In this document: positions 1 to 64,000 of the stretch, piece by piece
Layout of the letters: the number at the start of each line of letters is the position of its first letter
How positions within the stretch are numbered: the first letter of the stretch is position 1
From: a virus
Taxonomy: Duplodnaviria; Caudoviricetes
Virus record (IMG/VR): IMGVR_UViG_3300012952_000023
Span: 3,595 to 67,594 of that record
DNA: 64,000 bases
Reading direction: 5' to 3' (one strand)
Made by a program: the position numbers and the translations under genes
The notes under the pieces: generated by a model
The model's input: the letters and a program-made list of their open reading frames with translations, nothing else
What the model was told of the DNA's origin: nothing
Database searches by the model: none

Positions 1-1
1 C

Positions 2-964
2 AATAAATATATCCGAGGTGTTCAGGAAACATCAGAAGCAACGTTCGGACGTAAGTTAGGCAGTGCCACAGGTACTTTGGCTGCGGATATAGCTCAAGAT
101 GGTGCAAGGAATATTTGGTGGTTTTTAAATGCTCCTCAAGCTTTAACTCAGATTGCTGTATTGCAAGCTATTTCGATGGGTAATAACCAATCAAATCTAG
201 AACAGATCAATGCACAGAGGAAAAAAGACGGTGTTAAAGAGTTAGATAAATTACCTTTCAATTTAAAATCCAGTGCATTAAGACGTAAGGGTGTAAGACT
301 AGCTGCAACTTTGCCTGCTGTAGCGGGAATGTCTCTAGCTATTGGTAATACTCACCGAAAAGAAGGCTATAAAGCTGTTCTACCAAGCAAGGCTGATCCT
401 ACTCAAACCGAGAATCAGGGCTTTGAATTATTGAGTCGTTACTTCCTAGGACGTACTGGTAGACTTCTTCCTTATAACGAATTCGTAAAAGAAAGACCTG
501 ACGTCAGTAAGGGAGAATATATGAACTACAAACGTTATTTGTTCGATAACAAGTCTCCTATAAAAGCGACAATGAAAGGTATAGAGGGACCTGAAGTAAC
601 ATTCCTAGGTAAATCAATACCTTTATCCACTGGAATATTGCCATTAGGCCTAGGTATAGCAGGAGCTTTCAGAGGTAGTCGTGCAGCAGCTACCAGATTA
701 AAACCTCAAAAGGTAAAACAACAAAAATATCAAACTCAGTTAGCAGAAGCAAGAGAAACTATGGAGGCTGAAGGAACTAAGACTGCTAAGCGTAAGTTCG
801 AAAAATTATCCGATGCCTACCAAAGAAGATCTGAATCCCTTGAATTGCAAACTTTAAAGTCAGTTCTCGCTAATACAGGGGTAGGTGTAGGAGGAGGACT
901 AGCCGTTGGATCTCTCTTAGAATCAATGAGAAGGTCTGACAAAGGACAACAACAAAATCAATAA
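2..964 (+). CDS. Hypothetical phage protein, 5'-truncated by the window edge; possible internal virion protein
   Basis: The frame of ORF 77..964 is open from base 2 (NKYIRGVQETSEATFGRKLGSATGTL...), so the TTG at 77 is not the real start. Two Gly-rich hydrophobic segments lie near the C-terminus. Confidence 0.65.
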   Translation, partial: NKYIRGVQETSEATFGRKLGSATGTLAADIAQDGARNIWWFLNAPQALTQIAVLQAISMGNNQSNLEQINAQRKKDGVKELDKLPFNLKSSALRRKGVRLAATLPAVAGMSLAIGNTHRKEGYKAVLPSKADPTQTENQGFELLSRYFLGRTGRLLPYNEFVKERPDVSKGEYMNYKRYLFDNKSPIKATMKGIEGPEVTFLGKSIPLSTGILPLGLGIAGAFRGSRAAATRLKPQKVKQQKYQTQLAEARETMEAEGTKTAKRKFEKLSDAYQRRSESLELQTLKSVLANTGVGVGGGLAVGSLLESMRRSDKGQQQNQ

Positions 965-967
965 ATC

Positions 968-1435
968 ATGGCAATTGACACTTCGTTTAGTACTGCTCTT
1001 GGTTATGCCCCTTCGGACGTGGATAATCTCCGAGAGATCATATTAGCTAAACAAAAAGTAGACCATGCAATGAATAGAGCTGGGGTACCAGGAGCTGGTA
1101 TGGCAAGACTTAGCGCACAGCCAGAACAGCAAGGGGGATGGGGTAACACTATAAAACAAGGTCTTGGATTATATAACGCATGGCAAGATTCACGTAATTA
1201 TTCTTCTGGTGTACCTTGGGGAAGAGGGGCTGCAGGATACAAGGATAATTACAGTAGTGGTTTAGATGCTCCTTTCTTCGATAGAGGTGGTATGACTTAC
1301 TGGGACTCAGACAGTAATATTACTATCCCAACTAATAGTTTCGATTTTGGGGCTAATGCTGAAGTCGCAGCAGGTCTAGGACAAGATAATGGTTGGTGGC
1401 AAGGTATTAAAAATTGGTTCTCTGGAGGTAATTAA
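968..1435 (+). CDS. Hypothetical Gly-rich protein, putative virion-associated
   Basis: 155-aa ORF tightly packed in a co-directional operon. Confidence 0.6.
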   Translation: MAIDTSFSTALGYAPSDVDNLREIILAKQKVDHAMNRAGVPGAGMARLSAQPEQQGGWGNTIKQGLGLYNAWQDSRNYSSGVPWGRGAAGYKDNYSSGLDAPFFDRGGMTYWDSDSNITIPTNSFDFGANAEVAAGLGQDNGWWQGIKNWFSGGN

Positions 1436-1918
1436 ATGAAATCTGTATACGGTCGTGATTCTGCTACTCGATATGCTCCCGGAGATAGAAAACCAGATAT
1501 CAACCAACTAATTGCTGAATATGCTAGACAGCAAAACCAATTCATACCTTCTGCTTCTTCTAGTTTCAAGGCTGGACAAGTAGCTCCAAGAGGTGGTTAT
1601 GGATCTACAGGACCTGCAACTTCTACCAATGAAGATATATGGAATCGGAAAGATCTATTAGCTGCAACATTAGGATCAAGTCTCGATGAGCAGGACTTCG
1701 AGAGGCGCTTCGCACTGAATAAATTTTATAACGAAGGCGAAATAGCAGCGATAAAAAAACAGTTTGAAACTGATAAAGCTTACCAAGAATCCTTACAACC
1801 AAAAGATTCAGGTGGTGGTTTCTTACAAAAGCTAATAGGTGGTGCAAAGTTTGCTGTTGGAATGAGTACTGGTAACTATCCTCTAGCTATTAGCGGTGGA
1901 GCTGATCTTGTCTCTTAA
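1436..1918 (+). CDS. Hypothetical protein, putative virion-associated
   Basis: 160-aa ORF that abuts the previous stop (TAAATG). Confidence 0.6.
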   Translation: MKSVYGRDSATRYAPGDRKPDINQLIAEYARQQNQFIPSASSSFKAGQVAPRGGYGSTGPATSTNEDIWNRKDLLAATLGSSLDEQDFERRFALNKFYNEGEIAAIKKQFETDKAYQESLQPKDSGGGFLQKLIGGAKFAVGMSTGNYPLAISGGADLVS

Positions 1919-1957
1919 TACCTATTAGAATCATAAATATATGTCTACTTAGAAATC

Positions 1958-2716
1958 GTGGCAGTTTTAGGACCGGATGGCAGGGTTTATAACCAAACTA
2001 GCAATCCTACTAATGATTTTAGATTTGGACAACGGTTGACTAGCGGCCTTGAAGGGATGAGGATGGCATTTTCGAGTCCTCAATTCCAAGGTGGAATGCG
2101 TAATCTTATATACAGTCCAGAAGCATTGAAAGGATTATCTGGTCCTTATGCTGTGCCACAAATGCAGGGAGGAATAAGATCATTATCTCCAGCGTTGAAA
2201 GCATATCCTGTTATTACGTCTTTAATTTCAGGTGGTGCAGAGCTATTGGATCCTAATGATCCTTTTGGAAGAAACTTAGCAGAGGGAACAGGCGTAGCAG
2301 GAGGAGGAGTTGCAGGAGGACTTGCAGGAGGAGCTTTAGGAGGTATGGCGGCAGGGGCTTTAGCTGGAACAATGGCAGGTCCTTTAGCACCTTTAGCTGT
2401 ACCTGCGGGAATGATATTAGGAGGAATGTTTGGTAGTGGTATTGGTAAAGCAGGTATGGCAGGTATTTACGACCAAGTAACTGGAAAGACTCCTGCTGAT
2501 AGGACGATGGAAAAGAATCTTGAATTAGATGAAATGGTATTTGCTCAAAGACTTGATCAGCAAAGACGTCAACAAGAATTAGCTATGCAACAACAAAGAT
2601 CTATTATGGATGCTGCAAACGAAAGACAGATGCTTTCTAGCTTAGCTATGAGTAGTTTGCAAGGTGAAAATAATCAACAAAGAACTTTAGAAGCCCTCAT
2701 TAGCTCTTATCTCTAA
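1958..2716 (+). CDS. Hypothetical protein with a glycine-zipper-like hydrophobic segment and Gln-rich coiled tail; putative ejected/internal virion protein
   Basis: GxxxG run (GTGVAGGGVAGGLAGGALGGMAAGALAG) followed by a Q/E-rich helix. Confidence 0.55.
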   Translation: MAVLGPDGRVYNQTSNPTNDFRFGQRLTSGLEGMRMAFSSPQFQGGMRNLIYSPEALKGLSGPYAVPQMQGGIRSLSPALKAYPVITSLISGGAELLDPNDPFGRNLAEGTGVAGGGVAGGLAGGALGGMAAGALAGTMAGPLAPLAVPAGMILGGMFGSGIGKAGMAGIYDQVTGKTPADRTMEKNLELDEMVFAQRLDQQRRQQELAMQQQRSIMDAANERQMLSSLAMSSLQGENNQQRTLEALISSYL

Positions 2717-3216
2717 TGGCATTCAACGTTTCATCTGCATATACAAGTAGTTTTCATACTCCAGAGGAAGCTTTGGATTTTGATTATGCTTGGGCTCCGA
2801 ATTTTTCTGAAAATTTAAATGAACAAGAACTTGCGAGGAAAACTGCACAAACAGTATTAGGTCAAGAAAAACTAGAGGGTATTGCCAATAGAGAGATTGT
2901 TAAAGAACAATACGAGCAGGCACTTAAACAGAAAAAGTGGATGTGGGACGAGCAATTAAAAGAAGATAAAAAGCGAAGATGGAGAGATGTTATTTCTGCT
3001 GGAGTAGATTGGATCGGCAACAGGAATACAAATATTACAGCAGAATTAGAGAATATTAAAAAAAGACGTGATGCTTTGGATATTACAACTGGACAGGACA
3101 ACCAAACATTGGTTAATCAGGTATTAACTAATCGCTTAGTCAATGCAGGCTTCTCTCAAGACGAAGCTAATCGCATAATCAAATCTAACGCAGTGCAGTG
3201 GCCTGGTTTAGGGTAA
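2716..3216 (+). CDS. Hypothetical protein
   Basis: 166-aa ORF with a TAATG overlap to the upstream gene. Confidence 0.6.
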   Translation: MAFNVSSAYTSSFHTPEEALDFDYAWAPNFSENLNEQELARKTAQTVLGQEKLEGIANREIVKEQYEQALKQKKWMWDEQLKEDKKRRWRDVISAGVDWIGNRNTNITAELENIKKRRDALDITTGQDNQTLVNQVLTNRLVNAGFSQDEANRIIKSNAVQWPGLG

Positions 3217-3254
3217 ACCTTAGCTAAACTGAAAAGAGTTCCTAACATTAGCCA

Positions 3255-3890
3255 ATGGGATACAACTGGAATCAATTTAACGATCTGATTAATAACGACA
3301 AAACAGGCGTTAGGGGTAGGGTTATAGATGAGTATCTTGATCCTGAGAAGGTCTTGTCAAACGTCCCTGGTAGGGGTTGGTTTGGAGGATACCACGAAGG
3401 AGAAGGTAAAGGTATTGTCTTTGATTTAGAAAATGATAAGACCTTGAGAAATTATGCCAAACAACATGGCATTATCCGTATAGAAGATGATGGTGCAGGT
3501 AATATTACTCCTGTTTTCAAGAACGAAGGGGCTGCAAGGCGTTTTAATGAATTAAGAACTAAAGCAATCGAAGATCTTTCTAAAAATAAGATGACGTACG
3601 CTAATAGAAGTGACGATACATATGAGTCACCGGGAGAAAAATCACTAAGACAGAAAGCTGAATCATCAAAGAAAAGAGGTAGTATCGAGGACTTGCTTCA
3701 AGATGTGATTAGATCTGGCATTCCTCCTAAGCCTGGCGAATCGGGTTTTGAGGAATATAAAGAATGGTGGAGAGAAAAAGAGGACAGGAAAGACAAAAGA
3801 AGAATGGATGATTTAGGTGCTGCTCGTAAATGGTCAAACAGAAGAGGAGCGACTAATACTGTAGGTAAAGTCCTTCAGGCACTTATATAG
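3255..3890 (+). CDS. Hypothetical protein
   Basis: 211-aa ORF in operon context. Confidence 0.6.
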   Translation: MGYNWNQFNDLINNDKTGVRGRVIDEYLDPEKVLSNVPGRGWFGGYHEGEGKGIVFDLENDKTLRNYAKQHGIIRIEDDGAGNITPVFKNEGAARRFNELRTKAIEDLSKNKMTYANRSDDTYESPGEKSLRQKAESSKKRGSIEDLLQDVIRSGIPPKPGESGFEEYKEWWREKEDRKDKRRMDDLGAARKWSNRRGATNTVGKVLQALI

Positions 3891-3902
3891 GAGGTACTTA
3901 TC

Positions 3903-5093
3903 ATGGCTACTTGGTTAGAAGATTTTTACAAGAACAACAACATCGGTGGAGCAGGGGGAAACCTAAGTGCAGGAGCTTCTCAGTACTGGCTGAATGAGGC
4001 CGACAAACATGGTGCTGACAAGGTTAAATCGATTATTGAAGGAACAGCTAAAGCGGAAGGTACTTGGAATCAGGCCGCTAATACCAACACCAATACAAGC
4101 ACCAATACTAATACCACCTCGACAGGGGGGACGACTCAATCGACTAGTGGTGGAACGACAGGGGGGACATCTGGTCAGATCACTACAGGTGCAGCCGGTT
4201 CTACCGCTACGGGAGGCACAGGTACAGGTAATACACAAGGCACAATAAATAATGCTTGGTATTCACAGCTATCTGACCCAGGGCTAGCTGTTAGCCAAGG
4301 GCTTAATAATCTTACGGGTCTTGCAAATAAATACGAAGGAACAGATATAGCAACTGCTGTTGTAGGTCAACTAGGTGATTTATATACCTCTCAAGCAAAA
4401 CAAGGGATGATGTTGACTTTCGATGATTTAGTTCAGTCACAAAATTTAAAGCATACTAAAAACTTAGAAAATTATAGGCTTACGAATACCAAGGATTTAA
4501 TGGCTACAGAATCCGACCTTACTCAAGCCATAGATACAAATCGAATTACTACAACAGGAGCCGAAAATAGAAAACAACTGGTCACGGCTGGAGAACAAAC
4601 TCGCTTAACTGTTGGAGCTCAAGCAGATGCCGATGTTAGAACAATAGGTGCTCAAGGAGACCAAGACGTTAGAACTATTGGTGCTAAGGGAACAGAGCAA
4701 AGAAAAGCAATACTAGAGCAAGGTGGAGTAGATATTAAGAAGATTGGAGCAACAGGTATTCAAGAACGGAAAAACATAGGAGCTCAATCGGACGCTGATG
4801 TTAGAGCTATTGGAGCTGCTGGAGTTCAAGATCGTCTAGGTATTCAAGAGACAGGTTCTCAAACAAGAATGAACATAGGCTCTCAGGGAATTCAAGACAG
4901 GCTTGGCACGGTAACAAAAGGAGAGCAAGATCGCTTAGGCATGAAAGAGACAGGTCAGCAGGAAAGATTGAGCTTACAGGAAAGAGGGTCTCAAGAGAGA
5001 AAAACGCAAAGAGATAAATATAGGGAAGAGAGAGCCATGCGCGCTGACGCAAGAGGTGCTATTAGTAGAGCAGGTGCTAACTTCTACGGTTGA
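3903..5093 (+). CDS. Putative internal virion/DNA-pilot-like protein with about 14 11-residue repeats
   Basis: GGAGG SD before the ATG; Thr/Gly linker; C-terminal hendecads (GAQADADVRTI, GAQGDQDVRTI, GAKGTEQRKAI...). Confidence 0.6.
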   Translation: MATWLEDFYKNNNIGGAGGNLSAGASQYWLNEADKHGADKVKSIIEGTAKAEGTWNQAANTNTNTSTNTNTTSTGGTTQSTSGGTTGGTSGQITTGAAGSTATGGTGTGNTQGTINNAWYSQLSDPGLAVSQGLNNLTGLANKYEGTDIATAVVGQLGDLYTSQAKQGMMLTFDDLVQSQNLKHTKNLENYRLTNTKDLMATESDLTQAIDTNRITTTGAENRKQLVTAGEQTRLTVGAQADADVRTIGAQGDQDVRTIGAKGTEQRKAILEQGGVDIKKIGATGIQERKNIGAQSDADVRAIGAAGVQDRLGIQETGSQTRMNIGSQGIQDRLGTVTKGEQDRLGMKETGQQERLSLQERGSQERKTQRDKYREERAMRADARGAISRAGANFYG

Positions 5094-5095
5094 TA

Positions 5096-5605
5096 ATGGA
5101 TAAAAAGAAAGATGATGTGATTCAGTCGTTTTTAACGGCTTTGGATCATGGCTATCGTGAAAGTTTTTTAATGTATGCAGAGAATACTTACTCTGTATAT
5201 GAAATATGGTTATATGCTTCTGTTTTGGGTTATGAGGGTGGCTTTAAGGCTTTAGAAGAATGGATTCAGACTAATTACCCTAAATTAAATAGACGGCAAT
5301 TATTACTGGCTGAAATTGTTAAATTAGAATCTGATATCGATTTTCTTCGTCAACAGGTTCATGCTGATTTAGTTAAGCCTGATGCAGCGGCCACTAGGAT
5401 TGCACACCTATCCAAGGAATTACGTGGTCATGTTGTGGAAGTCGATAAAATCACAAAAGGTACAGACAGAAGAGGATTAGTGTTAGCAGGTGCTGATAAG
5501 GTCATGAGAGAATTAAGAGCAATCTTCAAGGATAACGAGGATGTGACTAACGCTTTGGAATTAGCCTATGAATCTGTTTGGGCAATGCTAATCGACGAGA
5601 AGTAA
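5096..5605 (+). CDS. Hypothetical helical protein, possible terminase small subunit
   Basis: ATG at 5096 within ORF 5090..5605. The TerS idea rests only on position near terL and predicted helicity. Confidence 0.45.
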   Translation: MDKKKDDVIQSFLTALDHGYRESFLMYAENTYSVYEIWLYASVLGYEGGFKALEEWIQTNYPKLNRRQLLLAEIVKLESDIDFLRQQVHADLVKPDAAATRIAHLSKELRGHVVEVDKITKGTDRRGLVLAGADKVMRELRAIFKDNEDVTNALELAYESVWAMLIDEK

Positions 5606-5630
5606 TCTAAGTTAAATTGTTATACGTCTT

Positions 5631-5957
5631 ATGACGGAAGATAAAATCAAAGAAATTCTTCCTCATTTGTGTTATACGAAAGAAGAAGTTGATAAGTTAA
5701 TTGCAGCAGCTGTAGCAGAAGCGAAAGCTATAGATGAAGAGTCTATGAGATTGCATAATCGTAATGCAACAATTATTAGTATGATTCTTGGTTTTACTTG
5801 TTTGGCTTTATTTCTAGATGGAACATTAAGGTTGTTAGGTATCATCCCTCCATTCTTAGATATAGATATTAGTATTGTCGATAAAATAGCGGCAAAGGTA
5901 GAAACAGAAGTTCTACCTTTGATTAATCAAGCTAGGGATTATATTCCTAAGATTTAA
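5631..5957 (+). CDS. Small membrane protein
   Basis: Hydrophobic stretch IISMILGFTCLALFLDGTLRLLGIIPPFL. Confidence 0.6.
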   Translation: MTEDKIKEILPHLCYTKEEVDKLIAAAVAEAKAIDEESMRLHNRNATIISMILGFTCLALFLDGTLRLLGIIPPFLDIDISIVDKIAAKVETEVLPLINQARDYIPKI

Positions 5958-5964
5958 GAAAAGA

Positions 5965-6942
5965 CTATTCTTTTTCTATATCCGTAGCATCTAAATCTAT
6001 TTGATCAGCAGGATCGATTTTTATTTCTGGTTGTAATTCTTTTGGTTTCGCTACTGGTTGTAGTTCTTCTTGGACTTTTTCGTATTCTGTTTTGTAATAA
6101 TTGTATTTATCTTCTAGAGGCATACTGGCTACTTCGCGAGCTTTGGCTTTTTTCTCTGACTCGGATAAGTTAGCAACATCTGAAGAAGTCAGTAATGAGC
6201 CTAAATGAGTGTCCAAGATTATGTTTACGTCATTTTCAAGTCTTTCTTGGTAGTCAGTTTCTTGAAGGTGTGACTCAACATATGAATTAAGAGGTCTATT
6301 TTTAAAACATAGATCTGATTTAAAAATCTTGAAGTTAGAGTCCGTGTTATTTAAAAATCTACATCTTAAGAAAGAAGGCATCAAGAAGACGGTTCGTGCT
6401 TCTACTGTTGTTTTATAAACAAGTTCTTCACCACTGAATATTTTGTGGTTTGCTGTTTGGGAAGTTAGTCTTTTCTTGTCTAAGGCAGGATCTTCTATCT
6501 CTAGAGATATAGACGTATAACTTGGTTGGTCTTCTTCATTTTGTTGAGGATTATCTGCTACTACTAAAATACCTACTAATTCTGTATTAGGACTGCAATT
6601 TAAATAATATTGGGAGTTCTTATCTAATTTGATATAGTCTGTTTTAGCAATAGCCATCTGACCGCTTTTGTCAGCTATCCACTCAGAGCTTTCTAGTGTT
6701 TTATAGAACAATTCATTTAGAGGTGTATTAACCCATACTTCATGCCAATACGTCAAAGTGATATCGTTTACCTGCATATCTGGATGTGGTAGTTCTTTTA
6801 AATCTTCTTCAGAAGGAGACTCGAAGATATTTAGGGCTTGTTCTCCGACCTTTTCTAAGCCAAGAAGTGGTATGGTGGCCTGAGAAAAAGTAATAGGAAA
6901 AATTGTTTGGGTTGCGTCAAATGGATTGCTTTCGTCCATCAT
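5965..6942 (-). CDS. Hypothetical acidic protein
   Basis: 325-aa ORF with no competing long ORF; divergent from terL. Confidence 0.65.
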   Translation of the reverse strand: MMDESNPFDATQTIFPITFSQATIPLLGLEKVGEQALNIFESPSEEDLKELPHPDMQVNDITLTYWHEVWVNTPLNELFYKTLESSEWIADKSGQMAIAKTDYIKLDKNSQYYLNCSPNTELVGILVVADNPQQNEEDQPSYTSISLEIEDPALDKKRLTSQTANHKIFSGEELVYKTTVEARTVFLMPSFLRCRFLNNTDSNFKIFKSDLCFKNRPLNSYVESHLQETDYQERLENDVNIILDTHLGSLLTSSDVANLSESEKKAKAREVASMPLEDKYNYYKTEYEKVQEELQPVAKPKELQPEIKIDPADQIDLDATDIEKE

Positions 6943-7010
6943 CGTTTTAAAAAACTAGAATCATTATAGATTGCATATGTCAAAAATAGTGAAAAACATT
7001 AGAATAAACT

Positions 7011-8543
7011 ATGTCAAATGCTTCCATTGCTCTTGCTCGCAGACGTAGTGCTCAGCTAGCAGCAAGATCCATAAAGAAACAGCCGAAGATTGTTGAGACA
7101 CCTAAGCATATATTAAAAGCTAGGGATAATTTTGCTTTCTTTTGCGAGTTAATGGGTAAGCCACCTGCTCGTCATATGAAAGTTTGGCATGATGCGTTTC
7201 TAACTAAACAAAGCAATGAGCATTTACTTGATATAGCAGGCCCTAATACATGCCTCCTAAGCCCTCGAGGTAGTGCTAAATCAACAGAGATAGGTTTACT
7301 GATAGCGTGGCTTATTGGTCGTCATTCGACTGCTCATAAGCTGCTGAGAACTCTATACGTCTCTTACAACGTTGATGTTGCTCGCAACAAGAGTGCTGCA
7401 ATAAAAAATATGATAATGAACAAGGAATATCAGGAAATTTTTCCGACAGTCAGATTATCGAAGACTCGCACGAGCGATGAACTATGGTCTATTGATTTTG
7501 ATTTTGCCGAGGTTGATATAAGAGGAGAAGATGCTTTTACTGTTGCTTGTGCAGGATTAAAAGGAACAATTACATCTAAACGTAGTTCTTTGATTGTTGT
7601 AGACGATGCTATAAAAAGTGCGGCTGCTATCTCGAATCCAGAAATTAGAAGAGAGATGGAAACCAACTGGAACAACGTTATCGTTCCAACCATGTTCCAG
7701 GGTGCTAGAGCTATAGCTTTAGGTACTCGTTTCCATTTTGACGATCTGTTTACAACAACATTCTGCGAAAAACGAGGTTGGAAAGTTATAACACAAGCAG
7801 CTTTGAGATATGAAGAGGATGGGAGACCTCGTTCCTATTGGCCTGAAATGTGGTCGGCAAAATACTTATTAAATTTGCAAAGCCAAGATCGTATTGCTTT
7901 TTCTTATCAGTATTTAAATCAACCAGTTAAGACCAGTGAATTAGGAATTTCCCCTGAATTATTTGTAAAAGGAGAAGTACCGGATGTCTACGACAGCGTC
8001 GGAGTGGGTATTGACTTGTCTGCGGGAATGAGTGAAAGAAATGATTGGACTGTATTTACCTTGGCTGGAAGGGTTGATGACAAGGTTTACGTTATCGATT
8101 ACAAGAGAATGCGTTCAATGGGCAATGTAGAAAAGATTGAAGCTTTATGTGAATTATTAGTTGAGTGGAATCTCTTGGAATCTAACGATCAAAATCAATT
8201 TTTCAAAACAGATTCACCCGTTATTATCTGGCCAGAAGTAGTTGCTTATCAGAAAAGTTTTGAAGGAGATTTAAAACGATTCCTATTTAATGAATGGCAG
8301 CTCTACAATTTAAGTATTAGCCCTGTTAAAGGTTTTCGCGGTGACAAGCTTGCGAGACTTAGGGGCATTATTGGTCTCTTCGAGAGACGTAAGATTATCT
8401 TCAACAAATACCGAGATTTTAATTACATGGTTGATGAAGTAGTGAATTTTGGTCATGCACCTCATGACGATTGTGCTGACTCTTTGAATATCGTTGTACA
8501 AGGCTTGATGCGACGAGGAAGTGCTCAGGTCGAGTGGCAGTAA
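7011..8543 (+). CDS. terL: Terminase large subunit
   Basis: Walker A-like SPRGSAKST, Walker B LIVVDD, coupling motif LGTRFHFDDL, RNase H-like nuclease motifs GIDLSAG and HDDCADSL. Confidence 0.93.
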   Translation: MSNASIALARRRSAQLAARSIKKQPKIVETPKHILKARDNFAFFCELMGKPPARHMKVWHDAFLTKQSNEHLLDIAGPNTCLLSPRGSAKSTEIGLLIAWLIGRHSTAHKLLRTLYVSYNVDVARNKSAAIKNMIMNKEYQEIFPTVRLSKTRTSDELWSIDFDFAEVDIRGEDAFTVACAGLKGTITSKRSSLIVVDDAIKSAAAISNPEIRREMETNWNNVIVPTMFQGARAIALGTRFHFDDLFTTTFCEKRGWKVITQAALRYEEDGRPRSYWPEMWSAKYLLNLQSQDRIAFSYQYLNQPVKTSELGISPELFVKGEVPDVYDSVGVGIDLSAGMSERNDWTVFTLAGRVDDKVYVIDYKRMRSMGNVEKIEALCELLVEWNLLESNDQNQFFKTDSPVIIWPEVVAYQKSFEGDLKRFLFNEWQLYNLSISPVKGFRGDKLARLRGIIGLFERRKIIFNKYRDFNYMVDEVVNFGHAPHDDCADSLNIVVQGLMRRGSAQVEWQ

Positions 8544-8552
8544 TATAAAGAA

Positions 8553-10808
8553 ATGAGCAAGCCTAAATCAGAGCGTTTCCGCCGCATCTTAGAAGCAGCA
8601 CGAAAAAGAGATGGTCAGAGCGGAACTGACACGATGATCGTGAATAGTCATCTAGCCCAGATGAAACTATTCATGCTAAGACAAGGTTTAGAATTTTATC
8701 CAGCCCAAGATACTTTCGGTTTCAGGAAAGCCTTCTTGAGTGAGTTAATTATCGAAAATGAAATTGATACGCGTTTAGAAGGTATTGTTGATGATTTTCT
8801 GATTGACGGTAAAGGTCTTTTTTATTTCAGGCCTATTAACGAGTCATATCGTTTAATGTGGTTTAGCAAGGATAACTATAGAGCTTATTACGATGCGGAA
8901 GGGAATCTAGAAGAGATCGAGTTAATTTATTCTTTTGATGTTAAAAACACCTTAGGTGCATTAGCAATGCCTGGGGATAACGGTAGTAAAAGGTATGTAA
9001 AATTACAGGTCAAAAAAGATCTTATTAAAGAAACGATCACAACCGAGAAGCCATCGTTCGATGGAGGACCTTTAAACACGAGTTATTCGCCTAACAAAAC
9101 CAGAACTCTTACCAATAGCTTAGGTTTTATCCCAGCAGTTGAATCGTTTAATACGATGAGAGCAACTGGAATGGATGCTTCTGGTGACTTTGATTGGCTA
9201 GCAGATCAGATTGTTTTACATGATGACTTAGTCAAGAACATTAGAACTAATATTCATTTCTTTGGAAATCCAACTTTAGTCTCAAGTAGACCTAAACATG
9301 ATTTAGTAGAGTCAGGAGATGAAGAGCAATTAAGACCTACAATCAGCTCTCAGGCTGGTTTCTTTTCTGCTGATAGAGCATCCACACGAGTGAGCCAACC
9401 AGGTGGTAGCGGTGGTGGTAGTGGCATGAAGGTTCCAAGACTAATAGCTAATGTTGAACCCTCTGACCGGGCTGTTTATTTAACTCCTGATGCCGTTTCG
9501 GGGGATCAGAATCTTTACGCAAGGCAATATAGAGAAGAAGTAAGAACAGCTTTAGGAGGAGTAGACGAATTAGGTATTAGCTCTGGAGCAACAGCATATG
9601 AAATTAAATCTTTATACGGTCGAGCTGCTACAACAGCATCAAGGCGTTGTAAAGGATTACTGACGTATGGCTTGTGTAAATTACTGTCTTTGATTATCTT
9701 CCATGAGGAAAAATTATTTAGAGAATCATTTGCTGTAGCAGTTGGATTAGAAAGACCTTTACCTCCTTTGCAAGAACTATATCCTGACACATTGTTATAT
9801 AATCAAGCATTGATGGAATACAAAGCGAATTTAGGCGTTCACGAAAACGAAGTAGAAATCGCTATTAGCGCCGCTGTCGAAAATGCTGAATTACCTCGAG
9901 GAGTCGTCGGGCTAGTTCCTGATGGCGATAGGAAAATTGAATGGAGATGGAAAGGCCCAGTGTTCGAGGACAGCACAGAGGATATACTGAATTCAAGTAT
10001 CGTTGTTAGAAACCTTCAAGAACTTGGTGTTAATAGCATCGAAGCTTTAAGGCATCTCTTCCCTAATAAAACAGACGAAGAACGCAGCGCAATGCTTAGT
10101 GGCTATCCATTTAGAATGGCTCAAGCTACTCAAAGCAGTATTAACACATTCCTGTCGCTGATAGACAATATGCGACGGATACCTCATCCGCAGGCTCCAG
10201 ACCTGCCGATGTTAAGCGACCCAAAACTCGATTTGACACCATTTGTCTATCGAGCAATGGATTATTTAAAACGAGAATTAACCTATGCAGGACAGTACAA
10301 CGACTCCACAGGCGGTGGCGACCCCTCAACCCTCGATTCCCTCGAGCGCGCCCGTGTCGACGCCGGTTTACCAGCAAGCTCCACCCCAGACCGCCCAAGC
10401 TTCACCCCAGACACCTACGGTGGACTCGACTCCCCAGGTGGCACAACAGGCGGCTCCACAGGCGGTCAATCCTTGGCAGGAGGCGTACAACAGGTTGTCA
10501 GAGAACCTGAGCACTCAGCAGCCCTCCCAACCGCAGGCAGCTTACTCAACACCGACCCCACAGACTCCAGTACCGGCGGTCTCGCAGGCAGCGCCTCAAG
10601 GTTACCAAGCGGCTCCATCAATTTCGGGGACCCCGACCTCATGGCCCCAAGCAACGCAGGCTTATTCACAGCAGGTAGCACCCCAGGCGGTAGCACCCCA
10701 GCAGGTGCAGCCCCAGTTGACACAGGAACAGGTGCAGAGCTTGCAAGCAGAGCAGAACGCACCAAGTCCAGACGCGTATCTAGGAAGCGTAAGCAAAGAA
10801 AGTCTTGA
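8553..10808 (+). CDS. Portal protein (putative), with a low-complexity C-terminal extension overlapping the next gene
   Basis: 751 aa, directly after terL and before a scaffold-like gene; largely helical. Confidence 0.7.
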   Translation: MSKPKSERFRRILEAARKRDGQSGTDTMIVNSHLAQMKLFMLRQGLEFYPAQDTFGFRKAFLSELIIENEIDTRLEGIVDDFLIDGKGLFYFRPINESYRLMWFSKDNYRAYYDAEGNLEEIELIYSFDVKNTLGALAMPGDNGSKRYVKLQVKKDLIKETITTEKPSFDGGPLNTSYSPNKTRTLTNSLGFIPAVESFNTMRATGMDASGDFDWLADQIVLHDDLVKNIRTNIHFFGNPTLVSSRPKHDLVESGDEEQLRPTISSQAGFFSADRASTRVSQPGGSGGGSGMKVPRLIANVEPSDRAVYLTPDAVSGDQNLYARQYREEVRTALGGVDELGISSGATAYEIKSLYGRAATTASRRCKGLLTYGLCKLLSLIIFHEEKLFRESFAVAVGLERPLPPLQELYPDTLLYNQALMEYKANLGVHENEVEIAISAAVENAELPRGVVGLVPDGDRKIEWRWKGPVFEDSTEDILNSSIVVRNLQELGVNSIEALRHLFPNKTDEERSAMLSGYPFRMAQATQSSINTFLSLIDNMRRIPHPQAPDLPMLSDPKLDLTPFVYRAMDYLKRELTYAGQYNDSTGGGDPSTLDSLERARVDAGLPASSTPDRPSFTPDTYGGLDSPGGTTGGSTGGQSLAGGVQQVVREPEHSAALPTAGSLLNTDPTDSSTGGLAGSASRLPSGSINFGDPDLMAPSNAGLFTAGSTPGGSTPAGAAPVDTGTGAELASRAERTKSRRVSRKRKQRKS

Positions 10809-11421
10809 AGTATTAAATCACTTCGGAGCAGAAGCACCAGCATTATTAAATAGATATGCTTGTGTAGTTGAAGATGCTTTATTAACTCAAGCTAAGCAGA
10901 CATCTGAAACCTTAGAAAAGGTTCAGGCAATGCAAGGCTCTTTAGATAAAGCTAAAAAAGTGATTGGTGCAGCAGCAGAAGACAATGCTGCATACCATGT
11001 AATGTTGACTAACCCTGAAATGCTTTCTTCTTACGTCAACGAATTCTTCGGTCCAGAAGGTCCTTATCCGACTGAATTAGCTCGTGATCGCCTAGCAGCA
11101 GAAGTCGCTGCAGGGGAACAGCGTTTCCAACCTCAAGCAGCCCCACAAGCTCCAGCTCCTTCACAAGCTCCAGCTCCACAGGCTCAGGTAGCTCCACAAG
11201 CTCAGGTAGCTCCACAGTCTCCAGCTCCACAGGCTCCACAGGCTCCAGAATTCCAACGTCCTCAACTTGATATGCCAGCTCCTGGTGTTCAAGCCGGATC
11301 TGATGACTTCTGGTCTGCTTTCTCTAATATGAGTGATAGCAATCCTGCTGAAGCTTGGAAGGTTCTTACTTCTGCATCTCCAGATGCATTACGTAGTAAG
11401 GTTCTAGTTTCCGAAGCTTAG
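10285..11421 (+). CDS. Capsid scaffolding protein (putative)
   Basis: P/Q/A-rich disordered arms around a helical core; follows the portal; ends at a terminator. Confidence 0.6.
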   Translation: MQDSTTTPQAVATPQPSIPSSAPVSTPVYQQAPPQTAQASPQTPTVDSTPQVAQQAAPQAVNPWQEAYNRLSENLSTQQPSQPQAAYSTPTPQTPVPAVSQAAPQGYQAAPSISGTPTSWPQATQAYSQQVAPQAVAPQQVQPQLTQEQVQSLQAEQNAPSPDAYLGSVSKESLEVLNHFGAEAPALLNRYACVVEDALLTQAKQTSETLEKVQAMQGSLDKAKKVIGAAAEDNAAYHVMLTNPEMLSSYVNEFFGPEGPYPTELARDRLAAEVAAGEQRFQPQAAPQAPAPSQAPAPQAQVAPQAQVAPQSPAPQAPQAPEFQRPQLDMPAPGVQAGSDDFWSAFSNMSDSNPAEAWKVLTSASPDALRSKVLVSEA

Positions 11422-11430
11422 TCGTTACGT

Positions 11431-11453
11431 GGCCTCGTTTTTCGAGGCCTTTT
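11431..11453 (+). terminator. Rho-independent terminator
   Basis: GGCCTCG-TTTTT-CGAGGCC followed by TTTT. Confidence 0.75.
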
Positions 11454-11457
11454 ATTT

Positions 11458-11790
11458 ATGACAGCAAATGTAAGAAGACCGTCTCACTTGACGGATCCAT
11501 CAGGTACTCCCAGTTCAGATGGGACAGGAACGGCTGTTCAACAAATGACAGCCGCCGAAAGGGTAAATGCAGCTACAGCAAATCCTCAGTACATGAGTGC
11601 TTTTGAAAGGGCGGCAAAAGATGCAATGTTGGAAGTAAGCGATAAGGATCTTAAGGCCAACGCCGTTGCAGCTCATTATCAGGAAGGTGTGAAAGATTTA
11701 ATTACATTGAATCAGCACAATAAAGTCTTAGAAGCAGATATCGCTCAATCTGGACTCACTCCAGAAGCTTACGCTGCATCTATTGGATAG
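11458..11790 (+). CDS. Hypothetical protein
   Basis: 110-aa ORF. Confidence 0.55.
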   Translation: MTANVRRPSHLTDPSGTPSSDGTGTAVQQMTAAERVNAATANPQYMSAFERAAKDAMLEVSDKDLKANAVAAHYQEGVKDLITLNQHNKVLEADIAQSGLTPEAYAASIG

Positions 11791-11824
11791 CAGATTAAAC
11801 TAAAGGTATTCTTTCCTCGTCTAC

Positions 11825-12097
11825 ATGAGGGTAGCTGGTGATTCTGATTTTCATGACGCGCTAGCTGAAGAGTGGGGCGAGGAAGTTTTTCCTGTTAACG
11901 ATAAATCAGATTCCTTTCTTCATTTATACGAATTACTTGTTTCTAAAGGCTACAGTGAATCGTACGCTGAAGAAGTGGCTATTGGAATGCTGGAAGGACG
12001 TGAGCCAATGGCGAAAGAAACGACAAGATTCGCTCGTATCTACAAAGATACACCCCCTAGCGATAGATTTTGCGGCTCATCTAATACAGAGTCTTGA
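11825..12097 (+). CDS. Hypothetical acidic protein
   Basis: 90-aa ORF whose 3' end overlaps the endolysin start. Confidence 0.5.
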   Translation: MRVAGDSDFHDALAEEWGEEVFPVNDKSDSFLHLYELLVSKGYSESYAEEVAIGMLEGREPMAKETTRFARIYKDTPPSDRFCGSSNTES

Positions 12098-13208
12098 GGG
12101 ATGCGAGAAGGATGCTTACCTAGATCCCTTAGGGATTCCTACTATTTGTACTGGATTAACTCGCTACCCTGATGGAACCCATGTAATGATGGGTGATACA
12201 TGTCATTTCGATATATGTAGTAGTTATCTGAAACAAGAATTACTCAAGAATATTGTACCTGTTTTAGGGGTTCTTCCTGATTGGAATTATTTCGGTTACA
12301 AGAGGCAGGCAGTTTTAATAAGTTTCGCATGGAATTTCGGTGCGAAGTTTTATGAGGATAGCAAATATGAGGAGATAACAAAGATACTATTTGAAGGCTT
12401 CCAGTATCCTGAGAAGTATCAGGAGATACCTGCAATCTTAAATCTGTACATTAAAGATAAAGATGTTATTCTTCCTGGGTTAGTCAATCGTCGTAAAATC
12501 GAAGGTATTATGTGGACTCAAGAATCAGACGGTCAAATGACTTTTATTAGTCGTAAAGATACTGATCTCAAAAAAGCACCTATTAGCAGTCGCTTTTTAT
12601 CAACAGCAGGAAAAGTAGAGTGTAAGCAGGGAGCGACAATTAAAGTTACAAGGGTTGAGGAAATACCAGGAGAAAATTACTCATGGGTTCGCTTCGAAGG
12701 TAGTGGAGACAGGTGGGCAATTTATATGCCAGATTGGAGAGAAAAAAGCTCGAGAAATTCTCAAGAAGAAGATGGTATTAATTGGTTGGATTTTGCTTGT
12801 CCTGTCGGAAAATATTTAACAGCTGGTGAAATTTTGCAATATGACGCACGAAGAGTTCCTGAGGTGGGTAGTGAAATAGAGAAGACATTAATTAACACTT
12901 GCAGGGAATACGATAAAATTCGTGACGCTTGGGGAGAGCCTTTAGGAGTTACCAGCTTTTACAGGCCTGAACCAATCAACAGAGAGTGTGGAGGGAGCGA
13001 GAAATCTCATCACGTACTAGGCACAGCAATGGATATTTATACTATCGATGGCAGGACATTAGATAAGTTTCACCTATGGCTTGTACAACGATGGGATGGA
13101 GGTTATGGAGATTACAGAAGTAAAGGATTTATACATATAGATGTTCGAAATGGTCAAGGATTTAAATCTCAACCTGGGGGAAAACCTAAGTTTTTATGGG
13201 GCTTTTAA
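11937..13208 (+). CDS. Two-domain endolysin: GH24 (T4-type) lysozyme plus C-terminal peptidase M15
   Basis: E-x8-D-x5-T triad (E-GCEKDAYL-D-PLGIP-T) and GLVNRRKIE. C-terminal TSFYRPEPINRECGGSEKSHHVLGTAMD...GFIHIDVR. True start uncertain, possibly GTG at 12000. Confidence 0.88.
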   Translation: MFLKATVNRTLKKWLLECWKDVSQWRKKRQDSLVSTKIHPLAIDFAAHLIQSLEGCEKDAYLDPLGIPTICTGLTRYPDGTHVMMGDTCHFDICSSYLKQELLKNIVPVLGVLPDWNYFGYKRQAVLISFAWNFGAKFYEDSKYEEITKILFEGFQYPEKYQEIPAILNLYIKDKDVILPGLVNRRKIEGIMWTQESDGQMTFISRKDTDLKKAPISSRFLSTAGKVECKQGATIKVTRVEEIPGENYSWVRFEGSGDRWAIYMPDWREKSSRNSQEEDGINWLDFACPVGKYLTAGEILQYDARRVPEVGSEIEKTLINTCREYDKIRDAWGEPLGVTSFYRPEPINRECGGSEKSHHVLGTAMDIYTIDGRTLDKFHLWLVQRWDGGYGDYRSKGFIHIDVRNGQGFKSQPGGKPKFLWGF

Positions 13209-14221
13209 CGGTAGTAACGGTCGTATTGTGGATTAGAGTCTTTCGGTTGAGGGGTTGGTTGCAATAGTTGATTAGTTCCTACACCTATACCGACACCTAG
13301 TAGCCCAGCCAATATTTGGTCGTCAAAGCCTTTTGCTAAAGGAGTACCAGAACTGGTTGTTTTAGTTGTTTTTTCTTCTACTTTTTTAATCGTTTTATCG
13401 GTTGTTTCTTTTAAGTCTTTAGTTTTAGCTTTTTCAGCTTTAGAAGGAACTATCTTTTTATCTGAGGACTTCCTTTTTGGTTTAGGTAATGCAGTCGTAT
13501 TTTTAGTTACCTTTGGTTTAGCAGGAGTTGCTTTAACGGGCTTTTGAGGTGTCGGAATTAAAGGGTTTTGAGTATCAGTTGTATTAGATGTGACTAGGGG
13601 CTTTTGGGGTGTATTTATCGGGTTATTGTTTTGAGGTTGTAAAACTTGATCAGTAAAAGATAAATTTTCAGTTACTACGGGTTGAGTCCTAGGTTCGTTT
13701 TGGTTAGTTAGAATTTCCCATTCAGCCTGTCTCTTAGAGTCATCGTAAAAATCATTCCATGCCTCCTCAGATCCTTCTGGAGAAATATATTCTTCTAACT
13801 GTTTCTTTCTGTTGTCCGTGAGCTTCTCAGGTGTTGGGATGCCTGGTGTTTGCTCCTGTATTTGATCTACTTGAGGTAATGGCTTGCTTCTTTCTAACGT
13901 GTCTCTATTTGCAGGCAAGCTAGCTTTAATTGGCGGAGGAGAAACAGCGTCAACCACATTAGTTGGATCTCTTCCTGTATCTCTAAATCCTTGAGCAATG
14001 GCTCGGTCTCTCAGAGTCGTTCCAGTTACTACCCTTCCAGTATCAGCCAGTGCTCTTTGAGCTATACCTTTGACTCCCGATAAACTTGCTTGAGTAATGG
14101 AACTAACGCTAGGCTCTCCTATAGCTTGGTTGACGAGGTTACCGAATTTTTGGAATTGCTGGTTACCGGCTTTCTGCCGATACATTTCCCGTACTAGTTT
14201 TGTTCTTCTATTAAGAGTCAT
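13205..14221 (-). CDS. Hypothetical P/T/K-rich protein
   Basis: 338-aa ORF with an internal duplication (NPINTPQKP / NPLIPTPQKP). Confidence 0.6.
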   Translation of the reverse strand: MTLNRRTKLVREMYRQKAGNQQFQKFGNLVNQAIGEPSVSSITQASLSGVKGIAQRALADTGRVVTGTTLRDRAIAQGFRDTGRDPTNVVDAVSPPPIKASLPANRDTLERSKPLPQVDQIQEQTPGIPTPEKLTDNRKKQLEEYISPEGSEEAWNDFYDDSKRQAEWEILTNQNEPRTQPVVTENLSFTDQVLQPQNNNPINTPQKPLVTSNTTDTQNPLIPTPQKPVKATPAKPKVTKNTTALPKPKRKSSDKKIVPSKAEKAKTKDLKETTDKTIKKVEEKTTKTTSSGTPLAKGFDDQILAGLLGVGIGVGTNQLLQPTPQPKDSNPQYDRYYR

Positions 14222-14644
14222 CTAGACCACCTTAATACCTAAGGCATTAGCGTTGAATTGAACTGTATCACCTGATTGAACATCGACTGATGTTGTCAAG
14301 GCTCCAGAAGCGATAAAGTTTCCAGAAGTCTGGGCATCCCATAATCCGAAGTGGGTCAAGGTTTGTTGTGTCCCATTCTGTGCGTTAGGAGTTATTTGCA
14401 CGGTATTGGTATTTTTGATCTCGAAACCACTAGGAGAAGCTCCTGTTACTCCGGTGAATGCAGAAGAGTTTATTGCTGTTCTATTAGCATTACCAGTGAC
14501 CGTTAATGTTACGTCACTAGAAGTACCAGCAGTGCCAGGATCGCCAGTATGGATGCTGACGTAGACATTACTTAGTTGCGTTGGAAATGAAGATCCTTTA
14601 ATCCAATTCAGGATCTTTTGACCAAAATACTGGGAAAACGCCAT
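14222..14644 (-). CDS. Small beta-rich tail-associated structural protein
   Basis: Pattern AFSQYF...ILNW...VYVSIHTGDPG...THFGLWDAQTSGNFIASGAL...GDTVQF, typical of a widespread phage tail fibre-associated family. Confidence 0.65.
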   Translation of the reverse strand: MAFSQYFGQKILNWIKGSSFPTQLSNVYVSIHTGDPGTAGTSSDVTLTVTGNANRTAINSSAFTGVTGASPSGFEIKNTNTVQITPNAQNGTQQTLTHFGLWDAQTSGNFIASGALTTSVDVQSGDTVQFNANALGIKVV

Positions 14645-14702
14645 ACTGCAGTTAACTCTTCGTCATTTACTATTTTGACAGCTCTTGAGAGGTGACTATT
14701 AT

Positions 14703-15497
14703 TTAGTACCCACCGCTCGGAGAGGATACTGTTAGCGTAGCGTAATTAGACGATGTCAGCTCAGACGTCGCTGAAGGAATACGGTGATACATCAACATGC
14801 GACCATAAGGTTCAAATCTACCTACAGCTGTTCCAACTGAGTTGATGATAATAACCCCATAACTCTCTTTATTACCTGTTGTAGAGCCCTCTAGAGCCTT
14901 AATAGTTGAAGGAGCAGGGAAGGTTCCATATGTCCCGTCAGACAGTAAAGCGATTCCAACTCCTTTTACTAACGGTATGCGACTGGTTGGAATGAGAGAG
15001 CCAGAAGCTGTACCGTAGAGCTGAAGATAGCGAATGACTTCTAAATTGATACTATAAGGAACGGATTGCCACTGCGAAGAAGTAATTGTGTAATAAAAAA
15101 TCCCAGGAGGAAGTTGCAAAAGATTTTCATTCACGGTTGTATTAACTAGATCGTTGCGATACGCAAAACCATCCCCTGTTAAAGGCATTGGTTTTCTATT
15201 TTCATCTAACACGCCTAGCGACAAATATTTATCTGTGTATTTATTGATAGGATTACTTGTAATTCGAATATCAGATTGACCTTCAGTAACCACTTTGAAA
15301 TATAAAGTGTTAGTTCCCGATTCGGATCCAATATTACCTGTTATAACGACATTTAAATTATCAACCGATCCTAGGTCTTTAGCCTTGCTGATTGAATTGA
15401 ATTTGACATGCTCAAGTCTAAGAAAAGAGGGGGAAGTTTTACTGCTCCCCCCGTAAGAATCAGATATTTTGTTTAAAGCTGTCGTTACCGAGGTCAT
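14703..15497 (-). CDS. Putative tail/structural protein
   Basis: 264-aa S/T/G-rich beta-type composition, co-directional with 14222..14644. Confidence 0.5.
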   Translation of the reverse strand: MTSVTTALNKISDSYGGSSKTSPSFLRLEHVKFNSISKAKDLGSVDNLNVVITGNIGSESGTNTLYFKVVTEGQSDIRITSNPINKYTDKYLSLGVLDENRKPMPLTGDGFAYRNDLVNTTVNENLLQLPPGIFYYTITSSQWQSVPYSINLEVIRYLQLYGTASGSLIPTSRIPLVKGVGIALLSDGTYGTFPAPSTIKALEGSTTGNKESYGVIIINSVGTAVGRFEPYGRMLMYHRIPSATSELTSSNYATLTVSSPSGGY

Positions 15498-15549
15498 TGA
15501 GTCGGCATAAAAGTCCTTCTTTACTTGAATCTTACTCGATATAAGAAAT

Positions 15550-15627
15550 CAGGGGACGCCACACGATAGCTAGTCGCCTGGCGTTCTGTTTAAGACTTAA
15601 AGAAACTACAAAAATTTAAGTCCCCTG
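15550..15627. other. Intergenic structured element (three-way-junction-like inverted repeats)
   Basis: CAGGGGAC/GTCCCCTG (15550-57/15620-27), GACGCCA/TGGCGTT and GACTTAAA/TTTAAGTC. Confidence 0.45.
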
Positions 15628-15665
15628 TTTAGCTGCCTCTGACGTAGTTCTTCTTCGAGGCTCTC

Positions 15666-16238
15666 TCAGCGTAACTTCTTTTTCATCGCATGGTGAACCG
15701 CAGGAGTAATTGTATCTATTAGTGTTTCTAATGCTTCTCTATTTAGAGATAATTGAAAAATCGCTGATTGGTTTTGTCTTGGATAACATTTTATATTCCA
15801 GTAATCTTGTAGCCATTGAGATAGATTTTCGTATTCTTGATCTGAATACTTTCCTTTTATTGACCCTTTACGTCCAATGATTCTGCCTTGGTCGATCCAT
15901 AAAGAAGTTAATCCATGTATTCCTGCAAGTTGTAGTGCTTGACTAGATAGGTACGCAATGTCTTGTGGATACAATATTTCGTATACCCTCCATAAATGGT
16001 CACTATGCAAGCGTAATCGCTCCTTGTCATAGTAAGTGTCAGTCGCTAGTCGATCCCAAAAGACTTCTAAAGGGGTGACATGTAATTTACGTAATGTTCT
16101 TAATTGATGATTAAGGTATGTTTTATCAACCTCAGACCTAGATATTTCAAGCCAAGGCCTTTTGTTCTTGCCCTTGAGCGATACTTTCCCTTTGCCCAAG
16201 CAATAACTCAGTGCGCGCACTACGAATCGAGCTTGCAT
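15666..16238 (-). CDS. LAGLIDADG-like endonuclease homologue with degenerate catalytic motifs
   Basis: Motif 1 ALSYCLGKG and motif 2 LTSLWIDQG, against the usual LGDG and WxMDDG. Confidence 0.65.
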   Translation of the reverse strand: MQARFVVRALSYCLGKGKVSLKGKNKRPWLEISRSEVDKTYLNHQLRTLRKLHVTPLEVFWDRLATDTYYDKERLRLHSDHLWRVYEILYPQDIAYLSSQALQLAGIHGLTSLWIDQGRIIGRKGSIKGKYSDQEYENLSQWLQDYWNIKCYPRQNQSAIFQLSLNREALETLIDTITPAVHHAMKKKLR

Positions 16239-16848
16239 TCCAAGTTTCTCCTGTGAATAAGTGTTGTCTAGATTTAGGGGCGTAAGGCAGTAATATAGAT
16301 TTTATTTTTTGAGTCTGTTCAGCTGTAAAGGACAGGCGAGGACGAATATAGTAACGATTCATAGTTGCACAGGCTCCAGTCAGCGTTTCCAACCATTGAG
16401 AGACTAACTGAGCCTCTTCTTCAGTGCTGCCTACTCTTGCTAGATTTGTTGCTCCTTTTTCTAGCTGCCTAGAACCTTCTGCCCACATCCACGCAGCAGC
16501 CTCCCCTCCAAGTAAACCTAGCGTCGCTTTAGTTATTTGTCTTTCCCCTCGAGGATATAAGAGATTATGTATGGGTCTTAATTTATTAGTCGATACTCTA
16601 AAACGAAGAATTGGAGTTGTTTGACCGTTGGCTCGAGGAGTTGTCTTATAGGGAACAATTTTTGCTTTTGTTGGGATAAATTGCCTGAATTCTTTAACTT
16701 TCTCTTCGAGAAAAGCTGATTCAGAAGGTCCCGCTGTGAGCGTTAATTGAACATAACCTCCTCCAGGAGTGCGATAAGAAACAAGGCTGCCATCTGCGAG
16801 CAATAATCCAAGTAATCCTCGAACGTCTATTGCGTCCAAAAGTTTCAC
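16147..16848 (-). CDS. LAGLIDADG-family homing endonuclease-like protein
   Basis: Motif 1 GLLGLLLADGS, motif 2 AAWMWAEGS; YRFRVST-like strand RFRVSTNKLRPIHNLLYP. Confidence 0.72.
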   Translation of the reverse strand: MKLLDAIDVRGLLGLLLADGSLVSYRTPGGGYVQLTLTAGPSESAFLEEKVKEFRQFIPTKAKIVPYKTTPRANGQTTPILRFRVSTNKLRPIHNLLYPRGERQITKATLGLLGGEAAAWMWAEGSRQLEKGATNLARVGSTEEEAQLVSQWLETLTGACATMNRYYIRPRLSFTAEQTQKIKSILLPYAPKSRQHLFTGETWNASSIRSARTELLLGQRESIAQGQEQKALA

Positions 16849-16873
16849 CCTACGTACTTCATTTATAGTAGTG

Positions 16874-16894
16874 ATGACACGTCGATAGTGTCAT
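16874..16894. promoter_or_regulatory. Inverted repeat between the divergent LAGLIDADG and capsid genes
   Basis: ATGACAC-GTCGATA-GTGTCAT, perfect 7-bp arms. Confidence 0.5.
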
Positions 16895-16928
16895 TAAATT
16901 TCTATAAGCTACGGAGTGATTGCGATCC

Positions 16929-18071
16929 ATGTGGATTGACAACGATTTTCCAAAGCTGTTAGGCGCTGAACTCTATAGGCCCCATCCCGGTTATGTAATC
17001 GAGATGGCTGTAGAACCAGTAGTGGTACACGATTTCGCGAAACAGCCCGGACAAACGGTCCAGCTCGACCGCTATCGCTTTTGGGGAAATCCTGGTAACA
17101 AGGATTCCAGAGAGCGTACAGCAGATCAAACACTTGGTACAGCATCTAGCCGCAATATTGTTAAAGACAAGGTTCTCGTAACCTTAAAAGAGTACACAGG
17201 TCCTGCCGATCCAACAGATGCGACATCTCCTAGTACTTTTAAAGTTGCAAGAGAAACTCTTTTAACAGCACAACGTCTACTTTTAGACACAGGTAACCTC
17301 AACGTTTTTCACCAGAGCATCGGGTCCTTGACCCTTTTGGATGATTACAGACGTTGGCGTGACAGGGTTTTCGCTGATGAGCTATTCAAAGCGGAAGCTA
17401 ACGGAGAAGCAACAGATAGCCAAGGTGGATATTTTTATCCAGGTAGTAAGGCTAAGGGCGGATCTGCTCCATTCATTAGTTATGCAGCAGGCTCCTCAGG
17501 TAAGTTCGACGTAAAAACCGACTTACTTCAGGTTGTTAAGGACATGCGTAAGCGTAACGTTCCAACGTTCGCTGATGGCTACTACAGATGCATCGCTGAT
17601 CCAACAGCAATGATGCACCTTCGTCAAAACGAGGCATTCAGAGAAATTGCCCGGTACGCAGGAAACGGAATGGTGAATCCACTCCAACCTGAGCAAGCTC
17701 CTAACGCTAACTTCTTCCAAGGTATGGGTCCTGCTTATGGACAAGCTGGATTTGTAGCTGGTCAGCCGGTGATGCCTACCGGATTTTTGTTTGAGGGCGT
17801 AAGATGGTTCGAATCAACCAACTTGCCTGAGAAATCTTTACAGGTAACAATCACTGACGCGAGCATCACTAATACAGTGACAACCGCTGCTCCTATGCTC
17901 TTCTTTGGCCCTCAGGCTATTGGTGTAGGTATTGGTGGTAACAACGCTCAAATTCTTCTTAATAATAACGACGATTTTTCGCGCTTTATTATTATGATTT
18001 GGTCCCTCTTTGCTGGGTTCGAAATGCTGAATAAGGATTTCGTGACTTGTGCCTTCAGTTTCGTTTACTAA
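16929..18071 (+). CDS. Major capsid protein
   Basis: ATG at 16929 after GGAG; MWIDNDFPKLLGAELYRPHP start; about 380 aa; HK97-like motifs GQTVQLDRYRFW, GFLFEGVRWFES and FFGPQAIG. Confidence 0.85.
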   Translation: MWIDNDFPKLLGAELYRPHPGYVIEMAVEPVVVHDFAKQPGQTVQLDRYRFWGNPGNKDSRERTADQTLGTASSRNIVKDKVLVTLKEYTGPADPTDATSPSTFKVARETLLTAQRLLLDTGNLNVFHQSIGSLTLLDDYRRWRDRVFADELFKAEANGEATDSQGGYFYPGSKAKGGSAPFISYAAGSSGKFDVKTDLLQVVKDMRKRNVPTFADGYYRCIADPTAMMHLRQNEAFREIARYAGNGMVNPLQPEQAPNANFFQGMGPAYGQAGFVAGQPVMPTGFLFEGVRWFESTNLPEKSLQVTITDASITNTVTTAAPMLFFGPQAIGVGIGGNNAQILLNNNDDFSRFIIMIWSLFAGFEMLNKDFVTCAFSFVY

Positions 18072-18083
18072 GGTATTTATCAC

Positions 18084-18728
18084 ATGGCAAAGAAAATCTT
18101 TCCCGGCAACTGGGTTGCCCAACTAAGTAGCTACCAAGGTCAAGGCGTTGTGTCTGAGCCTGGTCGTGTTTACTTTCAGAAGACAGGTTACGCACTAGTT
18201 AATTCAACTGGTGGTACATCTTTCGACGTCGTCATTCCTAGCCCAGACCTCAGAGGAGACGACAAAGCTCGTGCAGACATCACAGGATTAACATTGCCAG
18301 CTGGCGCTAATGTTTACTCTGTTGGTATTCGTGTACCTGACGTTCGTAAGGACAAAGGAGTTGGAACAGCTACTTCTGGTCTTGTTGGAACTAACACCAA
18401 CAGATTGAAAGTTGCTGATGCTATCGGAAACGATGCAACTATTACAGCTACTAAAGTTGCTTCTAACTCTGCAGATCTTGCAGTAGGTAGTACAACTATC
18501 GCTCCTGGAACTTCAGTAACTGGTATTGTTACAGCAGCTACCTTATCCGGTGCTGAGACTCTTAAGGTCTATGTAACTGACAGCACAGGAACATCTGCAG
18601 GTTCTGCTTTAACTTCAACTGCAAGCGGTGGTACATACCTCATCGTTACTGTTTCATACTTCGTTGATGATGCAGTACCTAACAGTGAGGATGTTGGAAC
18701 TCCATACGTGGTTGAGCAAGGCGCATAG
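18084..18728 (+). CDS. Minor capsid/decoration protein (putative)
   Basis: T/S/G-rich 214 aa directly after the capsid gene, followed by a terminator. Confidence 0.55.
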   Translation: MAKKIFPGNWVAQLSSYQGQGVVSEPGRVYFQKTGYALVNSTGGTSFDVVIPSPDLRGDDKARADITGLTLPAGANVYSVGIRVPDVRKDKGVGTATSGLVGTNTNRLKVADAIGNDATITATKVASNSADLAVGSTTIAPGTSVTGIVTAATLSGAETLKVYVTDSTGTSAGSALTSTASGGTYLIVTVSYFVDDAVPNSEDVGTPYVVEQGA

Positions 18729-18760
18729 TTGGATTAATTAGTTTTTATCCCTACAATGAA

Positions 18761-18789
18761 GGACATCTGGTATCGGATGTCCTTTTTTT
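18761..18789 (+). terminator. Rho-independent terminator ending the capsid transcript
   Basis: GGACATCT-GGTATC-GGATGTCC followed by T7. Confidence 0.75.
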
Positions 18790-18794
18790 GTGTT

Positions 18795-19226
18795 ATGACG
18801 CTTTATCAAAATCAAAAGACTGGTCAAATTGTTGAATTCATATCCCATCACGACAAGGATTGGGCAATGGTCAAAAACAATGCAGGCCAAGTTGTTTACG
18901 TAGCATTAGCCGACTTAGTGTCTTACGAGGCTGGCAAAGGCCGCACGGGGCAAACAATTGAACCTCAGACAGCGGAAGACCATAAGGACGAAGACAAAAT
19001 GCCTGAAAGTGTTATTCCTGTAGATACGCGATTAAACGTCAACGTGGCAACAGCAGAAAATATTGCTAAAGCTGTTAAAGGTATTGGTTATGCTACCGCT
19101 AAGAAAATAGTAGAGCTTAGATTGTCTCTCCCCGGCGAAAGATTTAAAAATTTAGAACAGCTTAAGAAGATTAGTCGAGTTGATTGGGATACTATTATTG
19201 CAGAAGACCTGATCTACGTTGCATAA
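18795..19226 (+). CDS. Helix-hairpin-helix (ComEA-like) DNA-binding protein
   Basis: RLNVNVATAENIAKAVKGIGYATAKKIVELR...FKNLEQLKKI; start moved to the ATG after the terminator. Confidence 0.75.
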   Translation: MTLYQNQKTGQIVEFISHHDKDWAMVKNNAGQVVYVALADLVSYEAGKGRTGQTIEPQTAEDHKDEDKMPESVIPVDTRLNVNVATAENIAKAVKGIGYATAKKIVELRLSLPGERFKNLEQLKKISRVDWDTIIAEDLIYVA

Positions 19227-19263
19227 TTCCCGTACAATAATAGATAGGTTGCATTATTAGTGA

Positions 19264-19749
19264 TTGGAACTTAACGACTACGACAAAAGCCGTTGTCGGT
19301 TTCATTTGGGATACAACACTGGAGCTAATCTTCCAGCGGGTGATATCGCTCGTCTAGAAGAAGCGATGGCTCGTATACCTGACTCCTATTTCTATAATCG
19401 AACGACCGAACATTTAGACCGTTGTGACAAAGCTTATAAGCTGTCGCAAGTGTTTAAATCTGAGACACAACCTCAACCTAGTCGTATTCAAAGGATTACC
19501 GGAGATACGGATAGAGCTATTTATCAGTCTGATCCTATTAAGGCTGACAAAGATTACAGGGAGATTTATCTCAGAGAAGTAGACCGACTTGCTGAAACTC
19601 TTTATGTAGCTAACTACAGAAGAGACGAGGTGAGGCGATATGCATTTGATCGGTCTGGATCGGAATTTATCATGGCTATTAAGGGACCAGCGGATACAGC
19701 AGTTGGAACCCGAGTCTCTCAAGCTGTTGGCTCAATGAATTGGAGGTAA
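19264..19749 (+). CDS. Head completion/adaptor-like protein (putative)
   Basis: 161-aa helical ORF after the capsid genes. Confidence 0.45.
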   Translation: MELNDYDKSRCRFHLGYNTGANLPAGDIARLEEAMARIPDSYFYNRTTEHLDRCDKAYKLSQVFKSETQPQPSRIQRITGDTDRAIYQSDPIKADKDYREIYLREVDRLAETLYVANYRRDEVRRYAFDRSGSEFIMAIKGPADTAVGTRVSQAVGSMNWR

Positions 19750-19754
19750 ACCAC

Positions 19755-20624
19755 ATGGCACGATTACCAAAAGGAGCAGATCCTTCTCAAATGAAAAGGC
19801 ATTCCCCCATTATGGGTAGATGGCAAAAAGATACATTAGTAGATACGGCAAATCCTTTAGTAGATACTTCCAAGGGTGGATGGGTTGTATCTGGACAGAA
19901 AGCTGAAGAAGTCAGAAGAAGTAATGCTACAGCTTTATTACAGCAGTATTCAACTACTGCCGACAAAGCTTCTACTGTAAAGAAACCTGACACTCAGCCA
20001 ATCTCTGACGGAGGTTTTTACGAGCAAGGAAATCCACCTGTCGGAAAAGTAGATTCGAACAGAAAAGCTTCTTTGAATTCAGACGCGTTCGGAAGCATAG
20101 AAGGATTCGAATCACGAGCTTCTAAAGGGGAGTATGGTACTGGAATTGAGACTCAGAATGTCGCATTAGAAACAGGAGTCACACTAGGTGATGCTGGTGT
20201 GCTGCCTGCTAACGGTGACGGGAATATGAGCAATTCCTCTAATCCTGCTACTAATGCTTTAAATTCAGCAGGTAAGATCAAACCACTACAAACAGCAGAT
20301 CAGGGTACATATAATTCTCCTCTAAAAGCTGATGCCGTAGCCTTCTTAAAGGCTAAGAAGCCCTCTACCAAAGGAATGAAGATAGATGGGGATCCAAATA
20401 TTACACCATTCCCTGGCTTTAATCCTATTCCCGGCTTAGAACCACCAGCGGAGAGAAGACGTAAGGATAAAGAAGGAAGGATCGGAAGAGGAGGAGAAAA
20501 ACCAATAGTCATTGGCAAGCCTTGGGAAGGTCCAGCTGAAGGTAGACCTGAGAAAGGAGGAAGGAATCGCAGAAAAGGAGGAATAGACTTTGGAAATATT
20601 ACGCCTTTCGGAGGTTTAATGTAA
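19755..20624 (+). CDS. Hypothetical protein
   Basis: GGAGG SD with ATG at 19755; basic Gly/Pro-rich tail. Confidence 0.6.
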   Translation: MARLPKGADPSQMKRHSPIMGRWQKDTLVDTANPLVDTSKGGWVVSGQKAEEVRRSNATALLQQYSTTADKASTVKKPDTQPISDGGFYEQGNPPVGKVDSNRKASLNSDAFGSIEGFESRASKGEYGTGIETQNVALETGVTLGDAGVLPANGDGNMSNSSNPATNALNSAGKIKPLQTADQGTYNSPLKADAVAFLKAKKPSTKGMKIDGDPNITPFPGFNPIPGLEPPAERRRKDKEGRIGRGGEKPIVIGKPWEGPAEGRPEKGGRNRRKGGIDFGNITPFGGLM

Positions 20625-21127
20625 TGTCTGACGTACCAGGTAAGCCTAAGCATCCAAAAAGTAGAGAGGAGGGGAAAGCTAGGAGGCCAGGTAGCTACGT
20701 GCCTGACTATATGAAGCATCGTTCGGGACCTATTAGAGCTACGAAATACAATGAATGGTATACAGACAAGAAAGCTGAAAGAAGTGCTGCAAGTGACCTA
20801 TCAGCTAGTCGAGGAGGAGTACCTAATAATCCAATGAATGTGAATTCATTCCGACCAGAGAATGACGTGGTAGCCAGAACGAATATGTATAGAGATGGCG
20901 AGCAGATAGCGACACAAGAAGGTCCAACAAGAACGCGACCTGATCAACGAGGACAGAGTTTTACTCCTCCTGTCCCTCAGGAGAAAGCAGGACGTGTGAA
21001 GCCTAACCCACCACCACGAGGTCTGAGCACTGCTCTAGGGGCTTTAGGTGCAGGTCCTCAGAGAGACGTCCCTCCCGTAGGAGAATCTCCTGATATCTGG
21101 AACGAAGGAGGAACGTTCCTTCAATAG
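20624..21127 (+). CDS. Hypothetical basic Pro-rich protein
   Basis: TAATG coupling to the upstream gene. Confidence 0.55.
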   Translation: MSDVPGKPKHPKSREEGKARRPGSYVPDYMKHRSGPIRATKYNEWYTDKKAERSAASDLSASRGGVPNNPMNVNSFRPENDVVARTNMYRDGEQIATQEGPTRTRPDQRGQSFTPPVPQEKAGRVKPNPPPRGLSTALGALGAGPQRDVPPVGESPDIWNEGGTFLQ

Positions 21128-21160
21128 AACTCTTAAACTCTAAACAGACGAGGTATTCAA

Positions 21161-21700
21161 TTGGCTGCAAGTAGTACAAACAAAATGCCGCTGTTGATAG
21201 ACAGGCCGCTACATTCTTTCGCGACGATTGGAGGTACTGCAGCTTTATCTACAGCAACAAATTACAACAGTGTTGTAGGAACGGGATGTACTATCCTCGT
21301 AGACTGCACTTCAAACGACGGGGCTGTTATAGACAGTCTTTCTGTAGTAGCTAACGAAGCAAGTACGACGATTTCTGGTAGTGCTGCTGTGGAAGTATTG
21401 TTCTTCTTGAGCTTGGCGACAACTCAAAATTCTGTGACCACTGCCAATACTGTTTGTGTAGCTAATGGAGGAATATCCACTACTGTCAACTTAGGGACGA
21501 GAACAAACATTTCGTTACCTTGTTTATCAGTTCCTGTTCCAAATCTCGGTGCTGATAGTTCTGTAACAGAAGTCGACAAGAAAAATACAGGTTTATATAT
21601 CCCTTCAGGAGCAGCTTTATATGTAGGAGTTCAAGCGCCTATTGCATCTCCTAGTGCAAACACACGTCTGCACGTTTTTGCTCAAGGTGGTTTCTTCTAA
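21161..21700 (+). CDS. Putative structural protein
   Basis: 179-aa beta-rich ORF with TTG start, ending AQGGFF. Confidence 0.55.
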   Translation: MAASSTNKMPLLIDRPLHSFATIGGTAALSTATNYNSVVGTGCTILVDCTSNDGAVIDSLSVVANEASTTISGSAAVEVLFFLSLATTQNSVTTANTVCVANGGISTTVNLGTRTNISLPCLSVPVPNLGADSSVTEVDKKNTGLYIPSGAALYVGVQAPIASPSANTRLHVFAQGGFF

Positions 21701-21712
21701 CTAGTTCATTAG

Positions 21713-24568
21713 ATGGCTTATTCAAACGTCACTCAAATTTATTACGACAAGTTTGGACGAGCTCCTGATGCTTCTGGATTGGATTATTGGACAAAGCAAG
21801 CGGCAAGTGGAGCATCACTTGACGCAATTGCTGCTAGTTTTGACGTTTCCGAAGAAGCTCAAAATCATGCGAAGGTTAAGGCAGCCGTAGAAGCGGGAGG
21901 CGATACTTATAACCCCTCTGACGGTTGGGGAGAAGTATTGCATTCAGGAGTTGTATCTGCTGACGAAGCAGTAGCTTCAATCAACGCAGATAATGCTAAG
22001 AAAACTGCCGCGAGTACTGCAAGTACTAGCACGGCTAATACAAGTACAGCCAATACAAGTACAGCTAGTACGGCTCCGTTGCCTTTTTCTGTTAGCAATA
22101 GTATTGCTAGTGGGCAGTCAACAGAAGATTTTATAGATGATTTATATACCAACGTTCTAGGCAGGACAGACGAAGAAACAGCAGATGACCTAGAAGGTCG
22201 TACGTACCACGCGAACGTCATCCAAGACCTGCAGGATGTTCACGGTTTATCTCTTGAAGACGCATACGAAAAAACATTCCATAATTTCAATATCTCTGCT
22301 GAAAAACAAATCAGCAATGCGATGCTAGGTGGAGCTAGCAGTATGGGTGGTGAAGATGGTGGCACTACTATCGGTGCTGCTATGCAGCATGAGTTTGAAA
22401 AAGATCCGGCAAATGTTGAGACAGCAGGAGGTTTTACTAATATCTTCGGTGGACCTGTATTAGATAGTGATACCAAAGCTAATGAGAAAACATCAGAAGC
22501 TAACAAGGCCACTGCCGCTTCAGTACGTGCTAAAAATGACGAATTATTACGTACTCTGAATCCGAAAGCTTACGACAAGAAAAACTACGAAAGACTAACT
22601 GAAAAATATGAGGATTGGTTTGGTAGAGGCATAGATCAGGGCGGCTTGGATCATTGGCAAAAAGACCTCAGGGAAGGAGCTACTTGGGATGAAGTCGTAT
22701 CCAACATTGAATCTTCCTTGCAAGACGAGAGTGTCGTTGCCAAGAAGACTAACAACTTTAACCAAGATTTTGCAGTTGGAGATGCAACAAATCTTGACGA
22801 CAAAGGTTATACACCTTTACCAGGAGCAGGAGATACTCTGCAGGTAGGTGAGACCGCTGCAGACTATAAGCAACGATGGGATACAAGCTATGGCCAGTAT
22901 TACGACGATGACGGTAACTACATAGACGGTAGTTATACTCCAACGAATCAAAATACAGGAAGTTTAACTGCAGATCAAACAACTCAGTTAAAAGATAAAT
23001 TTAAAGCTTCTGCAGGTCGAGATATTACTAATGCTGAATTATCAGCATGGGGTACTCATATCGGTGATAACGCTGATACCTTTAATAATGCTCTGAATAC
23101 AATTGGCAACTACAACTACACAGAGTCAGCCGATCAAATGCAGGAGATCTATGACTTATTCGAGACAGAAAGTGGTTTTACTATCGATGATAATGTCAAG
23201 AGTCAATTACAGAGTGCATTTGATAATGGTCAGATAAATAATGTAGGCCAGATGAAGCAATCACTCGCAAGTATGGGTGATATTGCTGATCAGGCGAGGA
23301 AATTATATACTCATTATGGCCAACAGGATTTCGATGTTAACAATTTAATTAATTGGACTAAAGCAGCAGCTGCAGGCGATACAGACTTGTCTGCTATGAC
23401 TAAGTCACTAAAAACATTTGATTTTGACGAGCCTAATTTAGCTGATACAACGACGTACTTAAAGAATACAATCAAACAATATTCAGGAGCCGATGCAGAC
23501 CAAGGAACTATTGATAATTACCTTTCTGCTTTAGGATTCACCGTTAATGGGCAGCCTGGCAAAAGGGCTGGAGATTCTGGATTTCTCCCGAATCTAGGAA
23601 TGTTTACGGATGCAATCTCTAATTACGACTTTGGTGATGCTGTAACTACAACATGTGCCGCAGACGAAGAATTGCAAAATGGGGTTTGCGTTAAGAAAAC
23701 GACATGTCCTACTGGAGAAACATTAGTAAACGGAGTCTGCACTCCTACTAACACCACCGTAGAGTGTCAGACAGGGTATAGCAAGAATGCTAATGGCGTA
23801 TGCGTACCTGATACAACTACTGGGGGAGGGCAGAATTGTCCTGCTGGACAAACTAAAAATGCTGCGGGTGTGTGTGAAGCTACCGCAACGACAGAGACAA
23901 CAGCATGTCCTGCTGGGTATACGAGAAATGCAGCAGGAGATTGTATCGCTGACGATGCTACAGGAGAAACTGAAACTTCAACTACAGGAGGTACTCAATC
24001 AACCGGAGATGGTGCAGCGGCTTGTAATGCTAAAGGTGCTGGGTACTACTGGACTGGTTCTCAATGTATCTCTATCGATACAGAAGATGAGACGACTGAT
24101 ACAACTAATCACGAATTAGACGCGGCTAGAGATCAAATAACTTCCTTGCAAAATAAGAATAAAGAATTAACTGGCTTGTACGACACTGCCTTAGAAGATC
24201 AAAAGACAGCAGCAGAAAAACAAGCAGCATCAGACATTTTAAACTCTGATTGGGAAGGCAAATACAAAGGCATGAAGCAAGACTATGAGGACGCAATCTT
24301 AGCCAAGGAAGAGATAGAAAGAGTCACCGCAGGTCCAGGAAGGAGTCGACTTACTAGAGGTGGAACTAAAGGTAACCGCTTTGATATCGATCCTGTCAAT
24401 CTTGCAGCAGGTAGTTTCCAGAGTATCAAAGGAGACGAGCCAGTAGCCGCACCTCAAATGAGTGCTAACTATTCAGACGCACGGAAGAGAGCTTTATCAC
24501 GTAGAGGCCAAGCAGCAGGTGCTGCTGTAAATAGTGGCTACTACGCTGATAGGAACGCTTATGGCTAA
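21713..24568 (+). CDS. Large virion-associated protein with multiple DUF4214-like repeats, Cys-rich modules and a coiled coil
   Basis: YYDKFGRAPDASGLDYW, YEDWFGRGIDQGGLDHW and LYTNVLGR; C-x10/11-C modules (CPTGETLVNGVC, CPAGQTKNAAGVC). Confidence 0.7.
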   Translation: MAYSNVTQIYYDKFGRAPDASGLDYWTKQAASGASLDAIAASFDVSEEAQNHAKVKAAVEAGGDTYNPSDGWGEVLHSGVVSADEAVASINADNAKKTAASTASTSTANTSTANTSTASTAPLPFSVSNSIASGQSTEDFIDDLYTNVLGRTDEETADDLEGRTYHANVIQDLQDVHGLSLEDAYEKTFHNFNISAEKQISNAMLGGASSMGGEDGGTTIGAAMQHEFEKDPANVETAGGFTNIFGGPVLDSDTKANEKTSEANKATAASVRAKNDELLRTLNPKAYDKKNYERLTEKYEDWFGRGIDQGGLDHWQKDLREGATWDEVVSNIESSLQDESVVAKKTNNFNQDFAVGDATNLDDKGYTPLPGAGDTLQVGETAADYKQRWDTSYGQYYDDDGNYIDGSYTPTNQNTGSLTADQTTQLKDKFKASAGRDITNAELSAWGTHIGDNADTFNNALNTIGNYNYTESADQMQEIYDLFETESGFTIDDNVKSQLQSAFDNGQINNVGQMKQSLASMGDIADQARKLYTHYGQQDFDVNNLINWTKAAAAGDTDLSAMTKSLKTFDFDEPNLADTTTYLKNTIKQYSGADADQGTIDNYLSALGFTVNGQPGKRAGDSGFLPNLGMFTDAISNYDFGDAVTTTCAADEELQNGVCVKKTTCPTGETLVNGVCTPTNTTVECQTGYSKNANGVCVPDTTTGGGQNCPAGQTKNAAGVCEATATTETTACPAGYTRNAAGDCIADDATGETETSTTGGTQSTGDGAAACNAKGAGYYWTGSQCISIDTEDETTDTTNHELDAARDQITSLQNKNKELTGLYDTALEDQKTAAEKQAASDILNSDWEGKYKGMKQDYEDAILAKEEIERVTAGPGRSRLTRGGTKGNRFDIDPVNLAAGSFQSIKGDEPVAAPQMSANYSDARKRALSRRGQAAGAAVNSGYYADRNAYG

Positions 24569-25976
24569 AGGATTAGGAGCTGTTAGCAAAGGCTTCTCTA
24601 TGGGGTCGATGAGCAAGGGTTTAACCCCTAAGGCTCATGGTTGGTATCCTCGTAAAGAATCAGGTGCAGGAATCTACGGCGGAACAATTAGCCCAACGAT
24701 CATAGAAGCTTATAACAGTAAATCCGACTATAAACGTTGGAGAGCTGGTCAAGATTTCTATTTCGGAGGAGGGAGTAGTTGGGCTGATAGATCTATTTAT
24801 AGTCTTGCGAGATTCCCTCAAGGGGCTGTTGATGGTCGCTCAAAAGATATTGTCACTTTATTTCCCAGTAAAGACAGCCCAGAAAAAGCTTGGTATGTAG
24901 GAATGAGAACTAGGGGAAGTATTATCCTTCCTCAACCAATCAGTACTGGAACAATCACAATTAATGCTGTTGATCCCGACCCTTCTACTCATACTTTGGT
25001 ATGGGATGTGACGGGGGTTTTAACTACTGCTCAGTTAGGTATCTTTAATATTTTTAAGGGCGATCAATTTGAAGATAGTGCTGCTGGTACAAATTATCCA
25101 GATGATTTAGTAGAGAAAGACGAAGGAAGTATTGCTTTAGTGTTGACCGACGTCAACATGGGTAGCATGACTCTGACTTTTGATTTGTCCAGACCTCAAG
25201 GACGTATCAGAAAAGGAGATCGTATTTACTGGAAAAAATTTAATTATGATCCTACTAATCCAACTCAATACGCATGGTCTCCTACCTCCGCTAGGCATCT
25301 ATGTTCTAGTTTTAAATTCTTTTGCTGTTGCCCAGACCACTTAGGAGGAGCATTAGCCAACCTTGAGTATCCAGAAGGGGAAGCTGGCATGGATGAATTT
25401 CCTCTTCCTAACGCGGCGAGAACAGTAAGATCTGCATGGGAGAGTGAAGGAGCTGGTTACTATCGTCAGTGGAGAACATTACCTTTTCGTTGCGATGAAA
25501 GACGTGACTGTAAGCATATTCATTCGATGAGATGGGCGTGTGGTTGTCCGTGGCACGAGCCTGATGATTATGTTATTGAAACAGACCAAGAACTAGATAT
25601 GTTTGGATTTATAGCTCGAGAGACAGGTCTAACAGACCAAGAATTTGATGAATATATGATTCTCAGAGAATTGAATAAAGATAGATATATTCTTTCTTTA
25701 GCAGAGGTTGTAGGCATTGAATTGTTCCCTCCGTCCGATGTTCGAGATGGAGTTAGAACAGATACTAGACCTATGTTATGGAATGATCGTGAAGAGCCAG
25801 ATCCTACTTGGTGTCGCCAAAATGATTGGTGGTGTAAACGGGGAACTCAAGATATCAAAATATTCAACACCACTGCTGGTAAATTTGAATCAACTATTAC
25901 AGCAGGGGGTATTGAATATCCGATGATAGAAGAAGTGGAAGAAGGAGCTGCAGGATCGCCTAAAATAGTCCCATAA
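24561..25976 (+). CDS. Hypothetical protein with a SWIM-like Zn-binding motif
   Basis: ATG at 24561 overlaps the upstream stop; FFCCCPDH...CKHIH. Confidence 0.6.
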   Translation: MAKGLGAVSKGFSMGSMSKGLTPKAHGWYPRKESGAGIYGGTISPTIIEAYNSKSDYKRWRAGQDFYFGGGSSWADRSIYSLARFPQGAVDGRSKDIVTLFPSKDSPEKAWYVGMRTRGSIILPQPISTGTITINAVDPDPSTHTLVWDVTGVLTTAQLGIFNIFKGDQFEDSAAGTNYPDDLVEKDEGSIALVLTDVNMGSMTLTFDLSRPQGRIRKGDRIYWKKFNYDPTNPTQYAWSPTSARHLCSSFKFFCCCPDHLGGALANLEYPEGEAGMDEFPLPNAARTVRSAWESEGAGYYRQWRTLPFRCDERRDCKHIHSMRWACGCPWHEPDDYVIETDQELDMFGFIARETGLTDQEFDEYMILRELNKDRYILSLAEVVGIELFPPSDVRDGVRTDTRPMLWNDREEPDPTWCRQNDWWCKRGTQDIKIFNTTAGKFESTITAGGIEYPMIEEVEEGAAGSPKIVP

Positions 25977-25994
25977 GGCGAATACAATACATAC

Positions 25995-26531
25995 ATGGCG
26001 TCTTACCCTAATAACTACGGCGGAATTATTTCCGCAATCAATGCTTGTATAGCAACTGCCGGAGGTACTGTGACTAGTTATCCCAATAACACTGGAGGTA
26101 TCATTCAAGCTTTAATAGCTTTAAATGGAGCCTTAGGAGGATTGGGCGGAGGCTCAGCTGTAATGATGGAGCTAGAGGCAGCTCAAGGACTTGATAAAGG
26201 AGACGTTGTTTATATAGATGTCGATGGGAAAGTCGCAAAAGCTAACCACGCTTCGTCGACACGAGACGGTGCTACTGTTGCTGGGATGATTCAAGAAGAT
26301 GTTGCTTCTGGCTCTCAAGCCAAAATGGTTGTTGTAGGAAAAGTAGATATTACAGGGTGGGGACAAAGCCCAACAGCTCTAACTCCTGGGGCAAGATACT
26401 TTTTGAACGGTAATGGATTTATTTCCGTTACGCCTCCTTCTGGATCTGGGGAATACCTAGTGTTAGTAGGAGAAGCATTAGATGAAACGACTATTGCTTT
26501 AAATATTGATGTTCCTGTACTTCTGAGCTGA
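25995..26531 (+). CDS. Tail/cement-like structural protein
   Basis: GDVVYID...VVVGKV...LTPGARYFL...VLVGEALDETTIAL pattern. Confidence 0.55.
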   Translation: MASYPNNYGGIISAINACIATAGGTVTSYPNNTGGIIQALIALNGALGGLGGGSAVMMELEAAQGLDKGDVVYIDVDGKVAKANHASSTRDGATVAGMIQEDVASGSQAKMVVVGKVDITGWGQSPTALTPGARYFLNGNGFISVTPPSGSGEYLVLVGEALDETTIALNIDVPVLLS

Positions 26532-27157
26532 TGGCAGATCGTAAACCCATTGTCTATGTTGACGGCTACCCACAAGAGCTAGCCACTGGAGACAGGCTTG
26601 CTGGAGTAGGTGCTGTAACAGTTTCAGCCACCCAACCCAGTACGGCCACGACTGGCGATCTATGGTTGAACTCGACGACTGAAATATTAAGTGTTTACGA
26701 TGGCTCTGCGTGGACAGAACCCAACGAATCTGAATCATTTGTCAAAGTTCAAAATTCGGTTCCCAGTTCTGGAATCACTGGTCAATTATGGTTTGATACT
26801 GGCAGCAATCAACTTTACTGTAATGATGGGAATGGTTGGGAGACAGCAGAAGCTACCACTTACGCACAAGCAAACGCTCCTACTAATCCTACAGAAGGTA
26901 ATTATTGGTGGGATACGACTAACTTAAGATTGAAATTACTTTTGAGTGGAACGTGGACAGCGGTAGCTCCTAGATTTTCAAGTCAAGCTGCAACCCCTTC
27001 TACAGGAGTAGAAGCAGGGGATTGGTGGTATAACACAACTACTGGAGCCTTTAGTATGTATATAGCAGGATCTGTTAATGCTTGGACTCTCGTTAGTAGC
27101 GGGGGCGGCAGCGGAGGCGGAGGCGGCTCTATTCGTGACATCTTGGCGTTTGGTTAA
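26531..27157 (+). CDS. Tail fibre proximal/hinge protein
   Basis: Repeated P(S/T)...GxxWxD/N motifs (GDLWLNS, GQLWFDT, GNYWWDT, GDWWYNT). Confidence 0.7.
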   Translation: MADRKPIVYVDGYPQELATGDRLAGVGAVTVSATQPSTATTGDLWLNSTTEILSVYDGSAWTEPNESESFVKVQNSVPSSGITGQLWFDTGSNQLYCNDGNGWETAEATTYAQANAPTNPTEGNYWWDTTNLRLKLLLSGTWTAVAPRFSSQAATPSTGVEAGDWWYNTTTGAFSMYIAGSVNAWTLVSSGGGSGGGGGSIRDILAFG

Positions 27158-27522
27158 TGGCAGCAACATTTAAAAGCACTATTCAGGAATTTGGCACAAC
27201 TAGCTATCCCGCTGGTTTAACTAATTGCTATACAACGCCTGCATCTAAGGCATCTGTAATCGTTGGTATTTCAATTACTAATAAAAGTGCCTTCGAACTA
27301 CCAATGGATGTTTGGATCCAAAGAGATAGTACTAAGCATTACTTAGCTAAGAGCGTATACGTTCCTGCAGGCAAGGCCGTTACTCTCTCTAATGCGGAAA
27401 GAATTGTCTTGCAATCTGATGGAACTATCCATGATGCAGTGAATGCAGATGCTCCAACTGTTGACGGTAGTTCTACTAAAACCTTTTCTTGCTTGCTTTC
27501 TATCTATGAGGACGTTAACTGA
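27157..27522 (+). CDS. Tail-associated protein
   Basis: YTTPASKASVIVGISITN...IVLQSD pattern; coupled to neighbours. Confidence 0.6.
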   Translation: MAATFKSTIQEFGTTSYPAGLTNCYTTPASKASVIVGISITNKSAFELPMDVWIQRDSTKHYLAKSVYVPAGKAVTLSNAERIVLQSDGTIHDAVNADAPTVDGSSTKTFSCLLSIYEDVN

Positions 27523-27815
27523 TGAGTAAAATTCAACTAGTTAGAGAAGCTACTGAATCTCACGAAGCTCAGTTAGGTTCTTTAAATGATTTACCAGAAC
27601 CGTCGGGTAAAATTGGTTATGGTATTAAATTTGACATAGCTACTGGAGCCTTTGACGTTGTAAGACACAATGATAGTGCGGGAGAATTTATTAAACTCAA
27701 GGACGATCTTATACTTAATAATGACGACTATGTTCAGGTTGTTTGGTCAGACAAGCTTTTAGAGTTTGCTTGGAACACGACCTACCCAGGACATTTACAA
27801 GTAAAGATCGTTTAA
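27522..27815 (+). CDS. Hypothetical tail-region protein
   Basis: 97-aa coupled ORF. Confidence 0.55.
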   Translation: MSKIQLVREATESHEAQLGSLNDLPEPSGKIGYGIKFDIATGAFDVVRHNDSAGEFIKLKDDLILNNDDYVQVVWSDKLLEFAWNTTYPGHLQVKIV

Positions 27816-27821
27816 GTATTC

Positions 27822-29282
27822 ATGAGCACTATTCTTGATCTCGGTAAATTAAGATTTCTCTTTAGAGGAGTTTATGCGAACGGGACCGCATATGAAACGA
27901 ATGATGTCGTCACATACGGTGGTAACACATACGTTTACATAAGTAACACAGCAGCAGCAGGTAATGTTCCAACTACTACGGCCTATTGGTCGAAGATGGT
28001 TGACGGCCTAAGTGCTCAAGCTGGGTCTTACAATGCAGGCACAACATATCAAGCTAACGATCTTGTCAAAGTTAGTGGTATTGTCTACAGAGCCCTACAA
28101 ACTACTACGGGCAATGTTCCACCTAATGCGACTTACTGGGAAGTATTTGTAGAAGGATTTAAATATACAGGTGATTGGAGTAGTGCTACTCAGTATTACG
28201 TTAACGATATTGCAGTCTTGAATGGTATTAACTATATAGCAACTGCAAACAATTTAAATAGTGAGCCACCTAGTGCGAACTGGGCTGTCTTTGCCGCAGG
28301 TTTTCAAGATAAAGGAGACTGGGACGCAGCAGTTGATTACGAGGTAAATGACCTTGTAACTTTAAATGGTGTTATTTATCGTTGTAAAGCTGACTCAACT
28401 AATAATGAGCCACCAAACGCAACTTACTGGGTAGTCTTTGCTAAAGGTTTTAACCACACTGGTGCTTACAACGCAGCAACTGCGTATAAGATTAACGATT
28501 TATTAGAAGTTAGCGGTAGAACATATAGATGTACAGCAGCGAGTACTGGTAATGAGCCTCCTCACGCAAGCTTTTCTGTATTCGTTGATGGTTACAAGCA
28601 TAAAGGAGCTTATAACGCAGCAACTGCTTACAAAATTAACGATATTGTCGTAGTTAATGGTGTTACATATAGATGTACGGCAGCGAGTACAGGTAACGAG
28701 CCACCTCATGCAAGCTTCGAGGAATACATTGTAGGTTTCGAGCTAACAGGTGCATGGTCTAATACAACAGCTTACAAACTGAATGACTTAGCTTCTCATG
28801 GTGGAAATCTTTATAGAGCTAAAGTTGCTCATACAGGTTCTGAGCCTCCTAATGCAACTAATTGGGAGTCCTACATAGAAGGATATAATCGTCGTACTGA
28901 TAACCAAGGACTTTGGTCTACTAGTACCGCTTATGACGTGAACGATACTGTTTCTCACTTAAACCATACATATCAGTGCATTGCCGATCACACGTCGACA
29001 AGTGATTTCTATGCTGATTTTGTGACTGGTTCGAACTGGGTCAGATTAACTGCAGGACTTAAGAATAGAGGCGGTTATTCAAACGGTGTATCTTATTTTG
29101 TAAACGATATTACAACTGTTGGATCAGCTCCAAACATGGAGATGTATATCAATCTGTATGATCATGTTTCTAGTGGTGCAGCACCAACTAATGATGGTAG
29201 TAACTGGACAAAAATCCAAGATGGACAGGTCACAGCCGGTACAAGTATTAGTGCATATGCTTATTTTGTAGGCGTTCAATAA
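27822..29282 (+). CDS. Tail fibre with about 9 tandem CBM5/12-like aromatic repeats
   Basis: Roughly 47-aa repeats G(A/D)(W/Y)xxxTxYxxNDxVxxxGxxY...PP(N/H)AxxW; two copies are near-identical at DNA level. Confidence 0.75.
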   Translation: MSTILDLGKLRFLFRGVYANGTAYETNDVVTYGGNTYVYISNTAAAGNVPTTTAYWSKMVDGLSAQAGSYNAGTTYQANDLVKVSGIVYRALQTTTGNVPPNATYWEVFVEGFKYTGDWSSATQYYVNDIAVLNGINYIATANNLNSEPPSANWAVFAAGFQDKGDWDAAVDYEVNDLVTLNGVIYRCKADSTNNEPPNATYWVVFAKGFNHTGAYNAATAYKINDLLEVSGRTYRCTAASTGNEPPHASFSVFVDGYKHKGAYNAATAYKINDIVVVNGVTYRCTAASTGNEPPHASFEEYIVGFELTGAWSNTTAYKLNDLASHGGNLYRAKVAHTGSEPPNATNWESYIEGYNRRTDNQGLWSTSTAYDVNDTVSHLNHTYQCIADHTSTSDFYADFVTGSNWVRLTAGLKNRGGYSNGVSYFVNDITTVGSAPNMEMYINLYDHVSSGAAPTNDGSNWTKIQDGQVTAGTSISAYAYFVGVQ

Positions 29283-29447
29283 GTGTTATTCAAAAAAAGA
29301 AAATTTAAAGAGGCTGAAAAAGAGAAGAAGATAGCCTCTCATGGATCTACTGTCGATAAAAAAAACATGGTGAATTCTAGGAATCATCTACAGAATAAAT
29401 CTAAGCTCAGAAGAACTAGAGACATGATGGGTGACTTTGGAATTTAG
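29283..29447 (+). CDS. Small basic protein (54 aa, not in ORF track)
   Basis: The GTG directly after the upstream TAA opens VLFKKRKFKEAEKEKK...GDFGI*. Confidence 0.4.
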   Translation: MLFKKRKFKEAEKEKKIASHGSTVDKKNMVNSRNHLQNKSKLRRTRDMMGDFGI

Positions 29448-29515
29448 TCGTTATTAAATACCATCTATACTTAGGAGACGAGGCAAATGCCTACTACCCT
29501 AATTGACGACGACGC

Positions 29516-29854
29516 ATGGCATCTGGAATTAAAGGCTCATTAGACGCAGGAGCGGGTTCTCTCGATCTCACTTCTCAATGGGAGCTTGTTAAAGCAAGTA
29601 CAACAACAACTCTGATTCTTTCAGCCTGTAATAGAGCAGCAGCTGCTGATACAATCAGAATTGCTGTTATACCAGCGAGTGTAACGGCGACATCGGGTTC
29701 AGTAGCTAATGATTACTTTATAGAGTACGACTATTCTTTAGCAGCAAATTCAGCACTAGAGAGAACTGGCATTGTTCTTGAGACAGACGCAAGAATACAC
29801 GTTAGTAGTGCGGGAGGAAACGTCTCCTTCTCTTGTTATGGGCTTGAGTCCTAA
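29516..29854 (+). CDS. Tail-associated protein
   Basis: ACNR...IRIAV...IEYD..L.ANSALERTGIVL pattern of phage tail fibre adaptor-like proteins. Confidence 0.65.
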   Translation: MASGIKGSLDAGAGSLDLTSQWELVKASTTTTLILSACNRAAAADTIRIAVIPASVTATSGSVANDYFIEYDYSLAANSALERTGIVLETDARIHVSSAGGNVSFSCYGLES

Positions 29855-29887
29855 TTCATTTACATAACTACTAGGAGGTAGAAACTA

Positions 29888-31198
29888 ATGGGAAGGAAAC
29901 TCAGCTTCACAGGAATATCAGCCGGCGGCGGCGGCGGCGGCGGCGGCGGTGGTGGTGGTGCGCTCAATTGGTGGGAAGAAGTTTGGACGACGGTTGGGAC
30001 AGCGTCGTTCTGGATCAGAGGTTCTTCTTATACCAATCAGAGTTCTACGACTTACCAACGTTTTGGTGCGTTGAAGCATAAGGGTGCATTTGGCGGTGTC
30101 TTCGACCCTTGGACTACGAATAACAACGGGGGACCTTACGCTAAAGGCTTTTTTGTTAACCAAACAACTGGAGGTATTACTGAGGCCAGTGGTAGTACTA
30201 TATGGAGTCATAATTATGGTCCGACATTTACGACTTTACATAGAGGTAATGTAGGAAACGACTACGTAGTTAGAGGTGGATGTACAAATCCTAGTTACGG
30301 AGGTAGTTATAGAGATTGGTGGTACGGCTGTCGTTTTGATAGCTCTGGAAACCCCCAGTCAACCAGTTACGCTTCAGGATCTCCTAGTGGAGATTACGCA
30401 GAGCATAGTAATGGTGACCTTGCTATGGCTCAAACTAGCGTGAACGGTACGACTTATTTCAGAAGGTCTGGTTACAACAGGAATGATGGTAAATATTGGC
30501 ATAGTAGGGGTACTTTCACTGGCAATGGCGGAAGTTACAACGAATGGAGTAACCCTAGTTCGAATACATCTACCAACTACTGCACTTCTTTTACTCCTCA
30601 AGAAAGAGGTTCTAATCCTTATGGATGTATCTGGTGGTATAACAACAGTGGCAATAAGCAATGGATTGGATGCTATGGCGATGGCCTAGATCGAGGTAGT
30701 TCTACTGCTACCGGTAACACGCAGATAGGTTGGCATAGCAACTGTCACGGTTTCGTGATGAGTAATAACAAGGTTTTAATGTCGAATGGTGGTAGTGCTT
30801 CAAACACTGGGTTGATGGATACAACGAACGGAAACCACAGCAACATGCCCAGCGGCGCTTCTTATGGTGCTTTAGCTCTGTGTCAACATTCAGACTATTC
30901 CCAGTCAGCCCATTTACCAAGACCTACATGGCCTGAGGTAGCAGATACATGGCTGATGTCAGCGCAGGGTAAGGGCTATTGTGCTATCAAGATTAATCCA
31001 ACGACATGCGTTGTAACTATAGTGACGGCTAAAGATACAATCATGGCAGGTTTAGGTTCTAGTCCTCCATCTAGATCCAGCCAATGCACGTCTATCACAG
31101 GATCTACAAACCAGTACTTTGTTTATGCTGATGTTACAGGTTCCAAGGCAAACATAACTGTATTCCAGAATCCTTTCAAGGATCTTGATATGAGCTGA
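29888..31198 (+). CDS. Putative receptor-binding/distal tail fibre protein
   Basis: Short N-terminal anchor, Gly12 linker, then an aromatic G/S/N/T-rich domain; followed by an assembly chaperone-like gene. Confidence 0.6.
   Translation: MGRKLSFTGISAGGGGGGGGGGGGALNWWEEVWTTVGTASFWIRGSSYTNQSSTTYQRFGALKHKGAFGGVFDPWTTNNNGGPYAKGFFVNQTTGGITEASGSTIWSHNYGPTFTTLHRGNVGNDYVVRGGCTNPSYGGSYRDWWYGCRFDSSGNPQSTSYASGSPSGDYAEHSNGDLAMAQTSVNGTTYFRRSGYNRNDGKYWHSRGTFTGNGGSYNEWSNPSSNTSTNYCTSFTPQERGSNPYGCIWWYNNSGNKQWIGCYGDGLDRGSSTATGNTQIGWHSNCHGFVMSNNKVLMSNGGSASNTGLMDTTNGNHSNMPSGASYGALALCQHSDYSQSAHLPRPTWPEVADTWLMSAQGKGYCAIKINPTTCVVTIVTAKDTIMAGLGSSPPSRSSQCTSITGSTNQYFVYADVTGSKANITVFQNPFKDLDMS
29924..29959 (+). repeat. 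(GGC)8(GGT)4 triplet repeat encoding Gly12
   Basis: Read directly from the sequence. Confidence 0.9.
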
Positions 31199-31236
31199 AT
31201 ATGATCTTTTATACTATTAACAAGAGACATTAGATT

Positions 31237-31500
31237 ATGGCAACTATTACAGCAGCTCAACTAAGATCAGAAAGAAATACTCGTTTAGCAGCGAGTGATT
31301 ATTTAACTTCTCCAGATCTGTACGATACGTACGCGCCAGGATCTCAGACAATGCTAATTGATTATCGTCAAAAGCTTAGAGATTTACCTGCTTTACATGC
31401 TGCAGAAGGAGATTCAATCGACGATACTGGCATTCAATGGCCAGAGAAGCCTATGATTTCTATACTAGAAGGTGGACCTGCTAAGCAATTACCTGCTTAG
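31237..31500 (+). CDS. Tail fibre assembly chaperone-like protein
   Basis: LRSERNTRLAASDY...YRQKLRDLP...WPEKP motif. Confidence 0.75.
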   Translation: MATITAAQLRSERNTRLAASDYLTSPDLYDTYAPGSQTMLIDYRQKLRDLPALHAAEGDSIDDTGIQWPEKPMISILEGGPAKQLPA

Positions 31501-31552
31501 GTAGCTATTTAACTGAAACCTTAGTACAATCTGGTAGCTAAAAATAGAAGCT

Positions 31553-31780
31553 ATGCAGACTGCAGAATTTGGCACAAAAGAATGGGTTCGAGAGAACCAA
31601 AATCGTGTTGATTATATGAATTTTTTATATGATCATTTCGATAGAGATCATGCACCTATAGGTTTAAGGCATACTTTTACAGGGCTTGCGAAGTTACGTG
31701 CAGAAGAATTAGGTAGACCTTTAGTAGAAGATGAAGTTAAAGTATGGGACATACTGAATAGTACTGTAGGTGCAAATTAG
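31553..31780 (+). CDS. Hypothetical protein
   Basis: 75-aa ORF with an upstream TACAAT. Confidence 0.55.
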   Translation: MQTAEFGTKEWVRENQNRVDYMNFLYDHFDRDHAPIGLRHTFTGLAKLRAEELGRPLVEDEVKVWDILNSTVGAN

Positions 31781-31961
31781 CAGTCCTTCTCAGGAATTAA
31801 ATTCTATCGTGGCAACACGAGATTTTCTTCTGAGGCTTACTGATACCAAGGAATCTCCACGAATTCCTGGTGAAGTCAGGCGAGAAGCTAGAGCTTTGTT
31901 GCGTCATTATCCGCCTACTTATCGGTTAAAACCGTTACTAGAAGAGGCATTATATAAATAA
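31770..31961 (+). CDS. BPSL0761-like protein
   Basis: TRDFLLRL...PRIPGEVRREARALLRHYP. Confidence 0.65.
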   Translation: MQISSPSQELNSIVATRDFLLRLTDTKESPRIPGEVRREARALLRHYPPTYRLKPLLEEALYK

Positions 31962-31977
31962 CAACTACAATAGGTAG

Positions 31978-32133
31978 ATGGACTTACTATCTGAGTCTGA
32001 TAGAGAAAGGCGGAAAGAATTACGTCGCATTATCGATGCTTGGGGTACTCCTCGTGCATACGATAAGGAATCTACTATCGAGGCTCAGAAACAATATATC
32101 CAACTTCAAATGAAATCTTCGGGGAGACTCTAA
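31978..32133 (+). CDS. Small hypothetical protein (51 aa, not in ORF track)
   Basis: MDLLSESDRERRKELRRIIDAWG...; AGGT SD; fills the gap exactly. Confidence 0.5.
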   Translation: MDLLSESDRERRKELRRIIDAWGTPRAYDKESTIEAQKQYIQLQMKSSGRL

Positions 32134-32136
32134 GTT

Positions 32137-33009
32137 ATGGTAATGCTGGCTGAAGATGGCTTCAGAAATGCCGCTGTACCTAGTTCTGGTCCAGTCTTAA
32201 AGGATCTACTAGAGAGTCCTGCCAACAGATTTGCGGCCACCCCAGAGGCTAAAGGATTAATAGAGAATGCACTAGCTGGAAATTACACAGGTAGAGGTAG
32301 CTTCGGCTTGAATGAAGACGGCACAACTGGAGTACCAGAAGGAAGTGATTGGGGAAGTGATGTTGATGAAGACGAATTACTAAAGCTATTAGGTGGAGGT
32401 GATATTCAAGCTAATACGGGTGGCTCTGCTTACGACAAATTAGATAAGGAATATCAAGATAAAATTAATGCCCCCGGCAGCTCTATTGACGATGTAGAGG
32501 CTGATAAAATTCGTGAAATACTTAGAAATAATGAGGATAAATTTAAAGCCTCAGATTTCAATGAAACATTAATAGCTAATGCAGACACAGGAGCTGCACC
32601 TATTGGTGCTTATAAAGGGGGAGATGAAAAGATAGCTGTAGGACCTTACCAACCAGATGATCAGGCTGGTCGAATGTGGGAAAATTTCTTACAACAATCA
32701 GGTGGTAAAACTCCTTTTAATTATGAAATAAATCTTGGGGACAAAGGATTAGAAAGTATTGGCGCGGATGCAACTATTACAGGAGATAAAGGAGGTCAAT
32801 GGTCAGCACAAGGATCATATGATTTTCCTACTAATCAAGAAGTGATGGGACCATTCGGAGGAGAAACTATTAATATTCCAGGGTCAATATCAGGAGGAAT
32901 ACAATATACAGATCCTAATAATAAATGGACAGGAAGTATTAATTACAACAAGAGAAACATGGGCATGCCTCCAGGTGCTTTCGGAGCTGAGTTTGGAGCA
33001 CAGTTCTAA
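32137..33009 (+). CDS. Hypothetical acidic Gly-rich protein
   Basis: 290-aa ORF. Confidence 0.6.
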   Translation: MVMLAEDGFRNAAVPSSGPVLKDLLESPANRFAATPEAKGLIENALAGNYTGRGSFGLNEDGTTGVPEGSDWGSDVDEDELLKLLGGGDIQANTGGSAYDKLDKEYQDKINAPGSSIDDVEADKIREILRNNEDKFKASDFNETLIANADTGAAPIGAYKGGDEKIAVGPYQPDDQAGRMWENFLQQSGGKTPFNYEINLGDKGLESIGADATITGDKGGQWSAQGSYDFPTNQEVMGPFGGETINIPGSISGGIQYTDPNNKWTGSINYNKRNMGMPPGAFGAEFGAQF

Positions 33010-33152
33010 TCACAAAGACACAGAAATATAGTTTAAAATTAGTAAAACTTGCTCAGAAAGCAGAACAATGTTCTTCTCGAGAGGAAGCAAGGAAAATTTT
33101 ACGTAAAACTAAAAAAACCAAAAAGAAATTATTTGAATTAACTAATGAATGA
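33009..33152 (+). CDS. Possible 47-aa basic protein with a non-canonical ATC start, or a start-codon mutant
   Basis: Open frame ITKTQKYSLKLVKLAQKAEQCSSREEARKILRK...; GGAG lies upstream and the stop overlaps the next ATG. Confidence 0.3.
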   Translation: MTKTQKYSLKLVKLAQKAEQCSSREEARKILRKTKKTKKKLFELTNE

Positions 33153-33288
33153 TTTTCAGCTAGCTGTTCTTTATTGTTATTTACCTTTTATTGTTTTTAT
33201 TACTTTTTATTATTTAATAGAGCTAAATGACGACGATGACGACGATGACGATAAAGGTACTTTAGTTCCTGCTTATTACTCTGCTTAA
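33145..33288 (+). CDS. Small membrane peptide with a poly-Asp tail (47 aa, not in ORF track)
   Basis: MNDFQLAVLYCYLPFIVFITFYYLIELN-D8-KGTLVPAYYSA; TM plus acidic tract, a type seen in picocyanobacteria and their phages. Confidence 0.6.
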   Translation: MNDFQLAVLYCYLPFIVFITFYYLIELNDDDDDDDDKGTLVPAYYSA

Positions 33289-33293
33289 TGTGA

Positions 33294-33440
33294 TTATTGC
33301 TTTACGCAATTGTCAACAGTTTTTCCGTTCTTCTGTTTAGTCCCCATTAATTTATAACCATCCCAGCAAGCTTTTCCGTCTAAGCCTTTTTTCTTAGAGT
33401 GCTTTTCTGCTCGAGATTTAGCTTCTTGTCGTTTATTCAT
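33294..33440 (-). CDS. Small basic Cys protein (48 aa, not in ORF track)
   Basis: ...KACWDGYKLMGTKQKNGKTVDNCVKQ, a CWxGY...NCV motif common in marine phage proteins; start overlaps the upstream stop. Confidence 0.6.
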   Translation of the reverse strand: MNKRQEAKSRAEKHSKKKGLDGKACWDGYKLMGTKQKNGKTVDNCVKQ

Positions 33441-33724
33441 TACCAACTCCAATTACATGACCAGTACCCTGGTTTTGTTTTGTCTTTCTTTTCGTCGCAG
33501 TTGTGTCTGCTTTTGAAGTTTGCTCTACGTTTGGAATCACCATGTCCTCCTTTTCCTTTAGAACCTTCCTTGTAATGCTGCATGTTAGGGTCTCCAAAAC
33601 GTACAATTTTATCTTTATCTCCGTCTTTCACTAAAACTGCAAATTTCTTAGAGCCACCTTTTGTTTTCTTAGGTTTGTTATACCCTTGAAAAATTTCACC
33701 AGCGTAACGAATTGTTTTTGCCAC
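33440..33724 (-). CDS. Small basic conserved phage protein
   Basis: KKFAVLV...KIVRFGDPNM...RRANFKSRHNC...PGYWSCNWSW. Confidence 0.65.
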   Translation of the reverse strand: MAKTIRYAGEIFQGYNKPKKTKGGSKKFAVLVKDGDKDKIVRFGDPNMQHYKEGSKGKGGHGDSKRRANFKSRHNCDEKKDKTKPGYWSCNWSW

Positions 33725-33828
33725 AAGCAGAAACTAATAGTCGTAATTACTATTGTAAAGCTTTTGTAAAACCAAAAAAATTAATCCCTCTCAGGAGAAA
33801 TTAAGGTAGGACTAATTGATATTGGTGT

Positions 33829-34332
33829 ATGACACCCGAGCGATGGGAGGCTTACATGTACGGCCTCATCGACTTGTCCCCAGGATCCGCCAGAAGGCGT
33901 TTCCGACAATCAATCAAAGATGAATGGGGGTGTTGTGCCTATTGTGGTAGAGAACCGATAGAAGGCGATCAGTCATCTTTGATGACTTTAGATCACATTA
34001 AGCCAAGATTCTTCGGAGGCAGTAGCTTAAGGTCTAACCTTATCCCTGCTTGTACTAGCTGCAACAAGGACAAGGGAAGTATCCGCTACTGGAGGCACTG
34101 GTATGAAAAACAGGATTTTTACTGTCCTGCAAAAGCAGCCAGAATTGAAACATGGATGCAACCTGAATCGATAGGAGGTAACAATGGACGAGGGCTTAAC
34201 TATCGAACAGCAATACCAACTAAGGAAGCTGGCTCTCGAGATCGAGAATTACTCTCGAGAAGAACTGAAAGAGGAATTACTTGCTTGTTGGGAGGAGAAA
34301 TTTCAGCAGAAGCAATGCTTTCTCTCGCTTAG
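33829..34332 (+). CDS. HNH endonuclease
   Basis: CAYCG...TLDHIKPRFFGG...NLIPACTSCNKDKG. Confidence 0.88.
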   Translation: MTPERWEAYMYGLIDLSPGSARRRFRQSIKDEWGCCAYCGREPIEGDQSSLMTLDHIKPRFFGGSSLRSNLIPACTSCNKDKGSIRYWRHWYEKQDFYCPAKAARIETWMQPESIGGNNGRGLNYRTAIPTKEAGSRDRELLSRRTERGITCLLGGEISAEAMLSLA

Positions 34333-34525
34333 TCAAGAAGCAGGTATCATTTTTAAATTAGATGATTATCATCCTGCTTCTATCCCAATGAGTGAAGAGG
34401 AGTTTAAAGGTGTTTTCGGGTACGAACCTACTACTGAGGAGAAAGTGCAATATGTGCAGAATTTATATGAAGAAGTAGAACCAGAGTTAGATATGGATGA
34501 AATCGTGCTTGATTCTGAAGATTAA
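34184..34525 (+). CDS. Hypothetical acidic protein
   Basis: 113-aa ORF with GGAGG SD, overlapping the HNH 3' end. Confidence 0.6.
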   Translation: MDEGLTIEQQYQLRKLALEIENYSREELKEELLACWEEKFQQKQCFLSLSQEAGIIFKLDDYHPASIPMSEEEFKGVFGYEPTTEEKVQYVQNLYEEVEPELDMDEIVLDSED

Positions 34526-34559
34526 TCATATACAATCAAGTAACTACATGTAGAGTTTT

Positions 34560-34931
34560 ATGGAAGCGGTTATTGCAGGTGCTATTGCTGCGGTCGTGGG
34601 GCTTGTATCAGGACAAGCTGTGAGTATTCGTTTATCCAGTACCAAAGGAAAAGATGCAGCTCGTATAGCAGCTTTAGAACAAACCGTAACTCAAATGATT
34701 ACAAGAGAGGAAGTACAAAATGCTTTTGCTCAAGTTGCAAAGATTGAAGCTGAGAAACAAAAAGCAGTCATGATGGCTCCTCCTAATGTTTCTTTCGAGG
34801 AAGCAGTTCTAAGCAGGCAGCAGAATATTCAAAGAGCAGCAGCTCAAACTGATCAAGTGAATCAGCAAATGAATCAACAATTAGCAGCTTTGCAATCTCG
34901 CCTAAAGGAGATACAGTCTGGACAGTCTTAA
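34560..34931 (+). CDS. Membrane-anchored coiled-coil protein
   Basis: N-terminal hydrophobic helix and Q-rich coil. Confidence 0.6.
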   Translation: MEAVIAGAIAAVVGLVSGQAVSIRLSSTKGKDAARIAALEQTVTQMITREEVQNAFAQVAKIEAEKQKAVMMAPPNVSFEEAVLSRQQNIQRAAAQTDQVNQQMNQQLAALQSRLKEIQSGQS

Positions 34932-34938
34932 TTTTCAT

Positions 34939-35151
34939 ATGTCTGAAACAACAATTAAGTTCAGAATTGATCAAAATGGCAACGTAAAGGAAGAAGTTAT
35001 AGGTGTTGTGTGCAGTAATTGTACTGACATAACCCAACAAGTAGAAAAGGACTTAGGCTCAGTCATATCAAGGACTTTAAAAGGAGAATATTATCAACCT
35101 TGCACTATAAATCAGACCGACCAGAAAGAAATAGTGGCACAAACAGAGTAA
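34939..35151 (+). CDS. DUF2997-like protein
   Basis: IKFRIDQNGNVKEEVIGVVCSNCTDITQQVEKDLG...EYYQ. Confidence 0.7.
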   Translation: MSETTIKFRIDQNGNVKEEVIGVVCSNCTDITQQVEKDLGSVISRTLKGEYYQPCTINQTDQKEIVAQTE

Positions 35152-35204
35152 AACTACCTATTACAGGCACTAATATAAAGGTTTATTTACTCACTTGAGT
35201 ACTC

Positions 35205-35570
35205 ATGATTAAGTCTGCTCTTATAGCTGCAGCATCTTCTATAGCTATCTCTCCAGCTGTATTGGCTGGTCCTTATGTCAACGTTGAAACTAACGCTGGC
35301 TGGTTAGACAAAGAATTTGTTGCTGCTGTTACTGATATTCATTTCGGTGTAGAAGGCGAGAACGGAGCTTGGAACTACTACGCACAAGGTGGTCCTGCTT
35401 ACGTTAAGGTTGCTGACGTTGATGGAGAAGTTCGTCTTTCAGGTAAAGCTGGTGGTGGATATGCTATCTCCGAGTCTGTAGGCGTTTACGGTGAATTATC
35501 TGCTTTGACTGGCGAAGATAAGGAAGATTTTTCAACAGGCGGTAAACTAGGTCTTAAGTACAAGTTCTAG
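35205..35570 (+). CDS. Cyanophage-type small outer-membrane beta-barrel protein
   Basis: Signal peptide, GPYVNVETNAGW, amphipathic strands and terminal KLGLKYKF (OMP C-terminal Phe signature). Confidence 0.72.
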   Translation: MIKSALIAAASSIAISPAVLAGPYVNVETNAGWLDKEFVAAVTDIHFGVEGENGAWNYYAQGGPAYVKVADVDGEVRLSGKAGGGYAISESVGVYGELSALTGEDKEDFSTGGKLGLKYKF

Positions 35571-35575
35571 TCCCC

Positions 35576-35830
35576 ATGAACCAGAAGATATTCAATATCT
35601 TCGCTGTTACCAGCCTCGCACTTTCTGGCAGTCTTGCCGTCGGTGTGGTGGCTGGTATTTTTTATGTCAGAAGTGACGCAGCGAAAGAAGCAGTGAAGTC
35701 TCGCTTAATGGAGCTGATTACTCCTGATATCGATGGGCAAATGATGAAAGCAGTGCCTGATATAGGCAATGCAACATTAGATGCAATCACATTCCCCGAT
35801 ATGACAGGTCCTGTAGCACCAAAACTTTAG
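35576..35830 (+). CDS. Small membrane protein
   Basis: N-terminal TM helix. Confidence 0.55.
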   Translation: MNQKIFNIFAVTSLALSGSLAVGVVAGIFYVRSDAAKEAVKSRLMELITPDIDGQMMKAVPDIGNATLDAITFPDMTGPVAPKL

Positions 35831-35845
35831 ACTAAACGTATCAAC

Positions 35846-36052
35846 ATGATTGCTACGCTTGTGACTCTTGATGTCATTGATGTAGGAGAACATGAATTCA
35901 TCTATAAACGACTAGATGGTTCATACTATGCTTTACGTGTACGAGCAGGCCAAGCGGATGAGATTATCGAATTGGGTGATATCCCTCCTGAAAGGCATTT
36001 ACGTCAAGAACAAATAGATCATGGGGACAATCAAAATCCCGAACGTTTATAG
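35846..36052 (+). CDS. Hypothetical protein
   Basis: 68-aa ORF. Confidence 0.4.
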   Translation: MIATLVTLDVIDVGEHEFIYKRLDGSYYALRVRAGQADEIIELGDIPPERHLRQEQIDHGDNQNPERL

Positions 36053-36848
36053 TCCAGGCGTTAGAGATATTGTTATCAGAGATTTATCAGTCCCTACTGT
36101 CAAAGTGTGGGCTGTAGATCCACCTCAGAGCCTTCCTTTATATCTTCCAGTAACAGCTGATATGGGTTGGCCTCTTATTGAGATGCCTGGCTGCGTAGAG
36201 GCTCGACAAGAATGGAATAAGAAAGCATTAGAAGACGATCCAGAAGGAAATCTTCTGCTGTGTACAGACGTGGGGATGCCTTCGTTCCAGACATTGGACT
36301 ACAGCCAAGAAGGGATGGTCTTTGTCCAAAAGAAAGGACCTGATTTACCTAACACGGGAGTAGGAGGCGATCAAAATAATGACCAAGAAAATAGTGAAAG
36401 TGGTGAGACCAATCAAGATTCTTCTGCTTTTCCTACCGATAATTTTACAGGAGATATTCCAAAGAATGTAGAGACGGAAGAAGAGCCATGTCCTCGTCCA
36501 GACGATCCCAGTATTGGAAGTAAGGGGAAATTTGGTAGAGCTCGTGTCAAGGGTTATGAACGTAATGAGGAAGGAGAATGTATCACCTTATGGACAGAGG
36601 TAGCTGTGTTAGAAACTGTGAATACCTATCTACCACCACCACCCCTCATACTCAGCACAGGTGCTATTGCAGCCACGGCGGTGACGTCTAGTGTTCTGAT
36701 TAAACCTTTATCAGATTATCTATTGAAAATTATCAAGCCTTTGGTTAAGAAAGTTCTCAAAAAGGTTTTACCAAAACTTATGGGGAAGAAGCCCAAGGTG
36801 CTTTCCGTACGTGAACGCCGATTGTCTCAACGGGATCTGCGGAAGTAA
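36021..36848 (+). CDS. Conserved cyanophage-type protein with a C-terminal membrane anchor
   Basis: PLIEMPGCVEAR, CPRPDDP and ECITLW; hydrophobic C-terminal segment with a basic tail. Confidence 0.6.
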   Translation: MGTIKIPNVYSPGVRDIVIRDLSVPTVKVWAVDPPQSLPLYLPVTADMGWPLIEMPGCVEARQEWNKKALEDDPEGNLLLCTDVGMPSFQTLDYSQEGMVFVQKKGPDLPNTGVGGDQNNDQENSESGETNQDSSAFPTDNFTGDIPKNVETEEEPCPRPDDPSIGSKGKFGRARVKGYERNEEGECITLWTEVAVLETVNTYLPPPPLILSTGAIAATAVTSSVLIKPLSDYLLKIIKPLVKKVLKKVLPKLMGKKPKVLSVRERRLSQRDLRK

Positions 36849-37527
36849 GTTCTTTAGTGATCACTTTAGGTATGGAATGAGAATGATCTGGTAACACCCC
36901 CGGAGGATTTATAACATTTACGTCGGCACATATAGCAGCGTATTTGCTGTTAGAAGCCCATACGATCCCCTCTTTAGCTAGGTTGCCGCAGTGTTTCAGC
37001 CTCGAGATTTCATAATCTAAAACTTTCATATTCAATGAAGCCTGTTGCAGAGCTATTTGATTCGTCGCCGCAGTTCTACACAGGTCAACCATCTTTTTAT
37101 CTAGAGATTTAGACCAACTAGCAGTGAATCCTGCTGTCAGGTTCAAATTATCTTTTTGTAAAGTTTGAATTGTTTTTTCGAATAATATACTTCCTGGATT
37201 ATCAGGTACTGTGTCTCCATTTATATCGCGCATGTCGTAGACCGGTTCCTGATAGGTTTCCTCGAAGGGTAGCCTTTGACCAAACGTAGCTCCCGCATAA
37301 GGAGTGACAGTTAATGTAGAACTCTGGCAATTAACACCTCCTGTAAAAGTTGAATTCATATAAGTGCCGTTTAATACTTGGTATGCATTCACAGTTGCTT
37401 GACCGGAAGAATTAGCGACCGGATTGGATGTGGCCGATATACCTCCAATATCGCTTGCTCTAGCGGGTAAAGTAGTGTATAGTAAAGATAACGCTAAAAG
37501 CCTTGGTATAACAGGGATCTTGATCAC
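36778..37527 (-). CDS. Secreted/envelope protein with signal peptide
   Basis: Signal peptide ending ARA; SATSNPVANSSGQATVNAYQVL, Cys pairs and DYEISRLKHCG. Confidence 0.65.
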   Translation of the reverse strand: MIKIPVIPRLLALSLLYTTLPARASDIGGISATSNPVANSSGQATVNAYQVLNGTYMNSTFTGGVNCQSSTLTVTPYAGATFGQRLPFEETYQEPVYDMRDINGDTVPDNPGSILFEKTIQTLQKDNLNLTAGFTASWSKSLDKKMVDLCRTAATNQIALQQASLNMKVLDYEISRLKHCGNLAKEGIVWASNSKYAAICADVNVINPPGVLPDHSHSIPKVITKELTSADPVETIGVHVRKAPWASSP

Positions 37528-37970
37528 TGGCTAAATACTGAGGTAGATTCTATAATTGTATCGGCTTCCACGGTTCTCGTCACGGTTGTCCTATTCCTGA
37601 TTCCGGCTCCAGAATATGTTTCAGCAAACATAAAGTTAGCCCCTGGCTCGACGATTGACCATGTTGGCTTGTTATTCAGATCTAATCCTTTCCATGTTGT
37701 AGTAATACCATTGACGGTAATACTCCCTGCGTCTACAGCAGGTGCAGTAATATTGTTACTACTAGGTTTTACGTTCTGACCGGACACAGTATATTCCCAG
37801 CCTGTAGAAAAATCTTCAGACACTATCGTCTCCGATGTCACTACACGACTCTCCGTTCGAGACGTTAGCTGGCCCTGAGAAAAATTTGGCACAACCGGGA
37901 CGGCTAGGGCATTTGCAGGTATGAATATTGCGGTGACCGCATATAGGACATGACGTATATTTTTTCTCAT
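37524..37970 (-). CDS. Secreted/envelope protein with signal peptide
   Basis: Signal peptide ending ALA, then VPVVPNFSQG; beta-rich. Confidence 0.65.
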   Translation of the reverse strand: MRKNIRHVLYAVTAIFIPANALAVPVVPNFSQGQLTSRTESRVVTSETIVSEDFSTGWEYTVSGQNVKPSSNNITAPAVDAGSITVNGITTTWKGLDLNNKPTWSIVEPGANFMFAETYSGAGIRNRTTVTRTVEADTIIESTSVFSQ

Positions 37971-37988
37971 ATACCATTATGCCTCCAT

Positions 37989-38519
37989 TTAGTTGCCAAT
38001 TATTAGCTCATTGGTAATTTGACCAATCGCAGTTGTACCAGCCGCTCCGGCGGTTAAAGTCGATATAGTACCACCAGCAGAACTACTGAGAGCACCTGCC
38101 AAGGTTCCCTTCGTACCTCCGGCAAACGTGGTGGTGCTTCCGTAAGCCGGAATGGACTGTACCTGACCGGTTGTCGTGCTCACTGTTGACCCCGCATTTA
38201 AGGTAGCTATAGGGTCACCTTGTAAATAATTTTCTGCGAAACTAAATTGATTTCCGGTTGTATGAATTTCATATGTACCAGCTGTAAGTGTTGGGCTGGC
38301 GGTTACAGACCCAGCTGTTAATCCGCCGAATACGTCACTATTGCCGGTGCCGACTTTAATATTTGTGCCACTTACTGAATACGCAGACCCTATTCTTGAC
38401 GCAGTTGAGCTAGCCCCATCAACGGTGAGCTGTACCGAGGCTTGATGTCTCATCGTGATATCGGCCATCGCTGGTCCCGCTGACAAAGTAAATATTGCCA
38501 GTAAGATCTTCCACTTCAT
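37989..38519 (-). CDS. Secreted/envelope protein with signal peptide
   Basis: Signal peptide ending AMA, then DITMRHQASVQLTVDG; S/T/G-rich. Confidence 0.65.
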   Translation of the reverse strand: MKWKILLAIFTLSAGPAMADITMRHQASVQLTVDGASSTASRIGSAYSVSGTNIKVGTGNSDVFGGLTAGSVTASPTLTAGTYEIHTTGNQFSFAENYLQGDPIATLNAGSTVSTTTGQVQSIPAYGSTTTFAGGTKGTLAGALSSSAGGTISTLTAGAAGTTAIGQITNELIIGN

Positions 38520-38551
38520 AATTCAAAAGCATTGGTCTTTGTAAATTCATA

Positions 38552-38884
38552 CTAGGTGTTTTTACGTCCATCATGTTTTGTGAAGGATTCACCGTCAGGC
38601 TTCGTATTACGATCATCGGTTCCCCAACCATTGCGCTGGTACTCCATTAAGAATACAAGGCAACACCCTGCATGTGCTAAATGTGAAAAGCCTGTTTCAG
38701 GATCTTTGTCTTCTCCTTTCCACCAAGCAAAGATATGTCGACATAATGCTGCGAAATATCTACCCCATTCTGCTCCTCTACACCAGTTGTTAGCTTCGTA
38801 TTTATCAGCACCATAAGTTAATACATCTGTGATTTCTTCAATAGCAGCCCAAGGGGTTAATTCAAAGCGAGTCTTTGGCTTCAT
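38552..38884 (-). CDS. dATP/dGTP diphosphohydrolase domain protein (former DUF5664)
   Basis: K.RFEL.PW...DVLTYGADKYEANNW.RG...YFAALCRHIFAWWKGEDKDPETGFSHLAHAGCC. Confidence 0.82.
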   Translation of the reverse strand: MKPKTRFELTPWAAIEEITDVLTYGADKYEANNWCRGAEWGRYFAALCRHIFAWWKGEDKDPETGFSHLAHAGCCLVFLMEYQRNGWGTDDRNTKPDGESFTKHDGRKNT

Positions 38885-39231
38885 ATGTATTTAGTATCCG
38901 TCCTAGGATAGGAAATGAATTGAATATTTCCAATACCTTGAGAGGAAATCCAGGAGCTCCGTATAGACATAACCCTAATAAGGTTCCTGCTTTAGTGCGG
39001 AGACATCTAGCAAAAGCACGTAAGAGTAATTCAGATGCTCAGAACTATGGTGGTAGTACAGGAGGATTGAAAAATATTAAAGCTCGAGGTGGTGGACTGG
39101 ACGTTCTCTTGAGAAGAGCTCAAGAAAAACGTGATGAACAATCTATTTTCGATACTTTCGGGTTAGAGGAGGACATGAGGAAGACTTCTTCCCCTGCAAG
39201 TCTAGGGGTAGAGAATTTTGATTTGTATTAA
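38875..39231 (+). CDS. Possible hypothetical protein
   Basis: 118-aa ORF fills the gap but has an uncertain TTG start and overlaps at both ends. Confidence 0.3.
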   Translation: MASYVFSIRPRIGNELNISNTLRGNPGAPYRHNPNKVPALVRRHLAKARKSNSDAQNYGGSTGGLKNIKARGGGLDVLLRRAQEKRDEQSIFDTFGLEEDMRKTSSPASLGVENFDLY

Positions 39232-39676
39232 TTTCAGACTTGTCTGGAGGTAGATAGACTTCTATGAAATTAACTGATACAGGTTTTAATTTAATCAAAG
39301 GTCTTGACGTTCTCTTAGGTAAATAATTAATCAGGTCTTCAGCTTCGAAATTTTCAATAGTAAACAAGCAACTCCTACCCGAGCTCCATTGCGGATCGGT
39401 CTCTGTCGGATCCCACCATTTCGAGACTTTGAATGGTGACTCATTCAATTGCTTATACCCAGGTAAAGAGACATGAAATACATGTAATCTTTTTGCTAAA
39501 GAGGTAATATTATTGAACGATTCCATATCTAGTTGTTGTCTTAATTCCATCTCGTAAGGTAGTGCATCAGACCAAAAGAGCCAAGAATCGTATACTATCG
39601 AGCGACAAGTCAACCACCACTCACCTTCAGGGGTCTGAAATTCTCCTTCTGGGGATAAAGCGTAAGGATTATGCAT
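39143..39676 (-). CDS. Hypothetical protein
   Basis: 177-aa ORF coupled to the upstream gene. Confidence 0.6.
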   Translation of the reverse strand: MHNPYALSPEGEFQTPEGEWWLTCRSIVYDSWLFWSDALPYEMELRQQLDMESFNNITSLAKRLHVFHVSLPGYKQLNESPFKVSKWWDPTETDPQWSSGRSCLFTIENFEAEDLINYLPKRTSRPLIKLKPVSVNFIEVYLPPDKSEINTNQNSLPLDLQGKKSSSCPPLTRKYRK

Positions 39677-40305
39677 TATTCTCGGTAGTTGTATGGCTTT
39701 TTCTCGATCGATTTATAGGAGAGTTCCCAATCGCCTTCTCCACTTAATTCATTGAAAACGATACGTCCTATGTGACTAAACGCTGTATGGAATCTTGCAA
39801 CCATCGTTTGGAATTGAGAAGGAGGCGATGATGGTGGCAGGTAAAAGATTGCTGACCAGTCAGAAGGAGATATTGATCTAAAGGTTTCTAACTCGTCATC
39901 CCACCAAGAAGGTCGTAATCTTTTGAATGGCATACAGCATGGAAAATCCCATAGCCAAGGACATTTAATTATTGTTTCGTTATGACCCACCCATAAGATG
40001 GCTTGTTGAACAGATCCTTTCCTGTATTCTCTCAGTGTCTTATTGAAGAGTTTACGACTTGGAGCTAATCCAGTCGGAGGACCAACAAATACTCTTCCTT
40101 CTCCTGGGATTATCCAGTCTTGTGAAATGATTTTATGTAAAGCATCTTCGCCGTCATTACGATCAAATATTTTCGCTGATTGCACTAAAGCATTAATTTC
40201 TTTAGTACTATAAGGATCTAAGTCGATAGAGCCTAGAACACTACGAGAAGCAAGAACAATATTAGTGGGGGGTGCTAAATCGCAGCGATCAGGTCTTCTA
40301 GACAT
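39676..40305 (-). CDS. Phage Dam-like N6-adenine methyltransferase homologue with an altered catalytic motif
   Basis: IDLDPYS SAM-binding motif; motif IV reads VFVGPPTG instead of NPPY. Confidence 0.6.
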   Translation of the reverse strand: MSRRPDRCDLAPPTNIVLASRSVLGSIDLDPYSTKEINALVQSAKIFDRNDGEDALHKIISQDWIIPGEGRVFVGPPTGLAPSRKLFNKTLREYRKGSVQQAILWVGHNETIIKCPWLWDFPCCMPFKRLRPSWWDDELETFRSISPSDWSAIFYLPPSSPPSQFQTMVARFHTAFSHIGRIVFNELSGEGDWELSYKSIEKKPYNYRE

Positions 40306-40539
40306 TTATGGCAATATGATGGTTTCTCTTTTTCTCCAACCTTTTTTATCTACCCATGAATTAAATTCTGCTTTTGCTTCTGGAGTGAGATAGCCAAAGA
40401 AGCGATTGAGAGCATGCTTTAAGGCATAGTTTTTGTCTTCAAACTTATCTAGTTCTAGACCACCATGTAATGCACAACATGCATCAAGTAAGTCGAACAT
40501 TGGCATTGAGACTTGTTTGTTCTGTTCTTCTCTATTCAT
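40306..40539 (-). CDS. Hypothetical protein
   Basis: 77-aa coupled ORF. Confidence 0.55.
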   Translation of the reverse strand: MNREEQNKQVSMPMFDLLDACCALHGGLELDKFEDKNYALKHALNRFFGYLTPEAKAEFNSWVDKKGWRKRETIILP

Positions 40540-41000
40540 GATTTAGACATCTTCTCCAAGATTGCTTGTGCGTGTTTAGCAGGGTATTCTCTTTCTATTA
40601 TTTTGACGCTCATTCCTGTCTTATCTACTAAGACAACTAATGCGGCTTTAGCAGGATCAAATTTATCAATAGTCTTAATCAGCTCAGTAAGGAATGACGA
40701 ATTAAATTCATCGCCAGCAGCTTCGGTTTCGGCAACTCCTTTCTTTAAGTCATCTAAAGCAAGATAGTATTTACCTTCTTTATCTCTATGAGGTTTTAAT
40801 TTAGTTAACGGATAAAACAAAGCACCTGGGCCATGCTTATCAAATCCTTGGTCATACATCTTGATAGCATCAACAAGGATTAATTCGATGGCCATCACGT
40901 TGATTTTTAACGACGCTTCTTTATCTCCTTTGCTACCTCCAGGAGTCGTTAACTCCGGAAACATCTTCTTACTTAATTCTTGCCTTGAGGGTCTTGGCAT
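40536..41000 (-). CDS. Hypothetical protein
   Basis: 154-aa coupled ORF. Confidence 0.6.
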   Translation of the reverse strand: MPRPSRQELSKKMFPELTTPGGSKGDKEASLKINVMAIELILVDAIKMYDQGFDKHGPGALFYPLTKLKPHRDKEGKYYLALDDLKKGVAETEAAGDEFNSSFLTELIKTIDKFDPAKAALVVLVDKTGMSVKIIEREYPAKHAQAILEKMSKS

Positions 41001-41160
41001 TGTGGAATTCCACTAGCAATTGATCGACAGATTTTTCTGCCAGTTTTGCTAATGTTACTATCTCTTTACTATCTTCGCATTTATTTAAAAAATCTATCGT
41101 CTCATTTAAAGAGTTATGAGCCCTTAAAAGTTGAGCTAAGACGTCTGAGGTTTTGTTCAT
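40969..41160 (-). CDS. Small helical protein
   Basis: 63-aa ORF. Confidence 0.45.
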   Translation of the reverse strand: MNKTSDVLAQLLRAHNSLNETIDFLNKCEDSKEIVTLAKLAEKSVDQLLVEFHNAKTLKARIK

Positions 41161-41281
41161 AAGTATTTCCGTTTGTACAAATATAATCCTTAGGAGGCTC
41201 TTCTAGCCAAACTCTTCTGCCTTCTACAATGCGGTATTGACGGTCGCCGCAGTGTACGGTATATGGTTGATGGATTTGCAC
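41114..41281 (-). CDS. Possible 55-aa protein (not in ORF track)
   Basis: GTG-start frame VQIHQPYTVHCGDRQYRIVEGRRVWLEEPPKDY... fills an otherwise empty gap. Confidence 0.3.
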   Translation of the reverse strand: MQIHQPYTVHCGDRQYRIVEGRRVWLEEPPKDYICTNGNTYEQNLRRLSSTFKGS

Positions 41282-41341
41282 TTAAGTATTTCAAACAAGT
41301 TGAAGATACCGTTAGAAATACCTAAATGCAAGTATCCAATG

Positions 41342-41560
41342 TCACATTGTGTGTTTTGATTTGTATTCTGGACTCAACTTGATATTACCGATAACTCTTT
41401 TTCTCGCTATATCTAAGGTTTCGCCGTTCTCAACCATCTCATCGATATCTTTAATCCAGTAAGCTTTGCCTTCCTCTTCAGGATCTCTGCCTAAGTAAGT
41501 TTGATAAACGGAATCAACCCATTGAGAATTGTCAAGATCGACAGTGTGCGTCTCAGTCAT
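41342..41560 (-). CDS. Stand-alone DUF4214-like domain protein
   Basis: WVDSVYQTYLGRDPEEEGKAYW...IKLSPEY. Confidence 0.75.
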   Translation of the reverse strand: MTETHTVDLDNSQWVDSVYQTYLGRDPEEEGKAYWIKDIDEMVENGETLDIARKRVIGNIKLSPEYKSKHTM

Positions 41561-41594
41561 AGTAATTCTGAAGTTGAGTTAAGTGTAATTCTTT

Positions 41595-42434
41595 TTAAGC
41601 AGTTGTGAAGTCAACGTCGATTTTTTCGTAATCCACTCCAAGGTATCCATTATCCATTGTCACGACAGCTTCTGGAGCAGTCTGCAGTAATTCTTGAGCC
41701 ATCACTCCTTGGTATCTTCTGGATTTAGGCTCTCCTTTATAGTTCCATTCGTAAATAGAATGCCCATTAGGAGATTGATTGATATAAGTAATATTTTCTT
41801 TTAACTGAATATCACTTCTCATTGCTCCCCTGCTTTGTGACTTGCCATCATTTCCTCCTGGAGCAGTTCTCTTTCTTCTAAAGCCTCCTTTAAGTCCTGT
41901 CCTGCCTCCAGCCGCAGCCGTATATGATCTGCCGTGAGCTGCTTTCGCACGGGCGGCGGCTTGTCCTCTTTTAGCATGGTCTGTACCTCCGCCTGTTCCG
42001 ACTGAATAAAAATCTTCTGCATTGTCCTCAGGCCAGTAACACCCGAAGGCATCACATTTACCAAAAGCAGCCTTGTAATTTTCTGGAGTAGCGGCTGGAT
42101 TGTATTTCATCCTCGTCATCAGTTTGGTATAACTGTCATCATCAATCATTCCTGTCTCTGCGTCATAAGTGCCATCAATCCTGTTTCTTTTCAAGATTGA
42201 TTCTTTCATGACCTGATCATATGTGTAAGCACTGTAATCAGTATCATCAGCTTGAGTTACATCTGTAGTCCCGTCAGCAGATGTAGCAGCTAAAGAATTT
42301 TTTTTATTAAAGTCTCTAGCGTCATCCAGATATGTATCAAGAGCACTTTTAAGATATCCAGCGTCTGCTCTGTCTCTTTTGTATCTCAGAGAATCGCTGA
42401 AAGAGGTATCGAAAGGGTGTTGATATTGTGTCAT
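41595..42434 (-). CDS. Virion protein with a C-terminal intramolecular chaperone (peptidase S74-like) domain
   Basis: RSDIQLKENI...IYEWNY...GVMAQEL...PEAV...GYLGVDYEKI. Confidence 0.8.
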   Translation of the reverse strand: MTQYQHPFDTSFSDSLRYKRDRADAGYLKSALDTYLDDARDFNKKNSLAATSADGTTDVTQADDTDYSAYTYDQVMKESILKRNRIDGTYDAETGMIDDDSYTKLMTRMKYNPAATPENYKAAFGKCDAFGCYWPEDNAEDFYSVGTGGGTDHAKRGQAAARAKAAHGRSYTAAAGGRTGLKGGFRRKRTAPGGNDGKSQSRGAMRSDIQLKENITYINQSPNGHSIYEWNYKGEPKSRRYQGVMAQELLQTAPEAVVTMDNGYLGVDYEKIDVDFTTA

Positions 42435-43867
42435 GATGTGGATTTGATTTTATTGGTGTATTTATCGATGAGATCATCTATCGAAGAAGTTGTACCGATA
42501 TTGTCGGGAAGTCGATCAATAGCCCAACTACCGAGCTCTCCAAACTCCATTAATGATTGTCTATTCGTTGTACCTTGCGAAGCTATAGTCGCTTCTTGCT
42601 GCTTTCTATCGAATGCATTTCTAGTTCTGACTTTGTCAGAAGCAGATAAAGCATTAAAAGCAGTCTCACCCATCCCGTAGTAAGGGTCGAAGGTAGATGT
42701 GTTCGTGTTATCCGAAGATGTACTGCTTGTTGCACTAGTGTTGCTAGCCGCAGCATCTTGGCTTGTAGAAATTGTATTGGTGTTAGAAGTAGTGGAACTT
42801 GCATTTTGAAAAGCATCCCACGGGTCGTAGCCATCCCATTTATCTTTAAATTCGTCTTGACCCATATTCATGATATTGCTCTTGATAATTGACCACGCTT
42901 CATCTCTTGTTTTCCCGTCAGCCAGAAGGTTTTTCATGTCTCCATCTAGCCAGTATTCTTTCCCTTCTTTGGCTAAAGGTCTATCGAAAATATTTTTATA
43001 TAACCGATTTAATCGACCTTCGTCTGAATCATTCATCTCCATCAACATATCTTTATATGTTGTCCCCGTTTTACCGTCGGCTCCTACAGAAAATTTCTCA
43101 TTCCAATGAGATAAAGAAGCTGCATCAGGATTCCTATCGTAAATATTTTGATAAGCTTTTGTTATGAATTCGTTATTAGTGAGTTTAGTACCATCGTCTT
43201 TGAAGCCGTATTCAAATAAATTAGTTGTATCTGCGAGTTTGTCCCATCCACCTTTGTTTTGTGCTGTTGTTTGTATTAAAGCGTCAGAAGGTACAAAGCC
43301 AGTATATTTTTGACTCCTTGGAGTTTGGGTGAGAGGGTCTAGTTCAACTTCTTTTTTAAAAGAAGAATCATCAGCGACTGTAGTAGTAGTGGTAGTAGTA
43401 TCATCATCATCATCATCGGATGTTGCGTCTCCTAGATATTTAAATTTAAAAACGTCCCATCCATCGTCATCACCGTCGTCTATTCCTCGAACAAAACTTA
43501 CAGAACCATCATGTCTGAAACTTTCGTGAGGCTGATCATGGTAACCCCAAGACCATTTACCTAGCAAATCTTTGCCGTCATATTTAAGATCCCATCTGTC
43601 TAAGGCATCATCAGATAATTTAGTTCCAGTCTTTTGGGCAAAACGAGCAACTGTTTCTCTTATACCACCTGATGGCATATTGTATTTGCCAACCATATTT
43701 TTACCATGTGCAGCCCATATTTCGTCTGCCGATAAAAGCCCATCATCCCCTGCTGCACCAGTTAAATCATCGTATAGTTGGTTACGTCTCGCAAAACTAT
43801 TGTATCTAGTAACATCAGTATTATCGTCATTACTCCATGTCCCTCCGATACCCCATTCGTTAGCCAT
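42431..43867 (-). CDS. Protein with two DUF4214-like repeats and Asp/Thr tracts
   Basis: FITKAYQNIYDRNPDAASLSHW and LNRLYKNIFDRPLAKEGKEYW. Confidence 0.65.
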   Translation of the reverse strand: MANEWGIGGTWSNDDNTDVTRYNSFARRNQLYDDLTGAAGDDGLLSADEIWAAHGKNMVGKYNMPSGGIRETVARFAQKTGTKLSDDALDRWDLKYDGKDLLGKWSWGYHDQPHESFRHDGSVSFVRGIDDGDDDGWDVFKFKYLGDATSDDDDDDTTTTTTTVADDSSFKKEVELDPLTQTPRSQKYTGFVPSDALIQTTAQNKGGWDKLADTTNLFEYGFKDDGTKLTNNEFITKAYQNIYDRNPDAASLSHWNEKFSVGADGKTGTTYKDMLMEMNDSDEGRLNRLYKNIFDRPLAKEGKEYWLDGDMKNLLADGKTRDEAWSIIKSNIMNMGQDEFKDKWDGYDPWDAFQNASSTTSNTNTISTSQDAAASNTSATSSTSSDNTNTSTFDPYYGMGETAFNALSASDKVRTRNAFDRKQQEATIASQGTTNRQSLMEFGELGSWAIDRLPDNIGTTSSIDDLIDKYTNKIKSTS

Positions 43868-43915
43868 TTAAAATACTTACGTTCAATATGTTTATCTTAG
43901 TTCAATTAAAGCAAG

Positions 43916-44617
43916 CTAATCCCTGTTACTAGGGCTTTCGGCGTCGTTAGATAGATGTGAGGCTAATAAAGCCTTAGGATCTATAGGACCATCGGCATTG
44001 AGACGGAAATCAATCCACAGTTTGTTATCTTTCTCGATTTTTTGAAATCGTCTTGGATCTTTATCTCTAGTTGTTTCTAAAAATTGTTTTGTTTCTTCCA
44101 TTAATTTACGAGAGTTGTATTCCAGGTCTATGACTTGGAGGTGTCGATTATGAAAGAAGTGATTAACACCTTTAATTCTGATATGGAGAGGATTGCAACA
44201 AGTGTTGTCACCGCAGATATGTTTAATAGGTAAGCGTCCTATATCACCCCAAGAGAACCAAGTAGCAACTCGAGGTGCTGAATATTGTCTTCCTCCCCAA
44301 TGGCGAGGCATTGAAAAATAAGTTGAATTAGATCGACTATGCATCGGTCCTCTCCAAGGCCAGCATTCTTCTGCTGTTCCTATCTCTACAAATGACCAGA
44401 ATTCTAAGAAACGTCTTCTATGCTTTTTGTCAATTTTATGAATATCTAGAGATAGTCTTCCTTCTGTCAAAGAAGAGACACAACGAACGCAGGCATGGCT
44501 ATCGCTATAACGAGGAATCTTGCCATCCTTAGATCCCAAAGAATGGTCTTTACAAGGACAGATAGGCCCTCCTTCTATCTTTGAATGGAGGTTAGGTGGA
44601 ATTGGCCATTGAGCCAT
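43916..44617 (-). CDS. HNH-like (zinc-binding loop) nuclease homologue
   Basis: EECWPWRG...APRVATWFSWG...IKHICGDNTCCNPLHI. Confidence 0.7.
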   Translation of the reverse strand: MAQWPIPPNLHSKIEGGPICPCKDHSLGSKDGKIPRYSDSHACVRCVSSLTEGRLSLDIHKIDKKHRRRFLEFWSFVEIGTAEECWPWRGPMHSRSNSTYFSMPRHWGGRQYSAPRVATWFSWGDIGRLPIKHICGDNTCCNPLHIRIKGVNHFFHNRHLQVIDLEYNSRKLMEETKQFLETTRDKDPRRFQKIEKDNKLWIDFRLNADGPIDPKALLASHLSNDAESPSNRD

Positions 44618-44621
44618 AGAG

Positions 44622-44861
44622 CTATATGTTTAATGGGAAGCCTTTTGGTGGTTTAAATTTACCACCCATCTTGACTAATTGCTCTTTCTTAGGCTTCAAT
44701 TCTACGTTTTTAGTATCCCACAGCTCTTGTCTCGTAGAGCCTTCAATAATGACAGGAAGTTTTTCTAAATGGAGGCCAACAGCCTGGGTTTGTCCGACGA
44801 CAAATCCATCTTGGTTGACTGTTATATTTCGTACTCGATGACCAACTTGAAAAGTAGACAT
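44622..44861 (-). CDS. Hypothetical protein
   Basis: 79-aa ORF, SH3-like pattern FQVGHRV. Confidence 0.55.
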   Translation of the reverse strand: MSTFQVGHRVRNITVNQDGFVVGQTQAVGLHLEKLPVIIEGSTRQELWDTKNVELKPKKEQLVKMGGKFKPPKGFPLNI

Positions 44862-44894
44862 TTAATTAAGCCTTCAAACTAGGTTAATTACTGT

Positions 44895-45431
44895 CTAAGT
44901 TACGTCAAGTGAACAAGGTGATGCATCTATCGGTTCTTCTTCTTGGTTGACAGGACCTTTAATCGGAACCCTATGAACAGTAACTCCCGCTTCTACGAAC
45001 ATTTGACGAGCTAAATCAAAGCTTTCTTGCCATCTAAATGGTTCAACAAAATCAGGAACAACAACTTTATTAATTTCTGCTTGGATTAAAACAGCAGCAC
45101 ATTGACTGCATGTCATTAATGGCCAAACGTACATAGTTGCGCCTGTCAGACAAACACCACTACGTGCGGCGTAAGCAACACAATTCATCTCTGCGTGAGT
45201 TGTCATCTTGAGACGAGTTTCTCTATCAGCTAGTCGACTATCGGTGTCATCGACTCCTGCAGGTAAACCGTTATATCCTGTAGCGAGTATCCTGCGATTC
45301 CTTACAGCCACTGCTCCAACTTTTGTAGAGGGGTCTTTAGACCAACCAGCTACGTGAGAAGCAATGACAAGAAAACGTTGATCCCAATGTTTGGGTGCTT
45401 TAGGTGGGCGACCGATGCTCTTAGTATCCAT
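44895..45431 (-). CDS. dCMP deaminase
   Basis: WSKDPSTKVGAV, TGYNGLP, THAEMN and PLMTCSQCA Zn motifs. Confidence 0.92.
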   Translation of the reverse strand: MDTKSIGRPPKAPKHWDQRFLVIASHVAGWSKDPSTKVGAVAVRNRRILATGYNGLPAGVDDTDSRLADRETRLKMTTHAEMNCVAYAARSGVCLTGATMYVWPLMTCSQCAAVLIQAEINKVVVPDFVEPFRWQESFDLARQMFVEAGVTVHRVPIKGPVNQEEEPIDASPCSLDVT

Positions 45432-45471
45432 TAATAACTTAAAATAAATATGGAACCCTATTGTCTTTCAA

Positions 45472-45699
45472 GTGCTTGAAGTCGTCGCCGTTTTAGGACT
45501 CGCCGCAACAGGAGCGTTGTGGAGAATGGCTTTCGAACAAGGAAGTATGAAAAAGGGTATGGAATCAATTTTAAATGAAGTTCGTCTTTTAAGAAACGAA
45601 GTCAGTAAAGATATTAGGCATATCGAACGTAACTTGCATGATCACGAGAAAAGAATAAGAAATCTTGAAGATGTATCACACGATCACAAAAAGAAATGA
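45472..45699 (+). CDS. Small TM plus coiled-coil protein
   Basis: N-terminal hydrophobic helix and HEKRIRNLE tail. Confidence 0.55.
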   Translation: MLEVVAVLGLAATGALWRMAFEQGSMKKGMESILNEVRLLRNEVSKDIRHIERNLHDHEKRIRNLEDVSHDHKKK

Positions 45700-45700
45700 G

Positions 45701-45883
45701 ATGAATTGGGATCAAGAGCTAGAGAATGATAGACTAAAGGGTATGATTATCGTCTATCAAGAGCACATTGATGTGCTGGAGAAAGAGAACAAAGAACTGA
45801 AGGCTAAGACTGCTTTCCTTCAGAAGCAATTGGAATATAAAAGTTACGGTCCTCCTATCTACGAAGAGTCAGCAGTTACTTAG
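45701..45883 (+). CDS. Small coiled-coil protein
   Basis: ATG right after the upstream stop; MNWDQELENDRLK... Confidence 0.55.
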   Translation: MNWDQELENDRLKGMIIVYQEHIDVLEKENKELKAKTAFLQKQLEYKSYGPPIYEESAVT

Positions 45884-46217
45884 CTCCTTCTTCTACGTCT
45901 GCTCCTGATCCGACACATGCGGATTGTTCTGGAGCCCAGCTGGGTCTATAGCCAGAGAACCATATCTTTCGTGTCTTCTCGAAGAGTTGTTCTTTAGATA
46001 GGTTCCATTTAGATAGGCATAGTTGCAAGTCTTCTCTGATATGCAGGAATGGACGGCTATCCCAATACCTCATACATAACCTTGCTATATCTATATATTC
46101 TTCATCTGTTGGTTCTTCCACAGATATTATTTGACTGAGTAAATCTCTGTCATGATCAACTAAGGCAGCATTATCTGTGCGATAAGCAGTAGCATTCTGA
46201 GGAGAAACTCGTGGCAT
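45876..46217 (-). CDS. DUF3288-like cyanobacterial protein
   Basis: DRDLL...EEPTDEE...IARLCMRY...IREDL...W.LSKEQLFEKTRKIW; start moved to ATG 46217. Confidence 0.7.
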   Translation of the reverse strand: MPRVSPQNATAYRTDNAALVDHDRDLLSQIISVEEPTDEEYIDIARLCMRYWDSRPFLHIREDLQLCLSKWNLSKEQLFEKTRKIWFSGYRPSWAPEQSACVGSGADVEEGAK

Positions 46218-46253
46218 CGGAGATTTACGTTGTGACAAGTTGACCTTAAAAAA

Positions 46254-46592
46254 CCCTGTCAGAAATCTAAAGAAGACTTGACAGGGTGTCAAGAGTATTT
46301 AATTGGTATGACTTAGTTCTTAAGCAACCTGACGGGGTTGACGGGGTTTGCTAGAACTCTCTCAGAATATATCCTCCTCTCTTGGAAGAAGAAAGAACCA
46401 AGACCTAGCTTGATATTAGACGTTCTTTTTAGTGAACAACTTGAAGGAAAATATTAGGATTAAGTATTATTTAGTTTCTCCCTACAAAGTTCTTAGACGA
46501 CCCTGTCAACCCTGTCAAGTTATTTGGATCGCAGTGAGAATAAGTCTTTTGGGCTGACAGCCTATAGAATAAAAAAAGTTTTTTTGACAGGG
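46254..46592. repeat. Array of TGAC(A/G)GGG octamers in both orientations; candidate replication origin
   Basis: Copies at 46254(-), 46279(+), 46330(+), 46339(+), 46501(-), 46510(-), 46555(+, degenerate) and 46585(+). Confidence 0.75.
46264..46292 (-). promoter_or_regulatory. Sigma70-type promoter for the DUF3288-like gene
   Basis: TTGACA-N17-TAGATT on the minus strand. Confidence 0.55.
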
Positions 46593-46595
46593 CCT

Positions 46596-47315
46596 ATGGA
46601 ATGGCGTCCTAATAGACCAGAAACTTTAGGCGGATGGTTAGAAGTGAAGCTTGATCAGAAAGAAGTGGATTATGTGTGGAAATGTATTAAAGAAGCTGAA
46701 GATATGAATATAGATAAGAGACCTGAATTAGCAGGTAATATCAGTTCTAGCTTGGAATTAGTGGATACCGATAATTATTTCGAGAGAAAGGTTCTTGTAC
46801 CTTTATGTCATTCCTATTTTGAGTGCTTCCCTCAATACAAGATGGTTAAGTATGCAATACCTTATAGTCCTAATGTAGGCGCTGCTGATATTGATTGGAG
46901 TGATATAGGATGGAATTTTTCCTTATCTTCATGGTGGGTTAATAAGCAAAAACAATACGAATATAATCCGCCTCATGATCATGCTGGGGCTTTTTCTTTT
47001 GCTCTGTGGTTAAAAGAACCAGCAGAGTGGGAGGAACAAAAACAGAAGACAAACTCAGTCAAGACTAATAACCCAGTGAATAATACTTTTCAATTTGTAT
47101 TCCAAGATATATTGGGTAAGTCCCAGAATTTTACTTATCGGCTAGGAAAAGAATTAGAAAATATGATGGTGTTTTTTCCTGCGTCATTGCAGCATTGCGT
47201 AAATCCTTTTTTTGATAACGAAGGAATTCGTATTAGTGTTGCTGGTAATATTTTTATGCAAAGTAGATTGATATCGGAGCTAGAAGATGGAGAAGAATTA
47301 GATTTACGTCCTTGA
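46596..47315 (+). CDS. 2OG-Fe(II) oxygenase (TIGR02466-like)
   Basis: WWVNKQKQYEYNPPHDHAG, FFPASLQHCVNP and RISVAGN; start moved to ATG 46596. Confidence 0.82.
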   Translation: MEWRPNRPETLGGWLEVKLDQKEVDYVWKCIKEAEDMNIDKRPELAGNISSSLELVDTDNYFERKVLVPLCHSYFECFPQYKMVKYAIPYSPNVGAADIDWSDIGWNFSLSSWWVNKQKQYEYNPPHDHAGAFSFALWLKEPAEWEEQKQKTNSVKTNNPVNNTFQFVFQDILGKSQNFTYRLGKELENMMVFFPASLQHCVNPFFDNEGIRISVAGNIFMQSRLISELEDGEELDLRP

Positions 47316-47972
47316 CTAATCTTTGAAAGAATTGACCAGCTGATTCTGATCAAGATACCAAGGAGGTTGACTCGTTTCGAATTGTGTTAATCGAGAAGGG
47401 AGGAAGTTATATGCGAAGCAAATTCTATTTTCATCAGTGTGATTATCATTTCCTTTATGAGCTAAATGACTAGGAAAAACAATTAAATCTCCTTCTTCCA
47501 TATCGAAAGAAATAGGTTGATTAAAAGTATGTCTAACGATTAATTCATAGTTCGGTTGATGATGCTGATCACAGGAGGCCTCTCTTGGAGCATCTTGGAA
47601 TGCGATACTCATTCCTTTGCCTTTTAAATAAACCACTGCAGACATGAATGATTCAATATGGGAATGCAGCTCAAAGTTTTCTTCGTTAGGAGTACATAAG
47701 CTCGACCAAGCTGAACAAATATTCCATTGTGAAAGAATATTATTATTACAAGGTAAAGCAGGAAGTGAAGCCTGGAGAATCTCTTGATGAAAAAAAGCTA
47801 GTTCCTCTGTTCGAAGAATATCGTCCCAATATAAATTATTATCCATATCAATTTGCTCGATCATTGATCTTTCTCTATGACGATCTTCACACAGTTTTAA
47901 AGCCTTCTTTATTAACTTTTCGTCTATCTTTGTCTTGCCTATTAATGTAGGGAAAATAGTTGCAAGTTCCAT
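47316..47972 (-). CDS. 2OG-Fe(II) oxygenase (TIGR02466-like)
   Basis: LHSHIESFMSAVVY, EGDLIVFPSHLAH and RICFAYN. Confidence 0.85.
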   Translation of the reverse strand: MELATIFPTLIGKTKIDEKLIKKALKLCEDRHRERSMIEQIDMDNNLYWDDILRTEELAFFHQEILQASLPALPCNNNILSQWNICSAWSSLCTPNEENFELHSHIESFMSAVVYLKGKGMSIAFQDAPREASCDQHHQPNYELIVRHTFNQPISFDMEEGDLIVFPSHLAHKGNDNHTDENRICFAYNFLPSRLTQFETSQPPWYLDQNQLVNSFKD

Positions 47973-50330
47973 TTAGTTAGGTCTAAGCCAAATTCTTCTA
48001 GTCTTACCATCGATAGTAGCCCTGCATTGTTTGTAATTCAATCGCTTTAGAGCATCGGTTACCTGCATTCCTATCTGAGCTTGTTTGTCGACAGCTATTT
48101 CTAACCATGAATAAAGATCAGAGAGAGTTATATACCCTTGAGTCTTGTAATAACCAGACATATGTGTTGTTAATGTTTCTGAGATTCTTGTTTCCAATGG
48201 ACTATCTTTAGTGAAGCTGTCAATGTAATCAGCGATGTGACTAAGTTCGTAGCTAGAAAAATTATGGATCGGCTCATCTAGATAGGCTTGGTATGCCGCA
48301 GCCCAAATAGAGTTGCGATCTGCTTTCAGTCTGTCGAGATCTATGATCTTTAATTTAGAATTATCTTTCGACGCAACCTTACCTGAGACAATAATAGGCA
48401 TGAAGCGTCTATTACCTGTTGGATCTACAAGGAAGTCCATACCATTAGTAGCTCCTGCAAGAACAAAACTGCGAGGATAATTCTTTTCATTCTCATATTT
48501 CCGAGCACTTCTATCGACTGAAACACTAACCAAGTTCTTTAATTCTTCAACGTGTTTTCTCTTGAAGTATCTTTCGGCTTCGTCTAAAACAACAATCCAG
48601 CCAGAGTGAAGTGCATGAGGCCTATCTTTTAGATATTCAATACCTTGCTGGATAGTGGAAACCCAAGGGTAGTTGCCAGGATCTGCAGGATCAGGCGGCG
48701 TGAGGTACTGGAAGAATGTTGATTTACCACAGTTCTGCCCACCAATAAAGATAGGCATCCAGTCGTGTCTTACCCCAGGCTGAAGGACTCTTGCTACTGC
48801 TCCAATCATGAAGCGTTTCATGATGACATCAGCTAGAAGTTTCCCGTCAGGCATCCTAGGATTTTGCGCTATATCTTCTGGAGTACCTATCAAGGTAGAT
48901 GCCAATGTATCGAAGTAATTACAAGGCGTACTTCTGCTAGCTACGAATTCTAAATAAGCTTTACAAGGGTTATATTCGTTTCTGTCTGCCATCACCGTAG
49001 TGACGTCATACACTAAGGTTTTTGGGAAGGCTCTACCTTCTCGGGTAGGGATTTTGACGTAGGTAGTCGAAACGTCCCGAATAATACTGGGGTTAGCTTT
49101 GGATCCATATTCCATATCCAAAGACATTGCATTGCGACGTAGGTCAGGGTAAGCAAGGCGAAGATGCCTTTCGATGATTTCAATTTCACTTAGACCATCC
49201 CTGTTTTGTGTATTTCGCGCGTGAACCGCAGGTTCATCTGAGATTTCTTCGGCATGATGAGTTGGTGGAGTAGTAACTGGAGGAGGAGTAGGAGCGATAA
49301 TATTCCAAGGTCTATTTTCGCTGAATAAACTTTGAGTCGGTGTAGCGATTACTTCTTCTTCCGCTTCTTCTTCTTCTTCTCCGCCAAAATCGGAGTGGTC
49401 GTAGCCACTGACTGAAAAACGTTGGCCAATGAAATCTGTTCCGAAATCTCCTGACCCTTTTAGTTCTGAAGGAAGTTTTTTGCGCCATTCTGAATCACAC
49501 TCATTTGCACAGTAGAACAAAGTAGCAAGACTTGATCCGTTGAAACCGTAGAAGAATTTCTCTGTACAACGTCTCGAGTTGTTACCTGAACCATGATGTC
49601 CTTGAGAAGCCCAGTCACACCAAGCTGTATAGATAGAACTTCCACCAGCTCTCGCAGCTGCAGTGACTTTAGTAAATCTTTGGTAATCTCCTTCGCTGGT
49701 TGGTTCTATAACTTGCTCTAGACAATAGATAGCTTGATCAATAGTTATTTGGTCGTAGTCTTTAGTCTCGTGGTCATAGCGTGTCCTTCTCTTCTCGGCT
49801 TCTTTCTCAGCTTCACTAATCAGGTCTGCAGGAAGAAAAGTTGAAGGCTGCCATAGTATTGTTTCTCCCTCGCTATTTCCGTAGAACAATCGACAGGCGT
49901 CAGTACATGCTTGATCTCCTCCTAAAGCCTTAGATAAAATCGTCAAAATTGCCTTATAGAGATCCCCATCAGTGATCTTTTGAGGCAGTTGGAATATTAC
50001 TCTGTATCGATGCTTATTCTCAGCAGCATTATGACTAGCAGTTGTATAGGCAAACGTAGCACTACGAGCTAATGGATGCTTCAGAAAATCATCAATTTTC
50101 AACCCATTATCAATATCAACACAGGCAAGATTTGCGTAATCAAAAGCAGCGCTTGACCTTCGGTGGGATGTCATAGCTGCAGCCACGAATGCACCACCAT
50201 TCAGGATATGATCTCTTAATGATTCGAGATCACTGCTTTCAAGTTTCCACCTTTCAGCAAAGGAAGGCTTCCATCCACTGCGAGGTTTGTTGTGAATTTC
50301 AGGGTGAGTGCTGAAGCTGAGCTTTTCCAT
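47973..50330 (-). CDS. Primase-helicase: N-terminal primase-like region, PriCT-2-like domain and VapE/VirE-type SF3 ATPase
   Basis: LACVDIDNG, YTTASH...HRYRVIF and DACRLFYG; GGQNCGKSTFF Walker A, VVLDEAE Walker B, FVLAGATN...FLVDPTGNRRF. Confidence 0.88.
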   Translation of the reverse strand: MEKLSFSTHPEIHNKPRSGWKPSFAERWKLESSDLESLRDHILNGGAFVAAAMTSHRRSSAAFDYANLACVDIDNGLKIDDFLKHPLARSATFAYTTASHNAAENKHRYRVIFQLPQKITDGDLYKAILTILSKALGGDQACTDACRLFYGNSEGETILWQPSTFLPADLISEAEKEAEKRRTRYDHETKDYDQITIDQAIYCLEQVIEPTSEGDYQRFTKVTAAARAGGSSIYTAWCDWASQGHHGSGNNSRRCTEKFFYGFNGSSLATLFYCANECDSEWRKKLPSELKGSGDFGTDFIGQRFSVSGYDHSDFGGEEEEEAEEEVIATPTQSLFSENRPWNIIAPTPPPVTTPPTHHAEEISDEPAVHARNTQNRDGLSEIEIIERHLRLAYPDLRRNAMSLDMEYGSKANPSIIRDVSTTYVKIPTREGRAFPKTLVYDVTTVMADRNEYNPCKAYLEFVASRSTPCNYFDTLASTLIGTPEDIAQNPRMPDGKLLADVIMKRFMIGAVARVLQPGVRHDWMPIFIGGQNCGKSTFFQYLTPPDPADPGNYPWVSTIQQGIEYLKDRPHALHSGWIVVLDEAERYFKRKHVEELKNLVSVSVDRSARKYENEKNYPRSFVLAGATNGMDFLVDPTGNRRFMPIIVSGKVASKDNSKLKIIDLDRLKADRNSIWAAAYQAYLDEPIHNFSSYELSHIADYIDSFTKDSPLETRISETLTTHMSGYYKTQGYITLSDLYSWLEIAVDKQAQIGMQVTDALKRLNYKQCRATIDGKTRRIWLRPN

Positions 50331-50378
50331 ATTTTGTCCTAGGAAACTAAATTAACAAATCCAGATAAAAGTGCAATA

Positions 50379-50588
50379 CTAACTTTGATATAACGCATGT
50401 TCTAATAACATTTTGTCTATCACTTCTTTCATGAAGCACACCATTTCGCCTTCTTTTCTTTTACTTGGGAGAGTAAAATCGTGAGCAGCCATATATTCTA
50501 TAAGACTATTTTTTAATATTCGCATGGCTTCTGCATTTAACTCTAGAGCTAAACGAAATTCATCCTTATCATCGAGTCGACTACTCAT
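50379..50588 (-). CDS. Hypothetical protein
   Basis: 69-aa coupled ORF. Confidence 0.5.
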   Translation of the reverse strand: MSSRLDDKDEFRLALELNAEAMRILKNSLIEYMAAHDFTLPSKRKEGEMVCFMKEVIDKMLLEHALYQS

Positions 50589-51346
50589 TAGTCAGTCACG
50601 GTAATAGTACTTCCCATGTTCGCATGGTATTCGCATTCGTAATAATAAGTACCTGCTTTCTTGAATGATACAGCTAGTAGATTCGTGTCTGAAATCGTAC
50701 CCTCTGCTCCGTTGTTCTTAATTCTTGCCCATCCAGGAGCCTCGAGGCCTGCTCCAGTTGTGTGAGAAGTTTTAATCCATAAAGGATGTGCAGTTCCTGT
50801 GTTATTCGTGATATAGAGTAATTGACCTGTTTTTAAAGTTAAAGCTGGATGGATAGAGTTAATTAATGATTCGCCTGTAAAGAGATAGTTCCCACTTTCA
50901 GCAGTAACGGTGTATACCTTCTTGATGAAAGAGGAAACATCTCCTTCTAAGATCCATTCATCAGATCCTAGATAAGTAAGTTTGAATGAGGCATATGGAA
51001 AGCTTGTGTACCATATTAGAGCTGAATTAGAGTCTGGATTCACATGAGCACAGTGGATTTTGACGTTGCCCGTCCCCGCAACACATAGTTGATTCTGCTC
51101 TCCTGCTATGAAAACTACTTGAGCACCTTTATGAAAACCTGTATTTTCTAAGGTGATTGTAGTATCGATACTGTTCAGCTTTATATAATCTCCTTGGTCA
51201 TCAATAGATACGGCGTGGACTATACTCCCCGCTTCTGACCTAAGAGTTGGAATGTCTGTGACTTCACTGAAACCAGAGACCTCTCTAGGTGCATAAAGCT
51301 TGAAATTTTGTGGATCGTAAGTAACTGGTAAACGACGAGTGCTCAT
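50588..51346 (-). CDS. Fibre-like protein with a C-terminal cupredoxin-like domain
   Basis: AHPLWI and GTYYYECEYHANMGSTITV (H...C-x2-H-x2-M). Confidence 0.65.
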   Translation of the reverse strand: MSTRRLPVTYDPQNFKLYAPREVSGFSEVTDIPTLRSEAGSIVHAVSIDDQGDYIKLNSIDTTITLENTGFHKGAQVVFIAGEQNQLCVAGTGNVKIHCAHVNPDSNSALIWYTSFPYASFKLTYLGSDEWILEGDVSSFIKKVYTVTAESGNYLFTGESLINSIHPALTLKTGQLLYITNNTGTAHPLWIKTSHTTGAGLEAPGWARIKNNGAEGTISDTNLLAVSFKKAGTYYYECEYHANMGSTITVTD

Positions 51347-51394
51347 TCTGAACGATGCTTAAGTGTTTACTTATTCTAAAATCGATTTAAAGTA

Positions 51395-52009
51395 GTGTTT
51401 AATGTCGTGGAATCTGTAAAATTGACTGGCTCTTCAATGGGGAAATATATAGGAATTGGACTGGGAGGAGTTCTTGGCTTATCTCATTTCTGGATGATTG
51501 GTCTTTTAGCTAACAAGGAAGCAGGTCTGCCTAAGTTTAATTTACCGACAAGTCCTTATAGTCAGTACACAATTGATGCCAGCAAGGATGGGTATAGCAT
51601 CACTCATCGAATGAATGATCCAAGAGTGATGGAAATGAAGAAGGAATTAGTCATACCAGGCAAGAAAGGAATATTTGGTAGTACAGCAGATAGAACGGTT
51701 GTTGAATACGAGCAGTACACGATGGAGGGCAAGCAACACCTTATGGGACCAGGTATCTTTCAAGACAAAAGCAAACTTTCTTCAGATGGGAAACTTACTG
51801 AAGAGCAGATCGCTTGCATTAGAAAAGCTGGAGCTGGGGAAGGTACAGGAGCCGCCTTGGGAGCCGCCGCAGCAACTACTTATGTGGCTCCTTCTGTTAG
51901 TACCATTCCTATCATTGGGTGGGTTGCCTCTGCTTGGACTACTACTTTCGGTGCTAAGAAAGGTGGACAAATAGGAGAATCAATGGCTGAGTGGTATCAC
52001 GATTGTTAG
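51395..52009 (+). CDS. Cyanophage-type membrane protein with a glycine zipper
   Basis: N-terminal TM; CIRKAGAGEGTGAALG...IPIIGWVASAW...GGQIG. Confidence 0.6.
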   Translation: MFNVVESVKLTGSSMGKYIGIGLGGVLGLSHFWMIGLLANKEAGLPKFNLPTSPYSQYTIDASKDGYSITHRMNDPRVMEMKKELVIPGKKGIFGSTADRTVVEYEQYTMEGKQHLMGPGIFQDKSKLSSDGKLTEEQIACIRKAGAGEGTGAALGAAAATTYVAPSVSTIPIIGWVASAWTTTFGAKKGGQIGESMAEWYHDC

Positions 52010-52102
52010 ATATAAGTATTTCTTACTAGTGGGATAAGTAATACTGTGTCAGAGATGGGTGTTTATACGACCTATCTAAGAAAAAAGGATAAAAATGGAA
52101 TA

Positions 52103-52133
52103 TATAATTAAGAAGTTAACAATTCTTTACAAA
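52103..52133 (+). promoter_or_regulatory. -10 element (TATAAT) plus HLR1-like RpaB site upstream of the hli cluster
   Basis: TATAAT at 52103-08; TTAACAAT-TC-TTTACAAA at 52116-33, against the consensus (G/T)TTACA(T/A)(T/A)-N2 direct repeat. Confidence 0.6.
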
Positions 52134-52135
52134 GC

Positions 52136-52243
52136 ATGACACCCGAGGCAGAGAAGTTCAATGGCTGGTTAGCAATGCTTGGCGTTGTAGCAGGCATCGG
52201 AGCATACGCAACAACAGGACAACTCATCCCAGGAATCTTTTAA
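52136..52243 (+). CDS. hli: High-light-inducible protein (35 aa, not in ORF track)
   Basis: MTPEAEKFNGWLAMLG...TTGQLIPGIF. Confidence 0.93.
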   Translation: MTPEAEKFNGWLAMLGVVAGIGAYATTGQLIPGIF

Positions 52244-52247
52244 ATCA

Positions 52248-52367
52248 ATGAACGTATCTAACAAAACTATTTTCGAAAGAAGCATCGGCAGACCAGCAAT
52301 GATGGCTTTCGTTTTACTGACTAGTACTTACCTAGTTACAGGACAACTCATCCCTGGTATCGTTTAA
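52248..52367 (+). CDS. hli: HLIP-like protein (39 aa, divergent; not in ORF track)
   Basis: FERSIGRPAMMAF...TGQLIPGIV. Confidence 0.75.
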   Translation: MNVSNKTIFERSIGRPAMMAFVLLTSTYLVTGQLIPGIV

Positions 52368-52531
52368 TGAAATCTGAACAGCCTAATACTGTTGTCGGAA
52401 CAGAAACTCAAAGACTAGAAGAAGGCAAAATTTTTGCTGAAAGAGTGAACGGATATGCTGCCATCTTTGGATGTGCTGCTCTTATCACTGCTTACGCTAC
52501 AACTGGTCAAATTATCCCTGGTTTTGTTTAA
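52367..52531 (+). CDS. hli: High-light-inducible protein (54 aa, not in ORF track)
   Basis: AERVNGYAAIFG...TTGQIIPGFV; TAATG coupling. Confidence 0.88.
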   Translation: MKSEQPNTVVGTETQRLEEGKIFAERVNGYAAIFGCAALITAYATTGQIIPGFV

Positions 52532-52749
52532 TGACTTCATCTACTCAAGCCGTTGCACTAGAAAACACTGTTACTGAATACGGTAAGCAGAACATCTTTG
52601 GTAAAGAGACTCAACCACAGTTAGTCGAAGAGTATAAAGGCTATGTTCAAGAAGCTGAACTAGCTAACGGTCGCTGGGCAATGATCGGTTTTGTTGCTCT
52701 CATCGGAGCTTACTTGACTACTGGCCAAGTCCTCCCTGGCATCTTTTAA
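52531..52749 (+). CDS. hli: High-light-inducible protein (72 aa)
   Basis: AELANGRWAMIGF...TTGQVLPGIF; the true start is the TAATG-coupled ATG at 52531. Confidence 0.93.
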   Translation: MTSSTQAVALENTVTEYGKQNIFGKETQPQLVEEYKGYVQEAELANGRWAMIGFVALIGAYLTTGQVLPGIF

Positions 52750-53490
52750 GATCTTCTTAGCTAGACGTTCCTCCTCTTTCATCTCCCAATATCGGCGTAC
52801 TTTTTGTAGCCATTTCTGTTGGAATCTTTGCAGCTCGTCTCCTCTGAGGATGAAACTTTGATTAGTCTTAGGAGTCGAAACGACTATTTGGGCTGCATCA
52901 ATATCGAGATCTAATGTCTCTTTGATAGCTAATGAGTAGGCTCCTAATTGCATTGAGCATTTAGTGAATTTACTCCAGCCCGTGAAGTTCTGACGATTGT
53001 CTTTGTCTGGGAAATATCGACAGTAAGGTTGATTGGAAGTCTTGAAGTCTCCTAGAATCATGACTCCGTTCCTGACACCTATAAAGTCTGGACAACCACA
53101 GAATTGATACTTGTGACTCCAGACTCGAGAGATTCCATCACTGCCCGTTGTGTACTTCCACTTAGGATCTAAAGGTTTTTCAGACCAAATGAAGTGATCA
53201 TAACGATCTAAATGTTGAGATAACCCTTCCCAAAATGGTAAATATCGCTCGTCAATCTCTACAGGTATGCCTCGGATGTAGTCTTCACACGCTTTATGTA
53301 CTGCACTACCTCGTGCAGCTGCAGCTTCCAGTCCCCCTGGATTTTTTACATTCCAATTTCGTAGCATATTCTTTGATTTCTCGGAGGCTGTCTTACCGAG
53401 AATGGTGGTCACAGATGGGTATGCTTTTCCTTCGACGTCCGTTGCATAATGTCTCTCCCCGTTAATTTCATATCGGGTGGGGCCACTCAT
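52660..53490 (-). CDS. PD-(D/E)XK exonuclease
   Basis: YPSVTTILG, RGSAVH, SEKPL, CGCPDFIG and GDFKTS; QLGAYSLA. Confidence 0.85.
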   Translation of the reverse strand: MSGPTRYEINGERHYATDVEGKAYPSVTTILGKTASEKSKNMLRNWNVKNPGGLEAAAARGSAVHKACEDYIRGIPVEIDERYLPFWEGLSQHLDRYDHFIWSEKPLDPKWKYTTGSDGISRVWSHKYQFCGCPDFIGVRNGVMILGDFKTSNQPYCRYFPDKDNRQNFTGWSKFTKCSMQLGAYSLAIKETLDLDIDAAQIVVSTPKTNQSFILRGDELQRFQQKWLQKVRRYWEMKEEERLAKKILKDAREDLASSQVSSDESNKTDHCPATVS

Positions 53491-53545
53491 AGACAATTAG
53501 CTGTTAGTTTAATTTAACAATTATTTGACAATTTGCAGATATCTA

Positions 53546-54292
53546 TTATTTTTCCCAACCTAATCTGTCGCCTTTTTCTTTTACTCCTTTTATGAGTTGC
53601 ATGTAATCTAGATATTCGTCTTCAGTTGAACCATCATTATTGTCGTCAGTATATCCTTGTTCTCTTCTTATGTTTTCGTAAGTATTTTCTTCAAAACCAG
53701 GGTAAGGGTAGCCTTTGTCTTTCCAAGTCCTCTCAGCTGGAGGATTCTCCCAAGCAGAAACGTCGTCTATACCCACTCTTCGCAATAGATCGATCATATC
53801 TTGATTAGACATGTTTTCAGTTCTATCAGGTCTATTAAAGATAGCTTGAGCCATTCTTCCATTAGTTCCATCAGCAATGTAGTCATTTTCGAGTCCAACC
53901 CACTCTGGATTTTTTTCTGCTATTTCCATAGCAGTTTTTCCAACTAGAGTTGCAACTTCTTTGTTAAGTTCCTCTTTAGTAAATTCCTTAGGCTCTTTCC
54001 TTAGATCTGGATATTCTTTTTCTAGGTCTCTTTGCCTGAGGTTTTCTGGTTGCGTAGGGTATGTTGGTTCCCAGTTTTGATTTTCTTTATACTTCTCTTT
54101 CAGGTTATTCCAAAGATCGCCAAGGAATGCTTGATTTCCTACTGGTTCTCCTAAACCCCGAAGCTTCCCATCTGTTGTGTCTGCTAGACCAATAGGTGTA
54201 TCTTCTGCTTTTACTATTTCTCTCATATAACGAGTTCCTTCCTCATCTAAAAGATTTTTAGCTAAATCCTCTTGAGTTAATTTGAACGCCAT
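53546..54292 (-). CDS. Hypothetical acidic protein
   Basis: 248-aa ORF. Confidence 0.6.
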   Translation of the reverse strand: MAFKLTQEDLAKNLLDEEGTRYMREIVKAEDTPIGLADTTDGKLRGLGEPVGNQAFLGDLWNNLKEKYKENQNWEPTYPTQPENLRQRDLEKEYPDLRKEPKEFTKEELNKEVATLVGKTAMEIAEKNPEWVGLENDYIADGTNGRMAQAIFNRPDRTENMSNQDMIDLLRRVGIDDVSAWENPPAERTWKDKGYPYPGFEENTYENIRREQGYTDDNNDGSTEDEYLDYMQLIKGVKEKGDRLGWEK

Positions 54293-54325
54293 GAAACACT
54301 TAATACTTATACTTTAATTTTAGTG

Positions 54326-54369
54326 AAAAAAGAAAACCGACCTCTTGTCAGTCCTAAACAAGAGATCGG
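54326..54369 (-). terminator. Rho-independent terminator
   Basis: CCGATCTCTTGT-9nt-ACAAGAGGTCGG followed by TTTTCTTTTTT. Confidence 0.8.
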
Positions 54370-54570
54370 CTTACTTCTGGGAATTCAACAAGTGCAATTG
54401 TTTGAATCGACTTACGCCTTGTTCTTACTTGCAGCCTTCAAGGAGAAACTGGCCTTGGATCACCACAAGTCTTCGATGAGACCCTTTGAGTAATTAACCA
54501 TACAGGACAGAGAAATGACTGAGGCCTTTGATCCGAAAGGCATCTTCTCTGCAACTCGGGAGAACGTTTA
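54326..54570 (-). ncRNA. Candidate structured RNA or leader of about 245 nt containing a 13-codon ORF
   Basis: No long ORF; hairpins TTCTC/GAGAA, GCCTTT/AAAGGC, GTCT/AGAC and TTCA-ACAA/TTGT-TGAA; ends in a terminator. Confidence 0.5.
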
Positions 54571-54576
54571 ACGAGG

Positions 54577-54984
54577 TCATGCTTCCTCTGGCTGCCCAGA
54601 ATCTTTGTCTTTATCGTCGGTCATCCATTCCATAAATTCCAAACTTTTCTTAACTAAATCTTTGCCTCCTTGTTCGCTGCGGTAAGCATTTAGTTCTTCC
54701 AATACTTGGTTCGATAGCATGATCGAGCCTTTCATTAGCTCAGTTAAATCGATGTCTTGATTATTTAATCTCACTGCTAATACTGGTCCTAAGACGCTTA
54801 GATAAGCAGTAGTCATAGGATCTGTTACGTATCCGTTGAATGATGATCCACCAGAAGTGAAGCCATTAAGAACATAAAGTTGTTCTGTTTGAAGCTTGAG
54901 CAGTTTATCAATTTTCGTGTTGAGAGCCTTAAGCTCTTCTACTACGGCTTCAGGTCTAGATGGTGAGGTCGTCATCAAAATCAC
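54577..54984 (-). CDS. Hypothetical protein
   Basis: 135-aa ORF. Confidence 0.6.
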   Translation of the reverse strand: MILMTTSPSRPEAVVEELKALNTKIDKLLKLQTEQLYVLNGFTSGGSSFNGYVTDPMTTAYLSVLGPVLAVRLNNQDIDLTELMKGSIMLSNQVLEELNAYRSEQGGKDLVKKSLEFMEWMTDDKDKDSGQPEEA

Positions 54985-55159
54985 GGATAATAGTAGATCC
55001 TTCGAAAGATCTCAGCAAAGATAGAGCTCCCCTGTCAACAGGAGAAAGATCCTTCCATGCGTCATTAACAGCAGGGTAGCCGTAGGAGCTGATTAAGTCC
55101 TTGACGTCGTCTTTAGTGGAAGCTCTTTTTAGTCCTTCTGTGACAGGAGAGTATGACAT
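54956..55159 (-). CDS. Hypothetical protein
   Basis: 67-aa ORF. Confidence 0.55.
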   Translation of the reverse strand: MSYSPVTEGLKRASTKDDVKDLISSYGYPAVNDAWKDLSPVDRGALSLLRSFEGSTIIRDFDDDLTI

Positions 55160-55257
55160 CTAATGAGGATGATTAGGATGGGAATGGTCGGAGATTAGCT
55201 TCCAGCAATAATAAGCAAGCATTAGACAGAGAACTAGCCCGACCACATTTATAAGAA

Positions 55258-56013
55258 TTACCATCCGTCCGAAGGCATAGAAGTCGTTTCGTGATCTTGA
55301 CCTAGCTCATCCCTACTCGTTGGAGGTAATCCTTCAGGCTTGGCATCAGCAGGACGACCATCAAAAGGATCTGCACCGTGGTAGATCGAATGTAGCCATA
55401 TAGAGTCTTTAACTTCCTCCCATCCTTTCTCTTCAGTAGCGGTAGGTTTTTTAAAGGCAATTGCAGCTGCGTACCTAGTATTTAAACCTTCTCCTGTTTT
55501 GGTGATTTTCAACTGCCAATTATGCAGTCCACTGTCCAATACCTGAGAGTCCTCATCTAATAATGCAGCTTCCCAAGCATCACGTACTGACTTCTTATCA
55601 AGAGTGGCAACAACAATACCTTTACGCTCCTTGCAGCAGGCAACCATCGCCACGAAATCTTTCGGAGTGTCTTTGTCTTCCGCCACTTCCATTTCACCAG
55701 TTTTCTCGTTTTTAAGCTTCTTGCCTTTGCCGTGACCCCATTTATAGCAAATATCTTCCTTATAACTTGGAGGGAAAGTAGGGAAGTGTTTGACTATTTT
55801 CTTAGAGCTTTCATCTCCTGGGGTCTCATGGGCAAAATATTTAAAGCCATGAATCATGTGACCTGTATTAAAGTCACCACAAGGACGTAATGTGACTGAT
55901 TCTTTATCAGCTAATTGTCCTGGGTAGAAGAATCTAGGATCGTCTTCTTTCTTTTGTTTCGGAGAATCATCTGAAGAGAACTTATAGTTCTTTGGAAATT
56001 CGAATTTAGGCAT
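55258..56013 (-). CDS. Putative phage ssDNA-binding/annealing protein
   Basis: LKITKTGEGLNTRY and IYHGADPF motifs, acidic tail, position between ssb and the exonuclease. Confidence 0.45.
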   Translation of the reverse strand: MPKFEFPKNYKFSSDDSPKQKKEDDPRFFYPGQLADKESVTLRPCGDFNTGHMIHGFKYFAHETPGDESSKKIVKHFPTFPPSYKEDICYKWGHGKGKKLKNEKTGEMEVAEDKDTPKDFVAMVACCKERKGIVVATLDKKSVRDAWEAALLDEDSQVLDSGLHNWQLKITKTGEGLNTRYAAAIAFKKPTATEEKGWEEVKDSIWLHSIYHGADPFDGRPADAKPEGLPPTSRDELGQDHETTSMPSDGW

Positions 56014-56015
56014 AA

Positions 56016-56705
56016 TTAATTCCAGTTAGAAGGTAGGTCGTCAACATTATCGTCAGAGTCTCCTTCAAAAGCTGAAGGATCATAACCGACTGCTGTGGTA
56101 TTCGCGGCAGGATCTGGAGCAGCTCCTCCCTTACCTCTTTTATGAGAAGTCATTTTTCTCATCGTGACTTCTATATAAGGTTGATTGTCCTTATTTTTAC
56201 GAGTAACAACAGTTCCCGAAACAGAAACTAACGAACCTTTAGGTGCTTTTTCGAGCTTAGTTCTATTGAACTTATAGCCTCGTATTAGCCACCAATCGGT
56301 GTTCTCTTTAGCTTTACCCGTAGAAGGGTCTTTCCCTCCGTACCTGTTTTCTGCGAGAGATCTCCTGCAGGATTTTTCCGCTTGCTTGGGTTCTCCTCCA
56401 AGCCTGCCAACAATGTTGATCTCATTTAGAAATTGATCTGGATGAGCGTCACAAAGGACATGAGGATTGATAATTAGGTTCTTACCACTGTCATCGAGGT
56501 TGATAGAACCAGAAATAATAACAAGATCTCCTTGTTTCTTAGAATTCAGGCGATCAGCAATACTTGTTCCTGTGTTAGCCGTGATTTGAATTGTGACTGG
56601 TTCAGGAGTGGGAGTTTCAGCGAAAGCTTGTAAAACTTCTTTCTGGTTTACAACTTCTTGGACAGGAGCAGACGCTAATTTAACTATGAAAGTAGCAGTG
56701 CTCAC
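56016..56705 (-). CDS. ssb: Single-stranded DNA-binding protein with tandem OB folds
   Basis: NEINIVGRLGGEP...LAENRY...ENTDWW...KGSLVSVSG, acidic C-terminus; first half KKQGDLVIISGSI. Confidence 0.7.
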   Translation of the reverse strand: MSTATFIVKLASAPVQEVVNQKEVLQAFAETPTPEPVTIQITANTGTSIADRLNSKKQGDLVIISGSINLDDSGKNLIINPHVLCDAHPDQFLNEINIVGRLGGEPKQAEKSCRRSLAENRYGGKDPSTGKAKENTDWWLIRGYKFNRTKLEKAPKGSLVSVSGTVVTRKNKDNQPYIEVTMRKMTSHKRGKGGAAPDPAANTTAVGYDPSAFEGDSDDNVDDLPSNWN

Positions 56706-56742
56706 ACTATTTATAGAAGGTTGCAGCTCAACTTAACGCCAT

Positions 56743-57057
56743 CTATAGCGTGGTGCAACTATTTGTTCTCTTAATATCTCGAATCGTGCTGACGTGAACG
56801 CAGAACAAATCGGCAAGTTCTTGGTTGGTGTACCAATCCTTTGATTTGGCAATACTTTTCTTCTGAGCATCGGTGATTTTATGTGCTCCTCCACTCTTGC
56901 GGTCACTATCTTTTGCTAGTTGTTCATAGGTTATAAATTTATAACCACAGGAGCAGCGTCTTGTTCTTCTGGTAATTGTTCCTTTCTGTTTAGTTCTAAC
57001 TTCTGTAACAAATGTTTTACCTTTGAGTTGAAGAGCATTGCATTGAGGGCATCTCAT
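56743..57057 (-). CDS. NrdR-like zinc ribbon plus HTH protein
   Basis: MRCPQC...RRTRRCSCGYKFITYE; NQELADLFCVHVSTIRDIK; ATGA coupling. Confidence 0.7.
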   Translation of the reverse strand: MRCPQCNALQLKGKTFVTEVRTKQKGTITRRTRRCSCGYKFITYEQLAKDSDRKSGGAHKITDAQKKSIAKSKDWYTNQELADLFCVHVSTIRDIKRTNSCTTL

Positions 57058-57671
57058 TCCTTTTGAGCGTACTTGCAAATCCACTCGGGAAGTCTAGGGA
57101 TTGGCTTAGCTTCTTGTGGCATTACGAGGATAATGACATTATTGTCGTCAGTCTCCAGCCTTAAGGGGCCTCCATCAAATGCAGACATAATGATTGAAGA
57201 ATCAAAAGCGGATAGACCTTTAATTGCTTTTTGCAAATAGAGCTGGTCGTATCTGCCAGCTGTTTTCGATATTTCAGGTAAGGCTGTCCACCTACTAATA
57301 CAATCTCGAATTGCTTTTGCTAGATCAGGAAAATCGACTTGGCTTCTTTGAATAGATAATTCTTTAGCTTCGTTAGTGGTCTTTCTATAGGTCGTAACCA
57401 AGGCTGAATTGTCTGTAATACGTAATTCCCTTTCAGCAGTTTTAATTGGCTTACAGGCTGCTACGAGTTCTTTAGAAGGAATGATTTGAATAGACTCATC
57501 TGCTTGACCAGCAGGGTCATAAGCAAGGCAAGCAATATTACCTTTATCTGTAGAAGCAACGAAGACACCATTATCTACTCCAGCTGGAGATATCTGGACA
57601 GATTGAAATGGAGAGTATTTCCCAGTGAATTCTGCTGCAATAGAAACGAGAGCAGCTTTAAGCTGTAGCAT
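57054..57671 (-). CDS. Sliding clamp (beta-clamp)-like protein, truncated
   Basis: VFVASTDKG, DFPD, YLQKAI and GGPL...ILVMP resemble DnaN motifs. Confidence 0.5.
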   Translation of the reverse strand: MLQLKAALVSIAAEFTGKYSPFQSVQISPAGVDNGVFVASTDKGNIACLAYDPAGQADESIQIIPSKELVAACKPIKTAERELRITDNSALVTTYRKTTNEAKELSIQRSQVDFPDLAKAIRDCISRWTALPEISKTAGRYDQLYLQKAIKGLSAFDSSIIMSAFDGGPLRLETDDNNVIILVMPQEAKPIPRLPEWICKYAQKE

Positions 57672-57873
57672 TTTGCAGAGTGATCGACCCTGCAAGGTTA
57701 CTAGTTTTTTGAAGCCAATGCCAGCGCCAAGGAATATGTTGTTCAGCTAAACGAGTATTTGCCAGCTCTAATTCTTTAGCACCAATAGTTGGAGTCCACT
57801 TTTCATCGAGGACTTCGGCTGTAAATGAATGAACCATGATGGCTCTTTTTTGGATTGATTCTCGTTCTTCCAT
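57658..57873 (-). CDS. Hypothetical protein
   Basis: 71-aa ORF. Confidence 0.5.
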   Translation of the reverse strand: MEERESIQKRAIMVHSFTAEVLDEKWTPTIGAKELELANTRLAEQHIPWRWHWLQKTSNLAGSITLQNATA

Positions 57874-57918
57874 GTGCTTTCCACCAGTTAATCGGATGCC
57901 TAACCTTATTAGACGGAA

Positions 57919-58029
57919 TTACAGCTTAACTGGTTTAAATGTGGTTGTCATTCTTTCCCTAAAACAAAATTCATATAATGCCTGGTCGTTTTCTTGATGG
58001 TTTTTTACAGAGTTTTTTTCCTTCTTCAT
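57919..58029 (-). CDS. Possible 36-aa peptide (not in ORF track)
   Basis: MKKEKNSVKNHQENDQALYEFCFRERM...; no other support. Confidence 0.25.
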   Translation of the reverse strand: MKKEKNSVKNHQENDQALYEFCFRERMTTTFKPVKL

Positions 58030-58115
58030 CGACGAGACTATAGAGATGCCTACCCCATGCTGATCGGGGATTCGGGAGAGTGAACCTTTGAGGAGGTGTT
58101 TTCCTGTTAGGGTTT

Positions 58116-58751
58116 TTAGGTCGAGGCATCGACTGAGGTTAATCTTGTTTTATCTCCAAAAGGTAACGTGGGGAAGGTATTGAACGCAAGGCTTATCCTA
58201 TTAATACTGGACTGATTGGTTGGAACAAAGTGATCGATCAAACTAGAAAATATTAGAAGTGTCTTAGGTTCTGATTGATGGCTGTACACATCTATTGACG
58301 AAGGGATATGAAGATCCGTCAGATCGTATTTATTGGGGTGAACTTCTATGGAATAGTTATTTTTAGAAACAGGTGATTGAAAGCACAAAGGAGAATTGTT
58401 TTCTTGTGCTGAATTTAAGAATAAGACACCACTTAAAAAACTATTAGCGTGATAATGACTAGGATGTTTACCTCCTGAAGGACAGAAATTAATCCAAGAT
58501 TGTTGAATATCTAGGGATTGATCTGTATGTAAGACATCAAGTTGGTATTGATGTACTGATTGCAAACAGAATTCTTTCAAGTCTTTAAGTTGTTCGTCAT
58601 GGAGAACGCAGGAGTTTTCGGACTGTTGATTGAATCCAGTATCTTTGTATGCGAGCTGACTGGCGTAATCTACTACCGCTTCTATATCTCCTTGATATTT
58701 GAAAATACCTAAGGGAGGTACTGCGAACATAGTCTCGTATTGAGCGGTCAT
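58116..58751 (-). CDS. 2OG-Fe(II) oxygenase (TIGR02466-like)
   Basis: QSWINF...HPSHYHANSFLSGVLF, IFSSLIDHFVP and RISLAFN. Confidence 0.88.
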   Translation of the reverse strand: MTAQYETMFAVPPLGIFKYQGDIEAVVDYASQLAYKDTGFNQQSENSCVLHDEQLKDLKEFCLQSVHQYQLDVLHTDQSLDIQQSWINFCPSGGKHPSHYHANSFLSGVLFLNSAQENNSPLCFQSPVSKNNYSIEVHPNKYDLTDLHIPSSIDVYSHQSEPKTLLIFSSLIDHFVPTNQSSINRISLAFNTFPTLPFGDKTRLTSVDAST

Positions 58752-59419
58752 TTAAATAATGGAAGTTTGTTTGGGTTTGAACTACTTGATTCTTCTATAT
58801 TGAAAGAAAGGCTAATTCGTGGATTATTGCCTAAGTATGTTCTAACTCCGTGTTCTAAGTAAGAAGGAAATAAAATCATCGTCCCCTCTTCAGGCTTAAT
58901 AATTACTTGAGGACAGGGAAAACTAGTAGTAGCAGAGCATACATAATGACCAAAGACTGGAGTAGTGAAATATATCTCACCCCCTTCACCCCCCTCAGGT
59001 ATTGAATGATAATAAACACCAGATATTTGTGATGACATGTGTTGGTGTTGGTGAGCGTAATCATTATTTTCTAACTGAGTAATCCATGCTCCGTCGATGT
59101 GGCAATGACTAAACATTTTTGTTAATGATTTTTGGTCTGCGTGTGGAGAGCAGGATCTTAAGTATCTTTCTACTCCTTCTTTTATAACCGATTTAAATGC
59201 TGGTATTTTTTTGATTAAATCTAATATTCCTTGATCAGGTGCAAATGATTTGATAGATAACTTATGTGTTTTACCCCAGTTCGCCATATATTCCATATGA
59301 GCTGTCTCCAAGTAATCATTTATTTGATTGTTTAAATCTAGAAAATGTGTACTTGCTCCACTGATGTCGTAAGTGTAAATATTAGATGGGAATAATTGAG
59401 AAAAATATGATCTGTCCAT
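58748..59419 (-). CDS. 2OG-Fe(II) oxygenase (TIGR02466-like)
   Basis: AHQHQHMSSQISGVYY, PEEGTMILFPSYLEHGV and RISLSFN; start likely ATG 59419. Confidence 0.88.
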   Translation of the reverse strand: MDRSYFSQLFPSNIYTYDISGASTHFLDLNNQINDYLETAHMEYMANWGKTHKLSIKSFAPDQGILDLIKKIPAFKSVIKEGVERYLRSCSPHADQKSLTKMFSHCHIDGAWITQLENNDYAHQHQHMSSQISGVYYHSIPEGGEGGEIYFTTPVFGHYVCSATTSFPCPQVIIKPEEGTMILFPSYLEHGVRTYLGNNPRISLSFNIEESSSSNPNKLPLFK

Positions 59420-59462
59420 CGTTTTAAGAAGAATATAGCAAAGCTTTGCACAGGTTTCCAAT

Positions 59463-59494
59463 AAAAAACCCCCGTTGTTTCTACAACGAGGGTT
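59463..59494 (-). terminator. Terminator downstream of psbA
   Basis: AACCCTCGTTG-TAGAAA-CAACGGGGGTT followed by a T tract; a second imperfect hairpin lies at 59508-59540. Confidence 0.75.
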
Positions 59495-59548
59495 CTTTAC
59501 TCACCTGTTCACTCTCAGAGGTCATGCGGCCTCGAGTGAATCATATCA

Positions 59549-60634
59549 CTATCCAACAGAAGGAGCAACTAAAGCTACATCGGTAGCAGCAGTAGAAGCT
59601 AAATCAAGAGGGAAGTTGTGAGCGTTACGCTCGTGCATCACTTCCATACCAAGGTTTGCCCTGTTAAGGACGTCACCCCAGGTTGGTACAACTTTGCCTG
59701 AAGCATCTACAACAGATTGGTTAAAATTAAATCCGTTGAGGTTGAAGGCCATTGTGCATATACCCATTGAGGTAAGCCAAACACAAATAACAGGCCAAGA
59801 AGCAAGAAAAAAGTGAAGACTACGAGAGTTGTTAAACGAGGCGTATTGGAAGATAAGACGTCCGAAGTAACCATGTGCGGCGACGATGTTGTACGTCTCT
59901 TCCTCTTGTCCGAATTTGTAGCCATAGTTCTGAGAGTCTAATCCTGTGGTCTCTCTAATAAGAGAGGAGGTAACCAGTGAACCATGCATAGCACTAAACA
60001 AAGCACCACCAAACATACCCGCCACACCTGCCATGTGGAATGGATGCATGAGGATATTATGTTCCGCCTGAAAGACAAACATAAAGTTGAACGTGCCTGA
60101 AATGCCGAGAGGCATACCGTCACTGAATGATCCCTGTCCGAAAGGATAGACGAGGAATACAGCAAAAGCTGCGGATACCGGCGCTGAGTAAGCAACACAG
60201 ATCCAAGGCCTCATTCCTAGTCGATAACTAAGTTCCCATTGGCGTCCCATGTAAGCTGAGATACCGATGAGAAAGTGGAACACAACGAGTTGATATGGTC
60301 CTCCGTTATAGAGCCATTCGTCGATGGTTGCAGCTTCCCAGATTGGGTAGAAGTGAAGACCGATTGCGTTTGAGCTCGGTACGACGGCTCCTGAGATGAT
60401 GTTGTTCCCATAAAGAAATGAGCCTGCTACTGGCTCACGGATCCCGTCAATATCTACGGGAGGAGCAGCTATGAAAGCAATGATAAAACAAGTTGCTGCG
60501 GCAAGTAGACAAGGAACCATCAATACACCGAACCAACCGACATAAATACGGTTGTTGGTGGATGTTGTCCACTCACAGAACTCGTCCCATCCTTTCAATA
60601 CGCTGCCGCTTCTGTTTAAAGAAGAAGAAGTCAT
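59549..60634 (-). CDS. psbA: Photosystem II D1 protein (Prochlorococcus-type, Gln130), uninterrupted
   Basis: Full D1 sequence, including [23 protein letters not shown] and [13 protein letters not shown]. Confidence 0.99.
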
Positions 60635-60661
60635 TTAAGTAAAAGTACGATTTGTGAACTT

Positions 60662-60702
60662 GTATGATGAGAGACTTTAGCCCGTGGTCTCGGTTGGGGC
60701 TT
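60662..60702 (-). ncRNA. psbA 5' leader RNA element (PhotoRC-II-like)
   Basis: AGCCC-CAACC-GAGAC-CAC-GGGCT-AAA-GTCTC-TCATC, 5' of psbA. Confidence 0.65.
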
Positions 60703-60858
60703 GAGATATTACTCAAACTTAATGTTAGCAATAAAACACAATGCATATCTTACTTAAAGACTTTGAAACCTTATACAAAAAGGTAGTGATAGCCGCAGTT
60801 TTGAAGGAACTTGAGCTTGAAGTATTTGTCAGACTAATAGCAGTAATGAGAGGTTCTT

Positions 60859-61068
60859 ATGTTTTCTATGTATGATCAGTTCTTTTTCCCTCCCTTTCAA
60901 GGAGTCATTGTTGTTTCTGATTCTGAATTAAAAGATTTAAAAATAAAGAAGAAACAAAATGATTTATCTATTTTAAAAAAGAATAAGCTAGAACTTGAAG
61001 CAGCTATTTCTGAACTAGAGAACGAGATCAAAGCTCTTTCCCCAGCAGAAGAAGCAAAGGCTGCCTAA
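60859..61068 (+). CDS. Small coiled-coil protein of picocyanobacterial/cyanophage type
   Basis: MFSMYDQFFFPP...VIVVSDSEL... followed by a coiled coil. Confidence 0.6.
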   Translation: MFSMYDQFFFPPFQGVIVVSDSELKDLKIKKKQNDLSILKKNKLELEAAISELENEIKALSPAEEAKAA

Positions 61069-61093
61069 GCTGATAAATAGTTTTTATCGTTGC

Positions 61094-61891
61094 ATGGAAT
61101 TTAATACTCTGGATTTCACTAATGAAGGTAAATTTATCAAGGAAGGTTTTATAGGAGGAGCTTTTATTGACGAAGAAATATGTGACGGTTTAATTGAGTT
61201 CCATAAAGAAACCCCTGAAGGAATTATTGAGGATAAGATTAATCCTTCTACTGGTTACTTTGAAAGGGGAATAGCAAAGCAAGCTGGCACGATTGTTACC
61301 AGTGAAAAGGGAGTCACTGTTGATAAGAATGTTAAAGATTCGATGGATTTGAATTGTTGTATTTGGATGAAAGATTCTCGTGTGATTGAATACAGAAAAG
61401 CTTTACTTCGAATCATTGGTGAATATCGTAAGGAATTCCCAAGATGTAAAGCTTGTCAATCATGGGGTTTACATCCTTTAGCTTCTTTACAAATTCAGCA
61501 TTACAGACCAAGTGGTGGCTATTTTGATTGGCATACGGAATACAATGGTCCATTGGGTACGGATGGCTCGAGGCACTTAGTTTTTATGACTTATCTCAAC
61601 ACGGTTGAGGATGGAGGTGAAACAGGATGGTATCACCAAAAAATTAAAATTAAACCTAAGAAAGGTCTCACCGTAGTTTGGCCTGTCGATTGGACATATA
61701 CTCATCGTGGTTTCATTGCTCCTTCTGAAGATAAATATATTACGACAGGGTGGTTTGAATATACGAATAGCAATACAGAAGCACCAACGGAACCAAAGGA
61801 AGGACGACCTGATGAGACTCAAATGATTTTAAATACAGCGGTGGAAGATTTAATGCGTCAGATATCTCAGAAAGAACAAACATCTAATTGA
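61094..61891 (+). CDS. 2OG-Fe(II) oxygenase (prolyl-hydroxylase-like)
   Basis: QIQHYRPSGGYFDWHTE, RHLVFMTYLNTVEDGGET and VWPVDWTYTHRG. Confidence 0.88.
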   Translation: MEFNTLDFTNEGKFIKEGFIGGAFIDEEICDGLIEFHKETPEGIIEDKINPSTGYFERGIAKQAGTIVTSEKGVTVDKNVKDSMDLNCCIWMKDSRVIEYRKALLRIIGEYRKEFPRCKACQSWGLHPLASLQIQHYRPSGGYFDWHTEYNGPLGTDGSRHLVFMTYLNTVEDGGETGWYHQKIKIKPKKGLTVVWPVDWTYTHRGFIAPSEDKYITTGWFEYTNSNTEAPTEPKEGRPDETQMILNTAVEDLMRQISQKEQTSN

Positions 61892-62988
61892 GGATCTGGG
61901 GATTCTCTCAGTTGAGTCACACATTGTTCTTCGCATTCTGGATCAGCTAGATAGCATTCGCTTACACAACTGAAATATTCTTCCACAGGGTCGCAAGGAA
62001 TATCAATTTTCACAGCTGCTTGGCAAGTAGTATAAGACACTGCTATTACTTCGTAATCTAAATTATTTTGAGAGCAAAAAGTATCTAATGCTTGATATTC
62101 GTTTTCTTTCCAAGTCTCGTGAGCTATGAATTCGTCAAATATCAGAATTGTATTTTTATCTATAACAGATTTAGAGTGGTTTAAAGCACATAGTGTAGAA
62201 GAATAGAGGTCAGCATCGAAATGTAAGATTGATGCGAGAGGTCTAGTACCATTGAAAAAATCTGGCAAAGTATCTTCGAAGTTTCCTGAAATAAATGTTC
62301 CTCCTTGTATGTTGGGGATCTTCCCCTTGGCAGAAAAATCCCCTTTATTAAATTGATTCCAGGACTCAGGTAGACCAGTGAAATTATCGAAGCCAAATCC
62401 TTGCTTAAAACTCTTAACTAAGTATTTAAACGAGCCTCCTTCATATACCCCAAATTCATAGAAAGGTCTACTTGTAATACTTCTTTTTACTATCTCATCG
62501 TAAAAGAATTCTCTATGAAAAAAGAGATCAGGTATTTCAGGTAGGGTTAAGATCCATTCGAGTGACTCGAATAAGGGGTTTTTATCTGTATATTTTTTGA
62601 GTAATTGTTCATACAAAGTATGATCACCTTGATGCAGTTTTACTGCACTTAGGTGCATTAGAGCAGGGATATCGTTCTTCTTAATACTTAAACAATGTTC
62701 TAAGTGTTGGGAGGCTTGTTCTTTATCTTCTGATAATAAGAACAGATTCCAAATTGCATTTCTGTAATAAGGTCTTAGTTCTACCGCTTTACGAATCGAT
62801 TCTTTTGCTTCTTGGAATTTTCCTAGAGAAATTAGGATGGTTCCTAAATTGGAATAAGCCTCGGCAAAAGCAGGATCTAAACGAATAGCTTCACGAACAT
62901 GTTCTTCAGCTTGAGTGAAATTCTCAAGCTGTTTTAATTCGTTTGCTTTTAGATTTAACTGAAATGCTCGAGACTTTATTCCTAACAT
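61867..62988 (-). CDS. TPR plus class I SAM-dependent (TylF-like) methyltransferase with a Cys-rich C-terminal tag
   Basis: TPR (AIRLDPAFAEAYSNLG); EFGVYEGGS, GFDNFTGLPE, HFDADLYSST and IFDEF; tail DPVEEYFSCVSEC...CEEQC. Confidence 0.8.
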   Translation of the reverse strand: MLGIKSRAFQLNLKANELKQLENFTQAEEHVREAIRLDPAFAEAYSNLGTILISLGKFQEAKESIRKAVELRPYYRNAIWNLFLLSEDKEQASQHLEHCLSIKKNDIPALMHLSAVKLHQGDHTLYEQLLKKYTDKNPLFESLEWILTLPEIPDLFFHREFFYDEIVKRSITSRPFYEFGVYEGGSFKYLVKSFKQGFGFDNFTGLPESWNQFNKGDFSAKGKIPNIQGGTFISGNFEDTLPDFFNGTRPLASILHFDADLYSSTLCALNHSKSVIDKNTILIFDEFIAHETWKENEYQALDTFCSQNNLDYEVIAVSYTTCQAAVKIDIPCDPVEEYFSCVSECYLADPECEEQCVTQLRESPDPQLDVCSF

Positions 62989-62989
62989 T

Positions 62990-63127
62990 TCACCTAACAG
63001 GCTGACGTGTAACTCTTGTATATTTTACGTCGCCAATGGTCTTTTGATCTGTAATTTTATAGTAATTACACCCTCTCCAAGTGAGAGAGACACTATTGAA
63101 ATGACTGGTCTTTAAGGAAATGTTCAT
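62990..63127 (-). CDS. Possible 45-aa peptide with an LT(W)RG motif
   Basis: MNISLKTSHFNSVSLTWRGCNYYK..., the 3' half of ORF 62990..63250; no clear SD. Confidence 0.35.
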   Translation of the reverse strand: MNISLKTSHFNSVSLTWRGCNYYKITDQKTIGDVKYTRVTRQPVR

Positions 63128-63153
63128 GGTGATACAGTAGCGATTGTTACAAT
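63122..63153 (+). promoter_or_regulatory. NtcA box(es) overlapping a -10 element
   Basis: GTA-GCGATTGT-TAC at 63137-50 is a perfect GTA-N8-TAC and overlaps TACAAT at 63148-53; a second GTT-N8-TAC lies at 63122-35. Confidence 0.65.
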
Positions 63154-63164
63154 AAAGGAGAAAG

Positions 63165-63224
63165 CGTCGGACCGCAAGGTCGCAACCATCAACACCATAC
63201 GACGGGGGTGTTGCTGATTGGAGG
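63165..63224 (+). ncRNA. Glutamine-II (Downstream-peptide)-like riboswitch
   Basis: 5' CGTCG pairs with loop CGACG (63200-04); GACC-GCAA-GGTC hairpin; CAACACC/GGTGTTG stem; CCATACGACGGGG loop; ends on the GGAGG SD. Confidence 0.75.
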
Positions 63225-63230
63225 TTATCC

Positions 63231-63335
63231 ATGACTTGCTCTACTACCAAATCCGCTAAGAAGACAACAGTTTTGACTTATCGCGGAGTGAAGTACAACC
63301 AAGCCAAGATTTCTTGCGAAAGAATCGCAGCTTAA
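63231..63335 (+). CDS. DUF4278-like peptide (34 aa, not in ORF track)
   Basis: MTCSTTKSAKKTTVLTYRGVKYNQAKISCERIAA; LTYRGVKY signature; GGAGG SD 6 nt upstream. Confidence 0.8.
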   Translation: MTCSTTKSAKKTTVLTYRGVKYNQAKISCERIAA

Positions 63336-63355
63336 CAATTAGTTAAATAAGAAGT

Positions 63356-63384
63356 AGGAGGGCTTAGTCCCTCCTTTTCTTTTT
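63356..63384 (+). terminator. Rho-independent terminator
   Basis: AGGAGGG-CTTAGT-CCCTCCT followed by TTTCTTTTT. Confidence 0.8.
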
Positions 63385-63453
63385 GAGAGTAAGAAATAAA
63401 TTCGAATAAGCAGCAATAACAAGAAGGACTAGTAAAAAAGTATTGATTGTCAT
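63364..63453 (-). CDS. Small single-TM peptide with a basic tail (29 aa, not in ORF track)
   Basis: MTINTFLLVLLVIAAYSNLFLTLKKKRRD; ATGA overlap with the upstream stop. Confidence 0.5.
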   Translation of the reverse strand: MTINTFLLVLLVIAAYSNLFLTLKKKRRD

Positions 63454-63686
63454 TCACCTATACCATCCAGCCAAATACATTGCATTTTGACTTGTTTAAT
63501 AAAGTCGTGATAACAGAGACCACGATCAATACCAGCAGTTACTCCTAACCATTTCAAATCCTGTTTAAAGCAGGCAGATAAATACTCGGCCTTGTCTCTT
63601 TCCATTCGAATGGTGACCCAATCTTTTCCTGAAAAAGGATTCTTCGTTGGAGCTGGGTTAATTTCTACACTATTTTTGTTCTTCAT
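63450..63686 (-). CDS. Hypothetical protein
   Basis: 78-aa coupled ORF. Confidence 0.5.
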   Translation of the reverse strand: MKNKNSVEINPAPTKNPFSGKDWVTIRMERDKAEYLSACFKQDLKWLGVTAGIDRGLCYHDFIKQVKMQCIWLDGIGE

Positions 63687-64000
63687 GCTTCTATCCTTAA
63701 TGCAGTTTCGTTTAGATATATAACTAATTCACCTCCATCTATTATTCTGTCCAGTTGTTCTTTTGTTAAAGGTATTGACTCTGCGAAATCATCACCGCTG
63801 ACTCTGTGTGTTTTTTCCCAAAGAGTGTCTTTATTAGCTTCTGTTGGTTTGTATCCAACAGCATAAGAGACAAGGGAAGAATCTCTCTTAAAGGCACTCA
63901 TAATGTAAATACCTTCGTCTTTAACAAGCCAGAAACTTTTGTCAGAACTGTAAGCATCTTGGAAAGGAATTTTAAACTTTTTATGTACGAGTGTTTCTCT
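63683..64000 (-). CDS. DUF3085-like protein, 5'-truncated by the window edge
   Basis: The frame is open from 64000: FWLVKDEGIYIMS...VSYAVGY.P...W...SGDDFAESI. Confidence 0.7.
   Translation of the reverse strand, partial: RETLVHKKFKIPFQDAYSSDKSFWLVKDEGIYIMSAFKRDSSLVSYAVGYKPTEANKDTLWEKTHRVSGDDFAESIPLTKEQLDRIIDGGELVIYLNETALRIEA

What the first reader, a model, noticed from the sequence alone, without database searches (positions are those of the whole stretch)
15666..16929. Tandem free-standing LAGLIDADG pair, one catalytically degenerate, head-to-head with the major capsid gene
Two overlapping (92 nt) two-motif LAGLIDADG-like ORFs sit outside any intron or intein. The 233-aa protein keeps acidic residues in both motifs (LLADG, WAEG). 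The 190-aa protein has K and Q at those positions (LGKG, IDQG). They share an 80-bp divergent intergenic region with the capsid gene, which holds a perfect ATGACAC-N7-GTGTCAT inverted repeat. Established knowledge: LAGLIDADG folds have been domesticated as regulators (WhiA) and maturases. Inference: a domesticated DNA-binding pair controlling capsid expression, or an active/inactive homing cassette targeting the capsid locus of competing phages.
Basis: partly seen in the sequence, partly recalled or inferred. Interest (0 to 1): 0.7.

Follow-up and report, generated by a model that had tools for sequence, protein, structure and literature searches.

The report
Paired LAGLIDADG genes beside capsid gene
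A marine cyanophage keeps two related "homing nuclease" genes, one apparently able to cut DNA and one long dead, beside its capsid gene at a spot that selfish DNA elements repeatedly invade; the palindrome next to them belongs to the capsid message and is not their binding site.

Summary
Two overlapping minus-strand ORFs (233 and 190 aa) both pass the Pfam LAGLIDADG_2 cut-off, and both fold like I-SceI/I-WcaI. They are distant paralogues. The 233-aa protein keeps the two catalytic acids. The 190-aa protein has K and Q at those positions.

The window is an S-EIV1-like marine cyanophage contig.
- Every related contig with a capsid protein at least 87% identical, and enough flank, carries both genes intact in the same place. 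dN/dS is about 0.06-0.12 in close pairs.
- More distant lineages show the same synteny. The B copy is dead in all of them, and the A copy has lost its first acid in several.
- The sister clade has an unrelated HNH-NUMOD4 gene in exactly this slot.
- An ORF-less group I intron splits capsid codon 7 sporadically in both clades. Next to it lies a tract of substitutions that looks like co-conversion.
- DNA identity between close relatives jumps from 60-89% to 99-100% at the A233/capsid junction.
- The inverted repeat is a hairpin of conserved structure and variable sequence. It follows a -10-like box and is also present in the HNH clade.

Best reading: a long-resident homing-endonuclease cassette at a capsid-proximal homing hot spot, with a selected but non-catalytic paralogue, and not a capsid regulator. 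This scan has noted capsid-intron plus free-standing LAGLIDADG modules before, in giant viruses.

The parts
16147..16848 (-). A233: I-SceI-like two-motif LAGLIDADG protein with acidic residues in both motifs (D19, E124). The probable true start is TTG at 16839. The tail from about residue 200 (16147-16250) is disordered and overprints the start of B190.
   Evidence: Pfam PF03161 36.7 bits. AF2 pLDDT 79; Foldseek top hits I-WcaI 6x1j and I-SceI 1r7m, E 1e-9 to 1e-10. D is invariant and E is present in 31 of 33 distinct orthologues. TTG start after TAGGG.
15666..16238 (-). B190: paralogous two-motif LAGLIDADG protein with K and Q at the catalytic positions. ATG start preceded by AGGAG (16248-16252).
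   Evidence: Pfam PF03161 27.6 bits. hhalign against the A233 profile: 98% probability, E 2e-13. AF2 pLDDT 95; Foldseek I-WcaI/I-SceI TM 0.76. The catalytic positions are non-acidic (one Asp exception at motif 1) and variable in 32 orthologues and in the B-like copies of five more distant lineages (motif 1 not covered in one). dN/dS 0.06-0.12 in close pairs.
16147..16238 (-). 92-nt overlap of the two ORFs, with B190 in the +1 frame of A233.
   Evidence: the overlap is 47-161 nt in the clade, always in the same frame relation. It is only 4 nt in lineages L090, L093 and L094.
16864..16869 (+). Conserved -10-like box TATAGT, 2-9 nt upstream of the hairpin. Putative capsid promoter element (inference).
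   Evidence: Nearly invariant in 26 distinct intergenic sequences.
16872..16896 (+). Most likely the 5' stem-loop of the capsid mRNA.
   Evidence: MFE -11.0 kcal/mol, z -3.6. There are 18 distinct stems at the same position in relatives, several with G.U pairs on the + strand. An equivalent hairpin is present in the HNH clade.
16929..18071 (+). Major capsid protein gene. The position homologous to the intron insertion site of relatives lies between 16947 and 16948 (after nt 19 of the ORF).
   Evidence: phrog_1357. Group I intron at this site in L042, L043, L085, L087, L088 and L086.

Best explanation
The two genes are an old cassette derived from a homing endonuclease. It sits in a homing hot spot just upstream of the major capsid gene of S-EIV1-like marine cyanophages.

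A233 is a free-standing, monomeric I-SceI-type LAGLIDADG endonuclease that still has both catalytic acids. It is translated weakly, from a TTG start. Inferred mechanism: in mixed infections it cuts the DNA of related phages at or near the 5' end of the capsid gene. Repair from the cassette-bearing genome then copies the cassette, the flanking capsid sequence and, where present, the ORF-less intron in codon 7.

B190 is a paralogue that lost both catalytic acids before the known lineages split. It has been kept by purifying selection and has a strong start (ATG after GGAG). It most likely acts as a non-cleaving DNA-binding partner. My favoured guess is that it shields the phage's own copy of the target site or tempers A233.

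The inverted repeat is not their operator. It is the 5' stem-loop of the capsid mRNA.

Shown here: fold, paralogy, catalytic-residue status, fixation and selection, the alternative occupant of the slot, the intron and its site, and the recombination boundary. Inferred: cleavage activity, the target, and the role of B190.
For: - Fold and family. Paralogy.
- A233 catalytic D is invariant and E is present in 31/33 orthologues. B190 catalytic positions are variable and non-acidic, with one Asp exception at motif 1 (L024).
- All 30-plus related loci with enough flank have both genes intact. dN/dS is 0.08/0.06 (window vs L004) and 0.12/0.12 (window vs L003).
- The same slot, strand and distance (106-122 nt from the capsid ATG) holds an intact HNH_3+NUMOD4 gene in 37/37 sister-clade loci. 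Those genomes have no LAGLIDADG_2 gene anywhere.
- A group I intron (RF00028, 80.2 and 85.9 bits) lies after nt 19 of the capsid ORF in five contigs of the pair clade (one of them, L085, ends before the pair's position) and one HNH-clade contig.
- The intron-plus and intron-minus relatives L042 and L037 differ by a precise 237-nt indel. They show 18 substitutions in the 73 nt just 3' of the site, against 3 in the 320 nt upstream.
- A second, different intron-like insertion splits the capsid gene in L091.
- Synonymous divergence of the pair (dS 0.5-1.5) is 4-12 times that of the adjacent capsid gene (0.12-0.13) in the same genome pairs. DNA identity jumps from 60-89% to 99-100% at about 16814.
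- The start signals are conserved.
- Literature framework: collaborative homing and HEG islands next to essential phage genes (PMC10448857, citing Zeng, Bonocora & Shub 2009 and Bonocora & Shub 2009).
Against: - Within its clade the pair is fixed. No empty site was seen there, which is not what a freely cycling selfish element shows.
- The same synteny reaches lineages where the A copy is only 35-48% identical.
- In at least seven 50%-identity representative clusters the A copy lacks the first catalytic acid yet is full length. P0155 and P0159 (45% identical) and P0147 and P0162 (40% identical) share such states. The fold can therefore be retained without canonical double-strand cleavage.
- The intron does not track the pair. 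It is rare and also occurs with the HNH gene.
- No cleavage site is known, and no function for B190 is demonstrated.
Confidence: 0.5

Rival explanations
1. Both proteins are fully domesticated DNA-binding factors with a function in the phage's own cycle, for example control of the divergent late or fibre operons in the manner of WhiA. Under this reading the catalytic acids of A233 are a remnant or serve another role.
For: The synteny is deep and stable across lineages, with both genes intact. dN/dS is about 0.1. B is dead in every lineage seen. The A copy has lost the motif-1 acid in several diverged, full-length lineages. WhiA and the bI3 maturase are among the structural matches. Pair-clade genomes lack the sigma-70 gene that every sufficiently sampled HNH-clade genome carries near the capsid gene.
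Against: Neither protein has an HTH or other added domain; the LAGLIDADG core fills each of them. The sister clade and S-EIV1 do without the pair, and S-EIV1 also lacks the sigma gene. The inverted repeat is not specific to the pair. A233 keeps D and E across the clade. The slot is occupied elsewhere by a typical homing HNH gene, and an intron targets the adjacent codon 7.
Confidence: 0.22
2. Division of labour for the capsid intron: A233 is the homing endonuclease and B190 is a trans-acting splicing maturase for the ORF-less group I intron in capsid codon 7.
For: Catalytically dead LAGLIDADG proteins serve as group I intron maturases; the bI3 maturase is among the fold matches. An ORF-less intron lies about 100 nt from the cassette in some relatives.
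Against: The window has no group I intron, even at E<=0.1. B190 is conserved in about 30 intron-less genomes. The same intron also lives in an HNH-clade genome without any LAGLIDADG gene. The intron is small and matches the self-splicing consensus well (80-86 bits).
Confidence: 0.08
3. The genes are ordinary selfish relics: two old homing endonuclease genes that hitch-hike next to an essential gene and decay slowly, with no present activity or function.
For: B190 lacks the catalytic residues. The A copies of some lineages lack them too. The A233 tail and stop position drift, from 215 to 256 aa.
Against: No frameshift or premature stop appears in any of about 36 A and 34 B orthologues that are not cut by contig ends. 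dN/dS is 0.06-0.12 in close pairs. B190 models at pLDDT 95. The translation signals are conserved.
Confidence: 0.07
4. The two ORFs are one gene, read through by a programmed +1 frameshift in the 92-nt overlap or split by a sequencing error, which would give a four-motif fusion protein.
For: The overlap is long and its frame relation is constant.
Against: In three more distant lineages the genes overlap by only 4 nt, the pattern of coupled but separate genes. B190 has its own ATG and GGAG. Each protein models as a complete two-domain LAGLIDADG unit. The overlapped A233 tail is disordered and varies in length.
Confidence: 0.02

Closest known systems
Collaborative homing: free-standing F-CphI with the ORF-less psbA group I intron of cyanophage S-PM2 (Zeng, Bonocora & Shub 2009; Bonocora & Shub 2009; as cited and discussed in PMC10448857 and PMC6083498)
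   Same: A free-standing endonuclease gene in a cyanophage lies next to a conserved gene. In some relatives that gene carries an ORF-less group I intron close to the endonuclease gene. There are signs of DNA-level exchange at the site.
   Different: The endonuclease family differs (LAGLIDADG here, Endo VII-like F-CphI there). The target gene is the capsid gene. The endonuclease is fixed in its clade while the intron is rare, and the intron also occurs with an unrelated HNH gene. There is a second, dead paralogue. Cleavage at the intron insertion site has not been tested.
HEG islands and nuclease genes at boundaries of genetic exchange in phages (Barth et al. 2023, PMC10448857)
   Same: Different endonuclease families occupy the same locus next to an essential gene. 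A sharp boundary of sequence identity coincides with the nuclease gene.
   Different: That work concerns ICP1 and T4-like phages, with mostly T5orf172, HNH and GIY-YIG genes. At least 8 of the 20 LAGLIDADG genes in that dataset are intein-encoded. No active plus dead paralogue pair is described in the passages read.
I-SceI / I-WcaI (monomeric LAGLIDADG_2 endonucleases of mitochondrial rRNA introns; PDB 1r7m, 6x1j)
   Same: Both proteins have the same two-domain fold (TM 0.65-0.77) and belong to the same Pfam family. A233 has an acidic residue before the Gly in both motifs.
   Different: Here the genes are free-standing in a phage and not intron-encoded. Sequence identity is 11-14%. B190 has K and Q at the catalytic positions.
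WhiA and the bI3 maturase (domesticated LAGLIDADG proteins)
   Same: B190, like them, keeps the fold but lacks the catalytic acids and is under selection.
   Different: B190 has no C-terminal HTH domain as WhiA has. The window has no cognate intron, as bI3 has. No function of this kind was shown.
Capsid-gene introns in phages (Cluster J mycobacteriophages, PMC3706429)
   Same: A probable group I intron lies in a major capsid gene, and the genomes are rich in free-standing endonuclease genes.
   Different: There the LAGLIDADG ORF lies inside the intron and the free-standing genes are HNH. The hosts and phage lineage are different.

Membership tests
LAGLIDADG_2 (PF03161), I-SceI-like monomeric endonucleases | Profile match above the curated threshold | tested here: met
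   36.7 bits (A233) and 27.6 bits (B190) against a cut-off of 25; repeated on the genome.
LAGLIDADG_2 (PF03161), I-SceI-like monomeric endonucleases | Two alpha-beta-beta-alpha-beta-beta-alpha domains in one chain, packed through two LAGLIDADG helices | tested here: met
   AF2 models (pLDDT 79 and 95) show the expected order of elements. The best PDB matches are I-WcaI and I-SceI, E 3e-10 to 5e-9, TM 0.65-0.77.
LAGLIDADG_2 (PF03161), I-SceI-like monomeric endonucleases | Acidic residue at the last-but-one position of each LAGLIDADG motif (metal ligands) | tested here: met
   This row is for A233. D19 is invariant. E124 is present in 31/33 orthologues, with Q in one and D in one.
LAGLIDADG_2 (PF03161), I-SceI-like monomeric endonucleases | Acidic residue at the last-but-one position of each LAGLIDADG motif (metal ligands) | tested here: not met
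   This row is for B190. It has K16 and Q117. In 32 orthologues these positions are K/V/T/R/D/N and Q/R/H/T/S/K/L. The B-like copies of more distant lineages are likewise non-acidic (motif 1 not covered in L089). B190 has the fold but not the enzyme's defining residues.
LAGLIDADG_2 (PF03161), I-SceI-like monomeric endonucleases | Site-specific DNA cleavage | not testable with these tools
   Needs purified protein and substrate.
Free-standing homing endonuclease gene | Not embedded in an intron or intein | tested here: met
   No group I intron in the window. The ORFs have their own starts and stops between the fibre-module genes and the capsid gene.
Free-standing homing endonuclease gene | Presence/absence polymorphism among related genomes at one locus | tested here: inconclusive
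   Between clades the feature is met: the pair, an HNH gene, or neither (S-EIV1) occupies the locus. Within the clade the pair is fixed and no empty site was seen.
Free-standing homing endonuclease gene | Recombination or co-conversion signature at the locus | tested here: met
   There is an identity step at about 16814 and a 4-12-fold dS contrast with the capsid gene. A dense tract of substitutions lies 3' of the intron site in L042 vs L037.
Collaborative homing (endonuclease plus ORF-less intron) | ORF-less group I intron in the neighbouring gene | tested here: not met
   This holds for the window itself. The feature is met in relatives L042, L043, L087 and L088, and in L085, whose contig ends before the pair's position.
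Collaborative homing (endonuclease plus ORF-less intron) | Intron and endonuclease travel together | tested here: not met
   The intron was seen in one sub-lineage of the pair clade only, and also in an HNH-clade contig, L086.
Collaborative homing (endonuclease plus ORF-less intron) | The endonuclease cuts intron-less alleles at the intron insertion site | not testable with these tools
   Needs a cleavage assay.
WhiA-type domesticated LAGLIDADG regulator | C-terminal helix-turn-helix DNA-binding domain added to a degenerate LAGLIDADG core | tested here: not met
   There is no further Pfam domain. The LAGLIDADG core spans residues 14-172 of the 190 in B190. The A233 tail is disordered.
LAGLIDADG maturase | Cognate intron in the same genome | tested here: not met
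   No RF00028 hit in the 64-kb window at E<=0.1. The 3.6 kb of the record outside the window were not scanned.

The most novel reading that the evidence does not exclude
The dead paralogue B190, and the dead A copies of other lineages, may be a selected target-site guard. Under this reading it is a LAGLIDADG protein that no longer cuts but binds the conserved 5' end or upstream region of the phage's own capsid gene. That would shield the region from the phage's own nuclease and from rival homing nucleases (the HNH clade, intron-borne enzymes). The result would be a two-protein nuclease plus immunity system built from one fold. It would explain why a dead homing endonuclease has stayed intact next to this hot spot over deep divergence.
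Probability: 0.2. Interest if true: 0.75.

Novelty: new variant of a known kind. Interest (0 to 1): 0.6.

Why it matters
Free-standing LAGLIDADG genes are uncommon in phages. A conserved pair of one apparently active copy and one long-dead copy has, as far as I could find, not been described. The locus offers a natural series for studying how homing nucleases persist, turn over and become domesticated. The series runs through the pair, an HNH gene in the same slot, an ORF-less intron 100 nt away in both backgrounds, and a second intron deeper in the same capsid gene. It is also a new, abundant marine example of nuclease-driven mosaicism at a capsid gene, which bears on how cyanophage lineages exchange structural modules. 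A233 could also be a new monomeric meganuclease specificity.

Tried and rejected
- Sequence searches of the PDB with A233, B190 and the A233 profile found nothing useful. Only fold comparison placed the proteins.
- Megablast and tblastn against isolated phages found only S-EIV1 for the capsid gene and nothing for A233.
- RNAalifold on a MAFFT alignment of the intergenic regions predicted no structure, because the hairpins were not in register. Folding each sequence separately showed them. No formal covariation test on a structural alignment was done.
- An attempt to collect orthologues of two A-copy lineages that lack catalytic residues (P0153, P0155) from IMG/VR found none. dN/dS inside those lineages could therefore not be measured.
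- The idea that the pair replaces the phage sigma factor was considered, because pair and sigma gene are mutually exclusive in the genomes searched. It was set aside because S-EIV1 has neither and because the contrast amounts to two clades only.
- The operator reading of the inverted repeat was rejected.
- The fusion or frameshift reading was rejected.
- PADLOC and NCBIfam added nothing.
It was rerun from files.
Full report
**What is there.** The window belongs to a 67.6-kb IMG/VR viral contig, estimated about 80% complete. Its closest isolate is Synechococcus phage S-EIV1, whose capsid region is 68.5% identical at the protein level.

On the minus strand lie two ORFs: 16147-16848 (233 aa, "A233") and 15666-16238 (190 aa, "B190"). 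They overlap by 92 nt. Both match Pfam LAGLIDADG_2 above its cut-off. The + strand gene starting at 16929 is the major head protein (phrog_1357). The inverted repeat ATGACAC-N7-GTGTCAT is at 16874-16894.

**The proteins.** The two proteins are distant paralogues. BLASTP gives 23% identity (E 2e-5). Comparing profiles of 21 orthologues each gives 98% probability (E 2e-13) over 159 columns.

AlphaFold models built on those alignments reach pLDDT 79 for A233 and 95 for B190. The A233 tail after about residue 200 is disordered. For both models the best PDB matches are the monomeric two-domain enzymes I-WcaI and I-SceI (E 3e-10 to 5e-9, TM 0.65-0.77). I-DmoI, the bI3 maturase and WhiA follow. Sequence search of the PDB found nothing.

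The catalytic positions differ between the two families:
- In A233 the residue before the Gly of each motif is acidic: D19 (LLADG) and E124 (WAEG).
- Across 33 distinct orthologues the Asp is invariant. The Glu is present in 31, with Q in one and D in one.
- In B190 these positions are K16 and Q117.
- Across 32 orthologues they vary freely: K/V/T/R/D/N at the first and Q/R/H/T/S/K/L at the second.
- The neighbouring Asp of B190's second motif (W-x-D-x-G) is invariant.

**Distribution and selection.** A search of IMG/VR with the capsid protein returned 80 loci.
- Every locus whose capsid protein is at least 87% identical, and that has enough upstream sequence, carries both genes in the same place and orientation. 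A233 is 54-94% identical and B190 40-96% identical.
- No orthologue that is not cut by a contig end has a frameshift or early stop.
- dN/dS in close pairs is 0.08 and 0.06 (window vs L004) and 0.12 and 0.12 (window vs L003) for A233 and B190.
- The start signals are conserved: TTG after TAGGG for A233, and ATG after GGAG for B190.

A profile search of 1.84 billion representative proteins found only 122 relatives of A233, so the family is small. The contigs behind five of the more distant representatives were read, and four of them (L090, L091, L093, L094) show the capsid gene head-to-head with an A-like gene and then a B-like gene. In L090 and L094 an up264-like gene and a Gp80-type fibre gene follow. 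L089 is too short to show more than the two genes. In three of these lineages the two genes overlap by only 4 nt. The 92-nt overlap of the window's clade is therefore derived, probably through loss of the old stop codon.

The B-like copy lacks acidic residues at the catalytic positions that could be read in all these lineages. The A-like copy is intact in some representatives (P0146, P0149, P0150, P0154, P0157, P0166). In others it lacks the first acid (P0147, P0151, P0153, P0155, P0159, P0162, P0167). All of these are full length and 35-50% identical to each other.

**The slot is a landing site for mobile elements.** Loci with 80-85% capsid identity lack the pair. Four nearly complete genomes of that clade have no LAGLIDADG_2 gene anywhere. 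On the same strand, 106-122 nt from the capsid ATG, all 37 such loci with flank carry an intact 116-170-aa HNH_3+NUMOD4 gene. S-EIV1 has neither gene, and its capsid gene follows same-strand genes.

While aligning the intergenic regions I found that L042 and L043 have a 237-nt insertion after nt 19 of the capsid ORF. Rfam scores it as a group I intron (80.2 bits, E 1.5e-19). The boundaries fit the rules: the exon ends in U and the intron ends in G.

A scan for the intron core found the same intron, 98% identical, in L085, L087 and L088. L087 and L088 carry the pair; L085 ends before that position. It also found a 219-nt relative at the identical site in L086, which belongs to the HNH clade (85.9 bits).

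L037 and L042 are about 95% identical overall and differ by the precise intron indel. They show 3 differences in the 320 nt upstream of the site and 18 in the 73 nt just downstream. This is the pattern expected from co-conversion during DNA-based homing.

In L091 the capsid gene is split again, near codon 136-139. The insert is about 1.19 kb, with a partial group I match and an antisense ORF with a faint LAGLIDADG_3 hit. The window itself has no group I intron, even at E<=0.1.

**Recombination boundary.** Between the window and L003, L005 or L007, DNA identity is 60-89% across the pair. It rises to 99-100% from about 16814 through the capsid gene and the next gene. Accordingly, dS is 0.5-1.5 for the pair and 0.12-0.13 for the capsid gene in the same genome pairs. 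This matches the published finding that nuclease genes sit at boundaries of genetic exchange between phages (PMC10448857).

**The inverted repeat.** All 26 distinct intergenic sequences of the clade have a hairpin 2-9 nt after a nearly invariant TATAGT-like box. The stems differ: there are 18 distinct 5' arms, and the mean z against shuffles is -2.6. Several stems contain G.U pairs only if read on the + strand.

The HNH clade has an equivalent hairpin upstream of the same SD and ATG, again with compensatory variants. The repeat therefore belongs to the capsid 5' leader and not to the LAGLIDADG genes. Monomeric two-domain LAGLIDADG proteins bind asymmetric sites, so a palindrome is not their natural target; this point rests on established knowledge of the family.

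**Interpretation.** The evidence fits a cassette derived from a homing endonuclease at a capsid-proximal homing hot spot. The closest published frameworks are collaborative homing (F-CphI and the psbA intron) and HEG islands.

Three things do not fit a simple selfish element: fixation within the clade, deep synteny, and the selected dead paralogue. I therefore put 0.5 on [quoted passage not shown]. I put 0.22 on a fully domesticated DNA-binding pair, 0.08 on nuclease plus maturase, 0.07 on functionless relics and 0.02 on a fusion product.

The role of B190 is inference only. Shielding of the phage's own target site is my favoured guess, at about 0.2.

**Earlier notes of this scan.** Capsid-gene introns next to free-standing LAGLIDADG genes were noted before in giant viruses, in two cases with a small partner gene. 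I did not test those notes.

Noticed in passing
L042:3029-3265 (also L043, L085, L087, L088) and L086:2835-3053: An ORF-less group I intron (237 or 219 nt) lies after nt 19 of the major capsid ORF. It occurs in both the LAGLIDADG-pair clade and the HNH clade, at the same insertion site. A dense tract of substitutions lies just 3' of the site in L042 vs L037.
   Followed up: yes
L091:1502-2693: The capsid gene is split near codon 136-139 by an insert of about 1.19 kb. The insert has a partial group I intron match (32 bits, below the gathering score) and a 312-aa ORF on the opposite strand with a faint LAGLIDADG_3 hit. This would be a second, different intron site in the same gene.
   Followed up: partly
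L040:4114-5070 and whole records behind L047, L058, L065, L066, L073: Every HNH-clade genome with enough sequence encodes a full sigma-70-family protein (regions 1.2, 2, 3, 4). In L040, L047 and L050 its gene lies about 1-2 kb upstream of the capsid gene. Six pair-clade genomes, including one 100% complete, and S-EIV1 have none.
   Followed up: partly
window 13205-14221 (-): The 338-aa low-complexity ORF is absent from close relatives L003, L005 and L007, where the flanks abut precisely (window 13208 next to 14223). It is a recent indel between the endolysin and the fibre genes.
   Followed up: no
window 11937-13208 (+): A two-domain lysin: phage lysozyme (PF00959) fused to an M15 peptidase (PF08291).
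   Followed up: no
window 14222-14644 (-): The 140-aa protein matches PF23140 (podophage GP4 fibre I protein gp80, E 7e-29). This gene and the 264-aa gene next to it travel with the LAGLIDADG pair in the lineages whose contigs reach that far.
   Followed up: partly
window 63162-63214 (+): A sub-threshold match to the glutamine-II riboswitch aptamer (27.1 bits against a gathering score of 33, E 0.014).
   Followed up: no
window 16929-16990 vs HNH-clade loci: There are fixed synonymous differences between the clades just 3' of the intron site. Capsid nt 28-36 read AARCTGYTAGG in the pair clade and AAGCTTCTTGG in the HNH clade. These are candidate target-site polymorphisms.
   Followed up: partly

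Follow-up and report, generated by a model that had tools for sequence, protein, structure and literature searches.

The question raised by the short plus-strand segment at positions 63120-63385 of this DNA is whether a cyanophage carries a unit of its own that ties the making of a micropeptide to the nitrogen state of its host. The window (the whole stretch that was analysed, 64 kb out of the 67.6 kb of an IMG/VR virus record) had been described in an earlier, sequence-only reading as holding a complete phage-borne nitrogen-sensing module composed of an NtcA box, a glutamine riboswitch, a DUF4278 peptide and a terminator. The overall explanation favoured here is that the segment is, very probably, a host-derived and self-contained glutamine-riboswitch/YRG-peptide unit lodged in the auxiliary-gene island of an S-EIVl-related cyanophage. 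The coordinates of its parts and of the surrounding genes are collected in Table 1.

That the genome is a genuine cyanophage, related to Synechococcus phage S-EIVl, is established by its gene content: genes for a large terminase, a virion protein, a tail fibre and a primase-helicase are present, the TerL shares 49.5% identity with its counterpart in S-EIVl (the sole close isolate), and the genome carries psbA, typical hli ORFs and three 2OG-Fe(II) oxygenases, the latter alongside psbA in the island that houses the cassette. A near-identical contig is present in a Tara Oceans run, so the phage is marine. The cassette itself lies on the plus strand amid minus-strand genes. The genome of S-EIVl has no RF01704 match, and a blastn search with positions 62000-64000 against isolated phages returned zero matches. 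Two minus-strand ORFs, 62990-63250 (86 aa) and 63225-63338, were considered as genes and rejected, given that they belong to no family and that conservation in the relatives is confined to the aptamer.

Table 1. Features of the cassette and its surroundings (positions in the window; functional assignments within the cassette are predictions)
Feature	Position	Strand	Remarks
hli ORFs, typical	52136-52749		
psbA	59549-60634		same auxiliary-gene island as the cassette
TPR/TylF methyltransferase gene	61867-62988	minus	flanks the cassette
Conserved promoter/operator block	63120..63154	+	ATGTTCATGGTGATACAGTAGCGATTGTTACAATA
Second, imperfect box GTT-N8-TAC	63122..63135	+	
Perfect NtcA-type box GTA-N8-TAC	63137..63150	+	GTAgcgattgtTAC; TAC common to TACAAT
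Extended -10, TGtTACAAT	63145..63153	+	TG 63145-63146, TACAAT 63148-63153
Type-2 glutamine riboswitch aptamer (Glutamine-II, RF01704)	63162-63214	+	covariance-model match, full length
Pseudoknot	CGTCG 63165-63169 with CGACG 63200-63204	+	
P1	63170-63173 with 63178-63181	+	GCAA loop
Long-range pair	C63183:G63205	+	
P2	63190-63196 with 63207-63213	+	
Pocket nucleotides	63165-63167, 63182-63183, 63197, 63202-63206	+	
Shine-Dalgarno GGAGG	63220..63224	+	6 nt upstream of ATG
34-aa micropeptide ORF, ATG start	63231..63335	+	MTCSTTKSAKKTTVLTYRGVKYNQAKISCERIAA; DUF4278-like YRG peptide
Intrinsic terminator	63356..63385	+ (scores on minus too)	hairpin and T run
Gene of the other flank	63450-63686	minus	flanks the cassette
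DUF3085 gene, same flank		minus	flanks the cassette

The leader was recognised in a permissive scan with the RF01704 covariance model, at 27.1 bits; the E value is 9.8e-5 in the local search and 3.5e-6 over the 67.6-kb record. The covariance-model search that had been proposed as a check thus yields a significant E value, with a score that nevertheless falls under the Rfam gathering score of 33 bits, which is why a default Rfam scan is empty over the cassette. Three relatives from the same subfamily clear the cut-off (L141 with 37.7, L121 with 34.1 and L137 with 33.7 bits), and the aptamers of lineage 2 (defined below) do not reach an E value of 0.01. In the Rfam model the two pseudoknot strands count as single-stranded and of fixed sequence; paired changes in them are therefore penalised, and this plausibly contributes to the low score of the window's aptamer.

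Every pair of the aptamer can form except the outermost pair of P2, and the pocket nucleotides C1, G2, U3, G18, C19, A33, A38, C39, G40, G41 and G42 (crystal numbering, PMC6698751) are intact; the nucleotides that are kept are those described as more than 97% conserved and those that contact glutamine (Huang 2019; PMC6698751). As in the crystal structure, the helices P1, pseudoknot and P2 would stack coaxially and the long-range pair C19:G41 is available (PMC6698751). The pseudoknot departs from the canonical one by two swaps, U4:A37 to C:G and C5:G36 to G:C, and these are precisely the two pseudoknot pairs reported as not conserved (Huang 2019; PMC6698751). The sole other changes are G35 to A and A6 to G. 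Since G35 is the third partner in the U4:A37 triple (Huang 2019; PMC6698751), the window, unlike the crystallised RNA, replaces U4:A37 and G35 jointly by C4:G37 and A35; it also has a GCAA loop, and the A6 substitution turns the non-bonded A6:C17 into a G:C pair and lengthens P1 (PMC6698751).

The comparative evidence comes from a degenerate aptamer-core pattern in which the variable pseudoknot positions were left free, and which matched at least 119 IMG/VR stretches. Among the matches listed, 115 of 120 have a fully complementary pseudoknot, and a YRG-motif peptide lies downstream of nearly all of these 115. The canonical combination CGTTC/GAACG accounts for 109 of the matches listed, and three further complementary combinations occur twice each: CGTCG/CGACG (the window and L091), CGTCA/TGACG (L044 and L080) and CGTTT/AAACG (L034 and L113). 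The remaining five matches listed (L049, L051, L096, L097 and one more) have a non-complementary pseudoknot and no YRG peptide, and were discarded as chance matches. Over 73 distinct viral aptamers, standard pairs occupy 97.6% of cells and 10 of 18 pairs are changed on both sides; none of 500 shuffles reached the observed pairing values, and no slid register came close either. Pseudoknot pairs 4 and 5 had to be complementary for an aptamer to be selected and hence give no independent test, which P1 and P2 do. The A35 change accompanies C4:G37 in every case, although all its carriers form one clade and were therefore counted as a single event. Changes in the pseudoknot and in P1 are compensatory across the relatives, and 10 other loci, in which the ORF and the flank upstream vary, share an unchanged aptamer core (63165-63207).

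Taken together, these observations identify the leader, by sequence and predicted pairing, as a type-2 glutamine riboswitch aptamer, and CGUCG/CGACG as a true compensatory variant of CGUUC/GAACG. The sequence-only reading had seen a pseudoknotted leader and had supposed its unusual kissing pair to be compensatory variation; the model match, the intact pocket, the covariation and the recovery of all four complementary pseudoknot variants bear out both.

The distribution of the variant was followed with a C4:G37-specific pattern in IMG/VR, in metagenomes and in a collection of genomes from 185,579 species. IMG/VR contains four viral contigs of 44-75 kb with the variant, and the metagenomes supply 17 true members of the subfamily. 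The species-genome collection gave GC-rich chance matches and one contig only, with no cyanobacterium among them; that contig, binned as a Poseidoniales archaeon, is this same phage, mis-binned. No donor of the CGTC variant was identified in that collection. The terminases of two of the viral C4:G37 records are 85-86% identical to that of the window, and the variant can thus be assigned to a single group of related phages. Within this group four lineages can be told apart by the 5' strand of the pseudoknot and the start of the peptide: lineage 1 (the window, L091 and L127) with CGTCG and MTCST…, lineage 2 (L044 and L080) with CGTCA and MAATT…, lineage 3 (the L121 type) with CGTCG and MSNSAVC…, and lineage 4 (L141) with CGTCG and MDQTR….

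The ORF that follows the aptamer begins 17 nt downstream of P2, and a GGAG occupies the place of its Shine-Dalgarno sequence in lineages 2, 3 and 4. Residues 15-22 of the peptide read LTYRGVKY, and the chain ends 12 residues past this motif. Among 37 viral peptides from several phage groups, M1 and the Y, R, G and Y of the motif are invariant and the remainder is free. Substitutions in the lineage-1 ORF number 26, 8 and 57 at codon positions 1, 2 and 3, and peptide lengths differ between lineages by whole codons. The invariant core residues, the third-position bias and the whole-codon length changes together mark the ORF, on comparative grounds, as coding. The exact peptide is absent from a collection of 15 billion proteins, which is consistent with the earlier remark that the ORF track misses it; four peptides of the subfamily were looked up there and none is present, and a tblastn search with the 34-aa peptide gave zero matches.

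The assignment of the peptide to DUF4278 (PF14105) is less complete. This is the sole Pfam family that the peptide matches, and it shares the YRG..Y core, so this part of the earlier description stands; the match covers only profile positions 3-12 of 57, with an E value of 0.0064, and its 17.3 bits are under the Pfam gathering score of 25.3. Related viral peptides reach E values below 0.01 in 11 of 32 cases, the best being 3.9e-5. The suggestion that the peptide may modulate glutamine synthetase (GS) fares worse. The counterpart of DUF4278 in IF17 is the N-terminal portion, which is dispensable for GS inactivation (PMC6316151), and the IF7-like C-terminal region, through which glutamine synthetase is contacted, is absent from the 34-aa peptide. 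These two points leave the role of GS inhibitor unsupported, and from its sequence the peptide appears unlikely to inactivate the enzyme in the manner of IF7 or IF17. Short picocyanobacterial DUF4278 proteins are likewise reported to have no GS-interacting C-terminal part. No newer functional paper on YRG/DUF4278 peptides was found in the literature.

Downstream of the ORF, the predicted terminator consists of a hairpin (63356-63375) of 7 bp, five of them GC, and then TTTTCTTTTT. The Shine-Dalgarno sequence, the ORF with its LTYRGVKY motif and the terminator are all where the sequence-only reading had placed them. The lineage-1 relatives share this terminator, and the L121 type has a different one in the same place. 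Terminator-like sites in the region number 4 for 0.5 expected.

Two readings would deprive the peptide of its place in this account. In one of them the whole is a chance resemblance, or a decayed and non-functional remnant of a host-derived element. The scores below both the Rfam and the Pfam cut-offs would agree with that, and so would a folding energy of the leader that is not unusual (z -0.52). Decay, however, would hardly spare every pocket nucleotide or answer one change in a helix by another, nor would chance be expected to yield the E value found for the genome, relatives that clear the Rfam cut-off, or a core kept identical in 10 other loci despite a varying upstream flank and ORF, and we regard this reading as very improbable indeed. 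Somewhat less remote, but still improbable, is that the functional product is a small structured RNA, like Yfr6, which acts as a regulator or as a glutamine sponge and whose ORF is a mere translated leader. The host homologue was in fact first reported as the non-coding RNA Yfr6, a regulatory role of the conserved residues was hinted at (Weinberg 2010), and the peptide is poorly conserved outside L.YRG..Y, where the mean column identity is 26% in the 37 viral peptides. Against an RNA product speak the five invariant residues across several phage groups, substitutions biased to the third codon position, indels of whole codons, a strong Shine-Dalgarno sequence and the translation of reporter fusions made with the host element. 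The riboswitch with a translated YRG peptide accordingly remains the preferred reading of the leader and the ORF.

The promoter is more debatable. The 35-nt block at its centre (63120-63154) hardly varies among six lineage-1 variants and the diverged L141, unlike its flanks. A -10-like hexamer lies 9-13 nt upstream of the aptamer in all four lineages, as TGtTATGAT in lineage 2 and TACAAT in lineage 3, and its TG extension is found in lineages 1, 2 and 4. The transcription start predicted from it falls at about 63159-63161, and the -10 spacing fits a start at the edge of the aptamer. A simple sigma-70 scan detected no canonical -35 and no -35/-10 pair.

The perfect GTA-N8-TAC is present and overlaps the TACAAT, as had been claimed. 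It is centred at about -16.5 from the predicted start, that is, over the -10 and not at -41.5, and this location is that of a repressor site. The box alone is not rare (17 occurrences in the window for 11.1 +/- 3.0 expected); the chance of one within 40 nt of the aptamer is about 1%. Among the relatives, a perfect box occurs with four different N8 spacers: GCGATTGT in lineage 1, GCGGTTGT in L141, TCTGTTTA in lineage 2, where the box lies 9 nt farther upstream and off the -10, and TATTTCGA in the lineage-3 locus L137. In the other lineage-3 loci, seven of eight, it is shortened to GTA-N6-TAC (L121, L138, L139 and L154) or lost (L128, L136 and L150). The imperfect GTT-N8-TAC just upstream exists in the window as had been noted, but it is unsupported as an NtcA site: its counterpart has a 9-nt spacer in lineage 2 and is absent in lineage 3, and it was set aside as not conserved. 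None of the roughly 90 canonical viral copies among the matches listed has an NtcA box within 100 nt; these copies directly adjoin the stop codon of the upstream gene. NtcA sites had been predicted earlier in cyanomyovirus genomes (PMC3037559).

Two accounts of this promoter therefore have to be weighed. The claim of NtcA control is plausible in so far as a box lies over the -10 and is kept in several relatives, and it is weakened by the loss or shortening in lineage 3; judged from the sequences compared, repression of the cassette promoter by NtcA has about an even chance of being real. The competing account, to which we give somewhat less than an even chance, accepts the riboswitch and the peptide and holds that the promoter is not under NtcA: the box would have been left over from the promoter of the host, or result incidentally from the -10 and conserved bases next to it, transcription would be constitutive or follow the phage programme, and glutamine would be the sole nitrogen signal. 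Such an account is at ease with the lineage-3 loci, most of which have an N6 spacing or no box and yet keep the aptamer, the Shine-Dalgarno sequence and the peptide, with the boxless canonical copies that abut an upstream ORF, with the frequency of the motif in the window, with a TAC that belongs to the TACAAT in any case, and with the lack of conservation of the second box. It has more difficulty with lineages 1, 2 and 4 and the locus L137, which retain GTA and TAC around four different N8 spacers, with lineage 2, where the TAC lies outside the -10, with a 35-nt block more conserved than its flanks, and with a host homologue that is arranged alike.

That homologue is the Yfr6/DUF4278 gene of Prochlorococcus MED4 (WP_071812974), which carries a type-2 glutamine riboswitch that behaved as an ON switch in reporter assays (Klahn 2018; PMC6212724), and in which a perfect NtcA site overlaps the start site (Klahn 2018; PMC6212724). 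The MED4 unit and the one in the window are alike in being small and monocistronic, in placing a perfect NtcA-type site across the start region, and in their Glutamine-II leader and short YRG peptide. They differ in that the window copy is phage-borne and scores under the Rfam cut-off, and in the aptamer itself, where C:G and G:C take the place of U:A and C:G at pseudoknot pairs 4 and 5, position 35 is A and not G, and position 6 is G and not A. The host precedent that the sequence-only reading had invoked is thus a published one (PMC6212724).

By homology with the MED4 element and from the layout of the cassette, a mechanism can be proposed. Positions 63120-63385 would form an independent transcription unit of host origin, about 220 nt in length and equipped with a promoter and a terminator. 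Glutamine would bind in the groove of the pseudoknot and stabilise the CGUCG:CGACG helix and the long-range C:G pair, and its binding, as in the MED4 element, would turn translation of the peptide ON. At high 2-oxoglutarate, host NtcA might shut off the extended -10 promoter, given that GTA-N8-TAC overlaps the -10, and synthesis of the peptide would then be limited to host cells replete in nitrogen; on this NtcA branch of the scheme, with its restriction of the peptide to such cells, the balance is an even one. When the four lineages were folded with the pseudoknot strands free or blocked, mimicking the apo and holo states, no shared helix sequestering the Shine-Dalgarno sequence appeared, only small lineage-specific hairpins at the Shine-Dalgarno sequence or AUG. 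A more ambitious version, in which the lineage-specific A35-G37:C4 riboswitch of S-EIVl-like phages has an altered glutamine threshold and, together with NtcA, gates a micropeptide that rewires host nitrogen metabolism, is in our view doubtful.

Phage-borne type-2 aptamers extend well beyond this group. By blastn, the canonical aptamer is present, unannotated, in 23 records of T7-like cyanopodoviruses. In P-SSP7 (NC_006882.2) an RF01704 aptamer of 48.1 bits is followed by an unannotated 17-aa YRG ORF, and both are flanked by the psbA region on one side and the major head gene on the other. The copies in T7-like cyanopodoviruses resemble that of the window in being phage-borne RF01704 aptamers near psbA with a tiny YRG peptide next to them; unlike it, they are part of an operon in which an ORF immediately precedes them and the major head gene comes after them, with no NtcA box and with the canonical CGUUC/GAACG pseudoknot, whereas the window copy stands alone with a promoter and a terminator of its own. 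The epithet 'complete' holds in the sense of a self-contained unit, but novelty had been oversold: the design of the module was already published for Prochlorococcus, canonical copies are common in T7-like cyanophages, and the gain is incremental.

Other systems share parts of the same logic. In Synechocystis gifB, which encodes IF17, NtcA repression is combined with a glutamine-activated leader, as is proposed for the window, and the product has DUF4278 homology at its N terminus, as the window peptide does; the gifB aptamer, however, is of type 1 (glnA RNA, RF01739) and not of type 2, and IF17 has a GS-inactivating IF7-like C-terminal part, which the 34-aa peptide of the window does not have. 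Type-1 (glnA RNA) glutamine riboswitches have been described in T4-like cyanophages and in pelagiphage and methylophage genomes (PMC9964418, PMC9004378, PMC5473149); they have glutamine sensing in common with the window and differ from it in aptamer class, phage groups and downstream genes. A survey published in 2017 found no more than two glutamine aptamers in the genomes of cyanophages and judged the use of riboswitches by phages to be rare. No paper on type-2 glutamine riboswitch copies in phages was found in the literature.

If the switch acts like its host counterpart, the phage reads the glutamine pool of its host, and perhaps 2-oxoglutarate through NtcA, before making the peptide, which would connect nitrogen supply in the ocean directly, at the molecular level, with the physiology of infection in the most abundant phototrophs. 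On the more ambitious version rated doubtful above, and counting the unannotated P-SSP7-type copies, glutamine sensing would be a widespread but overlooked influence on gene expression in cyanophages, contrary to the published opinion that riboswitch use by phages is rare. Hosts and phages alike have many YRG peptides, and the case that these matter is strengthened by a phage copy that is controlled in the same way. On the structural side, the variant pseudoknot and its altered triple offer a natural test of the crystal-structure model, and the window's aptamer illustrates that real RF01704 members are missed at the Rfam cut-off.

The base triple of the aptamer is modified together with its pseudoknot pair: in every aptamer that carries C4:G37 (the variant of the canonical U4:A37 pair, in crystal-structure numbering), the third base of the triple, at position 35, is A and not G. 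Since A35 accompanies every C4:G37, the triple seen in the crystal structure changes as a unit, and because all carriers belong to one clade, the change corresponds to a single event. Between the -10 element and the aptamer, the window also contains a Shine-Dalgarno-like AAGGAG (63155-63160) with no start codon 3' of it; this AAGGAG is missing from lineages 2 to 4.

The canonical aptamer is found in T7-like cyanopodoviruses. In P-SSP7 a 17-aa ORF that lacks annotation, MKVTFVYRGVAYTRVIG, lies 3' of it. The two share the 306-nt gap that separates PSSP7_028, which comes after hliP-psbA, from the major head gene gp10. The P-SSP7-type aptamer is matched (blastn) by 23 T7-like cyanopodovirus records, with no annotated feature underlying the matches.

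Features of the cassette, its surroundings and related loci
Feature	Location	Strand	Remark
C4:G37 + A35 variant	window 63199-63201 with 63168		same positions in L044, L080 (lineage 2), L121 (lineage 3), L141 (lineage 4)
Canonical Glutamine-II aptamer + 17-aa ORF	L156:1506-1629 (P-SSP7, NC_006882.2, about 20522-20645)		aptamer 48.1 bits
hli-like ORFs, four in tandem	window 52136-52749		further upstream
2OG-Fe(II) oxygenase, first of three	window 58116-58751	-
2OG-Fe(II) oxygenase, second of three	window 58748-59461	-
psbA	window 59549-60634	-
2OG-Fe(II) oxygenase, third of three	window 61094-61891	+
TPR + TylF-type methyltransferase	window 61867-62988	-
Second micro-ORF	L044:3124-3222	-	3' of YRG peptide
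Second micro-ORF	L131:7938-8036	+	3' of YRG peptide
Second micro-ORF	L141:2136-2222	+	3' of YRG peptide
Second micro-ORF	L128:1530-1613	-	3' of YRG peptide

An auxiliary-gene island (58116-62988 plus 52136-52749) surrounds the cassette in the window. Approximately 5 kb of it is variable cargo, given that the cassettes of lineages 2 and 3 adjoin a homologue of window 57054-57695.

The same cassette is present in a 29.6-kb contig (L127, CAXFIU010000016.1) assigned to a MAG labelled 'Candidatus Poseidoniales archaeon'. The psbA of this contig is 99% identical to that of the window, and the contig appears to be cyanophage DNA that was mis-binned. The record carrying L121 (IMGVR_UViG_2716884763_000001, 56.2 kb), whose terminase is 86% identical to the window's, is classed as 'provirus' in IMG/VR. 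Its source is a numbered IMG genome instead of a metagenome, a provenance that might indicate the host or an infected single cell.

Several relatives carry a second micro-ORF 3' of the YRG peptide; it encodes 28-33 aa (MNNLxLIRxR..R..RLHDAQL), whereas in the window the terminator occupies its site.
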